Part shown: piece after piece, positions 1 through 64,000 of the stretch
How positions within the stretch are numbered: the first letter of the stretch is position 1
Layout of the letters: the number at the start of each line of letters is the position of its first letter
Made by a program: the position numbers and the translations under genes
DNA from: a virus
DNA length: 64,000 bases
Reading direction: 5' to 3' (one strand)
Virus record (IMG/VR): IMGVR_UViG_3300044911_000926
Location: 2,908 to 66,907 of that record
Notes under the pieces: model-generated
Databases searched by the model: none
What the model was told of the DNA's origin: nothing
What the model saw: the letters and a program-made list of their open reading frames with translations, nothing else

Positions 1-150
1 GTCACGACGGGTGTGACACGAGAACGACTTGTCCTTCCGTTCGCAGCGCCAGTTACCCGACGTGTCCCGGAATACGACGTAAGGAACGCCGAAGTACACG
101 GCATTGTCCTTGGCTTGGCGTAACGCCGCTTTGTAGCTGTTGGCGAGCAA
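1..150 (-). CDS. hypothetical phage protein (runs off window edge)
   Basis: TTG start with GAGGAG RBS; MLANSYKAALRQAKDNAVYFGVPYVVF... open to position 1. Confidence 0.55.
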   Translation of the reverse strand, partial: MLANSYKAALRQAKDNAVYFGVPYVVFRDTSGNWRCERKDKSFSCHTRRD

Positions 151-164
151 TTTGTACTCCTCGG

Positions 165-356
165 TTAGCGTGACTGGACAGGTTCGATGTAGCACCCCTT
201 ATTCGGGCCTAATTCGTGCTTATCGGCGTGCATCTGGTCGGTTGCCTCTCTCCGGGCAAGGCTGGTGCTTCCGGCCTCTACGACGAAACTACGAGGGCCT
301 CCGGACTTACGGTCGGTATAGTGTCGGACTTGAAAGAACGTGACTTTGTAGAGCAT
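165..356 (-). CDS. small protein, DpnD/PcfM-like (Y.VT...VEA.S..A motif)
   Basis: ATG at 356 after GGGAG; MLYKVTF...VVEAGSTSLAR; resembles 5127-5312 and 6793-6981. Confidence 0.6.
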   Translation of the reverse strand: MLYKVTFFQVRHYTDRKSGGPRSFVVEAGSTSLARREATDQMHADKHELGPNKGCYIEPVQSR

Positions 357-365
357 TGTGAACTC

Positions 366-430
366 CCAGGCTTGTGACTGGCTCAACACTGTGTTGAGGC
401 CGCATTATGCCCCGAAGGGCACACTCTGCG
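366..430 (-). ncRNA. twister ribozyme (P5-type permutation), copy 1
   Basis: CGCA GA GUG UGCCC-UUCG-GGGCA UAA UGCG GC [P3 CUCAACA/UGUUGAG] CCAG UCACAAGC CUGG; all twister core elements present; predicted cut U407/A406. Confidence 0.92.
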
Positions 431-847
431 TTACTCGAAGCGAACCATGCCGTCGTAGATGTACAGGTAGCACTCGCTGAACTTGTTAGCAATGTCGGAC
501 AACTTGTCCTTAACAGAGTCATCCCACCTGCCACAATCCCAGAAACCCGTACCGTGACCGTTGCGGGTCAACCAGAAGTCGTGACCGGCTAGGTCTAGGT
601 AATTCCATTCACCGGACTCTCGAAGGCAGTTGTCGCTGCACAACATGTCACCGGCTAACTCCCTGAACTTGTTACAGTCCTCGACGATCTTCTTGAGCGA
701 GTCAGGATGAATGTCGTGACCGCTGTACCGGTTCTCGAAAGGCTCGTCGAAATGTTCATCATCATCGTCTCTACTGATCGTCTCTGACCACAAGGCAGCA
801 ACGATGTAAGCCTTGGTGAATCGGTCAAGGCTGTCAAAGTTTGACAT
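431..847 (-). CDS. conserved phage hypothetical protein
   Basis: 138 aa, GGAG RBS, YIVAALWS...AGHDFWLTRNGHGTGFWD motif seen in phage early genes. Confidence 0.85.
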   Translation of the reverse strand: MSNFDSLDRFTKAYIVAALWSETISRDDDDEHFDEPFENRYSGHDIHPDSLKKIVEDCNKFRELAGDMLCSDNCLRESGEWNYLDLAGHDFWLTRNGHGTGFWDCGRWDDSVKDKLSDIANKFSECYLYIYDGMVRFE

Positions 848-867
848 AGCAATACTCCAGATAGGGT

Positions 868-928
868 TAGTGAAACCAAGCAGTCCCCTAGACGCTGCTG
901 CTGAACAGGGGATAGTCAGGTGCCACTA
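868..928 (-). ncRNA. unrecognised structured hairpin with AGCAGCAGC loop, copy 1
   Basis: outer stem UAGUGGCACC/GGUUUCACUA, inner stem UCCCCUG/UAGGGGA (G-U pair only on minus strand), 15-nt loop. Confidence 0.7.
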
Positions 929-979
929 GGCTCGGATCAGGTATTCTTCGTCACCGAAGTTGACAACGTGGTAGTCCGC
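875..979. repeat. direct repeat of ~1655-1762 (3' end of ArdA-like gene plus hairpin motif)
   Basis: 875-929 = 1655-1709 (55 bp identical); 933-961 = 1716-1744 (29 bp identical); encodes orphan ADYHVVNFGDEEYLIRA*. Confidence 0.95.
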
Positions 980-1004
980 TCGGTGTCAAATGTGGGTGCT
1001 TCGA

Positions 1005-1616
1005 CTACTTGCTCCCAACCGACTTCATCAGCGCCTCTGTGGCCTTTCGCTTCAACCATACAGAGATTCTCTTTTCTGACCATTCTGGCAGATGCTCGTC
1101 CACAGTGAAATTGATCCTTGCTTCGATGCCATTGCGAATCTTGACCGTAACGCTTGGCTCTGCCTCGTCTTTCAGTTGGTCGAAGGAATGGAATCCATCG
1201 ATACACGACTTGTTGGTGAGGGAAATATATTCTGCGACTTCCGAAGGTGCTTCCTTTGGGTCGATCCAAGGGCCTTTTCCTCGACGACGAACACCGGAAA
1301 CCTTGAGTCCTTGCGTTTTTGCTCCGATCCAGTTGCGGACTCTCGCTTGCCATCGTCGAGATACTTTCCCGCTGCTTGGCAGAGAGAATTGCCCGACCGG
1401 GTCTTTCCCTTCCCGAGCGACATAGCGGTAGTAGTCTCGCCACGCTTGAAGCTCTTGCTCGGCAGTTGGGACATCGGACTCGTCGCAGTCCTCGTGGTTC
1501 CCGTCACTGTCGCATTCGGAGTACGTTCCGTCGTCTGGATAGTACCAGTAGTGTGACAGATGCCATGTGTCGCAGTCGTCACAGAAGTACGGGATTGTTG
1601 AGATAATGTCATACAC
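1005..1616 (-). CDS. hypothetical protein
   Basis: 203 aa ORF, AAGGA RBS, N-terminal CxxC, lies between the two repeat copies. Confidence 0.75.
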   Translation of the reverse strand: MYDIISTIPYFCDDCDTWHLSHYWYYPDDGTYSECDSDGNHEDCDESDVPTAEQELQAWRDYYRYVAREGKDPVGQFSLPSSGKVSRRWQARVRNWIGAKTQGLKVSGVRRRGKGPWIDPKEAPSEVAEYISLTNKSCIDGFHSFDQLKDEAEPSVTVKIRNGIEARINFTVDEHLPEWSEKRISVWLKRKATEALMKSVGSK

Positions 1617-1649
1617 GACTTGTTCCTTGTGGTTCGAGTATTGAAGCAG

Positions 1650-1706
1650 GTAACACCAAGCAGTCCCCTAGACGCTGCTGCTGAACAGGGGATAGTCAGG
1701 TGCCAC
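1650..1706 (-). ncRNA. AGCAGCAGC-loop hairpin, copy 2
   Basis: outer stem GUGGCACC/GGUGUUAC; inner stem and loop identical to copy 1. Confidence 0.7.
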
Positions 1707-2092
1707 TAGCAGGAACGGATCAGGTATTCTTCGTCACCGAAGTTAACTACGCTGTAGTCTGCTTCCATGTTGTCGGCAGTCGCTTCCCAGTCGATGACGA
1801 TCCAACTAGGTAAGTCTTTTGGTATATAGCCGATGTCCTCAAGCAACTGCTGACAATACTCGACCCAGTAGTTACGGTGGATCAACGTCTCTCCATGCTC
1901 CCAGTCACCGCATCCTTCGCACTCCTCGATGAGTTCCTTGAGGGTTTCATACTCCGCTTCGTCATCAAAGTCCCACTCATCGGTATCTTGTGTTGCATCC
2001 TCTAACATATCACGCCTGCTCTGAAGTTCCTCGAAGCGAGCGATGACATCACGGCTGTCGATGACTTTGTCACCAGGTTCTGGTGTGGACAT
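1706..2092 (-). CDS. ardA: ArdA-like anti-restriction protein (acidic DNA mimic)
   Basis: very acidic; YCQQLLEDIGYIPKDLPSWIVIDWEATADNMEADY resembles the ArdA C-terminal domain. Confidence 0.7.
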   Translation of the reverse strand: MSTPEPGDKVIDSRDVIARFEELQSRRDMLEDATQDTDEWDFDDEAEYETLKELIEECEGCGDWEHGETLIHRNYWVEYCQQLLEDIGYIPKDLPSWIVIDWEATADNMEADYSVVNFGDEEYLIRSC

Positions 2093-2153
2093 TGTCTTGT
2101 TCTCCTAAGTAGTGGTAGTTGTGAAAATTTCGAAACATTATCGACCTGAACCG

Positions 2154-2468
2154 TCAGTTGGAATCTAGGTCACTCGGTCGATCGAACCGCAGATTGAAGG
2201 CAGCCTCGAACAGATCGTCAGGCCAAGGCTGTATGAATCCACCCTTTACGTCAACGTCGATCTTCACGTCCTTGCAGAACAGTTGAAGCTCGTCCGTTCG
2301 GAGGTCTCCGCTGCGGACTGCCTGAAGCAACCGCAGGATGTAGTGCTCGGAGCCTGTTAGCCGACTTATATCGGCTACTCTCCGATGGTTCCTGATGTCG
2401 CATTCGGCCTTAGCAATCTCCTGCTTGAAGTGATCGCATTGAAACTCGTCGTAATAGACGGTGATCAT
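2154..2468 (-). CDS. hypothetical protein
   Basis: 104 aa, GGAG RBS, in operon. Confidence 0.75.
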   Translation of the reverse strand: MITVYYDEFQCDHFKQEIAKAECDIRNHRRVADISRLTGSEHYILRLLQAVRSGDLRTDELQLFCKDVKIDVDVKGGFIQPWPDDLFEAAFNLRFDRPSDLDSN

Positions 2469-2495
2469 TGTCTTGCTCTCCAGGGTTGGTGGTGG

Positions 2496-2828
2496 TCAGT
2501 GAAAGCCGCGAAGCGTTTTGTACAACGCCCTGGCTTCGTTGCCGATTCGCATTGCCTCGTCCTTGTCTACAGGTCTGTTGCATCCGGCTGCCGTAAGCTC
2601 AGAGTCAGCATGGACCAGAATCTGTCGTGCATCCCTCAGCCGAAACGTCATCCAGTCAAGAGCGGCAAGTAATTGACCCTCTGCAACTTCGTTTCCACGC
2701 CGTAGGTTTTCCGCCATGTCGGCTATCATCGCAGGCACATTCCACTTGTCGGGCTTGTTCATGCAGTCCATCGTCTCTGCATAACCGGCTGGAACATATT
2801 CGTTTCCGTCATCATCTCGGACTGTCAT
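2496..2828 (-). CDS. hypothetical protein
   Basis: 110 aa, GAGG RBS. Confidence 0.75.
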   Translation of the reverse strand: MTVRDDDGNEYVPAGYAETMDCMNKPDKWNVPAMIADMAENLRRGNEVAEGQLLAALDWMTFRLRDARQILVHADSELTAAGCNRPVDKDEAMRIGNEARALYKTLRGFH

Positions 2829-2852
2829 CGATCTGTCCTCTATCTGGTAAGG

Positions 2853-2909
2853 GTAAAACCAACAATCCCCACGAGTGCTGCTGCTAAACGTGGGGCGAGC
2901 AGGGTTTAC
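2853..2909 (-). ncRNA. AGCAGCAGC-loop hairpin, copy 3
   Basis: inner stem CCCCACG/CGUGGGG, loop UUUAGCAGCAGCACU, outer stem GUAAACC/GGUUUUAC. Confidence 0.7.
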
Positions 2910-3448
2910 TCTACACGACGACGAACACGGATCTCGTCAGGACCGATCATTCTGTACCATTCGTAGTGACCGACATAGACGATGCCAGAGTCGGTCGCAT
3001 TGGGCTGGTACTGGTACGCTTCGTCGAGTTCCCAGTTGTCCCAATGGTGGCTCTTTGATGCTCCGACCTGAAAGTAAAACTTACACCAACGAGTGCAGAA
3101 GCAACGTAGCTGGTAGTCGTTCTCGTAACCCATGTTGACCATGCGTTCGAGCAACTTGTCGAAGGCGTTGTACGCTTCGTGAATCTCGTCCATCGGCACT
3201 GGCTTCAAGAGGTCAAGCCAGATGTCGTAGGCGACGTGTTCGCTGTCGGCACAGATCAGGTGAGTTGGTCCGTACTCGAAACCGAACAGGAACATCATGC
3301 CGTCACCGATGGCATCATTGCCGTAGTATTCGACCTTGGTTAAGTGGTCACGATCCTTGTCGTAGTAAAAGAAGTCGAACTTTGCCATGCCGTTGATGAG
3401 GTCAACGACATCAGCAAGGTTGATGTCAGATGTATGCGTTTCTGTCAT
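2906..3448 (-). CDS. hypothetical protein
   Basis: ATG at 3448 (MTETHTSD...) after a GGAAG leader like neighbouring genes. Confidence 0.75.
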   Translation of the reverse strand: MTETHTSDINLADVVDLINGMAKFDFFYYDKDRDHLTKVEYYGNDAIGDGMMFLFGFEYGPTHLICADSEHVAYDIWLDLLKPVPMDEIHEAYNAFDKLLERMVNMGYENDYQLRCFCTRWCKFYFQVGASKSHHWDNWELDEAYQYQPNATDSGIVYVGHYEWYRMIGPDEIRVRRRVE

Positions 3449-3472
3449 AGCAATCTTCCAGGTTAAAGGGGT

Positions 3473-3533
3473 AAGTGAAACCAACTATGCCGCGAGACGC
3501 TGCTGCTGGGTCGCGGCGAGGCAGGGTCCACTC
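3473..3533 (-). ncRNA. AGCAGCAGC-loop hairpin, copy 4
   Basis: inner stem GCCGCGA/UCGCGGC, loop CCCAGCAGCAGCGUC, outer stem GAGUGGACC/GGUUUCACUU. Confidence 0.7.
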
Positions 3534-4170
3534 AACGAGGGGAACTGGGGTGAAGTCGGTCGCGGCGAGCCTTCCACAGAAGGCGTGCAAGGTCGTCACG
3601 CGGGATCTGTCCAGACTCGACCCTAATACTGACTCCGCTTCCGTCGTCGTAATACGGTTCGGTAGCGTACTTCAAGAACAGTTCTCGCAAGTCATCGTTG
3701 CTAACGTCATCGAGCAGCGATCTGGTCGATTCGTAGAGAGCGAAGTCATCGGAAAGGCGATCGCGGAATCCGGTGCATCCCCAACTATCCCACGACTGCT
3801 CAAATTCCTCCCACTCACGATTAGACCAATCTTGGTCGTCGAGTGCTGGGTAATTCTCCAGCGATCGAGCCATGTCATAGGCTGACTTGAGAGCCTTCTC
3901 ATCCTCTGGCGATACGATGATGATCTCGTACCAACCTGGTCCCCAATGACCGAATCGGTGGACTTCGACAGTCTCAGACTCGCCACCTAGACCGTCTAGG
4001 AACGAATGGAAATTGGACTCGTCTAACGGTCCACTGTCACGGGTTCTGCTGACTGGCATGACGAACCACTTGGAACGTTCCGTGTCCTCGTCGTCGATGT
4101 TGATGTTGCGATCAAAGGCGGTAGGGCTATGGTCGCCGTATCGCTCGAAGCAATCGTCGTACACTGACAT
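3532..4170 (-). CDS. conserved acidic phage hypothetical protein
   Basis: 212 aa; RTRDS..LDESNF...HRFGHWGPGWYE...LENYPALDD motif. Confidence 0.85.
   Translation of the reverse strand: MSVYDDCFERYGDHSPTAFDRNINIDDEDTERSKWFVMPVSRTRDSGPLDESNFHSFLDGLGGESETVEVHRFGHWGPGWYEIIIVSPEDEKALKSAYDMARSLENYPALDDQDWSNREWEEFEQSWDSWGCTGFRDRLSDDFALYESTRSLLDDVSNDDLRELFLKYATEPYYDDGSGVSIRVESGQIPRDDLARLLWKARRDRLHPSSPR
3535..3554 (-). promoter_or_regulatory. TTCAC-N5-TTCCCCTCGT motif (putative phage-sigma promoter)
   Basis: one of 7 exact copies, all co-oriented with downstream genes. Confidence 0.65.
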
Positions 4171-4180
4171 TGCAATTCTC

Positions 4181-4251
4181 CCAGGCTTGTGACTGGTTGC
4201 TCACATCGAGCAAGCCGCATTAAGCCCTGCACAGGCAAGGCTCACTCTGCG
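4181..4251 (-). ncRNA. twister ribozyme (P5-type), copy 2
   Basis: CGCA GA GUG AGCCUUGC/GCAGGGCU UAA UGCG GC UUGCUC/GAGCAA CCAG UCACAAGC CUGG; predicted cut 4222/4221. Confidence 0.92.
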
Positions 4252-4809
4252 TTAGGACTTCGGAGTGTAGATACACTCGTCGTTGTCTACTCGGTAGACA
4301 GGGTAAGGGCACTTGCCTTCCTCGAACCAGTCAGGGCCGAAGCAGTAAGCCTTGGCACCGTCATCACAAGGATTCTTGAGGTAACAGGCACCGGGAGCAC
4401 AGGGAGAGCAGAACTGTGCTCTGGTGTAGTAGATCGACTTGGTGATGAAGATGTCAGGACTATCGTAACCCTGCTCTGCCGTGATCTCCTCATCGTCAAC
4501 AAAGTGTGACTGAGGCTCATCGCCGTATGCGTACTCGCTCCCCATGTAGTGTTCACAGCGTTGGCAGGCGTAGTCTCGGTCGATCGTCCTGCGGTAGTCG
4601 TCGTAACTCTCGTGCTTTGACTCGTCGTACTCCACTGCATCACCGCCACAATTGGGACACGCTGGACTGCCGTAGAACCCTTCAGCAGACTCGTACCACG
4701 CACTGCCAACAGCATGGTGAGGGATGACACCGTATCGAATATCGGCGTCTCGGTCGATGTTTGACATACCCATGCCGTAGTCAATACCGCGATAATCAGT
4801 CTTGGACAT
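4252..4809 (-). CDS. Cys-rich (Zn-binding) phage hypothetical protein
   Basis: ATG 4809 with GGAG; CPNC, CQRC and CSPCAPGAC motifs. Confidence 0.8.
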   Translation of the reverse strand: MSKTDYRGIDYGMGMSNIDRDADIRYGVIPHHAVGSAWYESAEGFYGSPACPNCGGDAVEYDESKHESYDDYRRTIDRDYACQRCEHYMGSEYAYGDEPQSHFVDDEEITAEQGYDSPDIFITKSIYYTRAQFCSPCAPGACYLKNPCDDGAKAYCFGPDWFEEGKCPYPVYRVDNDECIYTPKS

Positions 4810-4837
4810 ACTAAAACTCCAGAACAAGGGAATGGAC

Positions 4838-4853
4838 GCGACCCCGGGGTCGC
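4838..4853. repeat. perfect palindrome GCGACCCCGGGGTCGC, copy 1
   Basis: exact 16-mer, 19 bp downstream of promoter-like motif 4873-4892. Confidence 0.95.
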
Positions 4854-4872
4854 ATTGAAAACCGGACACCAA

Positions 4873-4892
4873 ACGAGGGGAAACGGGGTGAA
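4873..4892 (-). promoter_or_regulatory. TTCAC-N5-TTCCCCTCGT motif
   Basis: exact copy, intergenic. Confidence 0.65.
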
Positions 4893-4899
4893 GTCGGCC

Positions 4900-5130
4900 T
4901 CAGAGCCGGTTCTTGTAGCCGATCGTCCGCGTCACGCCACGGAACCTGACTTTGTTGCCAACGATACGAAACTTGACGTGTTCAACATTCTTGATTCCCC
5001 ATCCGTATTCAACCTCGACAGTGTCTTTGTCAAGGTTGATCGACCGGACATTGCCACGTCCGTACTGCCAGTTGATACGCTTGATCGTGTCCTCAAGCTG
5101 ATCTAGGTCTATCTTTGCAGGCATTATCAA
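4900..5130 (-). CDS. hypothetical protein
   Basis: 76 aa, overlaps the upstream stop codon. Confidence 0.7.
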   Translation of the reverse strand: MIMPAKIDLDQLEDTIKRINWQYGRGNVRSINLDKDTVEVEYGWGIKNVEHVKFRIVGNKVRFRGVTRTIGYKNRL

Positions 5131-5312
5131 TCTCCAGATGGCTCCACGAGCAGGATTTCTTCGTCACACTCTACTGGAGGAGAATTGAACAAGACTTCTC
5201 CAGATTCAAGCATTTCATTGACTTTTTCCCAAGCGTCATCGCCTGATTCGGCTTCGACAGCCACCCTCTTTGTGTAGCGATCGATCCTCTCAACTGTCAC
5301 GATGTACTGCAT
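5127..5312 (-). CDS. DpnD/PcfM-like small protein
   Basis: MQYIVTVERIDRYTKRVAVEAESGDDAWEKV. Confidence 0.7.
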   Translation of the reverse strand: MQYIVTVERIDRYTKRVAVEAESGDDAWEKVNEMLESGEVLFNSPPVECDEEILLVEPSGD

Positions 5313-5321
5313 AACCAATCT

Positions 5322-5384
5322 CCAGGCTTTGAACTGGCTAGCGAAGTGCTAGGCCGCATTACACCCCGAAGGGTGTCATCTGCG
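5322..5384 (-). ncRNA. twister ribozyme (P5-type), copy 3
   Basis: CGCA GA UGA CACCC-UUCG-GGGUG UAA UGCG GC CUAGC/GCUAG CCAG UUCAAAGC CUGG; T1 pseudoknot covaries (UGA/UCA); predicted cut 5361/5360. Confidence 0.92.
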
Positions 5385-5440
5385 TTTAGTTTCGTCGCAT
5401 GATCTACTCCATAAAACGAGGAAATTGATGTCATCTGCGT

Positions 5441-5752
5441 TCAACTACCAACACCAGTCCTTCGCTCAAGGTCCATCTGCTCCCACTTGCTTCCACACTC
5501 GATGCACATGGACAACGCTACGGCATAGCGATCGTCGTCGATTCCACAAGAAGCAACGCCGAACAGGTCTGCCAACTTGTGCGCCCAGAGGATGCCGACA
5601 GGGTGATTACAGATGTCATCCGTTGCGGTGACTCCAAGGAGCCTGAGTTCATCCATTGCAAAGACAAAACTACGGACAATGCCTAGCGGGTTACATGCGT
5701 CCTGGACATCGACTGCCTCTTTTGCAAGGTGTCCAAACTTATCATCTAACAT
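5441..5752 (-). CDS. hypothetical protein
   Basis: 103 aa, GGGAG RBS; AKEAVDVQDACNPLG motif. Confidence 0.8.
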   Translation of the reverse strand: MLDDKFGHLAKEAVDVQDACNPLGIVRSFVFAMDELRLLGVTATDDICNHPVGILWAHKLADLFGVASCGIDDDRYAVALSMCIECGSKWEQMDLERRTGVGS

Positions 5753-5796
5753 GAAATCTACTCCCGAAAACGAGGAACTCGAAAAACCGACACCAA

Positions 5797-5816
5797 ACGA
5801 GGGGAAACGGCGTGAA
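5797..5816 (-). promoter_or_regulatory. TTCAC-N5-TTCCCCTCGT motif
   Basis: exact copy, intergenic. Confidence 0.65.
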
Positions 5817-5879
5817 ACCGACCTCGGACAACACGCACGCCATCCCCGACGATACCAGCCTATAAAGACCGGGTATCAT

Positions 5880-6420
5880 CAGGTTGGCGATTGCTTGACT
5901 TCAATTGCGTTGTATCAGTGACTCAGGTAACTCGGGCTTATGCTACGGCTTTTTGCTGGAATCGTCTGTGGACCCGGACGCTGGCGTGCTTTACGAGATC
6001 AACTACTCGTTCGTTGCCGGGAAAAACTCCTGATGGAGAAGCCATATTTCACCTCTGTATTCGCCTAGCCCGTCTCGGTCGTGACCGATACTCTAGGCTT
6101 CCTTGACGGTGGGATTAACACCGCTCACTATCACTTTCCGGCTCTGCTTTCTCGGGTGCTACAGCCGGTCAACCGATCCCCGAAGGCTTTGTTATCACCT
6201 AGACAACGCAATTGTCGATTACTCGATCCGTGAAACGCTTACAGCCAAGTGATTGCTCACCTGGCTGTTGGCGTAGACTGTTGTGGCGGAACCCAACGCA
6301 CAACAAGATTCGGTTGATCGTTAAGAGTGTCATGAATTGGGTTCCTTTGCCGCCTTGTCTAAGGGCGACATTAACACTCTATCTACTGTCCCGAAGGAGT
6401 CAATAGGGAAGCGATGAAAA
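5880..6420 (-). ncRNA. large structured ncRNA, ROOL-like
   Basis: ~540 nt with no credible ORF; long-range helices 5902-5913/6203-6214 (12 bp) and 6169-6176/6310-6317 cross each other (pseudoknot); many local hairpins; size and architecture recall ROOL. Confidence 0.65.
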
Positions 6421-6450
6421 TCACCGATTGACACCTTGACGATGGAACCG
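6421..6450. repeat. duplicate of the 3' end of CDS 7074-7292
   Basis: 28/30 identical to 7074-7103 (RFHRQGVNR*). Confidence 0.9.
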
Positions 6451-6753
6451 TTAGGCGTCCTTGGCTTTGGATATCGCTTCGCCGACAGCTTCCAAGACCT
6501 TCGAGTCGCTGAATGGAGCAGGTTGCCCACCAAGCATCCACTTCTGCACCAGTTCACACGCTTCCAGAAGGTCTGGCGCTGCGGCGATCAGCCTAGCGTT
6601 TGCTTGTCGCTGCTCGTTTTCATCCTTGGCTTGAGGGTGACTGTTCAGTTCTGTCGTGCTGGCAATTTGGTATCCACTTGTCGTTTGAACGTGAAATCTT
6701 GGATTGGCTCCACGTCCGAGGTGAAACATCCAAGGTCCAGGTGTGTGTCTCAT
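6451..6753 (-). CDS. conserved phage protein (HTPGPW...ANARLIAAAPDLLEA family)
   Basis: motif widespread in phage early regions. Confidence 0.85.
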   Translation of the reverse strand: MRHTPGPWMFHLGRGANPRFHVQTTSGYQIASTTELNSHPQAKDENEQRQANARLIAAAPDLLEACELVQKWMLGGQPAPFSDSKVLEAVGEAISKAKDA

Positions 6754-6792
6754 TTAGCAATACTCCAATAAAAGGGTGAAACGGACGGGAAT

Positions 6793-6981
6793 CTAGCAAC
6801 CATAGCCCTGACAGGCACCAGTGCCGTTGTCTAGGCAGTATTGGCATTCGGCATACAGGACCGACTCACCATCCTTGGTCGTCAGTTCAACCTTATCAAT
6901 GGCTGACTCAGACGATTCGGCTTCAACAGTGACAGTCTCCAAGAACCGTTCGACACGTTCGACGGTGACTTGATAACGCAT
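6793..6981 (-). CDS. DpnD/PcfM-like small protein
   Basis: MRYQVTVERVERFLETVTVEAESSESAIDKV; GGAG RBS. Confidence 0.7.
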   Translation of the reverse strand: MRYQVTVERVERFLETVTVEAESSESAIDKVELTTKDGESVLYAECQYCLDNGTGACQGYGC

Positions 6982-7008
6982 AGCGATACTCCAGTAGAGG
7001 GGTATAAA

Positions 7009-7072
7009 ACGGGCTTGCAACCGTCTGCCGTAGGGCAGGCCGCATTAACGCCCCGGAGGGCGCTGCTCTGCG
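7009..7072 (-). ncRNA. twister ribozyme (P5-type), copy 4
   Basis: CGCA GA GCA GCGCCC/GGGCGU UAA UGCG GC CUGCC/GGCAG ACGG UUGCAAGC CCGU; T1 covaries (GCA/UGC); predicted cut 7047/7046. Confidence 0.92.
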
Positions 7073-7073
7073 A

Positions 7074-7292
7074 TTACCGATTGACACCCTGACGATGGAA
7101 CCGATCGTAAAGATCGTCCCACCTCACTGACAGGAAGCTATCCAGAACTCTGGCAACGCTATCCACCACAGCTTCAGTGTCGAAGTCATCCCCAAGTCGA
7201 GACTCATGCTTGGCGTGAGACATCATCTCGCAGATCATTGCGAGTGCATTCTGTTCCCTTTCGCTGAACTGAATCTTACTGTCACCTGACAT
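7074..7292 (-). CDS. hypothetical protein
   Basis: 72 aa, TGGAGTATCGCTATG leader shared with other early genes. Confidence 0.75.
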   Translation of the reverse strand: MSGDSKIQFSEREQNALAMICEMMSHAKHESRLGDDFDTEAVVDSVARVLDSFLSVRWDDLYDRFHRQGVNR

Positions 7293-7380
7293 AGCGATAC
7301 TCCAAAAGTAGTGTACGGACTGTGGGAAAAACTACCCATTTTTATCCACAACAGCACAAAAGTAGTGTACGAACAAACAG

Positions 7381-7396
7381 GCGACCCCGGGGTCGC
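7381..7396. repeat. perfect palindrome GCGACCCCGGGGTCGC, copy 2
   Basis: exact; 10 bp downstream of promoter-like motif 7407-7426. Confidence 0.95.
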
Positions 7397-7406
7397 ATCC
7401 AACCTA

Positions 7407-7426
7407 ACGAGGGGAACGACCGTGAA
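7407..7426 (-). promoter_or_regulatory. TTCAC-N5-TTCCCCTCGT motif
   Basis: exact copy. Confidence 0.65.
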
Positions 7427-7582
7427 ATCGACCGTCTCTGGCAGCACTGGTCAATCCCATCCCCATCCCCTCCGTGACGGGTTATTCGCGACTAGGGTAA
7501 AATCTAGTCGCGAATACCTATCGCTAGACTATCCGCACGATACCCTCTACGGGGTCGAAAAACGGGTCTGCTACGCTTCCAA

Positions 7583-7602
7583 ACGAGGGGAAACGGTGTG
7601 AA
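7583..7602 (-). promoter_or_regulatory. TTCAC-N5-TTCCCCTCGT motif
   Basis: exact copy. Confidence 0.65.
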
Positions 7603-7793
7603 ACCCACCCGGATCGATCGGAAGCGTAGGCGGGGCTAATTTGGGGGCTAAGAATCGAACCCGATAGAATCGGTGGGGAGAATACTGGTGACAAGCTTGA
7701 CACCAGAACGGCGCGAAGCGTAGAGGCTTCGGGTGATAATCGATCGGGAATAGATGGGGCCGGGTTGGCCTAGGATCGATCGGAATAGAAACG

Positions 7794-7827
7794 AAAAAAC
7801 CCCATGAGGAATTGACCTCATGGGGTT
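7794..7827 (-). terminator. intrinsic terminator
   Basis: 12-bp stem AACCCCATGAGG/CCTCATGGGGTT followed by a T-run on the minus strand. Confidence 0.85.
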
Positions 7828-7853
7828 GGCGATTGTCGTTAGATTGTGGGCGA

Positions 7854-8201
7854 CTATGCGGGAAGCTTACCACGTCGCGTCGACGCTGCTATCGTGTCCG
7901 CAAGTGGAGCGTCGCGCTTGGTCGACTCTTTAACTTCCTCTTTTGCTGCTTGCGCTTCCCGCGCTTGCTTATCGGCATGCGCTGCTCGAACCTTACCTTC
8001 TAGTTCGATTGCATCCCATGCGGCATTGAAAAACGACTCCGGATCGTCCTGGATGGCGCGTATCGTTTTGATACTTATCGCGTGTTTTGCATTGGCAACC
8101 CTAACCATCGGCACGAACCTGCCATACTTATCGACGAAGCCATCGGGTGAAAACATGCCGCACGAACCGACAACCTCGGACAATTTGCGTACATTCGACA
8201 T
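7854..8201 (-). CDS. hypothetical protein
   Basis: 115 aa, GGAAGG RBS, followed by terminator. Confidence 0.65.
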   Translation of the reverse strand: MSNVRKLSEVVGSCGMFSPDGFVDKYGRFVPMVRVANAKHAISIKTIRAIQDDPESFFNAAWDAIELEGKVRAAHADKQAREAQAAKEEVKESTKRDAPLADTIAASTRRGKLPA

Positions 8202-8255
8202 TTTAAAAACCTTCCAAATTGAGAGAGAAACAAGAAACGGACAAAAGCGGACACC

Positions 8256-9002
8256 TTACGAGGGGAATAGCACTGCCAGAGATGAATTTACTAGCACTTC
8301 AGCAGCAATGCGCGATGGGTAACGGTAAAGCGCCCGTTCCGATATTCCGAGGGATTCTGCAACGATGGGGCGTGTCGCGCTTGTGGACATTGCTAGGGCG
8401 ATATATGCCGATCGTGCGGACACAATGCCCGACGATATGAGCCTTTCCGCTTCGTCATCGGGGTCGACATAATCCGGACGATCGTCGGGCATCGATTCGC
8501 GAAGCATAACTTGTTTACGATCAATTCGGGCGCCGTCAATCAACGTTCGGTGACCATTTCTCAGATCGTCCAAAATGTCGCGAACAGCTTGCCTAGCGCC
8601 TTGATGGGGGTCGACTAGGGCATAACGCTCCGGGTTGCTCAGAATACGTTCTAGCGCTTCTTGTGGCATATCTTCGGGGTCGAACCATGGCGAGCGACGT
8701 TGTAGCCTATCGACGATTCGCGGGTGCATGGCGATACGTCTCGCCGATTCGTGAAATGCGAGAAGATAGTCGCACACTTCATCAGATTCGTCGGGGATAG
8801 GATCGACACTTGCGGGTGGATCGTATTCGTAGGGGACAATAGGAAACGGTATCCCGTAAACCGTTGATAGCAGATCAATGTCGTATGCTTCGGGGTGTTG
8901 GATAAGACCGGTGAAACCGTCACGTTGACACTGTCGGGGGGTTCGTTGTGTAGCAATGGCGACGGGTTCGCCTAGGGTGTCTTTTAGTTCGATTGTTTGC
9001 AT
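8256..9002 (-). CDS. putative ECF-like RNA polymerase sigma factor
   Basis: region-2-like FDPEDMPQEALERIL and C-terminal HTH TRPIVAESLGISERALYRY. Confidence 0.6.
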   Translation of the reverse strand: MQTIELKDTLGEPVAIATQRTPRQCQRDGFTGLIQHPEAYDIDLLSTVYGIPFPIVPYEYDPPASVDPIPDESDEVCDYLLAFHESARRIAMHPRIVDRLQRRSPWFDPEDMPQEALERILSNPERYALVDPHQGARQAVRDILDDLRNGHRTLIDGARIDRKQVMLRESMPDDRPDYVDPDDEAERLISSGIVSARSAYIALAMSTSATRPIVAESLGISERALYRYPSRIAAEVLVNSSLAVLFPS

Positions 9003-9047
9003 GGTTTAGACTTCCAAAAGGGTAACAGGATACGATCGGGACGGAGT

Positions 9048-9063
9048 TGTCACGATCGCGACA
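9048..9063. promoter_or_regulatory. TGTC-N8-GACA operator next to leftward TTGACA-N16-CACAAT promoter (9092-9065)
   Basis: TGTCACGATCGCGACA. Confidence 0.6.
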
Positions 9064-9127
9064 GATTGTGACAGACTATCGGAACGTGTCAAGTGTAACT
9101 TGATAAAACCTCAGACGATCCACCAAC

Positions 9128-9147
9128 ACGAGGGGAATCGACGTGAA
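9128..9147 (-). promoter_or_regulatory. TTCAC-N5-TTCCCCTCGT motif upstream of the sigma-like gene
   Basis: exact copy. Confidence 0.65.
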
Positions 9148-9662
9148 GCGACAACACCTGACCTATCGGGTTGATAGTCGACAATACCCCAACAGTGTAC
9201 TAGCAGGGTGGTACACATGGATCAAAGAAATGCCGCATTTTACGGGGTTTTATGGGCCTTTTTAGTGACGTTTACGGTAGTCGATAGCGTATGGTCGAAG
9301 AATTACTAGGCAATCACGTGAAAACGTAGGCAATGGCAAGGGTGTAGCGAGACCCGGGGTGGAACCCCATCGGCAGCCCAGGTTAGGTTACATTCCCCCT
9401 GGACCTTTTTTGCCCAAAACAGTCCTCTCAAAACGAGACACCTCAAGACATCTCCTTCGTTGTATCCGCACGGGCAAAGTTGACTTCGGGGTTGGTCAGG
9501 GTGTTGTTTCCCTTCAGAGGTTCTTCTGGCCAACGGTCTATTGGATTGCTCCTCGATCCGGAACTCTCCTTCTAGCTTAGAAACTGGACAGCAGCAGTTG
9601 ACACGATTGCGACAGTCGCTAGGATGTGGTTCGTGTTGGGTTTCTCGAACTGGGAGTGGATT

Positions 9663-10208
9663 GTGCCGAATCACATTACGGTAGTCGGGCTAGGCGGGGG
9701 CGAGTCAAGAGGCCCTAGTTACAGCCCTCTCCAAAAGGCCAACCTGTGCGAGTTGGTCGACCCGATGCCCAAGGACCTGGTCGGGATCACGATCGGCATT
9801 GCTATCAACGACCAGGGTCGTTTCAGGTACAGAAACAAGCGTACCGGTGAGTTATGGGCAGGCGAAATATACAGTCGATCATATCCTTCCAGCAGTAATT
9901 GGGATCGTGTCAATCTCACGGATGACGAGGTCTTGGAGTTGGAGTCCAAGTACGGCGCAGCGGATTGGTGCGAGTGGAGTCTCAGGCATTGGGGTACTTC
10001 AGGTGGAACCTATTGGACTTCCTTGACGGAATTGCATGGAGACGGGTATCCGGTGCTGATCGAGTTCCACTGTGCGGAGTGCCCTCCTAATCCGGAGACG
10101 ATGCGTAAGATCAATGACTACTTGGGCAGGGAGTATCTCATCACCGGGATTAAGTGGATCGGATACGATCCGTTCGGTGTCGGGACGTTTGACGTTGAGT
10201 TGGATTGA
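9663..10208 (+). CDS. DUF1281/Api92-like (ferredoxin-like fold) protein
   Basis: GTG-PNH start; PMP.DL...DWCEWSLRHWGT...F.....PP pattern. Confidence 0.65.
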   Translation: MPNHITVVGLGGGESRGPSYSPLQKANLCELVDPMPKDLVGITIGIAINDQGRFRYRNKRTGELWAGEIYSRSYPSSSNWDRVNLTDDEVLELESKYGAADWCEWSLRHWGTSGGTYWTSLTELHGDGYPVLIEFHCAECPPNPETMRKINDYLGREYLITGIKWIGYDPFGVGTFDVELD

Positions 10209-10237
10209 GTTTTAACACTTGAACTGGGAGGTTCTTT

Positions 10238-10501
10238 ATGCCACGTCACTGCGACGAGGATCAGACGTGCTTTAACTGCAACGATCTGTTAAGCGAGTGC
10301 TCTTGCGGGGCTACGGAGACGTATGACGTAGGCGAGGGTGCGATCTGTCCGTACTGCGGGAATATGAACCGAGCGTGCGACTCGGACGGGATTCTCTACA
10401 ACGAGGGCACCGACGAGTACGACTGCGGCGAATGCGGTCGGGAGTTCTCGGTATCGGTACAGGTTTCGTATGCTTGGCAAGCTGTTAGGAAGGAGGATTG
10501 A
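10238..10501 (+). CDS. small Zn-ribbon protein
   Basis: CPYC...CGECG; GGAGG RBS. Confidence 0.8.
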   Translation: MPRHCDEDQTCFNCNDLLSECSCGATETYDVGEGAICPYCGNMNRACDSDGILYNEGTDEYDCGECGREFSVSVQVSYAWQAVRKED

Positions 10502-10502
10502 G

Positions 10503-11075
10503 ATGACATTGCTAGAAGCGGTAAAGGCTGGGATCATCAGGGTCAGAAGAAAGACTTGGATAACCCCGACTGCCTACCTGAAGTTAGGTTACGACGCTCA
10601 AGTCGGCCTGTACCCAGTTGCGCACTTGTACGAAAGGGAGGCGCAGAAATCCATTGGAGAACCCACTCCACAGGTTGTCAATTCTGACGACTACTGGGAT
10701 GACGACTACGAGGAGTACAAGGGTGTTCGAGACAAGGACGACACTGGCGACCCTCTTGGCCACTTCGCCGATAAGACTGCCTACGACTTCATGCGAGAGA
10801 TGGCTGACGCTAATTCCATGCGTGATAGAAGCATTCGGGATTCGATACGCAAGTCGCCTCATCGAAGGCAACTGGAGATGGCCAGGTTCCCTCAGCGAGT
10901 CGTAGGAATCGCTAAAGATCTTGAGCATTACATTACTCGTCGCGGACTGTACGACAACGACATAGTTCTTGAAAGGACTGTCGAGCGAATCGAGCAGGAT
11001 ATCTCTTGTGAGTTTCGGAAGTGCTTCGGGATCGACTTGATAGGATTGTTGTCTGGCACCGAGTCAAAAGATTAA
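10503..11075 (+). CDS. hypothetical protein
   Basis: GGAGG RBS, coupled to the upstream gene. Confidence 0.75.
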   Translation: MTLLEAVKAGIIRVRRKTWITPTAYLKLGYDAQVGLYPVAHLYEREAQKSIGEPTPQVVNSDDYWDDDYEEYKGVRDKDDTGDPLGHFADKTAYDFMREMADANSMRDRSIRDSIRKSPHRRQLEMARFPQRVVGIAKDLEHYITRRGLYDNDIVLERTVERIEQDISCEFRKCFGIDLIGLLSGTESKD

Positions 11076-11095
11076 ACAATTAAATTTTGGAGTAA

Positions 11096-11482
11096 GTGAT
11101 GTCGCAGACTAAGAATGAACCGTTCCCAGTCGCTGGGTTTGTTATTACTTTCGTTTTCATTCTAGCGGTGGTCATTGCAGGGCCTGCGATATACGGATTC
11201 ATAATGGAACTCATTGGACGCGGAAATTTAGAACGAGCCAAGTACGAGAAGCAGATCCAGGTCGAGCAGGCCCGAGCCGAACTAGAGGCTGCCAAACTCC
11301 GTGCTGAGGCTATCATGCTCATCGGAGAGGCTGCTAAGAAGTATCCGGAGTATCGTACTCAGGAGTTCATCGGAGCGTTTGCAGAGGCCATCAAGGACGG
11401 GAAGATCGACCAGATCATCTACGTTCCGACCGAGGCAGGCATTCCGATAGTTGAGTCAGGTCGCGTATCAGGGGGTAAGTGA
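11096..11482 (+). CDS. membrane-anchored protein (SPFH/band-7-like coiled coil)
   Basis: N-terminal TM helix; PEYR.QEFIGAFAEA...QIIYVPTEAGIPI motif. Confidence 0.75.
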   Translation: MMSQTKNEPFPVAGFVITFVFILAVVIAGPAIYGFIMELIGRGNLERAKYEKQIQVEQARAELEAAKLRAEAIMLIGEAAKKYPEYRTQEFIGAFAEAIKDGKIDQIIYVPTEAGIPIVESGRVSGGK

Positions 11483-11739
11483 TGTTAAGCAGAGCCGGAG
11501 TGACTAGAGACCAGATCGATTCTGCTGTCTCCAGAGCGGCGGGACTCGAACTGACGGAAGATCAGAAGCAGGCTTTCGACTGGATCATCGCAGACATTGA
11601 CAGGATATGGTCAGAGTTGCTCAACAAAGACATTCAGATCGGCAACACCAAGGTTGAAGTAGGCTGCGTCCTGCCAGCCAGCGACGAGCACTGGGAGGAT
11701 CAGGTCATGAAGGACCCACACTCTGATCCGAGGACGTAG
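11479..11739 (+). CDS. hypothetical protein
   Basis: overlapping start/stop in operon. Confidence 0.6.
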   Translation: MMLSRAGVTRDQIDSAVSRAAGLELTEDQKQAFDWIIADIDRIWSELLNKDIQIGNTKVEVGCVLPASDEHWEDQVMKDPHSDPRT

Positions 11740-11742
11740 CAA

Positions 11743-11967
11743 GTGAACAGCGAACGATCTAGGAGGGCCGAGGCGAATGCCCGTCTGTGGACGGACTTTG
11801 TATCGAAAGTCGCTTACGCATCGTTGTACACAACCGAGTACACTGCCGACTCGATGGGTAATATCAAGAACAATCTTCAGCCTCCTCCGAGTTTGCCCAG
11901 TCGAAAGGAGAGGAGGAAGCGACTTGCAATTTTAAGAAAGGCCAATAAGCGAGGAGGTTTCGTTTGA
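11743..11967 (+). CDS. hypothetical protein
   Basis: GAGG RBS, basic C-terminus. Confidence 0.6.
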   Translation: MNSERSRRAEANARLWTDFVSKVAYASLYTTEYTADSMGNIKNNLQPPPSLPSRKERRKRLAILRKANKRGGFV

Positions 11968-12015
11968 GTGGCTGAAGGAATTTGGGAGCAAGAAGCGATA
12001 AAACCAGCCAAGCAC

Positions 12016-12044
12016 TTGACACCACCTGTCGCATTTGCGACACT
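12016..12044 (+). promoter_or_regulatory. sigma70-type promoter TTGACA-N17-GACACT with embedded TGTCGCA-TT-TGCGACA operator
   Basis: near-identical copy at 13112-13140. Confidence 0.75.
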
Positions 12045-12087
12045 TACTCTGCGTCGTTTGTTATTTGACTCTAAATGGAGACACACA

Positions 12088-12339
12088 TTGAACATTCATA
12101 CAGTTTACGTCCACACGAGATGTCCATTTGCTCCGGTGTGGGACTATTACAAGGTTGTCGTCAGGACTCCCGACTTCCTGAAATGCGAGGATCTTCAGTC
12201 GATCTGCGACAAAGTTCGAGGACTTGAGATGACTCAAGAGAATGTCATGAGGGAGATCAGGAGCAAACTGAATAGGTCTTGCAGGGTCACTGTGACTGGA
12301 AGGCACGGATCGAACGGAAGGCTTGAAATTACTGGATAG
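12088..12339 (+). CDS. small QueF-like/T-fold protein
   Basis: TTG start after GGAG; RCP...Y...TQE...GRH pattern; directly upstream of the TGT-like gene. Confidence 0.5.
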   Translation: MNIHTVYVHTRCPFAPVWDYYKVVVRTPDFLKCEDLQSICDKVRGLEMTQENVMREIRSKLNRSCRVTVTGRHGSNGRLEITG

Positions 12340-13108
12340 TAAATTGATCAGATACCACGGGACACCAATAACGCCATCTTGCTCTGCCGTTCAGATATTG
12401 AGCGGCAGGCATGGTCTGGTGAGTTTTGAACACCCAGACCAGATAGGGATGGTTGCTGAAATCTGTCAGTCCTTCGTTCTTGACAACGGTGCTTTTTCTC
12501 ACTGGAAGCAGGGGATGGGGGTGATTGACATCGACGCTTACGAAGAATGGATAGAAGAATGGAGCCTGCATCCAGGTTTTGATTGGTGCTTGATACCGGA
12601 CGTTATTGATGGAAGCGAGTTAGATAACATTGATTTAATAAAAGACTGGATTAGCAGAAACGCTTCAATAAAGCACCAGAGCGTTCCAGTGTGGCATCTT
12701 CATGAATCTCTTGGCTGGCTTCATGAAATGGCATTTAATCTTGGTCTAAAAAGGATAGCGATTGGATCTTCTGGAGACTACAGCGTCCCAGGGTCTGACG
12801 AGTGGGAGTTTAGGATGAGCGAGGTCATGGATGTAATTTGTGATGCAGAAGGCAGGCCAAGAGTAAAGGTCCACGGACTAAGGATGATGGACCCGAAGTT
12901 GTTCAGTAGATACCCATTTTCAAGCGTCGATTCTTGCAATGTTGCAAGGAACATTGGGATAGACAAGCAGTGGGAGAGTTTTAAGTATGCCGGGCAGATA
13001 AGCAAGGCGGTGCGAGGTGACATCATTGCGCACAGAATTGAATCTCACGCGGCAGCTTCTGTCTGGGTTAAGTGCCACCAAGAAAGCCAAGGGCTTTTAT
13101 TTGAGTAA
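12323..13108 (+). CDS. DpdA/tRNA-guanine transglycosylase-like protein
   Basis: LDNGAFS, PDVIDG, PVWH, IAIG, HGL and SVDS motifs of the TGT/DpdA superfamily. Confidence 0.7.
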   Translation: MKLLDSKLIRYHGTPITPSCSAVQILSGRHGLVSFEHPDQIGMVAEICQSFVLDNGAFSHWKQGMGVIDIDAYEEWIEEWSLHPGFDWCLIPDVIDGSELDNIDLIKDWISRNASIKHQSVPVWHLHESLGWLHEMAFNLGLKRIAIGSSGDYSVPGSDEWEFRMSEVMDVICDAEGRPRVKVHGLRMMDPKLFSRYPFSSVDSCNVARNIGIDKQWESFKYAGQISKAVRGDIIAHRIESHAAASVWVKCHQESQGLLFE

Positions 13109-13111
13109 TGC

Positions 13112-13140
13112 TTGACACCGCCTGTCTCATTTGCGACACT
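13112..13140 (+). promoter_or_regulatory. sigma70-type promoter with TGTC-N8-GACA operator
   Basis: TTGACA-N17-GACACT. Confidence 0.75.
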
Positions 13141-13170
13141 TCATAAATCACTTAGCCACTGGAGGTAACA

Positions 13171-13563
13171 ATGTCGATCCTAGACTTACTCATGAAGATA
13201 TTCCCTCAGATCCAGAAGCGGATCGATGACGCAGTGAACGAAGCGCAGAGACAAGAGCGGTTGGCTGCTGATGCCAGGGTTGCAGATGCTTTGAGACAAG
13301 AGAGAGACCTGGCTTATGATTTGATTGAAAAGCGAGTGGCTGACGACAAGAAGTTAGTCAAGGACTTTGTCGAGCGAATGTCGACGGTGGGCTGTTTGAA
13401 TCGTGATAGATGTGACATCTACGCAGTCCAGGTGCAGATCCACTATCCACTTGTTGCAGGAGCGCATGGGCAAGAAATGATGATGCTTGCCGAAGAACTC
13501 GGCAGAAGGGTTAGGAATGAAGTGGCTAGTTCGAGATTCATTAAATCGCCAGGCTGGAGGTAA
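13171..13563 (+). CDS. hypothetical protein
   Basis: GGAGG RBS. Confidence 0.8.
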   Translation: MSILDLLMKIFPQIQKRIDDAVNEAQRQERLAADARVADALRQERDLAYDLIEKRVADDKKLVKDFVERMSTVGCLNRDRCDIYAVQVQIHYPLVAGAHGQEMMMLAEELGRRVRNEVASSRFIKSPGWR

Positions 13564-13565
13564 CA

Positions 13566-14003
13566 ATGCACAGAGCACTACTGTTCGTTAGAGGACGCTG
13601 GGAGCCAACCTATTCGTCTCCTAGCCTTCGCGACATCGAGAAGTTGGTCGAGCAAGAGGCAGGCAATGCAGACGAGGAGATTGCCTACCTGTATCAAGGC
13701 CGAACAACGGCACTCGATCGATGGCACATCATGGACGAGTATTGCAGGATCGAACTCAAGCCTGCATACGGAACGTTTCCGAACAGAGTGGACGACGCCT
13801 CTGAATGCAACATGACGCTGTCGAAGGTGTTCCCGATCTTCAAGGACGGACTTGTTCACCACTGGGAGGAGTTCCTGCACTACGACACGAAAAAGGGTCC
13901 ATTCCTTTGGGTATGCACTGCAAGGTGCTTGGATAGGAACGGAGAGGTCTACTCCATGCGGGGTCAGATCATGGAGTTGATGAGCGGTATTTCAGTCCAA
14001 TAA
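13566..14003 (+). CDS. hypothetical protein
   Basis: GGAGG RBS. Confidence 0.75.
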   Translation: MHRALLFVRGRWEPTYSSPSLRDIEKLVEQEAGNADEEIAYLYQGRTTALDRWHIMDEYCRIELKPAYGTFPNRVDDASECNMTLSKVFPIFKDGLVHHWEEFLHYDTKKGPFLWVCTARCLDRNGEVYSMRGQIMELMSGISVQ

Positions 14004-14019
14004 ACTGGAGAGGGTTAAG

Positions 14020-14421
14020 ATGAATAGACGATTGACAGGCGGCGAAACTGAAAGGATCGCCAATGCTTACGGTGCGTTACTTGGCTTTCCGCCAGGGCTA
14101 GACAACTCGGCAACGGAAAACTGCCGAATGCTTTTGCAGGACATGCTAACCCACAACACCACCGACGGCCGCCCATGCGTCGAGCCTCCGCTAACGGACG
14201 AGGATGCCCAAAAGCGTGTGTTAGTAATGGTGCGGAATGGAGAAATGGAGCCGTGGCTAGGTCTTGGGACTCTGGCTTTTTGCTTGGACTGCACACCCCA
14301 ATACATTGTTGTTTGGCCTCAAAAAGACTGGCCTAAGAAAGGAGTATATGGGTGCTGGAGGCTTGCCCGACGTGCCACACCCGAAGAAATCGCTGCGGTA
14401 GGGCTGGAGGTGACGCAATGA
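14020..14421 (+). CDS. hypothetical protein
   Basis: GGAGAGG RBS. Confidence 0.7.
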   Translation: MNRRLTGGETERIANAYGALLGFPPGLDNSATENCRMLLQDMLTHNTTDGRPCVEPPLTDEDAQKRVLVMVRNGEMEPWLGLGTLAFCLDCTPQYIVVWPQKDWPKKGVYGCWRLARRATPEEIAAVGLEVTQ

Positions 14422-14783
14422 ACGAACAACAAACAGAACCAGTCATCTCCCAGTCATCAGCAAGAAACATGCTTGCCCTACTCAGGGAGCTAAAATTCAG
14501 GCTCATGGACGCAGAGTCGTGGGATTCGTTGATGATGTTCGAGATGCTGGACGCGATCGACGAGGCCATCGAGCAAGCCGATCCGAAGGCGACCCCGGGG
14601 TCGCTGTGGCGAATTGACTCAGAGCACAAGGAAGCCGAACCAGCAATCGACAGGGCGAAGCAGTTGAGGAGCAAGGGCTGGGCTGCTAGTGCTAAGAAGA
14701 TCGCAGGTGAGTGGCTGGTCAAGGTCAGGATCAAGAAGGCGGAGGAGGTAGCAGCAGATGATGCAGCACGAGAAGATAGTTAA
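14418..14783 (+). CDS. hypothetical protein (contains palindrome copy 3)
   Basis: GGAGG RBS, ATGA overlap. Confidence 0.7.
   Translation: MNEQQTEPVISQSSARNMLALLRELKFRLMDAESWDSLMMFEMLDAIDEAIEQADPKATPGSLWRIDSEHKEAEPAIDRAKQLRSKGWAASAKKIAGEWLVKVRIKKAEEVAADDAAREDS
14589..14604. repeat. perfect palindrome GCGACCCCGGGGTCGC, copy 3 (intragenic)
   Basis: exact 16-mer. Confidence 0.95.
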
Positions 14784-15057
14784 GCGACCAGACGGATTCC
14801 GAGTCAGGATCAAGGTCAGCCTAATGGTTGACCTCCAAGGTTTTAGTTGGCACTTCTCCGTTGACTGGTGCAAGCCTGGAAAGAGGACATGGATTTTTCC
14901 AGTCGACAAGAACTGCTACTCATATAGGAGACTTTCTTCCGAGGACAGGGACAAATTGATTCGCAATCAGTCGCTTCTTTTGGCAAGCGCAGAGGAGGTC
15001 CATTGCGTTATGGTTGAGTTGTGGGAAAAGTTAAGGCCAAGCATAGAAACCTCTTGA
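14758..15057 (+). CDS. hypothetical protein
   Basis: GGAGG RBS, 99 aa. Confidence 0.7.
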   Translation: MMQHEKIVKRPDGFRVRIKVSLMVDLQGFSWHFSVDWCKPGKRTWIFPVDKNCYSYRRLSSEDRDKLIRNQSLLLASAEEVHCVMVELWEKLRPSIETS

Positions 15058-15082
15058 CACTCGCTGTCCCGATTGAGACAAT
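15054..15082 (+). promoter_or_regulatory. sigma70-type promoter TTGACA-N17-GACAAT with TGTC-N8-GACA operator
   Basis: same geometry as 12016 and 13112. Confidence 0.7.
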
Positions 15083-15139
15083 TCGACCACTTCAGTTTGT
15101 TAGATAGGATTGAGAACTCTAAATAAAGGATGTTGAAAG

Positions 15140-15502
15140 ATGCGTACCCCAACTTATCTGATTGCCCTGCTGTTCTTGTTCATGACAAGTCAGGCCCAGG
15201 CACAGTTCTGCTTGGACGGGAAGTGCTACGGCGGGCCTCAGCAGACGGTCGTGCGAAGTCAGGCGCCGGTCCTGAATGGCGTTACTCGCGTTGTGGATGG
15301 AGCAGCGGTCATCGTTCAGGCTCCGGTCCAGATTGCGTCCAACGTCGCCAGGACCGCGTATCGGGCCGCAGGAGCGATTGTGAACCGAGATCCGGTTACT
15401 GGGTCAAATTGCGTTCAATCGTCCAGTCAGACTGTTCTTGCGCCACGGAATGCCATTAGATCGGTAGGCACAAGGCTGTTTCGCTTTGGGCGTTGCAGGT
15501 AG
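15140..15502 (+). CDS. secreted protein
   Basis: signal peptide (AQA cleavage site), CLDGKC motif, Arg-rich tail typical of planctomycete small secreted proteins. Confidence 0.7.
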   Translation: MRTPTYLIALLFLFMTSQAQAQFCLDGKCYGGPQQTVVRSQAPVLNGVTRVVDGAAVIVQAPVQIASNVARTAYRAAGAIVNRDPVTGSNCVQSSSQTVLAPRNAIRSVGTRLFRFGRCR

Positions 15503-15510
15503 TCGGCTAG

Positions 15511-15619
15511 GGATCGGCGGCGTGGTGGGAACACGCAGATGGCTAGGTTGTGTGCGGCTTAGTGAAAGATTGCGATTAGTGACGCAAACGCACAGCAGGT
15601 TAGAATCCTGCCCGATCCA
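15511..15619 (+). ncRNA. tRNA-like RNA with non-canonical anticodon/variable region
   Basis: acceptor GGATCGG/CCGATCC+A, D-arm GCGTG/CACGC, T-arm GCAGG-TTAGAAT-CCTGC; 58-nt central insert. Confidence 0.7.
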
Positions 15620-15638
15620 TTTTGCTCAAGGAAACTTT

Positions 15639-15938
15639 ATGGCGACGAAATCAGATGGCGGTGTTTGGATGAATGATGAGTCTCGCTGTATTTCGCTTTC
15701 TCGACGAGTCGCAGAGGAGGCGATGCGAGCAGCTAGACTTGATGTTTCTGATTTTCGTTTGCGTGATGCGATAATTGGGGCGATCAATAAAACCGTAGAA
15801 GACGCAATGGATTCGGCCGCAGAGCAGGCTGTCGATCAGTCAATTTACAAGCGAGCGTTTGACAGCATGGCCGAGCAGATGCTTTGCCCAAAAATGACTG
15901 GTCTGGAGATGGCAAAGAGTCAATTGGGCGAAAAGTAA
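15639..15938 (+). CDS. hypothetical protein
   Basis: AAGGA RBS. Confidence 0.6.
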   Translation: MATKSDGGVWMNDESRCISLSRRVAEEAMRAARLDVSDFRLRDAIIGAINKTVEDAMDSAAEQAVDQSIYKRAFDSMAEQMLCPKMTGLEMAKSQLGEK

Positions 15939-15980
15939 CTTTGCAACTCGAAGTGAGTCTCATGACTCCGTAGTTGCAGC

Positions 15981-16026
15981 CCAATCCCGGGCCAGTGAAC
16001 GGCTGGCTCGGGATGGGTTTTACTTT
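15981..16026 (+). terminator. intrinsic terminator
   Basis: ~15-bp GC-rich stem followed by TTTTACTTT. Confidence 0.75.
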
Positions 16027-16040
16027 AACAGGGAGACGCA

Positions 16041-16526
16041 ATGTCAATAATGAAAACCAGGGAATATCCTTGCATCATCAAGGGCCACAAGGACGGTGAC
16101 ACGATCGTTGTGGACATCGACAAAGGCTTCAGCGACTGGAAGCACGACGTTCCACTGAGGCTGAGGAAGATTGACACAGCAGAGACGGACGATCCAGACC
16201 CAAGGATCAGGGCTGTAGGAGAGGCTGCCAAGGCCTTTGTCCAGAAGATGCTTGTGATCGGTCAGGAGTACATGATCCAGACGCACAAGATTAGGAACAA
16301 GGAGGAACAAGAGAAGTTTGGGCGCTACGTTGCGGACTTCTGGGTCACAAGGAACGGAGCCACGACGAATCAGTCCTTGTGGCCGTTGACCACAATCATG
16401 ACTTTCGAGGGCTACGCTGTCTCGTATCCCAAGCCAATCAATCGAGAGGCGTTGCGTGAGTTCCACATCCAGAACTACGACAAACTGGTTCTTGCCAGAG
16501 TGATAGAGCCGGTTCCTGATGCTTGA
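16041..16526 (+). CDS. thermonuclease (SNase-like)
   Basis: DGDTI..DID.GF, RL..IDTAE and KFGRY.AD motifs. Confidence 0.88.
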   Translation: MSIMKTREYPCIIKGHKDGDTIVVDIDKGFSDWKHDVPLRLRKIDTAETDDPDPRIRAVGEAAKAFVQKMLVIGQEYMIQTHKIRNKEEQEKFGRYVADFWVTRNGATTNQSLWPLTTIMTFEGYAVSYPKPINREALREFHIQNYDKLVLARVIEPVPDA

Positions 16527-16609
16527 CTTGCACTTGGTATTCCCGTAGCCTGAAACCGACATCCAAACTGTTGGACTGTTCAATTACCCACGCAAACGAG
16601 GACGATTCG

Positions 16610-16708
16610 ATGAAGAAAGGGACTGCTTACCCCGCTGGCATGAAGGGCGGGATGAAAGGTGGCAAAGGCGGGAAGGGCGGAAAAGGCGGCAAGGGAAGCT
16701 GCAAGTAG
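16610..16708 (+). CDS. 32-aa Gly/Lys-rich peptide
   Basis: GAGG RBS; MKKGTAYPAGMKGGMKGGKGGKGGKGGKGSCK. Confidence 0.55.
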   Translation: MKKGTAYPAGMKGGMKGGKGGKGGKGGKGSCK

Positions 16709-16719
16709 CCGAATAGATC

Positions 16720-16791
16720 GCTGGTCGTTGCATAGATGCAAGTGCTTTCCTCCCGGGCACTCCTCTAACGAGGGCGACCAGCCTTTTTTTT
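16720..16791 (+). ncRNA. four-way-junction small RNA/terminator
   Basis: closing stem GCTGGTCG/CGACCAGC enclosing three hairpins with no unpaired junction bases, then T8. Confidence 0.6.
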
Positions 16792-16807
16792 ACAATCTGA
16801 GGTGATC

Positions 16808-16945
16808 GTGCCGCTAAAGAAAGGTTGTAGTTCAAAGGTCGTGTCAGGGAACATCCGAGAGATGATCAAGTCTGGCAGGCCTCAGAAAGTCGCTGTCGCT
16901 GCTGCGATGAGCACCAAGGCCAAGTCGAACTGCAAGAAGAAGTAG
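16808..16945 (+). CDS. small basic phage protein (MPLKKG.S...S.NIRE family)
   Basis: GAGG RBS, GTG start, 45 aa. Confidence 0.75.
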   Translation: MPLKKGCSSKVVSGNIREMIKSGRPQKVAVAAAMSTKAKSNCKKK

Positions 16946-16996
16946 TTTCGCTAGGCTTCTCAAACGAGTCCACAACGCCAACACAAGGCAATCGAG

Positions 16997-17215
16997 ATGG
17001 CAGGCAAGCCGAACAAAGGCAAGGCAGTCCGAGTGACTGTCGATGGCAAGACGAGGAGCGTAGGCCAAGCAGGCCGAACTCCACAACCGGGGACAGCGAA
17101 GGGTGATGCGTACTGCGCAAGATCCGCAGGCATCCCTAAGTGTGACAACCCTCCGTGCCCGAACGACATCTCCAGAAAGCGATGGGGCTGTAAGGGCAAA
17201 AAGAGTTACGGCTGA
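16997..17215 (+). CDS. small basic phage protein (AYCARS...RW.C motif)
   Basis: motif common near phage packaging genes. Confidence 0.75.
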   Translation: MAGKPNKGKAVRVTVDGKTRSVGQAGRTPQPGTAKGDAYCARSAGIPKCDNPPCPNDISRKRWGCKGKKSYG

Positions 17216-17269
17216 TTGTAGTCGGCCTAAGTTCGTTTGCCGGTGTTGGAACTCAAAGAAACCGAGCCT

Positions 17270-17482
17270 TTAATCCTTCTCGTCGGACTTCTTCTTGATC
17301 TCTCTGATCGCAAGTGCAGCCTTCCTAGCGTCGGCCATCGTGACCCCGTAGGAGTTGCCAATCACAACGGTATCGACGTTGGCTCTCTTTATGGACCGAT
17401 GCAGGGATCGAGGAACGATCCGTCGACCGAGAGACTGGCTGAGTATCCGAGCGGCTTCGGAGATGGAGTAAAGTTTGGTCAT
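17270..17482 (-). CDS. small HTH DNA-binding protein (excisionase/HTH_17-like)
   Basis: LYSISEAARIL...; own leftward promoter TTGACT-N16-TATCAT (17556-17529). Confidence 0.7.
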   Translation of the reverse strand: MTKLYSISEAARILSQSLGRRIVPRSLHRSIKRANVDTVVIGNSYGVTMADARKAALAIREIKKKSDEKD

Positions 17483-17699
17483 TTGTAAAAAAACGTCATG
17501 GAGGTCTTGCTATCCTGAAACAGTTGATATGATACCTAGTGTCGCAAACGAGTCAATCGTGACGTTGCGTCACAAAGTCCGACTGTCGTGGAATGCTGGC
17601 ACCGGAGCCCCTTGCTAACTACGGGTAGCGAGACAAGGTAAACAAGCACTCCCCACCATTCAGCGTCGGTACTTCCAGGACGCCCAGAGAATGGACCGT

Positions 17700-17733
17700 G
17701 ATGCCAAGGCTAATAACCTTGGCATCGCTTTTT
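17700..17733 (+). terminator. intrinsic terminator
   Basis: GATGCCAAGG/CCTTGGCATC stem followed by T5. Confidence 0.75.
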
Positions 17734-17757
17734 ATCTACACAATCTAACGGGAGAGA

Positions 17758-18402
17758 ATGATGGAGTCGGAAGAACAGGTATTGGTGATACCGGCGAAGG
17801 AAGCCGAGGTCTTTACGAAGAATGCTGGCTTGTCGTTTTTCAGCCCAAGAGGAATTGATCGCATATATTCTGCCGACACCTTCATTCCGAGGTCTGTTGC
17901 AGAGCACGACCCGTCGCATCTCCAGATCATTCCGTATGTAGTATTCTTCATCCGTCCATTCGACGGTTCTGAAGAAAAGGTTTTCTCGTACTGCCGTGGC
18001 TCAAAAGGTGGAGAGTCCAGGCTTCATGCCAAAAGATCGATAGGCATCGGTGGACACGTCAACAGTGCAGACGATGCAATGAAGATGGGTTCAAAGAATT
18101 TCGATACATTTAGCATCGGAATGCTACGAGAGATCAGAGAGGAAGTCGAGTTCGATCTCGCTTGGAATCACACTGGGGTAGGTACGATATATGACCCATC
18201 TAGTGAGGTGGGACGAGTCCACCTTGGCGTTCTTGCAGTGGTAGAACTGCGGACAGATTTCATTAAGCCAAGAGATACGAGCATCGTGGACGCTGGACTT
18301 CAGCCAGTCAGCAAGGTCGTCAGTGAGATTGATCTTTACGAGACATGGAGCCAGATGGTGATCGAAGGATTCCTCAAGGACATAGGTGAATTTATCCCAT
18401 GA
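17758..18402 (+). CDS. NUDIX-family phosphoesterase (COG4112/YmaB-like)
   Basis: E.DP...QIIPY, GESRLH..SIGIGGH, REIREE and VGRVHLG motifs. Confidence 0.88.
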   Translation: MMESEEQVLVIPAKEAEVFTKNAGLSFFSPRGIDRIYSADTFIPRSVAEHDPSHLQIIPYVVFFIRPFDGSEEKVFSYCRGSKGGESRLHAKRSIGIGGHVNSADDAMKMGSKNFDTFSIGMLREIREEVEFDLAWNHTGVGTIYDPSSEVGRVHLGVLAVVELRTDFIKPRDTSIVDAGLQPVSKVVSEIDLYETWSQMVIEGFLKDIGEFIP

Positions 18403-18866
18403 TCTTCGCAATAGACCCAGGAACATCCCAGAGCGGCTACGTCATCATCGATAACGACGTAGGCCTCATCCACGACTGCGGGGTCATAGACAACTTCAAG
18501 TTGAAACTCATGATCCGCGAGCACTTCGACCGTATTCCTACGACGGTCTTAGTAATGGAAATGATCGGATCAATGGGGATGGCAGTCGGCAAGGAAGTAT
18601 TCGAGACCTGTGTTTGGATAGGCAGGTTTATGGAGGCTTGGCCAGGAGTGACCAAGCTGGTCTATCGCAACCAGATCAAGGTTAATTTGTGCGGAACCAC
18701 CAGGGCCAAAGACGGCAACATCAGACAGGCGTTAATCGACATGTACGGCGGATCTAAAGCGATTGGAACCAAGAATGAGCCAGGGCCGCTCTACCGTGTC
18801 AAGTCGCACGCATGGTCAGCCCTGGCTGTTGCGCAGTACGCAATTGATCACTTAGCTGATCATTGA
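18399..18866 (+). CDS. ruvC: RuvC-like Holliday junction resolvase
   Basis: IFAIDPG..SGY, E in strand 4, H.WSALAVA. Confidence 0.8.
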   Translation: MIFAIDPGTSQSGYVIIDNDVGLIHDCGVIDNFKLKLMIREHFDRIPTTVLVMEMIGSMGMAVGKEVFETCVWIGRFMEAWPGVTKLVYRNQIKVNLCGTTRAKDGNIRQALIDMYGGSKAIGTKNEPGPLYRVKSHAWSALAVAQYAIDHLADH

Positions 18867-19880
18867 CTTGCGTCCTGCTAGTTTTGAGAGCCTGACGTTC
18901 TCCCAGTCAGGCATGGTCTCTGCGTTGAACTTCTTTGCCACCGAGAACAGGTTCGAGTACCTCGGCAACTGAGACGGATCGGTAATCCCGAGGATCTTAA
19001 TGCCTTTCTCGATCCAGTAGGGCCTGACCCACATCATCTTCCTGGGCTGGGTGATCCACATCTTCTTGAGGATTGGAGTCATCTTGCAGAGTCCAGCCTC
19101 GACCCTGCGACGATTCTCCATTTCGATTGCGATCTCGACGAACGTGTAGTGTTCCTCGTCACGCAGTCGGACAACTTCTTTCATGACCTTGCGTTTCTCG
19201 ATGTCCCAGACAACGTATTCCCGTTCGTTCTTCTTGATGGACATAGTCCCGTGCATCAACTGGGTAGGTTCGCCGTTCATCTTCTTGGACGACAATCCGT
19301 CCCGGATACGCTGGGACAACATGGTGGCCTCAGCCTCTGCGAAGCTCGCAATCATGGTTAGGATCACCTTGCCCATCGGAGTGTCGCTATTGAGCGAAAC
19401 GCCGTTCATATTGACGATATGGAGGGTGATCCTGTTCTCCGCGAACCAGTCGGTCATCCGGCAGAAGTCTGAGACCTTCCTCCACATCCGGTCGATCTTG
19501 TCGATGATCAGGTGGTCTCCTGGTCGGAGTTGATTGACAAGCCTTCTTCCGGCAGGGCGGTCCACAAACGGGGTTTTGCTGGCTGACATCCCCTTGCCGT
19601 CCTCGTGGAAATCACCCCAGACGACACCGTCGTCCTTCAGGTACATCTCGTAGTACCGATTTGCACGCACTTTCTGGTCTGGAATCGAGTTGTCCTTCTC
19701 GTACTGCGAGAACGAGGAGACGCGACCGTATGCGAAGGCCACAGGAGGACCCTCGCGACGGGTATTGATGGTGGGCAACGCCGTGACCTTGCGTCGTTTC
19801 ATCGGAGCGTCGTGCAACGCAGCCTCAGAAATCATCTTCTGTGCTGCTTTCGGGTCAAACAATTTATCGACGGCTATCAT
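18852..19880 (-). CDS. serine site-specific recombinase (resolvase family with C-terminal extension)
   Basis: YGRVSS..Q, G.SAS...RP, GD.LII.KIDR..R and FAEAE..MLSQRIRDG motifs. Confidence 0.9.
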   Translation of the reverse strand: MIAVDKLFDPKAAQKMISEAALHDAPMKRRKVTALPTINTRREGPPVAFAYGRVSSFSQYEKDNSIPDQKVRANRYYEMYLKDDGVVWGDFHEDGKGMSASKTPFVDRPAGRRLVNQLRPGDHLIIDKIDRMWRKVSDFCRMTDWFAENRITLHIVNMNGVSLNSDTPMGKVILTMIASFAEAEATMLSQRIRDGLSSKKMNGEPTQLMHGTMSIKKNEREYVVWDIEKRKVMKEVVRLRDEEHYTFVEIAIEMENRRRVEAGLCKMTPILKKMWITQPRKMMWVRPYWIEKGIKILGITDPSQLPRYSNLFSVAKKFNAETMPDWENVRLSKLAGRKSMIS

Positions 19881-19926
19881 TGTAATTCCAATTTACGGGT
19901 TGAGTAACGAAAAGACTGATACTCAA

Positions 19927-19942
19927 TGTCATATTCGCGACA
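19927..19942. promoter_or_regulatory. TGTC-N8-GACA operator upstream of the recombinase
   Basis: TGTCATATTCGCGACA. Confidence 0.55.
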
Positions 19943-20069
19943 ACAAATTTAATCAAGCGATTTTTCCTAGAAATTCCCAAGATAGTTGCACACCACTGTT
20001 CAAGTGTGTTAAATACATCTGATTCGCGAATTGAAAGTCGCGTAATGATTTGCGTAACAACCGCACACT

Positions 20070-21239
20070 TTGGGTAATCTGATGGGACTTGATGACGATT
20101 CGACGTTGAGCGGAAGCGAGTTCACCGATGCACTTGCTGCTGCGACTGCTACGGCACCTGCACCACAGGCTCCGGTCGCTGACCCTACGCCTGCTCCTTC
20201 GAGTCCTCCCCCAGTTGAGCCAGTCCAGCCTCCTCCAGCCCAGCCAGACCCTGCTCCGCCGACTCCGGACCCTGCTCCGGCACAACCGCCTCGTGCCGTC
20301 GAGCCTCCGCAGCAAAGACAGGACGATACGCTGTCGATTCTGAGGAAGTCTGCTCGCCAGATGGGCCTCGACATCGCAGACGAATCCAGTGCCGAGGAAG
20401 CCCTTTTGGTGGCGTTGCAGAACATGCACGCACTCAAGGTGGCACAGCAGCAGATGGCTGCACAGAAGCCCGTTCCAGAGCCCGCAAAGGCAGATCCGGT
20501 CAAGAAGTCGGACGAATTTGACCCAGACGCCTACTTCGGTGAGAAGTGGGGAGTCAGTTGGTCGCCGGAATACGATCAGGCGATCACGAGCGGCATCGTT
20601 ACTCAGGACCCAGCGACTGGCATGTACATTGCCAAGCCCGGGTTCGAGAGCGTTGCCAACCCGATCCTGCCCAAGATGAACGAGTCCGCTCGGGCGATCA
20701 GCCAGAAGTGGCAAGGAATCACCCGCAGCAACTTTTACAAAGACGTTTACAACGTCACCAAGGACCCGATCCTTCGAGAAGTCGATCGAATTGTCCAGCA
20801 GAGGATCGCAGAGATCCAGAGCCGGACCACAAGTCAAAACGTGGTCGAAAAGTTCGAGTCGGAGAACGCCTCGTGGATCTACACGCAAGATCCGGTCACG
20901 AAGCAGCAGGTCCCGACCCAGGATGGCGAAAGGCTCATCAGTGCCGTTCAGGCTATGTACGCCCAGGGGCTAGAGCCTAGCCAGGCGATCCAGCAGGCCT
21001 TGTTCATCACGGGCCTCAACAACCGAACAAGCAAGCAGGCAGCCCCTGCACCGGCACCTGTCGCACCAGCAGTGCCTCCACCAAGCCAGAGTCCGCAACA
21101 ATCGTTTCTGGAGAAGGCGAGGAATGCAAACGCATACTCGCCAAACGCTACTGGACCGGGTGTGGACCCGGGCCTTCAGATCAACAACGAAGCTGATCTG
21201 GATACTTTGTTCACCCGGTCTCTATTACTCTCCAGGTAA
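20070..21239 (+). CDS. putative capsid scaffolding protein
   Basis: Pro/Ala-rich disordered N-terminus; immediately upstream of the capsid gene. Confidence 0.65.
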   Translation: MGNLMGLDDDSTLSGSEFTDALAAATATAPAPQAPVADPTPAPSSPPPVEPVQPPPAQPDPAPPTPDPAPAQPPRAVEPPQQRQDDTLSILRKSARQMGLDIADESSAEEALLVALQNMHALKVAQQQMAAQKPVPEPAKADPVKKSDEFDPDAYFGEKWGVSWSPEYDQAITSGIVTQDPATGMYIAKPGFESVANPILPKMNESARAISQKWQGITRSNFYKDVYNVTKDPILREVDRIVQQRIAEIQSRTTSQNVVEKFESENASWIYTQDPVTKQQVPTQDGERLISAVQAMYAQGLEPSQAIQQALFITGLNNRTSKQAAPAPAPVAPAVPPPSQSPQQSFLEKARNANAYSPNATGPGVDPGLQINNEADLDTLFTRSLLLSR

Positions 21240-21249
21240 GGATTAAAAG

Positions 21250-22365
21250 ATGGCAGCAGACGAGTGGGTTGGCATAGTCGAAACCACAATGCCGAAGTTC
21301 ATGAAGGGTGCTTCGGACATGACTATGCGCAAGCGACTATTGCTTGCACAGGCACAGAAGCGAGGCCGAGTCGCGTTCAATGCGAGCGGGACCGAACTCG
21401 TTTGGCAGTTGGAGTTCAGTCAGCCTCCGATCACGCAGAACGGCGACGGCTCCGTCCTCGATTTCTCGAACCACCGAGCGTACCGACAGGTGTCGATCGA
21501 ATGGGGTGGGTACGTCGGGACTGACACGCTGACCACGAAGCAGAACCTCATGAACCGAGGTACTGAGCAGTTGGTCAACCTGTTCCAGTCCAAGACGAAC
21601 AACCTGCGAAAATCGATCACCGACACGTTCGCTGGCGAGTTGTATCGCGACGGAAGTACTGCCGGTCGCGAGAACGCGATCCACGGGTTGGAGACCTTCA
21701 TGGGTGCAGGCACCTGTGCGGCGACCGACCGGATTGCAGTCCCGAGCGACACCTACGGCTTGGGTCAGTTGTCGACCCAACTCGGTGCTTACGGCGGCTC
21801 GTGGTCGAGTGCGTTGAGCACCAAGCCGAACTCGACGATCGCGACGGACTGGCCTGACGGTTCGGGTACTTCCGAGTACGATTTCAACGCACCGAAGTTG
21901 ATCAACTGGTCGTCCTCGAACTGGGGCACTGGTGCGACGACTTGGGAAGCCAATGCTTGGCGAGTCGTTTCTCAGGCCATTACCTGGCTCACCACGACCG
22001 GTGGTGACGACGGAATGCCGACGCTCGGAGCGATGGCCTCGGACTTGTTCCAGGGCTACAAGAACGCCCAGGAAGTCAAGACTCGGATCACGGTTCCCCA
22101 CAAGGAGTCGCAGGACCTCGGGTTCGGCATGACGCTCAACCAAGACGGCGTCGGACTGTACCCGGACTTCGACTGCCCAGTCGGGACCGGATACTTCATC
22201 AACGTCAACCAGATGAAGATCCACGCCTTGACGCCGCAGTTGTTCTGGTACGAAGGCCCTGACAAGGACCCACGCAGCAACTGGTCGTACCTGTGGGGCA
22301 TCGGCTTCTACGGCAACGTGGAATACAAGCCGAAGCATTTCGCGAAGATCAAGTCTTACGCATAA
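21250..22365 (+). CDS. major capsid protein
   Basis: 371 aa, strong codon bias, LY.DG....N.IHGLE and D.DCP.GT.YFIN pattern; position. Confidence 0.85.
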   Translation: MAADEWVGIVETTMPKFMKGASDMTMRKRLLLAQAQKRGRVAFNASGTELVWQLEFSQPPITQNGDGSVLDFSNHRAYRQVSIEWGGYVGTDTLTTKQNLMNRGTEQLVNLFQSKTNNLRKSITDTFAGELYRDGSTAGRENAIHGLETFMGAGTCAATDRIAVPSDTYGLGQLSTQLGAYGGSWSSALSTKPNSTIATDWPDGSGTSEYDFNAPKLINWSSSNWGTGATTWEANAWRVVSQAITWLTTTGGDDGMPTLGAMASDLFQGYKNAQEVKTRITVPHKESQDLGFGMTLNQDGVGLYPDFDCPVGTGYFINVNQMKIHALTPQLFWYEGPDKDPRSNWSYLWGIGFYGNVEYKPKHFAKIKSYA

Positions 22366-22427
22366 GCAGGCAGGTCGGTCGATACTGACCTTTTGTTTCA
22401 AGTTCATTCAAAAGAGGAAATTTTACG

Positions 22428-23033
22428 ATGGCTGATACAGTCACGGGCCTGCCGAAGCGAGGGTACACTTACCACGGCGGGACCCCTGCAAACATTGACG
22501 GATCGAAGGCGATCGAGGGCCACCCGATGGCCTTTGCCGACGATTACCCGGACGGTCCTGGTGTTCGGATCAAGCGAAGCGACGACGTTGTCGAAGCGAT
22601 TTTGGTTCGGAACACCTCTGGCGCAGCACTGTTGCCAGGCAGGCTCGTTCGGTGGAAGTCCGGGTCTCGAAGGCGAGAGGTTGACGGCTACACCAATGCC
22701 ACGGCAGGCGAAGTGGCCGGTGTCGTTGACGATCAGTTGCCATCGACCGGCGTTGCCAACAACGACCTGTTCTGGCTGATCGTTAAGGGTCACGCCTTGA
22801 TCAAGACGCCTCTCGCCGGAGACAGTGGAAACGTCTTTTCTGCCGGTGACATTGTCGTGGCGTTGACTGCGGTTACGAGCGGTGCAACGACTGCCGGTCG
22901 TCCCGCTGTCCTTGCGACCGCAGCGACTACGAACACCGCAGCGGCGATCGTCAACCGATTCGCTCGGGTTGTTTCAGCGATGACCACGGCTCAGACCAAC
23001 GCAAATATGTTGGTCTACACGGACGTTCGCTGA
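22428..23033 (+). CDS. putative capsid decoration/cement protein
   Basis: 201 aa, Ala/Thr/Gly-rich, follows the capsid gene and precedes a terminator. Confidence 0.65.
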   Translation: MADTVTGLPKRGYTYHGGTPANIDGSKAIEGHPMAFADDYPDGPGVRIKRSDDVVEAILVRNTSGAALLPGRLVRWKSGSRRREVDGYTNATAGEVAGVVDDQLPSTGVANNDLFWLIVKGHALIKTPLAGDSGNVFSAGDIVVALTAVTSGATTAGRPAVLATAATTNTAAAIVNRFARVVSAMTTAQTNANMLVYTDVR

Positions 23034-23052
23034 TCCTGTACTCTTGACGGGT

Positions 23053-23097
23053 GAGGGGGTCTGTATCGCCAGACGGTACAGGCCCCCTCGGGGTTTT
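23053..23097 (+). terminator. terminator after the capsid operon
   Basis: 16-bp stem 23053-23068/23074-23089 then GGGGTTTT. Confidence 0.7.
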
Positions 23098-23112
23098 AAC
23101 TTAGGTTTCGAG

Positions 23113-23337
23113 ATGGCTATTTCGCGACAACAGATCGACGAATGGTTTGGTGACAAGTCCAAGCCGAACATTGCACAGAAGGACTGTCTCGAAGTGGAGC
23201 AGATCCGGATGGATGCCAAGCGTTTTGCTTTGACGATCGTCTCCAACTCGAAGCCAAGTTCAGACCAGTCGGTAGCAGTCCGCAAGGTCCGAGAGGCCAT
23301 GTGCAGTGCTTTCGACGCAATTAGGTTCGGAGATTAG
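23113..23337 (+). CDS. Acb2/Tad1-like helical-hairpin protein
   Basis: WF...IR..AK.FA..I..N..PS.DQSVAVRKVREA...A..AI. Confidence 0.55.
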   Translation: MAISRQQIDEWFGDKSKPNIAQKDCLEVEQIRMDAKRFALTIVSNSKPSSDQSVAVRKVREAMCSAFDAIRFGD

Positions 23338-23366
23338 TTTCACTTCACCAACACAGGCTGCCAACA

Positions 23367-24905
23367 ATGCAGGTTCCTAAGTTAGACGTGTTCGTTGCGT
23401 TCCTCACCTTCGGCGGGAACGGTAGCGTTTCAACGATCATCCCATCCCATTCCGACTGGCTCGCCGAGACGGCACTCAAGGCCAGCAAGGACGAGCGTGT
23501 AGGACGCTTTGACTGGGGTAGGTTCGGCGACATTCCGCTGGACGTAGAGCGAAACAAGATCGCTCAGTACGCCAAGGACAACGGCTACGACGTTCTGATC
23601 ATGCTCGACTCAGACAACTTCATCGACAAGTACGTCGGTCACAATCCAGAGGCGAAGCCATTCTGGGATTCGAGCTTCCACTTCCTGTACCAGAGGAAGA
23701 TCCACGGGCTGCCCACGGTGGTCTGCTGTCCGTACTGCGGACCTCCACCGGACGACATCCGAGGCGGGTTGGAGAACGTCTACGTCTTTTACTTCGGGAA
23801 CAAGGAGACGCGAGATCCTGATGCTCCGCTGGGACCGATCGAACTGATGCCGTACAGCCGTGACCATGCGGCGATGATGACTGGGATTCATCCGATCGGA
23901 GCGGGTCCAACTGGGGTCATCATGTACTCGATGGACAGTTTTGACCTGTTCCCTCCGACGTATCCGAAGGAGCAGATCCTCGACGAGTTGCTCTCAGGCA
24001 AACACACGAAGGAGCGAGCGATTCAGTTGCTCAATCGTCAGGGTTGGTTCTTCTACGAGACCGACCACCGCAGGACGAAGAAGGAGAGTACCGAGGACGT
24101 GACGAACACTCGGGAGATCCAGTTGGCAGGCGTGCTCAAGCACCACGAGCCTGTCGTGTTCTGCAACTGGGACGCATGGGCAGGTCACTGGAAGCCGAAG
24201 TGTGTCGGCAAGCCAACGAACCTTCCGATCGAGGCGGTCTGCAACATGTTCAGGCACGCAGTCGAGAGCAACGTCTCTGTCCACGACAGGGGCATCTACG
24301 TTGACACGACCGATTCCTTGCCTCCGTATGAAGGGCCGATCATGGAGATTCGAGAGGACGAGCCGAAGCAGGAGCCTGTCCAACAGACCGAGATTGTCCT
24401 TGGCAAGAAGGTGGACTTGTCAAAGGAGGGCGTCTCGAAGGAGTCGCTGGAGCGAGTCAACCAGATTGCTTCAGGCATTGCAGCGTCTGGTCATGCGAGG
24501 GTGATAACGCTCAACGACCAGACAGGCATCGTCTCGAATTCCGTTGTCTACAAAAACAAAAACACACTCTGCTATAGAATTGTCGACCACGAAACAATAA
24601 CAGGCTCGATATCGACAAAAGACGGAGGCAGGTATGCAGAGATCAAGAGGGTTAATTACGACCAGTTCGATCCGCAGGATGTCGACCTCATTGTCTATTC
24701 TTACTCCAAGATCCAGCCAGAGAACGCCTTTGACGCCATTGAGGCACTCAAGCACGTCAAGGAAGGTGGCAAGATGCTAGTGCTCACTAAGAGCGATGAG
24801 CACGCCAAGGCTTTTTCAGACGACTTCCTTACGTGGAATCTGAAGCACTGCGAGTGCGTTGCAGAGGGCAGCATCGTCCACATTCAGGTCAACCGACAAG
24901 GATGA
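23367..24905 (+). CDS. GT-A glycosyltransferase-like protein with degenerate methyltransferase-like C-terminus
   Basis: RNKIA....GYDVLIMLDSD (DxD), TGV, STEDV, GHWK; C-terminal LKHVKEGGKMLV. Confidence 0.7.
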   Translation: MQVPKLDVFVAFLTFGGNGSVSTIIPSHSDWLAETALKASKDERVGRFDWGRFGDIPLDVERNKIAQYAKDNGYDVLIMLDSDNFIDKYVGHNPEAKPFWDSSFHFLYQRKIHGLPTVVCCPYCGPPPDDIRGGLENVYVFYFGNKETRDPDAPLGPIELMPYSRDHAAMMTGIHPIGAGPTGVIMYSMDSFDLFPPTYPKEQILDELLSGKHTKERAIQLLNRQGWFFYETDHRRTKKESTEDVTNTREIQLAGVLKHHEPVVFCNWDAWAGHWKPKCVGKPTNLPIEAVCNMFRHAVESNVSVHDRGIYVDTTDSLPPYEGPIMEIREDEPKQEPVQQTEIVLGKKVDLSKEGVSKESLERVNQIASGIAASGHARVITLNDQTGIVSNSVVYKNKNTLCYRIVDHETITGSISTKDGGRYAEIKRVNYDQFDPQDVDLIVYSYSKIQPENAFDAIEALKHVKEGGKMLVLTKSDEHAKAFSDDFLTWNLKHCECVAEGSIVHIQVNRQG

Positions 24906-24911
24906 TGTCCA

Positions 24912-25496
24912 ATGGCTTTGCAGACCTGCGAGTCCTGTGGGAACCAGTGGCCTATCGACAAGTTCCCAGCGATCGACGACGGTGACGTTTGCGAGTATTG
25001 CTTGACTGGAGCCGACATAGCCAAGGTCAAGAAGCGACTCGAAGCACAGACGAAGGACATCGCAGATCAGTTGGTCAACGCCACAGGCTCTGTGGCTGCA
25101 ATGCCGAAGGTTAAGGACCTGATCGCAGAGATCTACAAACTCTACGGCGGTCCTACGGGGTTCGCATCCAAGTTCGTGTGGATCGTTGACCAGTTGTGCG
25201 AGCGGAAGCAGGTCCCGGCATCTGCTGCTGCGTTGATGGCACAGATCATTAAGTTGCACCTGAACGTCGAAGCGAACGATAGCGAGAGTGACATACGCAG
25301 GCTGACGGACGAGCAGATCCGCAGGGAGCAGGACTTGGCCTTCATGCAGATGTTGCTGGAGGCGTCCGGTGATCCGACCAAGATGTCCACGATCAACCAG
25401 AGTATGAAGCGATTGGGGCTGAAGATCGAGGAGACTTCGAGCGACGAGCAGTTGGAAGCGATTGCTAAGACTGTCGGCGTGGAGACTTCGATATGA
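24912..25496 (+). CDS. terS: putative terminase small subunit
   Basis: helical protein with N-terminal Zn ribbon, overlapping the TerL start. Confidence 0.45.
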   Translation: MALQTCESCGNQWPIDKFPAIDDGDVCEYCLTGADIAKVKKRLEAQTKDIADQLVNATGSVAAMPKVKDLIAEIYKLYGGPTGFASKFVWIVDQLCERKQVPASAAALMAQIIKLHLNVEANDSESDIRRLTDEQIRREQDLAFMQMLLEASGDPTKMSTINQSMKRLGLKIEETSSDEQLEAIAKTVGVETSI

Positions 25497-27256
25497 CAGA
25501 CCTCCGACGCCTAGCCGAGATCAGCATCGAGCAGAACAGGCGTGCTCGCGAGGGAGTTCGGGTCTACACTCCTTACGAGCAACAGGAGCCTATCCACAGC
25601 AGCACGGCGATCGAGTTGTTGGTGTCTGGGGGCAAGCGGAGCGGCAAGTCCGTGAGCGTTGCGATGGAGTTTGCCAGCCGTGTCACGGGCATCCCGATCA
25701 AGGACTCTACCGGCAGGGTGTTCAAGCCACGGTGGCCTATCGCAAACGAGAACTACCCGAGAATCTACTGGGTCATTGGTTATGACTTGAACCACATAGG
25801 CCAGACGATCCACAGGTTGCTGTTCCAGCCTGGCATGGGCGGTCAGTTCCGTTGTATCCGCGATGAAAAGACGGGTCTGTGGAGGGCGTTCAATCGTGCG
25901 GACAAGTCAGATGCCGCTCGGATTGGAGAATCCGATCTGACCGAACCATTGATCCCACATCGAATGATCGTTGAGGACTCTTGGGAATGGGAGGACAAGC
26001 GAGGCAACAAGTTCAAGAGTGTGCAACTCACAAACGGGGCGAAGATCTACGCATACCCGTCCACAAGTCCGCAGCCGAAGATGGGTGACGCTGTTTCTGG
26101 GATATGGATCGACGAGGACGTTGCGTTCTCTGAGCACGTCAAGGAGTGGCAGGACCGCCTGACTGATGAGAACGGGTGGCTCTTGTGGTCAGTCTGGCCA
26201 CACATGAAGAACCCTGCCTTGATCTCGCTGATCGAGCGTGCGGAACTCTGCTCGATCCAAGAGAACCCAAGGATTCAGCGGGTTCAGTTGATCATGACCA
26301 AGAACCCGTTCATATCGCAGGAGAACAAAGAAGCGTCTCTGGAGCGAATGGGAAGCGAGGAGGAGATTGCACGTCGAGACCGTGGTGAAGTCAACATGGA
26401 TGCGTACTCCATGTACACGTTCGACAATCACGTCCATTGTCTCAGGAGAAAAAACGACTCGCACATCTACGAACCCACGAGGTCCAATGCCTATCTGAAA
26501 CTGAGGAGCATCTACGAGTTGCTTGGCGAGTTGCCGAACGACTGGACTCGATACCTGATCATGGACCCTTCTCACACCCGAACAGGGATACAGTCGTGGG
26601 CCATTCCTCCGCATGAAATCGATGGTGTATTCGTCGGCAACGTGATGATCTGCGAGTGGGAGTTGGTATGTAAGCGAATGACCGCCGAGGCGATTGCACA
26701 GGCCATATTGAACAAGCGTGGATCGAAGCACTACGAGTGCCACATCATCGACAATCGGGCTGGTAGGCAGACACACGCGGGTAGAGACACGAACACGAGG
26801 ATGCACTTCTCGATGGCATTCAGGGGTGCTGGATTAGTGTCTCGCCAAACGAGTTACGACTTCATGCCTGGGTGCGACGTTCCTACGACTCGGTATCGAG
26901 CGGTCAGGAACTTGATGGAGCCTGTGGCTGGTGTAGGCATTCCGTCGCTGATGATCATTGACGACAAGTGTCCGGAGACGAAGCGTGAGTTCACCAAGTA
27001 CATGAAGAAGCGGGATTCTCGCGTCGTTGACTCCGATGCCGTGCTGGACGAGCCTGCCAATCCGAGGCTGTATGACTTGATGGCCTGCACGGAATACGCC
27101 GCAGCGCACATGGAGCAACTATTTATCGAGGGCACAGCCTACGTCGAGCCAACGCTCTACAGACGCCAGGGGTCGAGTGCGTACCGAAAAGCCATGCAGT
27201 TAATTCGAGGCCAAACCGAGGAGCAAGGTGTTGTCACGCTCGGTGCTGGAGTCTAG
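25493..27256 (+). CDS. terL: terminase large subunit
   Basis: Q-motif PYEQQ, Walker A GGKRSGKS, Walker B IWIDE, nuclease MDP...DLM. Confidence 0.92.
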   Translation: MTDLRRLAEISIEQNRRAREGVRVYTPYEQQEPIHSSTAIELLVSGGKRSGKSVSVAMEFASRVTGIPIKDSTGRVFKPRWPIANENYPRIYWVIGYDLNHIGQTIHRLLFQPGMGGQFRCIRDEKTGLWRAFNRADKSDAARIGESDLTEPLIPHRMIVEDSWEWEDKRGNKFKSVQLTNGAKIYAYPSTSPQPKMGDAVSGIWIDEDVAFSEHVKEWQDRLTDENGWLLWSVWPHMKNPALISLIERAELCSIQENPRIQRVQLIMTKNPFISQENKEASLERMGSEEEIARRDRGEVNMDAYSMYTFDNHVHCLRRKNDSHIYEPTRSNAYLKLRSIYELLGELPNDWTRYLIMDPSHTRTGIQSWAIPPHEIDGVFVGNVMICEWELVCKRMTAEAIAQAILNKRGSKHYECHIIDNRAGRQTHAGRDTNTRMHFSMAFRGAGLVSRQTSYDFMPGCDVPTTRYRAVRNLMEPVAGVGIPSLMIIDDKCPETKREFTKYMKKRDSRVVDSDAVLDEPANPRLYDLMACTEYAAAHMEQLFIEGTAYVEPTLYRRQGSSAYRKAMQLIRGQTEEQGVVTLGAGV

Positions 27257-27303
27257 TTTGTATCCGTTCAGGTTTTGTAACTTTCGTAACAATCGAGGTA
27301 ATC

Positions 27304-27732
27304 ATGTCGTCCGAAGCAATCAAGCGTCGAATCGAAGAACTGAAGCAATTGGAACAGTCGCCGTACCCGACCCCTCCGGTTGGCACGACGGTCGTCTGGT
27401 TCAATGCTGCGAGGCAGAATCCTGAGCGTCCGTTCGAGGATGCTGTTCCAGGCATTGTCAATCGAATTGACGGACCAGGACGGGTGACGCTCGTCGTGTT
27501 CCCTCCGTTCGGGATGCCGTCCCACAAGCGATCGTCGCACCACGTCTCGCACCCGATCCACCTACAGCGGGCAAACAGCGTCTCGATCGACTCCGGTTCG
27601 TGGGACTACCCGCAAGGCACCAAGCCGCCCAAAGAGCACTACCATCTCCACCTAGCAGAGTTGACTGCACAGCGAGCCGAGGCTGAACGTAACCTCGCTC
27701 ATAACGATGCGGTCACTGCGAAAACCAAGTAA
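27304..27732 (+). CDS. hypothetical protein
   Basis: GAGG RBS; PPVGTTVVWF...PGIV..SH3-like pattern. Confidence 0.75.
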   Translation: MSSEAIKRRIEELKQLEQSPYPTPPVGTTVVWFNAARQNPERPFEDAVPGIVNRIDGPGRVTLVVFPPFGMPSHKRSSHHVSHPIHLQRANSVSIDSGSWDYPQGTKPPKEHYHLHLAELTAQRAEAERNLAHNDAVTAKTK

Positions 27733-27737
27733 AGAAC

Positions 27738-29939
27738 ATGGACAAGAAGGTACTAGAATACGACTTCCTTCGACCTGTTGTCGCTGGCTGGATCTCTAAG
27801 ATCGAGAGGGCGAAAGAGGGTAGATCTCAATGGATGGAGATCGCGGAGGAATGCACGATGTTCTACGCCAATTCGGCCCAGGCGATGTGGGACCCTGAAT
27901 ACAGCAAGAAGTTCTGGAAGAACGTCAAGTTGCCAAGGTTCAGGATCACAATCAACAAGGCGTTCGAGTTGGTTGCTATCTTCGGGCCGAACCTGATGTG
28001 GGAATCTCCGCACCGGACGGTCAAGTCCAAGAGGAAGTTGCAACTCCCACCGGGGATCTTCGGTGCTGACGAACAAGGCATGATGGCCTACCAGCAGTTC
28101 CAGCAGGCCCAGCAGGCAGAGAATGCCAGGGACGAGACTATCGCAGCGCTGATGTCGGGCTGGCTGAACTACACGCCGCGAGAGATGCCTTCCGGTGGGC
28201 TTGAGGGTCACTCGGAGCGAGCGGTCATCGACGCTTTAATCAAGGGCAGAGGATGCCTAGCCCCGAGAAACTACAAGATGCCTGGTTCGGGCCGAACCCT
28301 GACCGGAGCGTTCTACATCGATCCCTACGACGTTCTGACCGATCCAGATTTCAATCAGATCGACGAGTGTCGGTGGATGGCTATCCGACACGTCCAGCCT
28401 CATTACGAAGTCGAGGAGCGATTTGGGCTAGAGCGAGGAAGTCTCAAGAACAAGTCAACGCTGGAGAGTTCGTGGTCTCACTCTGAGTGGGGTACGGACT
28501 ACGAAGGCGATGCCAGACGGCAGGCAGGTCAAACCGGAGACAACATCGTCTGGTACGAGATCTACTCCAAGGCTGGGTGTGGAGCGAGATACACGTCGAT
28601 GGAGGAAGGCATCAAGAACCACATGGAGGACGTGGTTAAGCAGTACGCCTATCTGGCGATCAGTCCTGACGTTCCGTGGCCGTTGAACATGCCCACGTCT
28701 AAGTTCCGGGCAGGAGCCACGGACGACGACGTTAGGAACGCCTTCTCGTGGCCAGTCCCACTATGGGCTGACGGCAGATGGCCGGTCGAGTTTCTTGACT
28801 TCTACCACAATCCTGAATCATCCTGGCCGATCGCACCGTTGGCTCCCGGACTGGGAGAACTCAAGTTGCTGAACTTCTTGGTCTCGTGGCTTGCCAATCG
28901 AGTGTGGACCAGCAGCCGAGACTTCTGGGCGGTGGCCTCTCCGCACGTCGAGCACTACCGCGACTACTTGATGAACGGCGAGGATCAGCAGATCATCCCG
29001 ACACCGTTCGGGGTAGACGACATCAGTAAGGCGATCACCGTCCTGCAGCAGCCGGAAACCAGACAGGACATGTCCAAGTTGATCGCGTTCATTTCGGACA
29101 TGTTCGACAAGCGGGTTGGGCTAACCCAGTTCGTCTACGGACTGAACCAAGACGGGACGCAGAACCGAACAGCCGAGGAGACGGTCGCCAAGTCCCGTGC
29201 CGTGTCTGCTCGCCCGGAGTTCATGCAGAAGCAGGTGGTTAAATGGCAGGGCAGGGCCGCCCAGAGCGAAGCATTCGTGACCCGATGGTTCGTCCGGGGC
29301 GAGGACGTGGCTCCGATGTTCGGCCAGTACGGCGCAGCGTTGTGGGACCAGTTGATCGTCAATACGGACGTGGAACTGGTGACTCGCCAGTTCGAGTACA
29401 CGATCGAGTCGGCCTCGATCCGTAGGCCAAACCGAGACCGAGACATCGCCAACTTCCAGCAGATTGCCGGGATGTTCCTGCCGATCATGCAGCAGTACGG
29501 AGCGGCGTCCGGAAACTACGAACCGTTCAACTTCCTGATGCGGAAGTGGGCTGAGTACCACGATGCGGACCTTGAGGGTGCAGAGATTCCTCCTCCGCAG
29601 GAACCTGACCCGATGCAGGCAGAGATGCAGCAGAGGATGCAGCAAGCCCAGTTGGCACAGGTCGAGGCCGATGCCCAGAAGTCCGCAGCGGAGGCACAGG
29701 CCGCAATGGCGTCAGGCCAGATGTCTGAGGCAGAACTTGCAATTGAGGCCCAGAAGGCCCAGATGCAGATGGAAGCCGACGCAGCCAAGAACCAACTGGA
29801 ACTTCGCTCGGGCGAAGCCAGGACCCTCTCGGAGATCCTCCAGGGTCAGGCCAAGCACATGGCGATGATGCAGCAGGGGCGAGAGATCCATGAAGCGAAA
29901 CTCCGACAGGCACAACAGATGCCAAGGAAAGCACAATGA
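27738..29939 (+). CDS. portal protein (P22-like, Q-rich C-terminal barrel)
   Basis: 733 aa after TerL; DALIKGRG, IDPYD...DPD, RTAEE and QAQ-rich coiled tail. Confidence 0.88.
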   Translation: MDKKVLEYDFLRPVVAGWISKIERAKEGRSQWMEIAEECTMFYANSAQAMWDPEYSKKFWKNVKLPRFRITINKAFELVAIFGPNLMWESPHRTVKSKRKLQLPPGIFGADEQGMMAYQQFQQAQQAENARDETIAALMSGWLNYTPREMPSGGLEGHSERAVIDALIKGRGCLAPRNYKMPGSGRTLTGAFYIDPYDVLTDPDFNQIDECRWMAIRHVQPHYEVEERFGLERGSLKNKSTLESSWSHSEWGTDYEGDARRQAGQTGDNIVWYEIYSKAGCGARYTSMEEGIKNHMEDVVKQYAYLAISPDVPWPLNMPTSKFRAGATDDDVRNAFSWPVPLWADGRWPVEFLDFYHNPESSWPIAPLAPGLGELKLLNFLVSWLANRVWTSSRDFWAVASPHVEHYRDYLMNGEDQQIIPTPFGVDDISKAITVLQQPETRQDMSKLIAFISDMFDKRVGLTQFVYGLNQDGTQNRTAEETVAKSRAVSARPEFMQKQVVKWQGRAAQSEAFVTRWFVRGEDVAPMFGQYGAALWDQLIVNTDVELVTRQFEYTIESASIRRPNRDRDIANFQQIAGMFLPIMQQYGAASGNYEPFNFLMRKWAEYHDADLEGAEIPPPQEPDPMQAEMQQRMQQAQLAQVEADAQKSAAEAQAAMASGQMSEAELAIEAQKAQMQMEADAAKNQLELRSGEARTLSEILQGQAKHMAMMQQGREIHEAKLRQAQQMPRKAQ

Positions 29940-30625
29940 GAAAGTCAGCCAAGAAGTTTTACAGCGAGTTCATCAAGTCCAACCCAGACTGGATAGAGTT
30001 CAGGGACCTATTGCTCGCACCACCGGACGCTGAGGAAATCCTGAAAGGCTACCCGGACGCAGACCGGGAGTTGCTGTCTCGCTGCATGGAGCCGCTGACC
30101 GGGATCGTCACCCGTGGGGCACAGTACCTACGGATGAGGATGTCCGGGGAAGGTGACAAATTGGCTTCGATGGTGTCGCTACGGAAGGGTCCGGTGCTCT
30201 CGACGGACGATACGTTCTTCCAGGGGATGCAGCCACTGTACGAGCAATTCGGCAGCCAGAAGGCGCTGGACAGGAACCTTCAGGCCAGCAAGCGACACGG
30301 GTTCGTCCCAGACAAGAACGCGGTTTACTTCCCAAACCTTGCCCGATTCAAGGGCGATCCAGAGGCATACGTCTCTCGGGCACAGGGTCGGTCGTATATC
30401 AAGAAACTCTTGGACAAGCGGGGTTGGTCGTCAGAGGGCGGCGTTCGAGCCACTGGCAGGCAGCCTGACAAGGACCCGCTAGACCCGAAAAACTGCGTTC
30501 CGTTGGCAGACGACATTGTCAAGCAGTATGCTGATAAGATGATCAAGCAGGACCCGTCGCTCAAACGACTGAAGAAGTCAGAGTTGCGGGAGAAAGTCAT
30601 TGCCAAACACGGACCTCAGAGGTAG
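29936..30625 (+). CDS. hypothetical protein
   Basis: ATGA overlap with the portal gene. Confidence 0.8.
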   Translation: MRKSAKKFYSEFIKSNPDWIEFRDLLLAPPDAEEILKGYPDADRELLSRCMEPLTGIVTRGAQYLRMRMSGEGDKLASMVSLRKGPVLSTDDTFFQGMQPLYEQFGSQKALDRNLQASKRHGFVPDKNAVYFPNLARFKGDPEAYVSRAQGRSYIKKLLDKRGWSSEGGVRATGRQPDKDPLDPKNCVPLADDIVKQYADKMIKQDPSLKRLKKSELREKVIAKHGPQR

Positions 30626-30627
30626 CC

Positions 30628-30912
30628 ATGCCATTGTCAGTTTATGCTCGTCGCCGACTTGCTTACGGACTCAAGTCGGAGGCTGCCGGAGACGACGTTG
30701 CCGATGTCGTCGATGCCGGTAGCGGAACCCTGAAAACGGATACCGCTCGAAGGCTTCAGTTCATGTCTGCCAACCGAGCGATCGGGTTGGGGATCGAGAC
30801 TGCGGTCGAAGCCGGTACTGCATTGTCAGGCCAGCAGCAGACGATCCTCGGGATGATCTGCAACAGTCGACCAGCCGCTGCCGAGATTGCAGCAGCGTTG
30901 GCTGCACCATGA
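30628..30912 (+). CDS. hypothetical (virion?) protein
   Basis: GAGG RBS; internal duplication pattern. Confidence 0.7.
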   Translation: MPLSVYARRRLAYGLKSEAAGDDVADVVDAGSGTLKTDTARRLQFMSANRAIGLGIETAVEAGTALSGQQQTILGMICNSRPAAAEIAAALAAP

Positions 30913-31412
30913 GGCTAGCCATTCTGCTGGTCCTGCTGACACCGTGGGCTGCTCGGGCACAACAACCCGGGCAGCCCGTTGTCTTTGCGGTTGGAGGGCT
31001 AGGAACGCCCATCTCAAGCCACTTGCCAGGAGTTAGGCACTTTCGGCCGCTGCTCGATGCCAAGCGATTAGAGGCGGCAATTCGGAGCCATAACGGACCC
31101 GTCACGATCGTCGGGTTCTCGTTCGGAGCAAGGCGAGCAATCGAGATGGGGAAGTACGACAATGTTGTCGCTATTCACGCCCATTCTCCGGGTGGACCGA
31201 TTCAGTTTCCGAGATCGACTTCAGCCAAGGTCACGATCTACCGGACCCAAGGAGACAGGCTGACGTACCGATCCAGCGGTCAGGCCTACGAAACGCTCAA
31301 GCGATCGGGAGCATCGGTGTCGATCAGGGAATATCCTGCAACTGGATTCCCGAATCATCAGTTCCGAAACGCAATTCACGACATAAACTTCGCCATTAAA
31401 ACCGGACGTTAG
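30909..31412 (+). CDS. secreted alpha/beta hydrolase
   Basis: signal peptide; GFSFG nucleophile elbow, D and H triad candidates. Confidence 0.7.
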   Translation: MRLAILLVLLTPWAARAQQPGQPVVFAVGGLGTPISSHLPGVRHFRPLLDAKRLEAAIRSHNGPVTIVGFSFGARRAIEMGKYDNVVAIHAHSPGGPIQFPRSTSAKVTIYRTQGDRLTYRSSGQAYETLKRSGASVSIREYPATGFPNHQFRNAIHDINFAIKTGR

Positions 31413-31511
31413 TTTCGTGAATTGATTGACACGAACTGGACAGACACTTATCCTCATGTTGAGTCGGGCACAACCGTTGCCCGAGGATGCTTCTCAAACA
31501 TCGGGAATATC

Positions 31512-31919
31512 ATGTTCAGATTGCTCTTGGCCTTGATCTTGGCCTGTACGGCTTGCTCTGCGATTGCTCAAGACAGTGTCGTTCTACAGCCTCAAGTCAC
31601 GGAAAATCCACAGATCTTCGGCGACAACCAATTCAGCGACGATCGACTCGAAGTGCTGCTCAGTCAAGCGATCAAGGATGCAGACATCTCGGAGTTCAAG
31701 CGAGGTCGCCTAGAGCGGATCATGAAAGGGAATGGTCCTCTGCGAAAGATGCAGAAGAAGGCCATCATGGAGCGAGCTAGAGCGGAACTGGTCGAGTCCG
31801 ATGCGATCGGAGTGGATGACAGCGGGAACGTTATTGCCGCCATCGACTGGAACGCAATCCTCAAAATCCTGATAGAGCAGGTTCTGCCGATCATCCTCAA
31901 GTTGTTAATAGGAGTGTGA
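31512..31919 (+). CDS. secreted/membrane protein
   Basis: signal peptide; C-terminal amphipathic IDWNAILKILIEQVLPIILKLL. Confidence 0.75.
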   Translation: MFRLLLALILACTACSAIAQDSVVLQPQVTENPQIFGDNQFSDDRLEVLLSQAIKDADISEFKRGRLERIMKGNGPLRKMQKKAIMERARAELVESDAIGVDDSGNVIAAIDWNAILKILIEQVLPIILKLLIGV

Positions 31920-31938
31920 TGCGACCCCGGGGTCGCAT
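31919..31938. repeat. perfect 20-bp palindrome ATGCGACCCCGGGGTCGCAT, copy 4
   Basis: exact, at the stop codon/intergenic boundary. Confidence 0.95.
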
Positions 31939-31983
31939 TGTGCATACCGCCTAAACCTCCAAGCTTAACAACAGAAGGTCATC

Positions 31984-32700
31984 ATGCTCCGGTTCCTGTC
32001 AGTCTTGCTGCTCTTGCCTTCGGTCTGCTTCGCACAGGCCAAGGCTGTCGTCGACGGTCCAACTCAGGCAGAGCCCGGAGACCTCGTCGTGATCAACGCC
32101 GAGCCTTCTGTCGGGGAAGGCTTCCGGTTCGTTGTTGACGAGCGGTTGGTGGGTCGATCGTTCGTGTTCGGGAAGCAGGTCATCTTTGCAACTCGAACGC
32201 CAGGAACGTATCGCGTTCAGGTTATTGTTGCTGACAGGACAGCGAACATCGACCAAGCCTCTGTCGCGGTGAAGATTGGAGAGGAGTTACCTCCGGAGCC
32301 GCCGAAGCCTCCAGGGCCACCAAAGCCTCCCCCGTTGCCTCCGGTTGACGTAGACCCGAATATCCGCCAGACGCTCACCAATGGCTTCTCTGCACGCAAG
32401 GCTGACGCTGCAATCTGGTCTGGGATGCTTCTTGGCATGGCTCGTGTCATAGAGCAGGATGCGACCAAGGCTTCCGGTCCAAGGCTCAAGACGATGGGCG
32501 ACATCGACCGTCTTAGGGAGTTGATAGTCCGAGCACCTTCACAGCCAGTCAGTGGAGGCGACGTGATTGGGTCTGCAATTGGACCAGCCTTCGCTGCGTT
32601 AGGTTCAGCAGGCGATCAGGTCGATCAATCCGGACGCAGGCTTGCGATCGCAAAGGTGCTCCTCGGCTCAGCCGCAGTTCTCGACGAGGTAAGCCGATGA
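31984..32700 (+). CDS. secreted protein, Ig/PKD-like domain with Pro linker
   Basis: signal peptide; PGTYRVQV; PPEPPKPPGPP linker. Confidence 0.75.
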   Translation: MLRFLSVLLLLPSVCFAQAKAVVDGPTQAEPGDLVVINAEPSVGEGFRFVVDERLVGRSFVFGKQVIFATRTPGTYRVQVIVADRTANIDQASVAVKIGEELPPEPPKPPGPPKPPPLPPVDVDPNIRQTLTNGFSARKADAAIWSGMLLGMARVIEQDATKASGPRLKTMGDIDRLRELIVRAPSQPVSGGDVIGSAIGPAFAALGSAGDQVDQSGRRLAIAKVLLGSAAVLDEVSR

Positions 32701-33695
32701 GTATGGACATCCTGAACAAGCCACAAGGCTGGGTTCCCAATCCGGAAGGCGTCGAGCGAATCCTTGACGATCCTTTGACAGCGGTCAATCGGATGACGCA
32801 GGAGCAGAGGGTCGCCCTCGACGGACTTCGGTTCCGTGGAACCAAGAGAACGTTCCTGCTGACGGACGCACTGCTCAAACTAGAGCCAGGGTGGAAGCGT
32901 TTTGCACAAGGCATTGGCGACTGCGTCTCGTGGGGCTGGGAGATTGCTGGGACTCTGGTCGTGGCGGTGGACATCGTCACCAAGTCGGTGAGCATCGAAT
33001 GGCCTGGCGTCATGGCGACCGAACCGATCTACGGCGGATCGAGGGTCGAGGCTGTCGGCAAGAGTCGCGGTGGATGGAGCGACGGATCTTACGGCGCTGC
33101 TGCTGCCAAATGGGCTAGCAAGTGGGGCTACATCGCTCGCCAAGACTACTCGAAGTTCACCGGAATCAACGAGCACAATCTGGTTCGCTACGACGCCAAG
33201 AAGGCCAAGAACTGGGGGAACTTTGGATGCGGCGGCGAGCGAGATGAGGGGAAGCTCGATGCCATCGCCAAGAAGTATCCTGCTCGTGAAGTCATTCAGG
33301 TCAAGACGTTCGACGATGCAGTCCGGATGCTTGAGTCGGGATATGCGATCGCAGTCTGCTCGAACGTCGGGTTCGACGGCAAGAGGCGAAGCGACGGATT
33401 CAAGGATGCCAGGGGGACTTGGTATCACTGCATGACGTTCTTCGGCGTCAAGTACAACGACGACGGAGAGGCCATAGCCGTGGCCTGTATGCAGTCTTGG
33501 GGCAACTCCGAAGGCGAGGATAACGCTGCCGAGTTCGGAGCCAATCCGGAGGTAGCCAAGTGCTCTTGGTGGGTCAGTCGATCGACAGCTAACAGGATGC
33601 TCTCTCAAGGCGATAGTTACGCCGTGACGGGCATCAACGGATTCCAACCACGAATCATCAATTGGAGCACGGGATGGGAAGTCACTGGACAATGA
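32697..33695 (+). CDS. papain-like (C1) cysteine peptidase
   Basis: QGIGDCVSW (catalytic Cys), WYHCM (His), QSWG. Confidence 0.85.
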   Translation: MSMDILNKPQGWVPNPEGVERILDDPLTAVNRMTQEQRVALDGLRFRGTKRTFLLTDALLKLEPGWKRFAQGIGDCVSWGWEIAGTLVVAVDIVTKSVSIEWPGVMATEPIYGGSRVEAVGKSRGGWSDGSYGAAAAKWASKWGYIARQDYSKFTGINEHNLVRYDAKKAKNWGNFGCGGERDEGKLDAIAKKYPAREVIQVKTFDDAVRMLESGYAIAVCSNVGFDGKRRSDGFKDARGTWYHCMTFFGVKYNDDGEAIAVACMQSWGNSEGEDNAAEFGANPEVAKCSWWVSRSTANRMLSQGDSYAVTGINGFQPRIINWSTGWEVTGQ

Positions 33696-34210
33696 GAGTC
33701 GTAGCAGCGATCATCGCCTTCGCGTTGACGTACTTGTCATCGATTGCGATCGGGCAACAGCCGACAGGTCAGTCGATGGGATGGGCATGGGCACTCGTTG
33801 GCGCTACAGGTCTTGAGCAGTCACCTGCTCCCGATCCAGCACCTAGCCCATCTGGGAAGTGCGAGAACTGCAATGGCACAGGAAGGGTTGGGGACGGAGT
33901 TGTCTCGGCGGTGTGCCAAGAGTGTGGTGGCGATGGGATCGTTGGACAGCCACCAACACCGACTCCATCAAGGCCGCTGGGCAAGGTCACTGTCACGACC
34001 ATACCAGGCTGTCCTCCGTGCGAGAGGCTCAAAAAGGAGACGTTGCCAGCCCTGAAGCAGCAGGGATATGACATTGGTCCTGTCAGGGAGGTTTCAGCCG
34101 AAGGGTTTCTCGGAGCAGCGCCAAGGATCGAGATCGAGTATCGGGGGAGGAAAATCACATACACTGGCTTTATGAGCGCCGATACCTTCCACGATTTAAT
34201 CGGGAGATAG
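33692..34210 (+). CDS. secreted protein with DnaJ-type Zn finger and thioredoxin-like CxxC
   Basis: CENCNGTG...CQECGGDG; CPPCERLK. Confidence 0.75.
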   Translation: MRVVAAIIAFALTYLSSIAIGQQPTGQSMGWAWALVGATGLEQSPAPDPAPSPSGKCENCNGTGRVGDGVVSAVCQECGGDGIVGQPPTPTPSRPLGKVTVTTIPGCPPCERLKKETLPALKQQGYDIGPVREVSAEGFLGAAPRIEIEYRGRKITYTGFMSADTFHDLIGR

Positions 34211-34211
34211 T

Positions 34212-34520
34212 TTGATGCAAGAGGTCCCTACTTCTCCTCCGGAAACTGTCGAAGGATTCTGGGAGTGGATCGGCTGGTTGGTCGGCGGTGCCTCTGTCGG
34301 AGTGAGTACGATAGTGGGCCACTTGTACAAGTCCAATGTCTCTCTGATGAGGGATCGAATCGAAGAACTTGCCAACGACAATTCCGAGCGAAAGAAAGTA
34401 ATCGACGATCTGACCAAGGCCACGATCGACTGTGAAAAGCACAGGGCAAGGCTGGAAGAAAAGTGCAACAATAACGAGGATCGCATCAAGAAACTTGAGG
34501 ACCAGTTGAAACTGCAATGA
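34212..34520 (+). CDS. membrane-anchored coiled-coil protein (holin/spanin-like candidate)
   Basis: one TM segment plus coiled coil. Confidence 0.55.
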   Translation: MMQEVPTSPPETVEGFWEWIGWLVGGASVGVSTIVGHLYKSNVSLMRDRIEELANDNSERKKVIDDLTKATIDCEKHRARLEEKCNNNEDRIKKLEDQLKLQ

Positions 34521-34637
34521 ACATAGTACAAGTTGTCTACGAATGGGTTTTTGAGCCGTTGCTTTCAGCACCGACTTACGACATGAATCCAATCAATCTT
34601 ATGTTAAAGATGCTTCATTGGTGGAAAGGGGAGGATC

Positions 34638-34895
34638 ATGCAGCAGCAGAGCCAGTCGAGCCCGGAACTCTATGAGGAGTTGTCGCGAGCATCCAGCGGT
34701 GACTTGACGGCGATCTGGTATATCGGCCTGTCGATTTTCCTATTCTGCCTTCTTTGTAACCTTGGCCGTCGATTCTCACGAGTCGAACAGAGGCTCTACG
34801 ATCTTGAGTCTATGTGTTCTGATCAGTTGATTATCAACGATTGTGTTAAATCAAGGATTGACTGCTTGAGGAAGCAGGAGAACAAAAAAGAATGA
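34638..34895 (+). CDS. single-TM protein
   Basis: GGAGG RBS; hydrophobic segment. Confidence 0.55.
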   Translation: MQQQSQSSPELYEELSRASSGDLTAIWYIGLSIFLFCLLCNLGRRFSRVEQRLYDLESMCSDQLIINDCVKSRIDCLRKQENKKE

Positions 34896-35353
34896 ATGAC
34901 ATATCTCCTCTGGTCCAAGAGTTGAGCAATCCAGAATACGCACTTCTTACTGATGCGGAGGCTGCGGAAAAGGTCAACAAGAAGTCAGTTTTAATTAGGA
35001 ATGAAGTTAGCACTTCGGTTCTAAAAAGGTGGCTAATCGAGAGTGGTCTTTGGTCAGCAATCCGCATGGCAGGAATTGATCAACAGTCTCCGAGGGAAAT
35101 TAGAGGAGTGTGTCTGTCGATTATTGACTGGGTTGACGACTCATCTGGCAAGGTTCAGTCGGTCGACCTAGATCGTCAAAGCGTAGTTTCGATGATTGAC
35201 GCGATTGTCGACTTTGGACTTGCAACTCAATCCCAAGCGTCGGAGTTCATGGCCCTTGGTAACTCAACGATACCTTGGACATTGCACAACGGGCTTCCTG
35301 AAGTCGGAATCGGCCTAGTGATCAACGCCCGAAAGCAGATGGGTGAAAAATAA
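34892..35353 (+). CDS. hypothetical protein
   Basis: GGAG RBS, ATGA overlap. Confidence 0.75.
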   Translation: MNDISPLVQELSNPEYALLTDAEAAEKVNKKSVLIRNEVSTSVLKRWLIESGLWSAIRMAGIDQQSPREIRGVCLSIIDWVDDSSGKVQSVDLDRQSVVSMIDAIVDFGLATQSQASEFMALGNSTIPWTLHNGLPEVGIGLVINARKQMGEK

Positions 35354-35853
35354 TGGCAAAAAACGTTTTACAAAAGTACGGCGCGACGACAGCTATCACC
35401 GCTTCGCTTGCGAGCTTGGCAAGTGACACAAACCTGCTTGCGGGTCTTGAGTCTGACGTGATCGACAACACGACAGACGGTTTTGAAGATATCATCCTCA
35501 GCGGCAAGATAACGACCGGAACGAGCCCAACAGCCGCACGACAGATTGAAGTGTGGGCGGTTGCTTGGGACTCCAATGGCTGGCCGGATGTTTTCGACGG
35601 AACAAGTTCAACGGAAACGATTACCAGCAGCGATATAAAGAACTCGATTTGCAAACCGGTCGCGATCATGTCGACAAATAATACAAGCGATCGAACCTAT
35701 CCGTTTACTGGCGTTAGCTTGCGAGAAGTTTTTCGAAACGTTCTTCCGTCAAAGGTTGTGCTTTTTATCGTTCACAACACCGGAGTAAACCTTAATAGTA
35801 CTGCTGGCAATCACGAATTGCGATTGCAAGGAACTTATCCGCAAATCCAATGA
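35353..35853 (+). CDS. putative virion structural protein
   Basis: Thr/Ser-rich beta protein; TAATG coupling. Confidence 0.7.
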   Translation: MAKNVLQKYGATTAITASLASLASDTNLLAGLESDVIDNTTDGFEDIILSGKITTGTSPTAARQIEVWAVAWDSNGWPDVFDGTSSTETITSSDIKNSICKPVAIMSTNNTSDRTYPFTGVSLREVFRNVLPSKVVLFIVHNTGVNLNSTAGNHELRLQGTYPQIQ

Positions 35854-36584
35854 GAAGTTCAAACCTTTGGAATGGCGTCGTTGGTTTTTGGTCCGCTTCG
35901 GCAGGGCCTAGCGGTTATCGCTTGCTTGATCGCAGCGGACGCAATAATCACGGCACGCTGACTGATATGGACGCGGCTACTGATTGGGTAGTCGACGATG
36001 GGCGATACGCTTTAGACTTTGATGGCGTGAATGACTACGTTTTAACAGAATGGTTCAGGCCGGCGGCAACATCGACAAGCATTTCGATATGGATCAAAAA
36101 AACGGCTGCTGATTTTTTTTTCGCAACTGATAGGACTGGTGGAAATGGATTCGGCTTTGAGATTTACCCAAGTATTGTTTATGTGAATATCAATTCAGGA
36201 TATGGGCAATTTAACTTTACAACGAATAACACGTGGCAACATTTTTTATTTTCTTACAACACGAACGGATCGACAAACGCTGAAAGATTGCAACTGTTTA
36301 TCAATGGCATTCAGCGGTCAATGAGTTACCCAAGTGCAATTCCATCAGCGGCAACAGCAAGTACAGAAGCTTTTCAAATTGCAAGAAGACCGTGGGCGCC
36401 AACCGTATGGGGCAAGGGATTGTTTTCGGAATCAGTCGTTTGGAATAGACCGGTATATCCAGCCGAAGCCGCACAACTCTATCAAATCGGCCGCGGCGGA
36501 ATGTTGACACCACGGCGGCGACGTAGAGCGTATTTTGCAGGATCGGGGCTTAGGCGGCGACTACTTTTGACAGGGCAAGTCTAA
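35850..36584 (+). CDS. LamG/concanavalin-like domain protein
   Basis: DRSGRNNHGTL, ALDFDGVNDYV, SISIWIK, WQH, LFING, VWNR. Confidence 0.85.
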   Translation: MRSSNLWNGVVGFWSASAGPSGYRLLDRSGRNNHGTLTDMDAATDWVVDDGRYALDFDGVNDYVLTEWFRPAATSTSISIWIKKTAADFFFATDRTGGNGFGFEIYPSIVYVNINSGYGQFNFTTNNTWQHFLFSYNTNGSTNAERLQLFINGIQRSMSYPSAIPSAATASTEAFQIARRPWAPTVWGKGLFSESVVWNRPVYPAEAAQLYQIGRGGMLTPRRRRRAYFAGSGLRRRLLLTGQV

Positions 36585-38908
36585 TGCAATTTTTGAAACA
36601 ATCGACAGCCGCTAGCGTGATTGTCGGGCCGGTGCTCGATGCGGACGGAAATGCTTACACGTCAGCCGTGATTGGCGATTTCAATTTGACAAAGAACGGC
36701 ACGACCGCGGCGATGGCAGCGGCGGCAACGGCCACGCATTCGCACAACGGGCAATACGTAATTGCATTAACGACGGGCAACACAAACACGTTAGGGCAGC
36801 TCGCCATTAGCATGAATAAGGCGACTTATGGGATGACGATTTTTCGCTATGAGGTTTTGGCGGCTAATCAATTCGATGCGATTGTGACGAATGGGAATCT
36901 TACGCTAGCGACAATTGCCGATGCGGTCTGGGATGAGGATAACCGCGATCACTTGTCTCCTCATTCGACCGGCAAAAATCTGGACACGCTTCGAAAGAGC
37001 AATCTCATAGTCGAAGGCACGATTCTAGCAAGCCCAACACCAACGACAACTGTATTCAGAATCAGTGGTGCAAATTACCCTACAGGAGCTTTAGAGCATT
37101 CGGTTCTGTGGATGAGCACGGGCACTTCGGCAGAACAGAACAGCCCGATACTAACGACCGTCAACAACGGCGACGGCACACTGACAATCACGCTCGAAGA
37201 GGCGTTGGTGACGGCACCTGTTGCGGGCGATACAGTGCTTATCGACCCCACGAGCCACGTTCATGCGATTGCCGATATCGCGGCGGGAATCTGGTCGGCT
37301 GCGTCGAGTGCCTATTCGGCCGCGACCGGCACGATGGGTCTGATCATGTACGCATTTAGCCAGATGCTTGAGCTTGTTTCGAGTGTGTGGCGATGGAAAG
37401 CTTCGTCTCTGACTCAGGCCCCGAGTGGTGGTGGCGGGACTGGATCGTATGCAATGACCATCACCGCGACCAGTTCGGGTGGTGCGGTATCTGGAGTCAA
37501 GTTCCAACTCGTTGGGACCAGCCTGATTGCAACGACTGGGACTTCTGGTGTTATCACGTTCAATGTCGATCCCGGAACTTACACTCTCAGAACAACTCCA
37601 CCGAGTAATTGGGAATCGGTTGCTGACTCGTCCGAGACCGTCACTGCATCGAGCGTTTCTGTTACAAAGACGTTGACCGCGATCGCACAGGTGCCAAGCG
37701 TGATCCAAGGTGCTCCGAGTGCTAGCCTCGCACTTCGTCCAGCGATGGACCGCAAGAACCCGCTGCTCACGCTCGCTTCAGTCGTAGATCACCTGCTGTT
37801 GCTGGAGGAGATCAACCCAGCAGAGCCACGATCTGTCGACAGAGCCACAAAGGCCGCACGAGAAGCACTCAACTCGTTCACATCTTATTCCACCCAAGGG
37901 TTCAGGTACTACGAATCCAGGGCTAAGATTGTGCTTCCTGGGAGTGTAAGCCTCGGGTCGATCACGGTCAGCAACGGTCAGTTCACGATGGGTCAAGCGT
38001 TCACGATGCCTTCGTGGGCACCATTGGCTCACGTCCGTATTGATCGCGCCAGCAACAAGGTCTACCCGATCCTGCTCGTCAACGGGCAGACGATCACGGT
38101 GGACACGCTGGAGAACGGGACCTACGCGAATGTCTACATGGAGCAGTTGTTCTTCCCGCTGCCAAGGAACTTCCGCAGGCGAGGAACGCTGTCAGACGGC
38201 AAGAATAATTACCCGATCGAGGACATGTCTGGTGGCTCGTTCCAGAGCCTCCAGGACTACTACAGGTGGATTGGGTTCTCCGAGTTGGACCGTAGGTTCA
38301 GCGCCATCACGATGGACCAGAGGAACCAGGGCGACCTGATGCTGTCGATCTGGCCTCCGTTCCAAGACAGGATGGAACTCTCGATGTTCTTCGAGCGTTA
38401 CCCAGAGTCGATGAAGCACCACCGAGTCGGTAACTCCGCAGCCACGATCGGAGTGACCGGAGCCACGGCAACGTCCTCTCACGCGATCTTCGACAGCAGC
38501 CACGTCGGGGCTGCGCTGGTGGTCGGGATCAACAACGATCAGGAACTGCTAAAGTCCCTGTCGTCGGACTCGCTGGTTCAGACCCAGCGGATCATCCGGT
38601 ACGTCAGCAGTTCAACGCAGGTCATCCTAGATTCTCCTGTGGACTCGTCTCTCAGTAACCGAGCGTTCTACATCTCGGATATCGTAGACGTGCAGCCAGG
38701 GGTCATGACGGAGGCCTACAAGCGACTGGCAGAGTACGAACTTCTCCGGCAGACCAAGGGCAGTAAGGCCGATAAGAAACTGGAGGAGTTCATTCGCCAG
38801 TTGCAGATGACCCAGTCTGACGACGCTCGGTACAAGGCCTCGGTCGATCCGTACAACACCCCTCACATGGGATACCAGTGGGGCACAGTGACTGGGAGGC
38901 CGACCTGA
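36584..38908 (+). CDS. large virion protein; fibre-like N-half fused to adaptor-like C-half
   Basis: 774 aa; IADAVWDE repeat type and CnaB/Ig-like middle; LPRNF...IWPP in the C-half. Confidence 0.6.
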   Translation: MQFLKQSTAASVIVGPVLDADGNAYTSAVIGDFNLTKNGTTAAMAAAATATHSHNGQYVIALTTGNTNTLGQLAISMNKATYGMTIFRYEVLAANQFDAIVTNGNLTLATIADAVWDEDNRDHLSPHSTGKNLDTLRKSNLIVEGTILASPTPTTTVFRISGANYPTGALEHSVLWMSTGTSAEQNSPILTTVNNGDGTLTITLEEALVTAPVAGDTVLIDPTSHVHAIADIAAGIWSAASSAYSAATGTMGLIMYAFSQMLELVSSVWRWKASSLTQAPSGGGGTGSYAMTITATSSGGAVSGVKFQLVGTSLIATTGTSGVITFNVDPGTYTLRTTPPSNWESVADSSETVTASSVSVTKTLTAIAQVPSVIQGAPSASLALRPAMDRKNPLLTLASVVDHLLLLEEINPAEPRSVDRATKAAREALNSFTSYSTQGFRYYESRAKIVLPGSVSLGSITVSNGQFTMGQAFTMPSWAPLAHVRIDRASNKVYPILLVNGQTITVDTLENGTYANVYMEQLFFPLPRNFRRRGTLSDGKNNYPIEDMSGGSFQSLQDYYRWIGFSELDRRFSAITMDQRNQGDLMLSIWPPFQDRMELSMFFERYPESMKHHRVGNSAATIGVTGATATSSHAIFDSSHVGAALVVGINNDQELLKSLSSDSLVQTQRIIRYVSSSTQVILDSPVDSSLSNRAFYISDIVDVQPGVMTEAYKRLAEYELLRQTKGSKADKKLEEFIRQLQMTQSDDARYKASVDPYNTPHMGYQWGTVTGRPT

Positions 38909-39408
38909 TGCACGCCTACCAGATAGGTAACAAGATCAAGGAGATCGTCGAGCAGTTGCTCACGGACTTGACCTCGGAACTCCCGAGCAATCCGGAGATC
39001 GCACGGTCGAGCCTGAAGCCCTACGTCAACCTCCAGAAAGGGAAGCCGAACATGGGTCGGGACGATCCCAAGATGAGCATCTGCGAGGGGATCACGATCG
39101 TACCGCTGAAACCCAGCGAACTTCCTGGTACGAACGAGCGAGAGGACATGGGGTATCAATACTTCGTGTCAGTGGCACAGGGTACGATGACAGAGGACTT
39201 CAGTAGCAACTGGAGAGTTGGCGTCTGGGAACAGAACATTCGCCAACGGTTTCAGCAAAGACGATTGGGAGTTACACTAGATTCTGCTTGTGAACTTGGG
39301 TGTACTGTAACAGCCGGTGCATTGCCTGAATGGGCCGAACTGAAGGACGGAGTCGATGCTTCGTTCATGACAATCACCTGCTTCGTAAGAGAGTCCCGAC
39401 GTGGCTAA
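38908..39408 (+). CDS. putative tail completion/terminator protein
   Basis: position before the tail tube; size. Confidence 0.5.
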   Translation: MHAYQIGNKIKEIVEQLLTDLTSELPSNPEIARSSLKPYVNLQKGKPNMGRDDPKMSICEGITIVPLKPSELPGTNEREDMGYQYFVSVAQGTMTEDFSSNWRVGVWEQNIRQRFQQRRLGVTLDSACELGCTVTAGALPEWAELKDGVDASFMTITCFVRESRRG

Positions 39409-40351
39409 TAACAGTATCTGTGACTGCGGATCGCAGGGTGGTTTAAGCGAAGTCTGCATTGTCGTTGGAGCCACCACGACGAGGTTCGACTTTGTTGCCG
39501 AGAACCTTGCACTCAAGAGTGTTCAGGGTGACGGCGAGCCCATCGTTGGCAACCAGGGGATCACCGGAAGTCTCGACCTGTTCGCGGACCATATCCGGAA
39601 GGGGCCAGCGTGGGTTGAAGGCAGTTTGGTGATGAACATGTCTGCCAAGGAACTGGACGTGTGGTTGCCGTTGGTACTTCGCGGGACTGAGGTGTCCGAC
39701 ACTCACTTCCCAGGGCTGCTCTCTCCGTCGTTCGACATCATCGTCAAGAGAGACCAGGGAACGTTTCGGTACAACGGGTGCCAAGTCGACAAGTTTCTGA
39801 TCACGGCGGAGGCCATGTCGGAGGAGCCGAGTCTCGTGACTGCGGTGATCTCGGTCATCGGCAGGGACGAGGTTCAGGGCACTTGGCCGAATCCTGCTCC
39901 GGCACGACTGTCAACCAACAACCTGTACTGGTTGATGGCAGACTCGACACTGACGCTCAACAACAACGAATACTCGTTCGAGCGGTTCAGTCTGATGTAC
40001 GACAACATGCTGACTCCGTTGATCCGTAACTCGCTGCGTCCGCTCTGCATCAGGTCTGAGGGCAGGCGAACGATGCTCCAAGCACAGTTGCCGATGTGCT
40101 CGAACACACTGGACAATCTGTATTGGACGCCGCTAGACGGTGCTGGGTCGCTCAACTTCGAGTCGAGCAAGAACCTCGGTGTTTCCACAAGCCAGACCAA
40201 CTTCCAGTTTGCAAGGCTGTACGGACCCAAGGTCAGTCCGGGAACGAGGGGTAAGTCCGAGACGTTCTTGCAGGTCAACTTGCAGTCGTATCCAGGCACG
40301 ACACCAGCCACGGACCCGAGCCTGAAGGTCTACAACAAGTTCCCTGCGTAG
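39401..40351 (+). CDS. putative tail tube protein
   Basis: 316 aa beta-rich; FRYNGCQVDKF, FSL.YDNML pattern of phage tube proteins. Confidence 0.65.
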   Translation: MANNSICDCGSQGGLSEVCIVVGATTTRFDFVAENLALKSVQGDGEPIVGNQGITGSLDLFADHIRKGPAWVEGSLVMNMSAKELDVWLPLVLRGTEVSDTHFPGLLSPSFDIIVKRDQGTFRYNGCQVDKFLITAEAMSEEPSLVTAVISVIGRDEVQGTWPNPAPARLSTNNLYWLMADSTLTLNNNEYSFERFSLMYDNMLTPLIRNSLRPLCIRSEGRRTMLQAQLPMCSNTLDNLYWTPLDGAGSLNFESSKNLGVSTSQTNFQFARLYGPKVSPGTRGKSETFLQVNLQSYPGTTPATDPSLKVYNKFPA

Positions 40352-40358
40352 GTGCTAA

Positions 40359-41030
40359 GTGAACCGAGAGGAACAGCGTCTTAACGCTATCGAACTGATG
40401 GCACGCCTTGCCACAACCAAGGATGCTATGGCTTCGTTCGACATCGAGGGTCACCAGTGGTCCTCGGGCAAGATCGATGCTGCGGTCAGGATGGAGGATC
40501 TCGGTAGGGAGACAGCAAACGCCACGACCCAGATCGACATCAGCCAGACGCTGACCGACATTGCTACGGACGCTCTGACAAGGTTCAGCACGGAGGAGGC
40601 GAAGCAGTCCAAGAGGCAGATCCAGGAAACGCTCAAGCCCACAACTCCGCAGAAAAGCGAGCGGCTCAAGAAGCGGGACCAGGTCTCTCCGGTCAAGGCG
40701 TTCGACAGTCCGATCTCCAGGATGGACTACGAGTCGTACCTTGACGCGACTCGGGAGATGGGCCTGAACAAAGCCGAGCCATTTCCTTTGGATCAAGGAA
40801 AAGGCCCGAGGCTCAACCGGGACAAGCAAGGACCTCCTGTCGCACCGATGCTCGACATGAATCACTTGCGGAACCTGAACGACGTTGGCGAGGTCCAGAC
40901 TGCTGTCGATGAGTTCAGCCTTGAGATGGGAAGGTTTGCACAGTCTGTTGCCGATTCGATCAAGACCCTGACTCGCAGGCTGAACTCGCTATCAAGGTCG
41001 CTCGAAGCAGAGGGGCACGATATCCGATGA
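40359..41030 (+). CDS. helical tail-region protein
   Basis: 223 aa, GTG start, in tail operon. Confidence 0.6.
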   Translation: MNREEQRLNAIELMARLATTKDAMASFDIEGHQWSSGKIDAAVRMEDLGRETANATTQIDISQTLTDIATDALTRFSTEEAKQSKRQIQETLKPTTPQKSERLKKRDQVSPVKAFDSPISRMDYESYLDATREMGLNKAEPFPLDQGKGPRLNRDKQGPPVAPMLDMNHLRNLNDVGEVQTAVDEFSLEMGRFAQSVADSIKTLTRRLNSLSRSLEAEGHDIR

Positions 41031-41791
41031 GCCAGATCTACTTCGAGTACGGATCGTACAAGCACCCTGCCGGAGAGGTGTATCCCAAGCGGATCGAGTT
41101 GATCCCGCAGGTGAGCGAGCAGGGATTCCGGTGGGCATCGAAGTACAGGATGCAGATCGGAGGGAACTTCTGCGACGACATCGGGACTCCGCTAACACCA
41201 GCCTTGGTCAACACCAAGATCTCCCAACTCGAAGCAGCGTATGTCAACGACTACCAAGACTTCGGGTTCAGGTTCGTAGGCACGGACGTAAAGACTCCGC
41301 ACTACGTCAACACCAACGATGTGAACAACCTGAGCGGCAACAAGATCGTCAGTGCAAGTTGGGACTACGAGTCTCCAGCAGAGTACGCCAATACCAGGAC
41401 GTTCACGATCGAATTAGAAGCGATCATCAAGCAGTCCTACTCGAACATCCTTGCCTTTCACGAGACGGTGTCAGAGCACGGAGACGGTGGTGCAGACTGG
41501 ACATTTAGGACCAGGTGGCAGGGACTTCCGATTCGAGAGGACATTAGCCAGTACACACCTGTCACGCTGGTCCAACAGGGACGTGTTGTAGGTCTGTCGT
41601 CGCACCCGATGCCTCCTGCTCCGTGGTGGCCTGGGGACATGTACGGACCAGGCAAGGTTGTCGAACGAAAGAGTCCGATGATCCTCGGGCATCCTAGTGC
41701 AGCCAAGACGGTGTTCTACGTCACTGAATATCGTTATGTTTTCCTTCGGGCAACGGCAACTAACCCAACCCCTGGGATCTGGTACACGTAA
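41027..41791 (+). CDS. putative tail tip protein
   Basis: operon position; beta-rich. Confidence 0.6.
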   Translation: MSQIYFEYGSYKHPAGEVYPKRIELIPQVSEQGFRWASKYRMQIGGNFCDDIGTPLTPALVNTKISQLEAAYVNDYQDFGFRFVGTDVKTPHYVNTNDVNNLSGNKIVSASWDYESPAEYANTRTFTIELEAIIKQSYSNILAFHETVSEHGDGGADWTFRTRWQGLPIREDISQYTPVTLVQQGRVVGLSSHPMPPAPWWPGDMYGPGKVVERKSPMILGHPSAAKTVFYVTEYRYVFLRATATNPTPGIWYT

Positions 41792-43179
41792 TGGAAGCGA
41801 CCCTCAGCAACTGGCCTGAAGTCACATGCTTCGACATCTTTCAGGGTAGCCGTTCTGCTCCTGGGAAGATCGTTGTAGATACGCTAATTGCTGGGTCCAC
41901 TAACCTCACGTCATGTCCGTTCCAGACCAGCCTGACGATCACGGCACGGAGCACGACTTTTCAGTGGAGCGACCTGAAGATTGTTCGGGGTCCACGCCAG
42001 AACGGTCCATTCATCCGGACGGTATTCGAGGACTCTAGGTGGAAACTCAAGGATGTTTACCTTGCCGAGAACTACAACCAGAGAGACTGCCAAGGGAACC
42101 TCTATTCGGCCTCGGAGAAGTCCGTATCGGATCTTGTAGGGATAATCGCCGCAGCGTCAGGATTGAGCATTACGGTGGCGTCCAGCCCCTCGTACAAGCC
42201 TCTGGCTGACTGGAGAGGAAAGCGGGCTGACATCGCATTGGACGAACTCCTGTCTCGTTCCGGATGCAGGATGGTCTACAACCCCGTCAGTCAGACCTAC
42301 GTCTTTGGACTCATGGGGACAGGGTCGCTTCCGAACCTTGACGAGCGAACGTACCGACAGCCTCCTGCTACTGTGGCCAAGGACTTTGTTCTGTACACGG
42401 CACCGATCACCTACGAGAAGAAGTTCCAGTGTACTGCCAAGGTATGGAACGAATCGAACGTGTTGGAGACGGTTAGTTCCCCAGAGGACGTGTTCACTAA
42501 CTGGGCAGGGATTGGCAACGCTCGGAAGAAGTCCCGATACCAGCACGGTGCTCTCAGGTTGTGGAAGCCGAACGACTCCAACGTCATGCTCCTTGGCAGG
42601 AGAGCATTGTCCGTTGCTCATGGTGACGATGACATCACCTATGCAGCGGCGGTGTTCACCGAACCAACTCTTGCTGGACTGCCCAAGGCCACGGCGTTAA
42701 TCCAGCCCAGCCCGTTCAGCAACGACGCTCTGTCAGTCACGGCGGGTGGTACGGTGTTTCAGTGCCAGCAGCCACGGGTCGAGGTTGACTCCAGCGGGAA
42801 CGTCAAGACAACTGCGGAGATCCTGTCCGCTTACTACACGCTTACCAACGGAGTCCCGACAAGGTCTAGCAAGACGATCGAGATTAGCCCCAGCGGTACA
42901 GGGAACGTGGTCGTGTTCCACGATTGGATACGACCCGTGTCCAGTACGGAGTCGGACGTGTCGAACGTCGAGTGGGATACGCTTCGAGACGCAGTGGCTG
43001 CGAATCTACATGCAGGACTCTCTGCACAGTCTCAGCACGTCGAGGTCTCGTACATCGCACCCAACGGTGGTGCAGCGCAGGTTGCAGGCTGTAGGTGGAC
43101 CGGGAAGGTCTTTCCTCAGGCCGAGGCTAGGACTGCGTTCGCGATCAACTTCGAGCCTTCGGAGTGGAGGAACTTCTGA
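41791..43179 (+). CDS. putative baseplate hub/tail protein
   Basis: DSRWKL...YN...W....ALDELL..GCR pattern; position. Confidence 0.6.
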   Translation: MEATLSNWPEVTCFDIFQGSRSAPGKIVVDTLIAGSTNLTSCPFQTSLTITARSTTFQWSDLKIVRGPRQNGPFIRTVFEDSRWKLKDVYLAENYNQRDCQGNLYSASEKSVSDLVGIIAAASGLSITVASSPSYKPLADWRGKRADIALDELLSRSGCRMVYNPVSQTYVFGLMGTGSLPNLDERTYRQPPATVAKDFVLYTAPITYEKKFQCTAKVWNESNVLETVSSPEDVFTNWAGIGNARKKSRYQHGALRLWKPNDSNVMLLGRRALSVAHGDDDITYAAAVFTEPTLAGLPKATALIQPSPFSNDALSVTAGGTVFQCQQPRVEVDSSGNVKTTAEILSAYYTLTNGVPTRSSKTIEISPSGTGNVVVFHDWIRPVSSTESDVSNVEWDTLRDAVAANLHAGLSAQSQHVEVSYIAPNGGAAQVAGCRWTGKVFPQAEARTAFAINFEPSEWRNF

Positions 43180-43739
43180 TGAAACACTCCAGGGCGATTC
43201 TCGTCGAAGCCACGAGCACGGCACTTGCCCGAGACGGAGACACTTGCAAGACATTCAACGCCAAGCCTGTACTCGTCAATCAGACCAGCGAATCCGAGGT
43301 TGCTCTCAAGGAGGTCAACAAGGAGTTCAAGGTCATCAACACGGCAGAGCAGGATGTTGCTGTCGGAGATAGGTTCGTAGTCGTGCAGGACATCTCGGGC
43401 TTCTGGATCAGGCTGGAGCCGAGTGGTGGTGGAGATCAGATCCAAGGAGAGATCACTGCGATCGACGCTGGGACAGGCGACTACGTCGGACTCACTGTGG
43501 CAACGATCTCTGTGGAGGTGGCACCGTGCAATCAACCAAGCCTGCTTGGAACGTCGGTTGAGGTTGTGGACTGGTCCGGGTGCGTCTTTGACTTGACGGA
43601 AGAAGAACTGCTCGGAGTATGGGCATGGGCCAACAGAGGCATCGCTCTGTCGCGAGACCCATACGCATCGGAGGGACAACTGACACCGTGCCACTGGGTT
43701 GCTGACGATAGGTGCTGCGTACCTTCAGAACAAGGCTAA
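43179..43739 (+). CDS. tail-associated hypothetical protein
   Basis: TGATG coupling. Confidence 0.65.
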   Translation: MKHSRAILVEATSTALARDGDTCKTFNAKPVLVNQTSESEVALKEVNKEFKVINTAEQDVAVGDRFVVVQDISGFWIRLEPSGGGDQIQGEITAIDAGTGDYVGLTVATISVEVAPCNQPSLLGTSVEVVDWSGCVFDLTEEELLGVWAWANRGIALSRDPYASEGQLTPCHWVADDRCCVPSEQG

Positions 43740-43742
43740 CAC

Positions 43743-44915
43743 ATGCCAACACGAAGATGCTGCTGTATCCGGGGATGTCCTCTAGGTTCAGACGACTTTG
43801 ACAGGCCGGACAGCGACAGCCCTGGTCCGAAGTGGCACGAGGTAGAAGGTGACTGGGACATTCTCGGAAACACGATCACCGGTGATGGGAAACTTGCTAC
43901 CACGATCTGTCATCCCGCAGGGTTCACGGAAGGGTCTTGGCTTGCTGCGTTCGATCTCGTGGATGTCAGGTCGATCTCGGTGTTCAAGGTTGGTGCAGGC
44001 AATCCGTCAACGTCAACGTACAGGGTGGAGTTCACGCCGTCAGGGATAGACACGCTAAACGCCAAGATCAACGTCAAGGTCATCGGAGACGAGACGATCG
44101 ACTACGACTTCGCTTGGCCTGTCGGTGTGGGAGGAACGTCGGCGAACATCGTCAGAGCCTACGTCTGCTACCTTCCGAACGTCATGCTGCGAGCGGACAT
44201 CGGTGCCCCACCAGAGGTCGATGCTTGTGCCGGAGATGATGGTGCTCCTTGCTACAACATCGGAGGAGTGGATGTAGGAGGGTTCTTCTTCGTGTCTGGA
44301 AGGTTCGACAACTGGACTTACGACACGACGATCCTCGACAACTTCAACTGCGATCCTTGTGGCTGCTTCTGCTTCAAACGAGAAGGGCTGCTCAAAGAGT
44401 TTGCTTGCTTCCCAGATATATTAACTGTCAACTTCGAGTTGACAGATGGAAGTTGCTCTACGCTGGACGGGTTCTCGCTGACACTGGAGAAAGGCCAGTT
44501 GTCTCCGGGTGACGGGACTCCGTCAAAGCTGAAATGGTTCTCAGACGTGCAGACCTGCTCGTATGGAGCGGGCGGAACGTGGGCTATGGTCTTGGAGTGT
44601 ACTCCGATAACAAAGGACGGAACGAACTGGCTCCTTGCTCCGTCGCTTAGGATCACGGACGGGAGTTACATTTCTTCGACAACGGTGTTCATCTGGGAGT
44701 TGACGGCAGGCTCCACTGTCACGCCGAGTTTCGACTTGTCTACATGCAATCCTTTGTCGATGGTGTACGAAGGACTAAAGGTTCAGTCTCAGTTCGGTCC
44801 ATGCGGAGCACCAGGTCAGTTCGGGTACTTCCCGTTCTGCTGTCCTGTCCCGGCTGGCCAGGACTGCTACACGTCGATCCCGAATATCAAGTTCAAGATC
44901 ACTGTCACGGAGTAG
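43743..44915 (+). CDS. Cys-rich tail fibre/receptor-binding candidate
   Basis: CCC N-terminus, DDFDR..W...GDW, many Cys. Confidence 0.6.
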   Translation: MPTRRCCCIRGCPLGSDDFDRPDSDSPGPKWHEVEGDWDILGNTITGDGKLATTICHPAGFTEGSWLAAFDLVDVRSISVFKVGAGNPSTSTYRVEFTPSGIDTLNAKINVKVIGDETIDYDFAWPVGVGGTSANIVRAYVCYLPNVMLRADIGAPPEVDACAGDDGAPCYNIGGVDVGGFFFVSGRFDNWTYDTTILDNFNCDPCGCFCFKREGLLKEFACFPDILTVNFELTDGSCSTLDGFSLTLEKGQLSPGDGTPSKLKWFSDVQTCSYGAGGTWAMVLECTPITKDGTNWLLAPSLRITDGSYISSTTVFIWELTAGSTVTPSFDLSTCNPLSMVYEGLKVQSQFGPCGAPGQFGYFPFCCPVPAGQDCYTSIPNIKFKITVTE

Positions 44916-44918
44916 CTG

Positions 44919-45911
44919 ATGACAGGTTGCGAGTGTTCAGATCCGGGCTGGTGTGACAGGCACAAGTGCAAGAAGTCCGACAGGATGCACCAACTCTGTC
45001 AGACCCGAGAGAACTACTGGACCGCATGGGAGAACGGTATAGGACCTGGTCAGAAGTCCCGTGGACTGGGAGACACCGTAGCCAAGGCCATCAACGTCGC
45101 CACAGCAGGACTGGTCCAGCCTTGCGGTAGTTGCAACAAGCGGAAGGAGAGACTCAACGCCTTGCTTCCCTACCGGACTCAGCAGAAGTACGAGCCGATC
45201 ACCAAGCGGAACCTGATCTACCACGTCCACCCAGAAGAGGGGTACAAGGATCTGGTCAGGGAGGTCTCGAAGCACCGAAGGACCTTCAGCGGAAAGATCG
45301 TTGTGGCTGTAGGTGCAGATCCGGATCACGACGTTGACTCGATCTTGGACTTTCTCGGCGAGGAATTGAACCCACACGAGATCATGGTCCTGAATAACAA
45401 TCCCGAAGTCCGGGAGACAGCCACGTTCCAGAGGCTCCTAGAATCGATCCTAAGCGACGACAGCGGCACGGCGACGTTCTACTGCCACACCAAGGGAAAC
45501 TCGACGGCAGACAGCAAGGACGGGGCTAGGAGGTGGCGTCAGGTCATGATCCAGAGACTGCTGTTGCATTGGTCGGACGCGATGGAACACCTGCGGAGGT
45601 ACACGTTCGTCGGGACCCACAAGATGATCTGGCCTGAGAACGCACTTCCACCGTACCCAACCAGGCTCCGAGCCAAGCACCAGTGGATGCACTCGGGGAC
45701 GTTTTGGTGGTTCCGGAACGACCGGGTCTCGGAAGCGTACACACCGGAATCGATAGTCTGGGATAGGTACGGCGTCGAGGCGTGGCCGTCCCAATTGGTC
45801 CACCACGAGGAAGCGTATTCCATGTGGCAACCGTGGGGAGAAACCGAGGATGCGTACCCTCAACGCAGTCCGTATGACGCCAGATTGTACGACCAGGATT
45901 TCTCCAAGTAA
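44919..45911 (+). CDS. glycosyltransferase-like protein with Cys-rich N-terminus
   Basis: GLGDTVAK..CGSCNKRK..LN; FYCHTKG and SGTFWW motifs resembling RgpF-type rhamnan synthesis proteins. Confidence 0.55.
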   Translation: MTGCECSDPGWCDRHKCKKSDRMHQLCQTRENYWTAWENGIGPGQKSRGLGDTVAKAINVATAGLVQPCGSCNKRKERLNALLPYRTQQKYEPITKRNLIYHVHPEEGYKDLVREVSKHRRTFSGKIVVAVGADPDHDVDSILDFLGEELNPHEIMVLNNNPEVRETATFQRLLESILSDDSGTATFYCHTKGNSTADSKDGARRWRQVMIQRLLLHWSDAMEHLRRYTFVGTHKMIWPENALPPYPTRLRAKHQWMHSGTFWWFRNDRVSEAYTPESIVWDRYGVEAWPSQLVHHEEAYSMWQPWGETEDAYPQRSPYDARLYDQDFSK

Positions 45912-45986
45912 CCGGAGATTCGTTGCAGTTCCTCGGGAAATCTGGTCCAATGTCCACCGTATAGCAACCTAACCAGGAGACGAGCG

Positions 45987-48050
45987 ATGGCTGAGTTTCA
46001 AGACGCTTTCAAGAAAGTCAAGAAGTACGGGCAGGCAGCGGCTGGACTCGGTCGCGGACTGATGTCTACGGTCGGAACTTCTGGCGGGCGTGCATTCCAG
46101 CAGGGAGTGAGTGCTGTCCAAGGTCCGTTATTCCAGGCCGGAACGCAGATGTACGGACAGATGCGACCAGGATCTACGATGCGAGATTACATGGGGATAG
46201 GCGCAGGCCTGTACCCGAGTTACATGCGTGACCAGATGTCTGGATTAGCATCCGGTGTTGGATCGGCAATTACTGCAACCGGAGAAGCAGTCAACAGGAA
46301 CCTGCCAACCGATCCGATTGTCACAGCGCTGCCTCCGCGTCCGAATCAGGTCAGTTCCGGAGTTCCCAGGGTGACATCTCTTAATGATGTCGCTTCAACT
46401 ATTAACTTCCCGTATAGGACCGAAGGGAGGCGAGAGAGCACTAACGTTGTCCGAGCGCCGATGATGACGCCATCAGAGATTGAAGCAGAAAGGCAAAGGC
46501 GTCCTTTTGAATCCAATCCTGAAATGCGGTCACGCATGTTCCTTCCGGGCGGGATTCAAGGACCGCTGCCTGAATCTGTTGGTCAAGCGTTTGACGAGCG
46601 AGGTCGCCAAGTTCCTGGATACCTGCAAAATCCAGAGCGACTTCGTGCAATCGCCGATATGTACAAACTTGCTGGGATACCAATCCCTGAAGCCGTTTCC
46701 AGGATACTCGATCCGTACATGCAAGCTAGATCGACCGGTCAACTAGCAAGCCAACTTGAACAGCAGCAACTCGCAGGTCAAGGCATGTTTGCAGGTCCGA
46801 CTCCGCAAGAGCGTGCTCAATTCGACGCCAATGTCCAGCAGCAGATCCAGCAGAACCCGAGTCCAGTCAATCAGTTCATGGACCAAGAGATGATGGGCAG
46901 GACGCGAGAGGGCCAAGCGATGGGCTTGCGTGACCTACAGTCTGCGTTCCTGTCTCGGCCGATGCAGGGTGGCATGGTCCGTGGATCTACGGCAGACACA
47001 ATGCGAGACCGAGAGCAACGACTGGCGATGCTTGGTGGAATGAATCCTCCGCGAGATGTCGGTGCCGAGTTGACTCAGACAAGATCTGAACAGGACATGG
47101 CGATCGACGAAGAACTAGCCAGGCAAGGAATGACTCCGGAAAAACTTGCAGAGGTTGCACGACTGAGCGGAAGGCCAGAGCTTATGCAAGGTGGCCGTTC
47201 TGCAAGGTCGCTGCTTGCACCGGGAACCGTCATTCGCGGCATGGGTGGTGGTGGCGTTCCGTTCACAATCGCTCGCGGACAAGAAGAGACAAGTGCTCGT
47301 CGAGAAGCACGACTCGCGTCACTTCCTGCACGCCGAGAACAAGATCGACTCGCCGTCCAAGATAGGCTTGACCGGATGAGACTTGGTCGCCAAACGATGG
47401 CTGCCAATCAGATGGCTGCACAGCAACGTGCAATCGACATGGCTACCAATCCGCTCGCCAACCCGATGCTGGTCGCTAACAGCCCGAGTGCGTTGTCAGC
47501 GGTATTCCAGACGCAGCAGGCGCAGCGGGATCTGGTGGCTAATGCTCCGCTCAGGCAGGCACAGATCGATCAGGCCAACGCCGAAATCGCAAGGAACAAG
47601 GCAGAGACTGAAAGGCTGAACGACCCTAACCAGATTGAGATGGCAAGAAACCAGCAATTGCTCGACAGCCTTGTTGGATCAAACGATCCGCAGTCCATTG
47701 CCATGAGGAACAACCTGCTTCGTCGTCAGCAAGAGATCATGAACAGGATGTCTGGTCAGCAAGACTCGCTGATGCCGCCAAACGTTACGGCACCAATTGT
47801 TCCAGACCCACAGACTGGTGCGATAAGTTCCAGCCAGATCCGGCAGAGGATGAATCAGTTGTCTGCATACGGATTCCAAGGCGAGGACCTGATCAGGCAA
47901 CTTGAGGAAGCCGGGGTCGATCGTCGAGCAATTGGCGACATGCTGCGAGGTATCAAGGATAGCGTCCTCAATAGATTCCTGGTTTCCGAGCAGGACATGA
48001 ACACGATCCGTGGGCTCAAGACCACGCTGGGTATTCCGCTTTACGAGTGA
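45987..48050 (+). CDS. putative internal virion/ejection protein
   Basis: 687 aa, Q/M/G/R-rich, no Cys or Trp, predicted helical/disordered. Confidence 0.65.
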   Translation: MAEFQDAFKKVKKYGQAAAGLGRGLMSTVGTSGGRAFQQGVSAVQGPLFQAGTQMYGQMRPGSTMRDYMGIGAGLYPSYMRDQMSGLASGVGSAITATGEAVNRNLPTDPIVTALPPRPNQVSSGVPRVTSLNDVASTINFPYRTEGRRESTNVVRAPMMTPSEIEAERQRRPFESNPEMRSRMFLPGGIQGPLPESVGQAFDERGRQVPGYLQNPERLRAIADMYKLAGIPIPEAVSRILDPYMQARSTGQLASQLEQQQLAGQGMFAGPTPQERAQFDANVQQQIQQNPSPVNQFMDQEMMGRTREGQAMGLRDLQSAFLSRPMQGGMVRGSTADTMRDREQRLAMLGGMNPPRDVGAELTQTRSEQDMAIDEELARQGMTPEKLAEVARLSGRPELMQGGRSARSLLAPGTVIRGMGGGGVPFTIARGQEETSARREARLASLPARREQDRLAVQDRLDRMRLGRQTMAANQMAAQQRAIDMATNPLANPMLVANSPSALSAVFQTQQAQRDLVANAPLRQAQIDQANAEIARNKAETERLNDPNQIEMARNQQLLDSLVGSNDPQSIAMRNNLLRRQQEIMNRMSGQQDSLMPPNVTAPIVPDPQTGAISSSQIRQRMNQLSAYGFQGEDLIRQLEEAGVDRRAIGDMLRGIKDSVLNRFLVSEQDMNTIRGLKTTLGIPLYE

Positions 48051-48059
48051 TAGAGAATC

Positions 48060-51000
48060 ATGGCGACAGATGATGTTATCCAGAGGATACTAAATCCAGG
48101 CGGAGTGTCGGCTGCTAGGGCTGCGTCTCGTCAGCAGGCACCCTACGTCAATGAGGAAGAAGAACGCAGTCTTATCGGCAACTTGCGTGACAAGACGCTG
48201 ACTACACTCGGTGTTATTGGGAACACTTTGTCGCTGCCGTTGTCATCGGTGATGGACGTTGCGTCCAGTGTCGTGACAGGCCAGATAAAGAACCCTTTCG
48301 ACCAGTACCTCACTCCGTTCAGCGGTGAGAATAGGACAACAGGCCAGGACCTGTTGGAGCAGACGAACATCTTTGGACCAGAGCCATCTTGGGGTAAGTC
48401 GATTGCAGGCTTCGGCCTTGAAGTCGCTGCCGATCCGCTAACGTACCTGACGCTTGGTGGATCTGCACTTGGCAAGGCTGGCCAAGCAGCCAAGAAGGCT
48501 GGGCTGCTCGACGAAGCGCAGCGAGTGACGCGACTCAAGACTGGTGCTGCTCCAGGTACGGTTGGTCCACGCCAAGCGAGACTGTCAACGAGCCTTCAGG
48601 ACATCGCTCAATACTCAACCGGAGATACTCGCAGGAGAGCACAGGACCTGCTGGACAGGCTGACGCCGGAGGAGGCTGCTGCTCCGCTCGGAGGGATGGT
48701 TGGATTCGGACTCCCGTTTGCTGCTCCGAGGATGGTCACCGGAACCGGAGCCAGAGCACAGACCGTTGCCAGAGCGATGGACACTGCTGGTCGTGCAGTC
48801 CGGTTTGGAAAGATCCCTGGCACGGACATTCAGAATCCACTCGGTGCGATCCTCGGTGCGTTCGACGCTCGATCCAAGGGTGCAAAGGAAGCCGCCGTTG
48901 CCGAGTCCACGGGAAGGCTATTTGATGAGTTGCCAAAGTCGGCAGCGGCGATCAGAGCATCGACAGCGAACCAAGCAACGTACCTTGAGGACTTGGTCAA
49001 GAACCCAAACAACCCGAGTATTCCCGCAGTCGAGGACTACCTTTCCAAAAGGCGTTCTTTCTGGGGTCCTAATGTCAAGGCTCCGGTTACGGACGAAGAA
49101 AAGTACATGGAATTGTCCGACGCGATCAGAGAGGGACAGGAGGGAATCGTCGATCTTAATGACATGCCAGAAGAACTTCGCTGGATTTCGGCACAGATGC
49201 AGTCTGAAGCCGACGCCATGCCGGGGCAGATGCGTCGGGCTGGTGGCAGGGTTTCTGAACTTGCAGACAAGAACTTATACGCAGCAAGGTACAAGTCCCA
49301 AGGTCCAAAGGCTGCATCTCCTCGCGACATCGAGGCGTCCACGTTCGATCCTTCTCAGGGATTCAGGAGGCAGGACTTCCTTCGTGACATCGATGGTGGG
49401 ACCGTTGCGTTCCGCAGGAAGATTGTCATGGACCCAGAACTGCAAAGGAAACTCGCAGACAAGGCGAACACTGTCGATGACATAGCGGAGTACCTGAGAA
49501 ACACTCACTCCGGCTGGCTGGCTGATGACTACACGAGTTTCTACCGGACAGGTAAAGACAAGGGCAAGGCATACGTCAAGAAAGGCCGATACCAGAAGAT
49601 GGCTAGGATGCTGTACGGCACCGAGCCAGAGGTGTTGAAGCGAGGGTTCTTCGGCAACAGCGTATTGTCTGACCACATGATGCGGAGGATGTCGCACGTC
49701 AAGGCAACGTCCACGCTCAAGAACATGACCGACCTGTTGTCCTCGAAGGACACGGCAGGCATGGGTCGCTACATCAAGGGCGAAGGCTCGTGGCGAAGCA
49801 GCGGTGTTAACGTCGGAGGACCTGACGACTCGACGATGAAGTTGTCGAAGTTCCTGAAGATGATGGACCTTCCTGAGTTCGCTATACACAAGGAACTCAA
49901 GACCGACACGTTGCGCAAGGGAGGCATCCTAAAGGTCTTGTCCAAGAACATGGGGATCAGCACCAAGGACTTGCGAAAGGCAAGGATAGACAAGCGGATT
50001 GCTGACGACCTGTATCGTGTACACAAGGCTGCGACAACCCGTGGTCCGATGGATGAGATCCTAGAGATGACGGACTCAGCCACGAACATGATGAAAACGT
50101 TCTCGACCACGATCCGTCCTGGGTTCCACGTCCGCAACTTGGCGTCAGGCTGGACGCAGAACGCGATGCTCGGGATGTGGGATAAGCAGTCTGCTGGCTG
50201 GTCGATGGACCTGCTGCAAGGCCGAACGATGGCTGACTCGCGGAAGATCGAGTGGGTCGGTCGAGACTACGCTCGTCGTGCTATGCAGGCAGGCTGGGGC
50301 TACGATGACATCGCAACCAAGTTGCGAGATGCAGGGTACAGCAACTCTCAGGTAGCGTCCGTTATCAAGTCTGCTAGGAGGATGGTTCCAAAGAGCAAGA
50401 GAGTTAAGCCTCTAAGGTCTGCCAGCGAGGAGTCGTTCAATCTTCCTAGTGCATCCGTTCCGGCAAAGGTCGATATAGATGGCGTTGCTAGGCCAGCAGT
50501 CGATAGCACCGGATCTCCGATTCACACCACCGAAGAAGGAGTAAGGAACTTCTGGAAGAACTTCAAGGACAGCAAGGTGGTGGATGCGGAAGGCAAGCCT
50601 CTTGTCGTTTACCACGGGACCCCAGAGTCTGGGTTCAATAAATTCTCTACAGAAAATAAGACCGTGAAGATGGATGAAGGCTTCATGGGGAAAGGCCATT
50701 ATTTTACAACAAGTCCAGATACTGCTAAGTGGTACTCAATGAAAGCAGGTATGTCTCCAGGTACATACCCTGTGTATTTGTCTGTAAAGAATCCAGTTGT
50801 GATGTCTAAGAAGCCGCTTTCTGGATCTGAGATAGTCGAATCAATACCAGATTACCCAGAGCTTCAGAAAAGAACGGAAGATCTAGCAAGCCAATACATT
50901 AACTCGTCCATAGATGCTCCGGCATCTTGGGCGTCTGTCGGTCCAAGCAAGGAACAGGAGATCTCCAGTGCATACTCGAAAGCATTTTCTGTTGCAGCAA

Positions 51001-53447
51001 AAGAACAAGGGTACGACGGGTCGGTTTTTACGTTCAGGACAGGAGAAAAGGAGGTAGTCGCTTTTGATCCAACCCAGATTAAGTCCGCAACAGGAAACAG
51101 GGGCACGTTCGATGCAGCGGAGACAGACATTCGCAGGATGCCGATGTCTCCCGATGACCTAAACAAACTCCCTGAACCTGTCGTTTCCGGTGCAACGACA
51201 GCCGATGCGTTTACTGCTCCAGAGACTGATCTATGGAAGGCAAGTAAATTCGCGAAGATTTCTGACGAGCACGCCAAGTTCAGCCAGAGGATGGACAATC
51301 TCGTCAAGATCAAGGGCATCACCAAGACCGACGCCAACCTTCTGAGATTGATGTTTGCTGGCGCAAGCCAAGAAGGCATGGCAAGGATGAACATGCCTGC
51401 GTTCAATGCCGTCAACATGATTGACAAAGGGCGTGCTGCCGGGGTCTGGATAAAGTACACAGATCTCAGGTCTGGAAAGAAGTCGTTTGAAATAAAGGTC
51501 TCAAAGAAGCGTTCTGAATCACAGTCTGGATTTAACGTTCTGCTTCACGAACTCGGCCACATGGCTCACGAGATATACAAGACTGATTTTGTGTCCAAGT
51601 ATGGCGACGACATCGAGCAGTTGTTTAAGGAGGCTGCGGACAGTGGAGTCATGAAGGAGTACATGTCTGGCATCCACGGGAAGGGCCTTGGAGATTATTT
51701 GTCAGCCACGTTCAATGAGCAATTCGCGCAGTTGTTCGCAGACTCCATCGTCCGAAGGAGAACTCCTCCGGGTGCGTTGGCAAAGATTGTCAACGGCGTC
51801 AGGGACTGGATCGTCGGATTCCTCGAAAGGCTAAAGATCACCCAACCTATTCCGAAGTCTGCGGAAAAGAGGATCGACGAGATCGTTGACGCACTGCTGG
51901 GTTACGACGGCAAGAAGTTGTCCGACCTTGCTCCTCCAACCATCATCAAAGGCTCTGCTGGCAAGAAGCCAAAGGCTGCACCACAGCCAACTCCCCAGCC
52001 GCCTACTCCCGGTCCTGTTGGTCCACCCGTCCTACAGCCACCGACTCCTCCTCCACCGAACTTCGGCAAGACCGATCCGTACTTCCCATCTCCAGGAAGC
52101 GGAGACCTTGCAGACTTGGACGATGCGTTTGCCACGAGGATCATAGGCCAACGAGCCTATGCAGACGGCGTCATAGGCTCAGTCGATGCGGACAAGGCTG
52201 CTGACGTTGCAGGTACTCCAGAGTTGTTCTCGGGCACGACGAGCGAGATCCTCGGTAGCATTCCTCGGGTTGGCAACAAGTCGATGAGTCCGACTCGTGT
52301 AGCCAAGAAGGCGTTCGGGATGGAGGAAGGCACGAACCTGAATCCTGTTAAAACACGCGGCGTTGGCGGAGCGATGACTAGCACGTTCGGTCCTGTCGCT
52401 GCCGGTGAAGAAGTCGGTGCGTTCGTTGACGGACTGACCCGCATCCAGCCCTACATCGCCTTGCTGCGTAAGGGATACGAGCCAGAGGTTGCAGCGAAGA
52501 AGGTTGTCGCTGCACAGGTGGCCTACAGCAATCGCAACTTCACTCCGTTTGAGTTGAAGTACATGCGGAGGCTGCTGCCCTTCTATAAATTTTCAAGGTC
52601 CCAGATACCGTTCCAGATGAAGCAGTTGATGGAGAAGCCCGGTGGAGCACAGGCACAACTGTTCCGAGCACTGAATCAGGCACAGTCTCAGGGTGAACTT
52701 GCTCCGGACTACGTCAGGGATACTGCGTCGATCCCAGTGTCCGAGCAGAACCCGATCCTTCAGGCGTTGATCGGAGCACCACCGGAAGGCACGGACAGGT
52801 ACATCTCCGGTCTAGGGCTGATGGCTGAGGACCTGCTGTCGGTAGGTCCTGGTGTTCGAGGTACAGGCCAGGAGTTCCTGAGCAGGCTGAATCCGTTGCT
52901 GAAAGGACCGCTGGAGTACACGACCAATCAGTCGTTCTTCCAGGCTGGACCCGAGGGAGGCAGGCCGCTCGACGAACTCGACCCGCTGATGGGACGAATA
53001 CTCGCCAATCTGAGCGGACAGAAGGATGCTGTGCAGCTTCCACAGATACTCGAAGTCGCTGCTGCCAACTCTCCGATTGCATCCTTGCTCACCACGGCTA
53101 GGACGCTGACGGACCCGAGGAAGGCTGGAGACTACGGTGCTCTCAGCGAAGCCTCGCCAGTGCCCCTTCCAGGCGTTCCTGCGCTGCTCAACACACTGAC
53201 CGGCCTCCGAGTCACGGACGTATCTCCAGGCTCCAAGGACGCGATTGTACGCGACCTACTGGAGTCCAGGATGAAGGGTGCTGGAGCCAAGGCTTTCGAG
53301 CGGGTGTACTTCTCGAAGGAGCAACTTGCACAGATGTCTCCCGAAGATCGTCAGGTAGCATTAGAGTTACAGGGCTTGGCCAACGTACTGGCCAAGAGAA
53401 CGAAAGAACGTGCAGCAGAACGTAAGAAAAACGAGGCCAACAAATGA
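48060..53447 (+). CDS. large polyvalent (ejected) protein with ADP-ribosyltransferase-like and zincin domains
   Basis: VYHGT..GKGHYFT..YLSVKNP..GYDG..EVVAFDPTQIKSATGNRGTF; LLHELGH...EQFAQ. Confidence 0.8.
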   Translation: MATDDVIQRILNPGGVSAARAASRQQAPYVNEEEERSLIGNLRDKTLTTLGVIGNTLSLPLSSVMDVASSVVTGQIKNPFDQYLTPFSGENRTTGQDLLEQTNIFGPEPSWGKSIAGFGLEVAADPLTYLTLGGSALGKAGQAAKKAGLLDEAQRVTRLKTGAAPGTVGPRQARLSTSLQDIAQYSTGDTRRRAQDLLDRLTPEEAAAPLGGMVGFGLPFAAPRMVTGTGARAQTVARAMDTAGRAVRFGKIPGTDIQNPLGAILGAFDARSKGAKEAAVAESTGRLFDELPKSAAAIRASTANQATYLEDLVKNPNNPSIPAVEDYLSKRRSFWGPNVKAPVTDEEKYMELSDAIREGQEGIVDLNDMPEELRWISAQMQSEADAMPGQMRRAGGRVSELADKNLYAARYKSQGPKAASPRDIEASTFDPSQGFRRQDFLRDIDGGTVAFRRKIVMDPELQRKLADKANTVDDIAEYLRNTHSGWLADDYTSFYRTGKDKGKAYVKKGRYQKMARMLYGTEPEVLKRGFFGNSVLSDHMMRRMSHVKATSTLKNMTDLLSSKDTAGMGRYIKGEGSWRSSGVNVGGPDDSTMKLSKFLKMMDLPEFAIHKELKTDTLRKGGILKVLSKNMGISTKDLRKARIDKRIADDLYRVHKAATTRGPMDEILEMTDSATNMMKTFSTTIRPGFHVRNLASGWTQNAMLGMWDKQSAGWSMDLLQGRTMADSRKIEWVGRDYARRAMQAGWGYDDIATKLRDAGYSNSQVASVIKSARRMVPKSKRVKPLRSASEESFNLPSASVPAKVDIDGVARPAVDSTGSPIHTTEEGVRNFWKNFKDSKVVDAEGKPLVVYHGTPESGFNKFSTENKTVKMDEGFMGKGHYFTTSPDTAKWYSMKAGMSPGTYPVYLSVKNPVVMSKKPLSGSEIVESIPDYPELQKRTEDLASQYINSSIDAPASWASVGPSKEQEISSAYSKAFSVAAKEQGYDGSVFTFRTGEKEVVAFDPTQIKSATGNRGTFDAAETDIRRMPMSPDDLNKLPEPVVSGATTADAFTAPETDLWKASKFAKISDEHAKFSQRMDNLVKIKGITKTDANLLRLMFAGASQEGMARMNMPAFNAVNMIDKGRAAGVWIKYTDLRSGKKSFEIKVSKKRSESQSGFNVLLHELGHMAHEIYKTDFVSKYGDDIEQLFKEAADSGVMKEYMSGIHGKGLGDYLSATFNEQFAQLFADSIVRRRTPPGALAKIVNGVRDWIVGFLERLKITQPIPKSAEKRIDEIVDALLGYDGKKLSDLAPPTIIKGSAGKKPKAAPQPTPQPPTPGPVGPPVLQPPTPPPPNFGKTDPYFPSPGSGDLADLDDAFATRIIGQRAYADGVIGSVDADKAADVAGTPELFSGTTSEILGSIPRVGNKSMSPTRVAKKAFGMEEGTNLNPVKTRGVGGAMTSTFGPVAAGEEVGAFVDGLTRIQPYIALLRKGYEPEVAAKKVVAAQVAYSNRNFTPFELKYMRRLLPFYKFSRSQIPFQMKQLMEKPGGAQAQLFRALNQAQSQGELAPDYVRDTASIPVSEQNPILQALIGAPPEGTDRYISGLGLMAEDLLSVGPGVRGTGQEFLSRLNPLLKGPLEYTTNQSFFQAGPEGGRPLDELDPLMGRILANLSGQKDAVQLPQILEVAAANSPIASLLTTARTLTDPRKAGDYGALSEASPVPLPGVPALLNTLTGLRVTDVSPGSKDAIVRDLLESRMKGAGAKAFERVYFSKEQLAQMSPEDRQVALELQGLANVLAKRTKERAAERKKNEANK

Positions 53448-54043
53448 GTCAGTTGATTGCATACATCGGTTGGAGATTGGGATTGAAGTCGATCGACTCG
53501 GTAGTCAGTCGAGAGGACGAGACGCAGGCATCGAGCGATGTCAGCCTTCCAGCAGCGGTGTCTGGTACGCTCACGACACGGACGAGCGATTCGGTAGGTG
53601 TCGTCACGGTGGCATCGCACTCGATCACCACGAGCGACAAGGTCGCAGTGTTCTGGTCAGGTGGGTACAGGTACAACGTCGCTGTCAGTGCGACAAGTGG
53701 AACGACAATCTCGATCGGGTCCGGAGGTAGTGGCGACAATCTGCCTGCGGCGTCCACGGCACTCACGATCTGCAAGGAGACGACATTGTCGTTTTCTCAC
53801 GTAGGAAACGACATCAAGGGCATGGTCGTTCACTCTCCGCAGCGAATGTCCATGAACGTCAGGGATACGGTTCCTGCATCGCAGGTTGCAGCAGACGTTC
53901 CGGCAAACGAAGGCTGGTTCTGGATCAGCAACGCGACAGGAACAAGCCCGTTCGCAGGCGATACGCTTCAGGATATCATCCTCGCAAACGCAGACACGAC
54001 CGCACAAACGGCTACGGTTTTGCTGCTGAAGAACAGCCTGTAA
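53444..54043 (+). CDS. putative virion structural protein
   Basis: Ser/Thr/Val-rich beta protein. Confidence 0.65.
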   Translation: MSQLIAYIGWRLGLKSIDSVVSREDETQASSDVSLPAAVSGTLTTRTSDSVGVVTVASHSITTSDKVAVFWSGGYRYNVAVSATSGTTISIGSGGSGDNLPAASTALTICKETTLSFSHVGNDIKGMVVHSPQRMSMNVRDTVPASQVAADVPANEGWFWISNATGTSPFAGDTLQDIILANADTTAQTATVLLLKNSL

Positions 54044-54079
54044 CAATTCCTGAAAAATCTTTTCACACACCACTTCCAC

Positions 54080-54095
54080 TGTCTCGATCACGACA
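54080..54095. promoter_or_regulatory. TGTC-N8-GACA operator next to a TATCAT -10, upstream of the recombination operon
   Basis: TGTCTCGATCACGACA. Confidence 0.6.
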
Positions 54096-54128
54096 CTATC
54101 ATGGTCGAGAACAACCTAACAACGGGAG

Positions 54129-54746
54129 TTGGAAGTGGAACAGGGATCACAGGAATGGCTGCAAGCACGATGCGGCAAGGTGACAGGCAGTCGCTTTGCA
54201 GACGTGCTATCAAGCAAGCGTGGCATGTCTAAGACAGCCCTAAACTACATGCTGGAAATCGTCGGAGAGATTCTGACTGGAGTTCCGGCAGACACCTACA
54301 CGTCGAAGGAGATGGCGTGGGGTTCTAAGCACGAGGAGTTTGCCAAGACGTGGTACATCCTCGAACGCGGCGTGACGATCGAGGAATCGCCGTTCGTGCT
54401 GCATCCGGACAACCCATTCGTAGGATGCTCGCCTGACGCTCTGGTTGGCACGGATGGGATACTTGAGATCAAGTGCCCGTACAACACGCGAGTCCACATC
54501 AACACGATCCTGGAGGACAAGGTCCCCGAGGAGTACGAGCCGCAGGTACACGGCAATATGTGGGTCGCACGCAGGAAGTGGTGCGACTTCGTCAGCTACG
54601 ATCCACGCATCAAGGACGACAGGCTGCGTCAGCACGTTATCCGTGTCGATCGCGATGAGCAGTACGCGGAGTACATTGAGGAATCGGTGTTCCGCTTTGT
54701 GGAGCAGATCAAGATTCGACTCAACAGATTGGGAGTATCGACGTGA
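54129..54746 (+). CDS. YqaJ/lambda-exonuclease family protein
   Basis: QGSQEWLQAR.G..TGS, SPDAL, LEIKCP, Q..G.M. Confidence 0.92.
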   Translation: MEVEQGSQEWLQARCGKVTGSRFADVLSSKRGMSKTALNYMLEIVGEILTGVPADTYTSKEMAWGSKHEEFAKTWYILERGVTIEESPFVLHPDNPFVGCSPDALVGTDGILEIKCPYNTRVHINTILEDKVPEEYEPQVHGNMWVARRKWCDFVSYDPRIKDDRLRQHVIRVDRDEQYAEYIEESVFRFVEQIKIRLNRLGVST

Positions 54747-55354
54747 CGTTAGAGCAGAACATGAAACTGTGGAACAGCGTCTGTACCACAGATCCGAAGC
54801 GAACGAAGGCTGTCACGCTCGGTCGCAAGTGGACAGCGATTGACCCGACGTACCAGAACATGGAAGCCACCAAGCTGTGGGGTCCGTACGGAAAGGACTG
54901 GGGCTTAGACGACATCGAGATCAAGACTATCGTGATCGGCGACACGACTGTCGCAATGCTCAAAGGGGTTTTCAGGTATCCCGAAGGCCGGTTCCAGATC
55001 GTTGTTGACCAGAAGTTCAAGCCAGGGGATGACACTCTCAAGAAGTTACAAACGAGTGCAACCTCAAAGGCGTTGTCCAAACTAGGATTCAGTGCGGATA
55101 TTTTCCTCGGTATGTTCGACGACGTTGATTACGTCACCGGACTCAAGGAACGATCTCGTGCAGGACAAGAGGCCATCGACAGACTGTCTGAGAAGATCCA
55201 GACAATGAACACGATGTCGGAGATGATCGCTTGCACCGATCGTGCAGAGGCGTTGCTAAAGAGCAAGAAGATTGACGGTCCTTCGTTCGAGGAGTTAATG
55301 GAACTCATTGAATTGAGAAGGACTGAACTCAGGTTAGGGGAGATTGCAGAGTGA
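54743..55354 (+). CDS. single-strand annealing protein (Rad52/Sak-like)
   Basis: TAIDP.Y....T..WGPYG..WG, DD..KK..T.A.SKALS.LGFSADIF. Confidence 0.7.
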   Translation: MTLEQNMKLWNSVCTTDPKRTKAVTLGRKWTAIDPTYQNMEATKLWGPYGKDWGLDDIEIKTIVIGDTTVAMLKGVFRYPEGRFQIVVDQKFKPGDDTLKKLQTSATSKALSKLGFSADIFLGMFDDVDYVTGLKERSRAGQEAIDRLSEKIQTMNTMSEMIACTDRAEALLKSKKIDGPSFEELMELIELRRTELRLGEIAE

Positions 55355-56667
55355 GAGTCTTGAGACTAGAGGTCCACAACATCCTTCGGGTCAGTGACCT
55401 GGACCTAAACATGGAAGGCCACCATCTGGTGTTGATCGGTGGTCGCAACGGACAGGGCAAGACCAGCGCCATCAAGGCGTTGCTCATGGCTCTGTGTGGG
55501 AAGCGGAAGATGGACTTCCCAGAGGTTGCACTCAAGGAAGGCGAGGACGAAGGCTGGGTCAAGGTGGACTTGTCGGGAGACGAGGATCTCGGAGACCTCA
55601 AGGGATACACGATCGAACTCGGGTACAAGCGTCGTCGCGGAGGCAAGATCGAGGAGTCGTTCCGGCTGCTCGACAGCACTGGAGAGGAATCGCCAGAGCC
55701 ACGCAAGTTGCTCGAAGGACTGTACGCACTGCGAGCGTTTGACCCGATGTCGTTCGAGCAGGCCAAGCCGAAGGATCAGGCGGAGATTATTCGCAAGATG
55801 CTCGGTCTGGACTTCAGCGGCCAGGACAAAGAGTACCAGAAGATCTTTGCAGAACGCACTGTCGTCAACCGTCAGGTCAAGGAACTCGAAGCCCGTCGTG
55901 CTGCGGTCAAGGTCCCCAAGGATGCACCAGAACTGAAGGTCTCCGTGTCGTCTCTGCTGGCCGAACTGGACGCTGCCAACAAGGTCAACGCTGAGGCTGA
56001 CGCCAAGAAGCGGAAGGCCGATACGGCTTCGGTCGATGCAGCGAGGATTCAGGAGGACATCGTCCGAAAGAAAGAGGCCCTGAAGAAACTTCAGGAGTCG
56101 ATCGACGTTGCGGAGAATGATCTTGTCACCGCTATGGAGACCGCCAACACGCTAGAGCAGGAGGCTGCATCTGCCAATCGGGTTGACACCGCATCGATCA
56201 AGCAACAGATCGACTCTGCCGAAGAACTGAATCAGAAGCACGAGGCCCGTGTTGCTGCGGGCAGGTTGGACAGCGAGGTCCGGTCTGCAACAGTCAAGGC
56301 CGACTCAATGACCGCTCAACTGGAGGACATTACCGAGGCCAAGCGGAAGGCAATGGAGCAAGCCAAGTGGCCTGTTCCGGGAATGTCCTTGGACGAGGAG
56401 GGCGTGATGCTCAACGGACTGCCGTTCGAGCAGGCGTCTCGTGCCCAGCGTATTGCTGCGTCGGTACGGATCGGCATGGCGATGAATCCGAAGTTGCGGT
56501 TGATGGTGTCTCAGGACGGATCGGACTGCGACTTGGACACCCTGAAGCAACTGGAGGAGATCTGTCGCGAGGAGGATTACCAACTCATCATGGAACTGGT
56601 AACTCGCGGCAAGGATGACGAAGGATTGTGTGCGGTCGTCTTTGAGGACGGCCAAGCCAAAGAGTAG
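55351..56667 (+). CDS. SMC/Rad50-like AAA ATPase
   Basis: Walker A GRNGQGKTS, long coiled coil, degenerate signature. Confidence 0.85.
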   Translation: MRVLRLEVHNILRVSDLDLNMEGHHLVLIGGRNGQGKTSAIKALLMALCGKRKMDFPEVALKEGEDEGWVKVDLSGDEDLGDLKGYTIELGYKRRRGGKIEESFRLLDSTGEESPEPRKLLEGLYALRAFDPMSFEQAKPKDQAEIIRKMLGLDFSGQDKEYQKIFAERTVVNRQVKELEARRAAVKVPKDAPELKVSVSSLLAELDAANKVNAEADAKKRKADTASVDAARIQEDIVRKKEALKKLQESIDVAENDLVTAMETANTLEQEAASANRVDTASIKQQIDSAEELNQKHEARVAAGRLDSEVRSATVKADSMTAQLEDITEAKRKAMEQAKWPVPGMSLDEEGVMLNGLPFEQASRAQRIAASVRIGMAMNPKLRLMVSQDGSDCDLDTLKQLEEICREEDYQLIMELVTRGKDDEGLCAVVFEDGQAKE

Positions 56668-56674
56668 AGTCAGT

Positions 56675-56697
56675 GCCTTTTCCGGGATAGGCTCCGG
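56675..56697 (+). other. CCGGGATAGGCTCCGG pseudoknot-like intergenic motif, copy 1
   Basis: identical 16-mer at 62570 and 63452 (minus strand). Confidence 0.6.
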
Positions 56698-56726
56698 TTT
56701 TTCAACCCTAACTACGGGAAAACATT

Positions 56727-57143
56727 GTGGCAATCGAAATTGTAACCAAGAAGGCAGTCGGATTCGGACGGCCAAAGACGGAGCACCCAGCAGTGGCTGC
56801 TTACCGGACACCAGAAGGAACGCTGCGTATGTCCATATCCATACCAGACGCTTCAGCACAGGTCGGTGGCATTAAGGAGGGAGACAGGGCAAGTTTCTTC
56901 ATCGACAAGGAAGTGACTTCGTTCGGCTTTGTCGTTCATCCAGAGGGTGCGGTCAAGGTCGTCAAGACATCCAAGGCTGGCACTACGCTTGTCATTCGTG
57001 GTGCGATCTCCAAGGAGCACGAGGAGTACGTCCTTGGGCACGCTTGGAAGTTAAACTGTTTTTCAGACAGTCAATCTGGAAGGCTTGCCAACTTCTTGGG
57101 AAGCGAAGGAACTACGGAAGTCAAGTCGAAGAAGCCGTCATGA
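56727..57143 (+). CDS. hypothetical protein (AbrB-like?)
   Basis: GTG start; ISIP....GIKEGD pattern. Confidence 0.65.
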   Translation: MAIEIVTKKAVGFGRPKTEHPAVAAYRTPEGTLRMSISIPDASAQVGGIKEGDRASFFIDKEVTSFGFVVHPEGAVKVVKTSKAGTTLVIRGAISKEHEEYVLGHAWKLNCFSDSQSGRLANFLGSEGTTEVKSKKPS

Positions 57144-57619
57144 CCAAGATCTCAGAGACACCTGAGTACCAGAAGTTATCGGTAGGCTGGCAGCGTTTTG
57201 CTTTCGGCCTATCGAGGTCTGCACTCAAGTCGATCTCTGAGATGGACCTAGACGACCAGTCGGCCTTGCTTGAGAAGTACCTCAAGATCCATGACCTAGC
57301 GGAGCGTGGCAACATGCTCCGCAGGATGTTCGGTTCGACACAGCGGAAGCCAACTCCGGGTGAAGAACAAGAGATGCTGAACGCACTTGTTAAGCGTAAG
57401 CCTCGGAAGTTCGAGACTACGCAGCAGGTGGATAACGCCTTGGCTGAGGCTCAAGGTAAGGCAGAGTTACTAATGCAATCACTCCAGAGACTTTCGATCG
57501 ACGGTCTGATTGCTAACACAGGGGCACGGCGTAAGACGATTGCACCGTGCCAGACGATTATCTCGACACTTAACTGGATGAGGATGAGGCTCAAAGATGC
57601 AAACGAACCAACGCCGTGA
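57140..57619 (+). CDS. hypothetical protein
   Basis: ATGA overlap. Confidence 0.7.
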   Translation: MTKISETPEYQKLSVGWQRFAFGLSRSALKSISEMDLDDQSALLEKYLKIHDLAERGNMLRRMFGSTQRKPTPGEEQEMLNALVKRKPRKFETTQQVDNALAEAQGKAELLMQSLQRLSIDGLIANTGARRKTIAPCQTIISTLNWMRMRLKDANEPTP

Positions 57620-57959
57620 AATTGAACTGATCTTGGTAGGTGTTGCACTTGCCAAGTCCGAGCGAGACAAGGTCATGGTGCTGGCTCCTGGCTCATTCTC
57701 CAAGGACACCGAGGAGTTGATCGATGCCATCCGGACTCAGAAGCCAGGGCCGTTTATCAAGTTCATGTCCGAACGTGGGATTGCACCCGAGAAGGGCATG
57801 GACTTTATCGAGTTGATGGTGGCCAAGATCGCAGATTACAACAAAAGGGAGAGGCTCAATATGATAGCGACTCAACTGCATAATTGCCGTGTCGCTATGG
57901 GTACAGACGAAATGGTGGAATTTTTCAAGTCAACACTCAAGCAAGTAGAGGGTATGTGA
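57597..57959 (+). CDS. hypothetical protein
   Basis: GAGG RBS. Confidence 0.7.
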   Translation: MQTNQRREIELILVGVALAKSERDKVMVLAPGSFSKDTEELIDAIRTQKPGPFIKFMSERGIAPEKGMDFIELMVAKIADYNKRERLNMIATQLHNCRVAMGTDEMVEFFKSTLKQVEGM

Positions 57960-58210
57960 TGGCTGGTAAGACTTACGATAACAGTGGAATTATCTCGAAG
58001 AACGACAGAAAGACCGAGCCTGGTCACGCAGACCAAACAGGGTCAGGCACGTTCTTAGGTGTGGAGTTCTGGATCAACGGCTGGATCAAAGAGAAAGACG
58101 GGAGGAGGTTTCTGTCGCTATCCTTTCGTCCCAAAGAACCCAGAACCCAGAGCAGCAAGCCAAGTCAAGGACCTCGTCAGGCCTACATCCCCGACGACGA
58201 ACCTTTCTAG
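57959..58210 (+). CDS. small ssDNA-binding-like protein (DUF736-like)
   Basis: NSG...KN..K...D.TG....G.EFWINGW...FLSLS; acidic DDEPF tail. Confidence 0.7.
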   Translation: MAGKTYDNSGIISKNDRKTEPGHADQTGSGTFLGVEFWINGWIKEKDGRRFLSLSFRPKEPRTQSSKPSQGPRQAYIPDDEPF

Positions 58211-58338
58211 GTGCGAGCATCGAGATTGGGTTGACGAGAGGACGGACAACTTCCCGTGCAACATACGGACAACTTGTCGTACATGCGGCAAGTTCATAGG
58301 GTACAGGCCAGATACAATTCCTAAACGCAGAGCAAGAA

Positions 58339-59178
58339 ATGAGCAGCGAGATGAAACCGATCTACTCGGTCACGGGGACGGCGGAAGTGATTGACCGCAG
58401 CGACGGTCTTGGGTTCCACGATCAGTTGCTCAACGAGTTCCACGAACTGGACCGGAAGGTGCGGGAACACGCCGCGTCTGCCCTAATCTTCTGCGATGCG
58501 TTGATGGAGATCTGTACCCGGAAACTGTACGAGGTTGACGGGTTCGCGTCCTGGCTGGACTACTGCTCGTCACGGAACATCTCCGTCCGCCACGCCCAGC
58601 GACTTGTTAATGCAGGTAAGATACGCAGGGAGATTGCTACATGCGACCCCGGGGTCGCATTGCCTACGTCCGAGAAGCATCTTCGGGCTATCTCTGCGGT
58701 TCCGGAGGGCGATCGAGCCAAGGTCGTGCTAGAGGCCCAGAAACGGGCCGCTAACGAGGGCAGAGATCCAGTCACCCGAGATTACGCAGAAGCAGCCAGG
58801 ACGCACCAGACGAAGGCTACGGCTGCCTTACCGAAGGATTCCGTAGTGGTCCCCGGAAAGGTCCAGCCAAGGCACGCCGACCAGCCCGAGGAATACTTGG
58901 ACGAGGAGGGCTATCCCGTTCCGGAGGAGTTGTGGCCGGTCTGGCGGGACATCCCGGAGTTTATGGACGTTGCGGACAAGATCCGGTCGTCCGGTGTTAT
59001 GGAGCAGGCTCGTCGTCTGGTTCAACTTGGGGTCAAACACAAGGCTCCGAGCATCATCAAGGCCGCGAACGATATTGAGCGTATGCACAACTCGATGGTG
59101 CAGTTGGCGCTGGGTTGTAAGCCAGCCCGAGTCGATGGTGACGATTGGGTAACACGAGCGGAGGCACTAGAGTCATGA
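58339..59178 (+). CDS. putative DNA-binding protein (HTH-like; LY...GF.SW.DYC family)
   Basis: RKLYEVDGFASWLDYC..NISVRHAQRLVNA...LPTSEKHLRAI; contains palindrome copy 5. Confidence 0.7.
   Translation: MSSEMKPIYSVTGTAEVIDRSDGLGFHDQLLNEFHELDRKVREHAASALIFCDALMEICTRKLYEVDGFASWLDYCSSRNISVRHAQRLVNAGKIRREIATCDPGVALPTSEKHLRAISAVPEGDRAKVVLEAQKRAANEGRDPVTRDYAEAARTHQTKATAALPKDSVVVPGKVQPRHADQPEEYLDEEGYPVPEELWPVWRDIPEFMDVADKIRSSGVMEQARRLVQLGVKHKAPSIIKAANDIERMHNSMVQLALGCKPARVDGDDWVTRAEALES
58641..58660. repeat. perfect 20-bp palindrome ATGCGACCCCGGGGTCGCAT, copy 5 (encodes CDPGVA)
   Basis: exact. Confidence 0.95.
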
Positions 59179-59405
59179 GTCAAGAACCAAGAACAGAACA
59201 ATCTATTAAAACGCTTGTTGACGAGTCCAGGATGGCTAGTAGCTACATAGGTCCGCTGCTGTTCAAACTTGCTGATACGGTAGAAGAATTAAGCAATAAG
59301 TGTCGACTGCAAGCCGATACGATTGATTTTAAGAGCACAACAATCTCTGCATTGAAGTACCGCATTGACGAACTAAACAAGGAACTCGCGAGCCTGCGAG
59401 GCTGA
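59175..59405 (+). CDS. hypothetical coiled-coil protein
   Basis: GGAGG RBS. Confidence 0.65.
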   Translation: MSQEPRTEQSIKTLVDESRMASSYIGPLLFKLADTVEELSNKCRLQADTIDFKSTTISALKYRIDELNKELASLRG

Positions 59406-59410
59406 CCGGC

Positions 59411-59430
59411 TTCACGCCGTTTCCCCTCGT
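59411..59430 (+). promoter_or_regulatory. TTCAC-N5-TTCCCCTCGT motif (plus orientation)
   Basis: exact copy upstream of the helicase operon. Confidence 0.65.
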
Positions 59431-59472
59431 TGGTTGCCTCGAACAACTTCAACACGTCCTCGGGAGGGACAC

Positions 59473-59928
59473 ATGTGCGAGTTATTGACAGAAACGGATA
59501 GGATTAGGCACATCTTTTACAACTTTGAACTCCCCAGCAATGACTGCGGCTGGACGGAGATCGAAGGTTGCAGATTGATCATGACACCCTCGGGCCTATG
59601 CACGAGAGAGGACCTGCAAGGAAGGTTGATGCACGCTCAGAAGGAATGGTACATCCAAGGTCGAGACGATCACCGGATCATTGCGTACAGGAGTAACCTT
59701 GCAAGTTTCCTGACAAGGAGTCTAGTCCAATCTGTTACCGTGGACAAAGCACTTGTCCTCGGTAAGAAGAAGCAGATAATCACCGAGCGAACATCAGCGA
59801 AGCGGTGCATCATTGATTACCTTCGCGTTGATTGGATGGGTGTATCCAGGTGGGGCTTCGTCATGCCCAAGCCGTTTGTGTGCTACGACCAAGGTGGATC
59901 GTTGCGTTTTCGACAACTTGTTGACTAA
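59473..59928 (+). CDS. hypothetical protein
   Basis: GGGAGG RBS. Confidence 0.65.
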   Translation: MCELLTETDRIRHIFYNFELPSNDCGWTEIEGCRLIMTPSGLCTREDLQGRLMHAQKEWYIQGRDDHRIIAYRSNLASFLTRSLVQSVTVDKALVLGKKKQIITERTSAKRCIIDYLRVDWMGVSRWGFVMPKPFVCYDQGGSLRFRQLVD

Positions 59929-59940
59929 CTGGAGGTAAAG

Positions 59941-61509
59941 ATGATTCAAGCACCTGTACAGGTACGTCCGTATCAAGACCGCATGATCGAGCAGATCCGG
60001 CAGGCTGCCGGTGAAGGCTTTCGTAGGATACTCGTCGTGCTACCTACTGGTGGTGGCAAGAGCGTGGTCGCTGCCAAGTTGATGCAGTTGTCCGCAGCCA
60101 AGGGTAGAGAGAGCATTTTCTTCGCTGCCCAGCGTGAGTTGGTTACTCAGATTGGCAACCAGTTAAACCGGATCGGACTCCCGTCTCGAACGATCATGGC
60201 TGGTGTCAAACAGGAGTATCAGAGCTACGAGGATCAGGTTGATTCCCGATGTTCGCTAGTGGCACGAGATACGCTTTGGCAACGAGCGTTCAAGCGTAAC
60301 AAACTCGAACTGCCAGCAGCGGACGTGATGCAGATTGACGAGGCGCACACCGCTGGATGCCCCACATACGTCAAGATCATGGAAGCGTACCAGAAGTCCG
60401 TCATCATCGGATGGACTGCTACGCCGTGTCGGTCAGACAACAAGCCGCTTGGCCTGTGGTTCGACAAGATGATCATCGGTGCGTCCTACGAGGAACTGCA
60501 ACGGGATGGATACTTGGTTCCTGTTAAGGTCATCGCTCCAGATAGACCTGACCTGAAAGGACTGAAGGTCTCTCGTGGAGACTACTCCAAGGGCGACCTA
60601 GAGAAGCGAATGAACCGAGACGAGATGGTCGGGAACATCGTCAAGGAATGGCTCAATCACGCACAGGGTAGGTCAACGGTGCTGTTTGCAGCAGGGGTTG
60701 ATCACTCGATCCACTGCCGGGACTTGTTCCGTAAGGAAGGTGTCTCCGCAGAGCACATCGACGGTACGATGCCTACCGAACAACGTGATGACATCATGGC
60801 ACGGGCCAAGGCCGGAGAGATCCGTGTCCTGTGCAACTATGGGGTTTTGCACACCGGCGTCGATGTTCCTCAGTGGAAGGTGATGATCTGTGCTAGGCCG
60901 ACGAAGTCGTTTGGCTTGTTCCGGCAGATGGCAGGTCGAATCCAGCGTCCGTACCCAGGTCATGATCACTGCCTGATCTTAGATCACTCGGACAACACGT
61001 TGCACTTCGGATTCCCAGACGAGGATGTTGATTGGGACATCGAAGGCAATGCCGACCAAGGCAAGCAACACATGGAGAAAAAGAAGAAGGCCAAGGACGA
61101 GGCCAATCGAGAGCCTCACGCCTGCCCTCAGTGCAAGACCATGTACAAGGGCTACGCCTGTCCTTCGTGTGGCTACAAGACCGAACGGAAGGGCACGGAG
61201 ATCCAGATGTCCGATGGTAAGCTCAAGGAATTAGAGCGAGCCAAGGCCAACCGCAAGGCAACGCCAATGGACAAGCAGAAGTGGTGGGATCACTGCTTAG
61301 GGGTGGCAATCGCTAAGAACATGAGAATCGGTGCTGCTGCGCACATGTTTAAGAGCAAGTACGGCGTGTTCCCGAACAATACCGTACAGAACGTACCTCG
61401 GTCGAGTCAGTGGCAGATGAACGCCAAGGACTTTTACCACAGGGTAGTTAAGCCAGCAAAGAACGAGACGCTGGCCGATATTAAAGACTCGATGTCCCTG
61501 TTCTCGTGA
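59941..61509 (+). CDS. SF2 DEAH helicase (RadD/YejH-like, C-terminal Zn ribbon)
   Basis: RPYQ, PTGGGKS, DEAH, TATP, QMAGR; CPQC..CPSCG. Confidence 0.92.
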   Translation: MIQAPVQVRPYQDRMIEQIRQAAGEGFRRILVVLPTGGGKSVVAAKLMQLSAAKGRESIFFAAQRELVTQIGNQLNRIGLPSRTIMAGVKQEYQSYEDQVDSRCSLVARDTLWQRAFKRNKLELPAADVMQIDEAHTAGCPTYVKIMEAYQKSVIIGWTATPCRSDNKPLGLWFDKMIIGASYEELQRDGYLVPVKVIAPDRPDLKGLKVSRGDYSKGDLEKRMNRDEMVGNIVKEWLNHAQGRSTVLFAAGVDHSIHCRDLFRKEGVSAEHIDGTMPTEQRDDIMARAKAGEIRVLCNYGVLHTGVDVPQWKVMICARPTKSFGLFRQMAGRIQRPYPGHDHCLILDHSDNTLHFGFPDEDVDWDIEGNADQGKQHMEKKKKAKDEANREPHACPQCKTMYKGYACPSCGYKTERKGTEIQMSDGKLKELERAKANRKATPMDKQKWWDHCLGVAIAKNMRIGAAAHMFKSKYGVFPNNTVQNVPRSSQWQMNAKDFYHRVVKPAKNETLADIKDSMSLFS

Positions 61510-61823
61510 GGAAGAAGATGGACCCAATTAATGAGTGCTTAGCGTCTTATCGCTATGCGGCCGAGGCGTTAGGCAGAGCATTAAAAAGGCATGGAGTTGA
61601 CCACTCGAATGTAAGTAGCGTCACTCGAATGCTGCATGTCAACGACGCTCCTAATGACGACGGAATATCTGGGCTTTACTGCAAAGATGGACAGGCTATC
61701 ATGCGGGCGTCGATGTGGCAGAAGCTAGATTGTAATCCGCTGCCTTATTACCGCAGGATCTTTATCATCCAGGACCTCGTAGATGCGTCAGATCAGCAAC
61801 AAGAGAAGGAATCGACAGGCTGA
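61506..61823 (+). CDS. hypothetical protein
   Basis: GTGA overlap. Confidence 0.5.
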   Translation: MRKKMDPINECLASYRYAAEALGRALKRHGVDHSNVSSVTRMLHVNDAPNDDGISGLYCKDGQAIMRASMWQKLDCNPLPYYRRIFIIQDLVDASDQQQEKESTG

Positions 61824-62151
61824 GGCCAAGCCGTTCCGAGACGCACTGGTAGCAAGCGTGGGGCACTGCGAGCGATGCCACAAGACGCCCAAGCAAGGCG
61901 TCAGGCTCTGCGTACACGAGATTTCAAACGGACCCTTGCGTCAGAAGTCCCTCGACCAGCCTTACGCTGTGCTGGTCCTATGCTGGGGATGTAACGGGTT
62001 AGCAACGGACAAGGGAAGATGGAGCGAGGCCGCTCAGTTGCGTTGCTTGTTAGAATCGCGACCAGACCACTACGATCTGGTCGCGTATAACTATCTCGTC
62101 AGGCCGAATGCACCTAATAGGATTACTCAGGACGATGTAGATCAGTCTTGA
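61783..62151 (+). CDS. HNH-like Zn-binding protein
   Basis: CERC...VHE...LC..CN. Confidence 0.6.
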   Translation: MRQISNKRRNRQAEAKPFRDALVASVGHCERCHKTPKQGVRLCVHEISNGPLRQKSLDQPYAVLVLCWGCNGLATDKGRWSEAAQLRCLLESRPDHYDLVAYNYLVRPNAPNRITQDDVDQS

Positions 62152-62540
62152 GGCTTCTTGGCTGGCTTGTTCGGGTCCTCTGCTGCGAAGCAAAGGTTGG
62201 CGGTTGCAATGATGTCGTGCGTTTCGCAGTCCTCGACCATTGCAATGAAACTTTCGCTCCCGTGAGACCAGCAGCGAAGGACCCCTCGCTCCCATTTAGA
62301 ACGCCAACGCGACGATCCATCAATCAACTCGCAGATCCTTGACTCATACCAGCACTCATCTCCAATCCTGTCAGGTCGGCTTGGCTGGTCAGGCTTTTCG
62401 CTTTGTAGCTGCTCAATCGCTCGAACAACGTCAGACAACTCGTCTGCTATGTTAAACGCCCGTGCTTTCTTGGCATCGCCAACTGCCCGCCTTAGTCCAG
62501 TGATTAACCTCTCGACTTTCTCTGCATTCAATCCACTCAT
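62142..62540 (-). CDS. hypothetical protein
   Basis: AAGGA RBS. Confidence 0.65.
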   Translation of the reverse strand: MSGLNAEKVERLITGLRRAVGDAKKARAFNIADELSDVVRAIEQLQSEKPDQPSRPDRIGDECWYESRICELIDGSSRWRSKWERGVLRCWSHGSESFIAMVEDCETHDIIATANLCFAAEDPNKPAKKPQD

Positions 62541-62568
62541 TTTCTCATCCTTTGTTGGGTGTTAAGAA

Positions 62569-62594
62569 TCCGGAGCCTATCCCGGAGTGAGGCT
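62569..62594 (-). other. pseudoknot-like intergenic motif, copy 2
   Basis: AGCCU-CAC-UCCGG-GAU-AGGCU-CCGGA. Confidence 0.6.
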
Positions 62595-62605
62595 ACTATC
62601 ATAGA

Positions 62606-62944
62606 CTAATCGAGATCAACATCTAGCCAGCCCAGCCTTGACGCCGCCTCGATGACCGAGTGCGTGCCTTTGTTGTGGCCTCTGTAGTTGTTGATGTAGT
62701 CGTTCGCCTCCTCTGCTGAATCAAGTCTTGTCAGACTAGACAGGTCGTGAGCAACGTCTGCAAACGCATTGTCGTAGGTCAGTTCTCGATCTTCTTCCGA
62801 CAGGTTGTTGTTACAACTGCACGAACGGTCATAGACACCTTCTGCCCAGTCGGACACGAACTCATCTTCTGACTCGAAGTACCTTGCCCACGCTGGCCTC
62901 TGGTGTGGCCTGAACACGAGAATGAACGGCTTGTTAGAACTCAT
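62606..62944 (-). CDS. hypothetical acidic protein
   Basis: ATG 62944 (MSSNKPF...). Confidence 0.7.
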   Translation of the reverse strand: MSSNKPFILVFRPHQRPAWARYFESEDEFVSDWAEGVYDRSCSCNNNLSEEDRELTYDNAFADVAHDLSSLTRLDSAEEANDYINNYRGHNKGTHSVIEAASRLGWLDVDLD

Positions 62945-62981
62945 GGTATTGATCCAGTTTAGAGTTAAAGATCCAAAACTA

Positions 62982-63422
62982 CTATCGTAATGAATATCCA
63001 GCAGACTCCAGCCACGACTCCCAAGCAAGTTGAACAGCACAATGCTTGTACTCTCCCGGGTTTCCGTCGCCGTTCTGGTGCCTCGCGATCGGCAGGTTCT
63101 TGCCTTTGATCATCGACTCGAACGTCTTGCGTTCTGGAATCTGACGTTCTTCCGGTATCGTCCTGTAGTTCTGGATCAAGCGATGCAGCATTAAGTCGAT
63201 TGACATATCCAAATGAACGTAAACTTCGAAAGTATGTTTAAGTCCAGCAATTCGTTCAAGCCTGTACTTGTCAACTTTAATTGGACCCTCCGCCATTGGG
63301 TCGTCAATCTCGTACATCCTCGACAGATTCTCCCTGTCCGTGGTTGGAACCAAGACGAGCCCCTTGTTTCCATAGACCGGAAACTCAGCACCGTCGCTGT
63401 CCCCGCCGAAAAACTTTGCCAT
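62982..63422 (-). CDS. hypothetical protein
   Basis: AGGT RBS; FFGG..DG N-terminus, Y....VQLAWE C-terminus. Confidence 0.7.
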   Translation of the reverse strand: MAKFFGGDSDGAEFPVYGNKGLVLVPTTDRENLSRMYEIDDPMAEGPIKVDKYRLERIAGLKHTFEVYVHLDMSIDLMLHRLIQNYRTIPEERQIPERKTFESMIKGKNLPIARHQNGDGNPGEYKHCAVQLAWESWLESAGYSLR

Positions 63423-63450
63423 AGATCACCTGATGTTTAGGTTGTAAAGA

Positions 63451-63476
63451 TCCGGAGCCTATCCCGGGTTAAGGCT
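63451..63476 (-). other. pseudoknot-like intergenic motif, copy 3
   Basis: AGCCU-UAA-CCCGG-GAU-AGGCU-CCGGA. Confidence 0.6.
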
Positions 63477-63485
63477 GACGACAGA

Positions 63486-63737
63486 CTATCGAGAGCATCG
63501 AGCCAATGCTTTCCATTGGTCAAGTTGATCTTCTCCGAGCAAGAAAAAGGCACCCACCTCTTGGTGCCTTCCGTTGCTGTTCACCTTTCGTCCGATCTGC
63601 TCACCCTTGGTATTGATTCTCGCCTGTAGCAAACAGACTCCTCCGTGAGCAGCGGGGTTGTAGTTCCTGCTCGATACGCTGCCGGTGAAGCCTACGACAG
63701 CGATTGTCTTGAACTTACTTGTCAGTCCTGATGCCAT
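63486..63737 (-). CDS. hypothetical protein
   Basis: 83 aa; N..AHGGV...R..NSNG.H.E.G motif. Confidence 0.65.
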   Translation of the reverse strand: MASGLTSKFKTIAVVGFTGSVSSRNYNPAAHGGVCLLQARINTKGEQIGRKVNSNGRHQEVGAFFLLGEDQLDQWKALARCSR

Positions 63738-63961
63738 GATCCAGTCTCGCTTTGGTTATTGGGTTCGATAATAGACATTAGCCTGAGTATCTCTCGTGCT
63801 AGTTCATCTCTGCCGTAAAAGCAGTTATCGCAGTAACATCTCTCGTCTTGCCGTGTGGTTCCGTGCTCCTCGCGAAACGACTCTATCTCCTCATCAAAGT
63901 TAGGATTCCTACGATCGTAAGAGCAAAGGCAACTCTGTATGTACTCCTTTGATATTGGCAT
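63722..63961 (-). CDS. hypothetical protein
   Basis: GGAG RBS; LC.YD.RNP...CYCDNCFYGR..LA motif. Confidence 0.75.
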   Translation of the reverse strand: MPISKEYIQSCLCSYDRRNPNFDEEIESFREEHGTTRQDERCYCDNCFYGRDELAREILRLMSIIEPNNQSETGSWHQD

Positions 63962-64000
63962 GTCCTGATTCTCCAGTGTGAAGTTAAACCCAGACGCCCG

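Follow-up and report, generated by a model that had tools for sequence, protein, structure and literature searches.

The window analysed here is a 64-kb stretch of DNA, bases 2908–66907 of a 66.9-kb IMG/VR virus record, and all coordinates given below are window positions. The record encodes a terminase, a portal, a major head protein, a serine-recombinase-type integrase and a helicase, and when the host, proposed earlier to belong to the PVC group, was sought by a terminase-pattern scan across the prokaryotes, with one genome for each species, no prophage relative came up. The small genes of the 1–9 kb region lie on the minus strand, as do the four Twister-P5 ribozymes that Rfam detects in the window at gathering thresholds (366–430, 4181–4251, 5322–5384 and 7009–7072); a further, fifth Twister-P5 copy is found upstream of the window in the same virus record, and a distant relative (G004) carries no twister. 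The fragment considered here is flanked upstream by the ribozyme at 7009–7072 (RF02684, minus strand, 47.5 bits) and downstream by that at 5322–5384 (RF02684, minus strand, 42.5 bits), both of which score above the cut-off of 37.6 bits. Further upstream, a strong intrinsic terminator is present on the minus strand (7827–7798), and just after it lie two copies of a promoter- or leader-like repeat with the invariant core TTCCCCTCGT. Seven copies of this repeat could be aligned, all of them upstream of genes and one on the plus strand, and several are followed by a GC-rich palindromic hairpin. The repeat probably marks the starts of transcription sub-units.

Between the two ribozymes, a 100-aa gene assigned to phrog_1273, a family of unknown function (6451–6753, minus strand), is followed by a 103-aa gene without a family match (5441–5752, minus strand), and 698 nt (5753–6450) separate the stop codon of the former from the ATG of the latter. 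Read along the minus strand, this gap begins with a 31-nt repeat (6420–6450, minus strand), which is a copy of 7073–7103 (94 % identity) and stands between the upstream gene and a cassette of approximately 577 nt (5846–6422, minus strand) for a putative structured non-coding RNA. Beyond the cassette, 3′ of the putative RNA, lies one of the seven aligned copies of the TTCCCCTCGT repeat (5781–5828, minus strand), and then a leader with a Shine–Dalgarno-like GGGAG before the ATG of the 103-aa gene (5753–5782, minus strand), which resembles 5402–5428. Since the twisters and the genes are all on the minus strand, any RNA of the cassette would read 6422 → 5846, and if the repeat does mark the start of a sub-unit, this RNA would form the 3′ end of a sub-unit beginning near 7430–7600.

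An earlier note on this DNA had described the region as a gene-free gap and placed in it a non-coding RNA at 5880–6420. The first of these statements is borne out, as the 698 nt hold no credible open reading frame in any frame or under any single-stop recoding. On the minus strand the longest open reading frame has 45 aa and on the plus strand 71 aa, and each of the six frames contains 6–13 stop codons of all three kinds, so that no single-stop recoding opens a frame. None of ten small open reading frames from the gap matched Pfam (eight searched at E ≤ 0.1 and two at E ≤ 0.01), and the same ten gave no match in PHROGs beyond two at E 0.08–0.1. The longest minus-strand frame (44–45 aa) carries non-synonymous double changes in variants and, in one of them (X20), a net +1 indel, as read from the listed indels. 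The stretch is non-coding, and a conserved reading frame is absent. As for its extent, 5880–6420 does lie within non-coding DNA, whereas the conserved unit, judged by the boundaries seen in relatives, is rather approximately 5846–6422.

These boundaries were defined with the help of a relative in IMG/VR (L007), which was reached via the 103-aa protein (92 % amino-acid identity) and in which bases 3331–4000 are 95.8 % identical to window positions 6422–5753. L007 lacks the phrog_1273 gene and has no 31-nt repeat before the cassette, and the stretch there lies directly after the stop codon of a DpnD/PcfM-like gene. In addition, 20 public runs are listed as carriers of all or part of the stretch; without two possible sources there remain 18, which belong to 17 studies and come mostly from lake water. 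No holder among the listed public runs is on record as RNA; two of them, X19 and X20, are labelled RNA-Seq cDNA, yet were rated probably DNA. Four runs were compared in detail (X6, X13, X19 and X20, the last two being wastewater variants from one study), and in all four single contigs span the stretch. In L007, X6 and X13 the similarity to the window breaks off at 6422, and in X19 it does so at 6450. Beyond 6422, X6 continues like L007 and X13 continues with different DNA, while X19 retains the 31-nt repeat (6423–6450) before passing into different DNA. On the low-coordinate side X19 departs from the window as well, since its contig does not run on into the 103-aa gene, which was not found behind the cassette there. 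The cassette thus has four different upstream neighbours (in the window, L007/X6, X13 and X19) and at least two different downstream neighbours, and the combination of shared edges with changing neighbours indicates that approximately 5756/5846–6422 is a discrete module. Sequence comparison thus shows a sharply bounded cassette that, among related phages of lakes and wastewater, travels from one set of neighbouring genes to another.

Outside the runs, the cassette has a narrow distribution. A blastn search of 50,697 phage records gave no match to the stretch, a DNA search of five related virus records gave none, and of 87 loci that surround relatives of the flanking genes L007 was the only match. 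A 20-mer scan of IMG/VR returned the record of L007 only, a 20-mer scan of metagenome contigs returned five chance matches in unrelated genes, and a 24-mer scan of genomes, one for each species, gave none. Of 96 twister-pattern loci in IMG/VR, 80 were listed, and on these loci nhmmer again found only the record of L007. In model searches, model R1, run on whole records, matched one of 49, which was the control, and none of the 48 other twister-carrying records, while model R2 matched one of 86 loci, again the control. As far as searched, in collections that may leave out records near the window, the family appears to be confined to one phage lineage, and this lack of homologues fits a young, lineage-specific element. 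No family of Rfam 15 matches it at threshold, and the RNA family is most likely undescribed.

The identity between the window and L007 follows a mosaic profile. The core of the cassette is 99.8 % identical and the twister with a 63-aa gene 100 % identical, compared with 86.5 % for the 103-aa gene and 83.5 % for part of the next gene. Hence the near-identity of the core is no proof of selection and may result from recent exchange. Moreover, no known copy falls below about 95 % identity in the core, and the majority of the predicted helices are therefore invariant and receive no support from variation. Such observations raise the question of whether the cassette might be non-functional mosaic filler, either a decayed gene or a recombination spacer, with incidental hairpins and a near-identity owed to recent exchange. 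This reading, which is considered quite unlikely, agrees with the mosaic profile, with the occurrence among the IMG/VR records reached in those of the window and L007 only, and with a core fold whose z-score is only about −2; the recurrence of the same boundaries in four genomic contexts speaks against it, as does the evidence from folding and from variation that follows.

Folding of 5880–6420 gives a z-score of −4.19 on the minus strand, with none of 100 shuffles as good, versus −2.11 on the plus strand, where three of 100 shuffles were as good. The 5′ domain (6215–6422) reaches z −6.13 on the minus strand versus −2.36 on the plus strand, which speaks against incidental hairpins, whereas the inner core (5914–6202) folds barely better than its shuffles and does so to a like degree on either strand (z −2.16 on the minus strand, −2.44 on the plus strand). 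The predicted fold includes two tetraloops known from stable RNAs, one C(UUCG)G and one GCAA. The earlier note had named no strand for its RNA, the ribozymes and genes being on the minus strand. Together with the wobble pairs described below, the difference in stability favours the strand of the operon, that is, the minus strand.

The 5′ end of the cassette (6381–6422, 42 nt) shows no difference between the window and L007 and no listed variant in X19, X13 or X6. It includes a hairpin capped by the C(UUCG)G tetraloop (6383–6406, minus strand), which is part of the predicted fold, although taken alone it is not above shuffles (z −1.29). This is followed by a variable linker (6370–6379, minus strand) with five substitutions common to L007, X19, X20 and X13, and the pairs predicted for the linker in the fold of the window are broken in the variants. 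The next hairpin (6288–6345, minus strand) pairs 6336–6345 with 6288–6297, and different complementary stems replace this one in relatives; its energy is −22.7 kcal/mol on the minus strand (z −3.48) and −19.2 kcal/mol on the plus strand (z −1.18). The 5′ domain also contains a 12+4-bp hairpin with a GCAA (GNRA) cap (6235–6274, minus strand; −26.3 kcal/mol, z −6.93), for which there is no covariation because no listed variant differs there.

The core domain (5902–6214, minus strand) is closed by a 12-bp helix between 6203–6214 and 5902–5913, and its inner fold is predicted. This helix, already proposed in the earlier note, is part of the minimum-energy fold, and it can be lengthened to 20 nt with 85 % complementarity; among 300 mononucleotide shuffles of the stretch, six contained a perfect inverted repeat of at least 12. 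Inside the core, the fold predicts a hairpin at 6130–6177 (minus strand), two further hairpins at 6104–6127 and 6063–6098 (together 6063–6127, minus strand), in which no listed variant differs, and a branched sub-domain of three hairpins (5940–6052, minus strand), in which one variant, at 6010, breaks a closing pair. The three hairpins put forward earlier at 6064–6097, 6138–6168 and 6241–6268 are all recovered in the minus-strand minimum-energy fold, where they correspond to the hairpin at 6063–6098, the inner part of that at 6130–6177 and the GCAA-capped hairpin, respectively. Two other proposed elements fared less well. The 8-bp helix thought to cross the long-range one, with arms at 6169–6176 (minus strand) and 6310–6317, is a perfect complement but at chance level, since 253 of 300 shuffles contain an inverted repeat of at least 8 bp, and no listed variant touches it. 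The hairpin at 6324–6380 can be paired in the window, yet it lies outside the minimum-energy fold, and three of its seven pairs are broken in L007. The cassette ends with a G-U-rich 3′ hairpin of approximately 17 pairs (5846–5882, minus strand), which is predicted by the fold and in which variants keep pairs; the surrounding 5840–5890 folds at −27.1 kcal/mol on the minus strand (z −5.48), as opposed to −13.3 kcal/mol on the plus strand (z −1.19).

The differences among copies bear directly on this structure. Between the window and L007 there are 22 differences in the cassette, of which 14 fall in the arms 6336–6345 and 6288–6297 and five in the linker 6370–6379, the remainder being two in a loop (6324 and 6325) and one in the core (6167). 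In the window the two arms are joined by 10 standard pairs and in L007 by 11, one register off, and either stem sequence pairs poorly in the register of the other (6/11 and 6/10 pairs). The comparison thus shows a stem swap at 6288–6297/6336–6345 in which complementarity is preserved. At least two further versions of the swapped stem, with indels, occur in X20 and in a second X6 contig.

In the core and 3′ hairpin (5846–6280), 10 positions vary among the variants listed for the four compared runs. Four of them make up two double changes in the 12-bp helix, both seen in X19/X20: at 5903 and 6213 an A-U pair on the RNA becomes G-C, and at 5905 and 6211 a U-A pair becomes A-U, although the arms of this helix are about 300 nt apart. 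Within the inner core (5914–6202), only 6167 and 6010 vary among the listed variants. At 6167, L007 and all four compared runs carry a change from C-G to U-G, which keeps the pair on the minus-strand RNA only, and the same holds in the 3′ hairpin for 5878 (U-G to C-G) and 5873 (C-G to U-G). These three wobble-compatible changes are transitions, and in about half of transitions chance alone would preserve the pairing on one strand. As to the remaining positions, the variant at 5891 is unpaired, that at 5893 lies in a weakly predicted spot, and that at 6010, seen in X19/X20, disrupts a 5-bp hairpin at its closing A-U pair. When 10 random substitutions were simulated 200,000 times, at least two double-compensated pairs arose in 0.0235 % of cases (about 2 × 10⁻⁴). 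Hence two predicted helices, out of about 20, are informative and are seen to keep their pairing via compensatory change. As a single study supplied both X19 and X20, one lineage may account for the two compensated pairs, and the totals of ‘other letters’ indicate that up to 17 further differences may lie on cassette-covering contigs, where they could disrupt pairs. The covariation sought as a check of the non-coding RNA call was thus found both in the 12-bp helix and as a whole-stem swap, and the earlier claim of a structured RNA with this long-range helix is supported, from few variants, by the two double compensatory changes. Two double changes between arms 300 nt apart and the full swap of a stem speak against a spacer with incidental hairpins.

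The position of the cassette within the operon raises the possibility that it acts in cis. According to the earlier note, the RNA would be released on a fragment bounded by twisters. Twisters do flank it, but the fragment between 7009–7072 and 5322–5384 is approximately 1.7 kb long and also carries three protein genes, while the corresponding twister-bounded fragment in L007 measures approximately 1.3 kb and carries two genes; the flanking twisters therefore do not release the RNA alone. Nor was a hidden twister found at the 5′ end of the cassette in an alignment with the four twisters. The cassette might instead belong to the messenger as a long structured region, at the 3′ end or between cistrons, through which a ribozyme-cut mRNA fragment is protected or timed, for example because 3′ exonucleases are blocked or the ends of the fragment held together. 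Its location between two Twister-P5 copies in the company of two or three genes, at the 3′ end of a sub-unit and just before a promoter-like repeat, would suit such a role, and so would the lack of an intrinsic terminator belonging to the cassette, none having been found. However, 580 nt with a long-range helix far exceed what a stabiliser needs, the other twister-bounded fragments of the operon are without such an element, and the genes on both sides vary among carriers, so the cassette is not tied to one message. A cis-acting part is on these grounds regarded as unlikely. The constancy of the cassette while its neighbours change argues rather for an RNA in its own right than for a regulator of one neighbouring gene.

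A sigma-70-like site at 6403–6376, overlapping the 5′ hairpin (6383–6406), could provide an own start and would give an RNA of approximately 520 nt. The match is nevertheless at chance level, as six sigma-70-like sites were found versus 6.4 expected from shuffles, a result that also fits a cis-acting part. The same site bears on the idea of a DNA-replication element, which could be an origin or a structured pre-primer transcribed from its own promoter. ColE1 RNA II is such a structured pre-primer. An RNA of approximately 520 nt starting at 6403–6376, a G-rich stretch after the 3′ hairpin and the mobility of the cassette, which is compatible with an origin module, could all be accommodated by this explanation, but, besides the chance-level promoter match, the cassette contains no iterons, no AT-rich stretch (GC 0.50–0.53 throughout, similar to the surroundings) and no internal direct repeats, and the helicase gene is approximately 54 kb away within the window. 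Furthermore, the wobble-dependent hairpins point to RNA rather than DNA, and there is no sign of priming, which makes a role in replication very unlikely.

On balance, the reading that we consider somewhat more probable than all others together is that the minus strand from 6422 to 5846 forms a self-contained cassette and encodes a functional structured RNA of approximately 580 nt, which belongs to an undescribed family, is made early and acts in trans. Such an RNA would begin with a 5′ domain of stable hairpins, one UUCG-capped, one GCAA-capped and one with a fast-evolving stem, followed by a core of 313 nt closed by the 12-bp long-range helix and then by the G-U-rich 3′ hairpin. It would presumably be transcribed early with the leftward operon starting near 7430–7600, or possibly from the sigma-70-like site at 6403–6376, and would lie at the 3′ end of its sub-unit, just before the next promoter-like repeat. 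In early infection it may act in trans on a factor of the host or the phage, to which it would serve as a scaffold or decoy. With regard to possible targets, a search for antisense complementarity to the rest of the window found none beyond chance (best E 0.45). A CsrB-like sponge was also considered and rejected, the seven GGA motifs present comparing with 10.5 expected.

Taken further, the cassette could be the founding member of a new class of large phage RNAs that function, as ROOL and GOLLD do, as RNA-only particles, in which an early unit of approximately 580 nt, derived from a twister-cut transcript whose 5′-OH and cyclic-phosphate ends are possibly circularised, would assemble via its loops into a scaffold or decoy that aids host takeover or evasion; this extension is speculative and on present evidence improbable. 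Few large RNAs with an elaborate fold and no assigned function are known, and an unrelated example of similar size would widen the set. The cassette moves among early genes of freshwater and wastewater phages within a ribozyme-punctuated operon. It would also be a compact target for structure probing and cryo-EM, and it offers a test case for the purpose of self-cleaving ribozymes in phage operons. If a deeper alignment fails to support the fold, its value drops to that of a well-delimited mosaic spacer.

Among known RNA families, a group II intron was suggested by a sub-threshold match to group-II-D1D4-7 (RF02012; 24.2 bits versus a cut-off of 34, E 0.006 on 721 nt). The match covers one GCAA-capped hairpin (6219–6298, minus strand) and fills approximately 80 of the 151 positions of the model. 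At E ≤ 10 the stretch has no match to any other Rfam family, including the model for the catalytic domain V/VI, which we take to be Intron_gpII. Moreover, the upstream gene differs in the four contexts, so that no host gene is interrupted by the cassette, and an intron was accordingly rejected.

The earlier note had labelled the RNA ROOL-like, and covariance-model searches for ROOL and GOLLD lend this label no support. Neither ROOL (RF03087, 574 positions, cut-off 99.1 bits) nor GOLLD (RF02032, gathering score 150 bits) gave a match at E ≤ 10 in the whole 66.9-kb record; in the whole-record ROOL search the control genomes gave no match either, although the full Rfam 15 scans did detect the twisters. 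Permissive Rfam 15 scans (E ≤ 10) of 5300–7100 and of 5740–6460 (721 nt) likewise found no ROOL and no GOLLD, the twisters and the one sub-threshold group-II-D1D4-7 match being all that they returned. ROOL and GOLLD are RNAs of phages and prophages, often located near tRNA islands, and these large phage RNAs build RNA-only cages, that of ROOL being octameric; GOLLD, as that source describes it, has a variable 5′ part and a conserved remainder and is often longer than 800 nt (PMC12286853). A very divergent ROOL or GOLLD RNA would be in keeping with a cassette of 577 nt, close to the 574-position ROOL model, that is phage-borne and rich in hairpins like the RNAs of that description (PMC12286853). 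Given that neither model matches at E ≤ 10, whether in the whole record or with permissive filters on 721 nt, and that ARAGORN finds no tRNA genes in the 64-kb window, unlike the frequent placement in tRNA islands reported there (PMC12286853), this relationship is considered extremely unlikely.

The cassette nonetheless shares with ROOL its phage-borne, multi-hairpin character, the absence of open reading frames and the size, and differs from it in having no covariance-model match and no tRNA genes nearby and in being known from one narrow phage lineage. Like GOLLD in the cited account, the cassette would encode a large structured RNA of a phage in which the 5′ part varies and the rest is conserved, although it is smaller, matches no model and shows no tRNA association. 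A further comparison is offered by the Cellulophaga crAss-like phage phi14:2, in which the g004–g005 and g005–g006 intergenic RNAs are described as early and abundant and of unknown function (bioRxiv 10.1101/2020.03.07.982082). The phi14:2 RNAs have been seen as transcripts, whereas the cassette is known from sequence and structure evidence; what both have in common, on that description, is a long intergenic stretch of a phage early region.

A 31-nt direct repeat with 94 % identity between its copies lies at positions 6420–6450 and 7073–7103, the first followed at 6420 by the putative structured RNA cassette and the second directly followed at 7073 by a Twister-P5 self-cleaving ribozyme. In both copies the coding sequence ends with the same C-terminal peptide, RFHRQGVNR, and a stop codon. 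Since the copy read from 6450 to 6421 continues the frame of the phrog_1273 gene (the upstream neighbour of the cassette) immediately after that gene's TAA stop, it looks like the remnant 3′ end of a gene swapped out by recombination.

A conserved motif combining a ribosome-binding site with a start codon, CTGGAGTATTGCTATG and variants on the minus strand, is present in seven copies (842–860, 3443–3461, 4165–4183, 4804–4822, 6750–6768, 6976–6994 and 7287–7305). This motif suggests that the true start of the DpnD/PcfM-like gene is at 6981, in which case the gene does not overlap the twister, and that the ORF listed as 4252..4872 truly starts near 4809.

Genes on both strands are also preceded by a repeated element of approximately 30–48 nt with the invariant core TTCCCCTCGT, found on the minus strand at 3531–3561, 4869–4899, 5793–5823, 7403–7433, 7579–7609 and 8243–8267, and on the plus strand at 59407–59431. 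Several copies are followed by the palindromic hairpin GCGACCCCGGGGTCGC (4833–4853 and 7381–7401). Possible roles for the element are a promoter specific to the phage or a nut-like site.

A 60-nt hairpin-containing repeat occurs at 870–929, 1650–1709 and 3475–3534; its first two copies are 97 % identical and are adjoined by a duplicated gene segment (928–980 and 1711–1763). The leftward gene array contains a strong intrinsic terminator (7798–7827, minus strand; 12-bp stem and T-run), and is thus split into at least two transcription units. Elsewhere, the phage carries a queuine tRNA-ribosyltransferase homologue (12323–13108, plus strand; phrog_887, E 7e-59).

A distant relative with 39 % terminase identity (G004) has no Twister-P5 copies, and the virus record itself (G000) contains five, including one at G000:C1:1199-1253, compared with seven in the whole record (G006) of the relative that carries a 95.8 % identical cassette; all lie on one strand.
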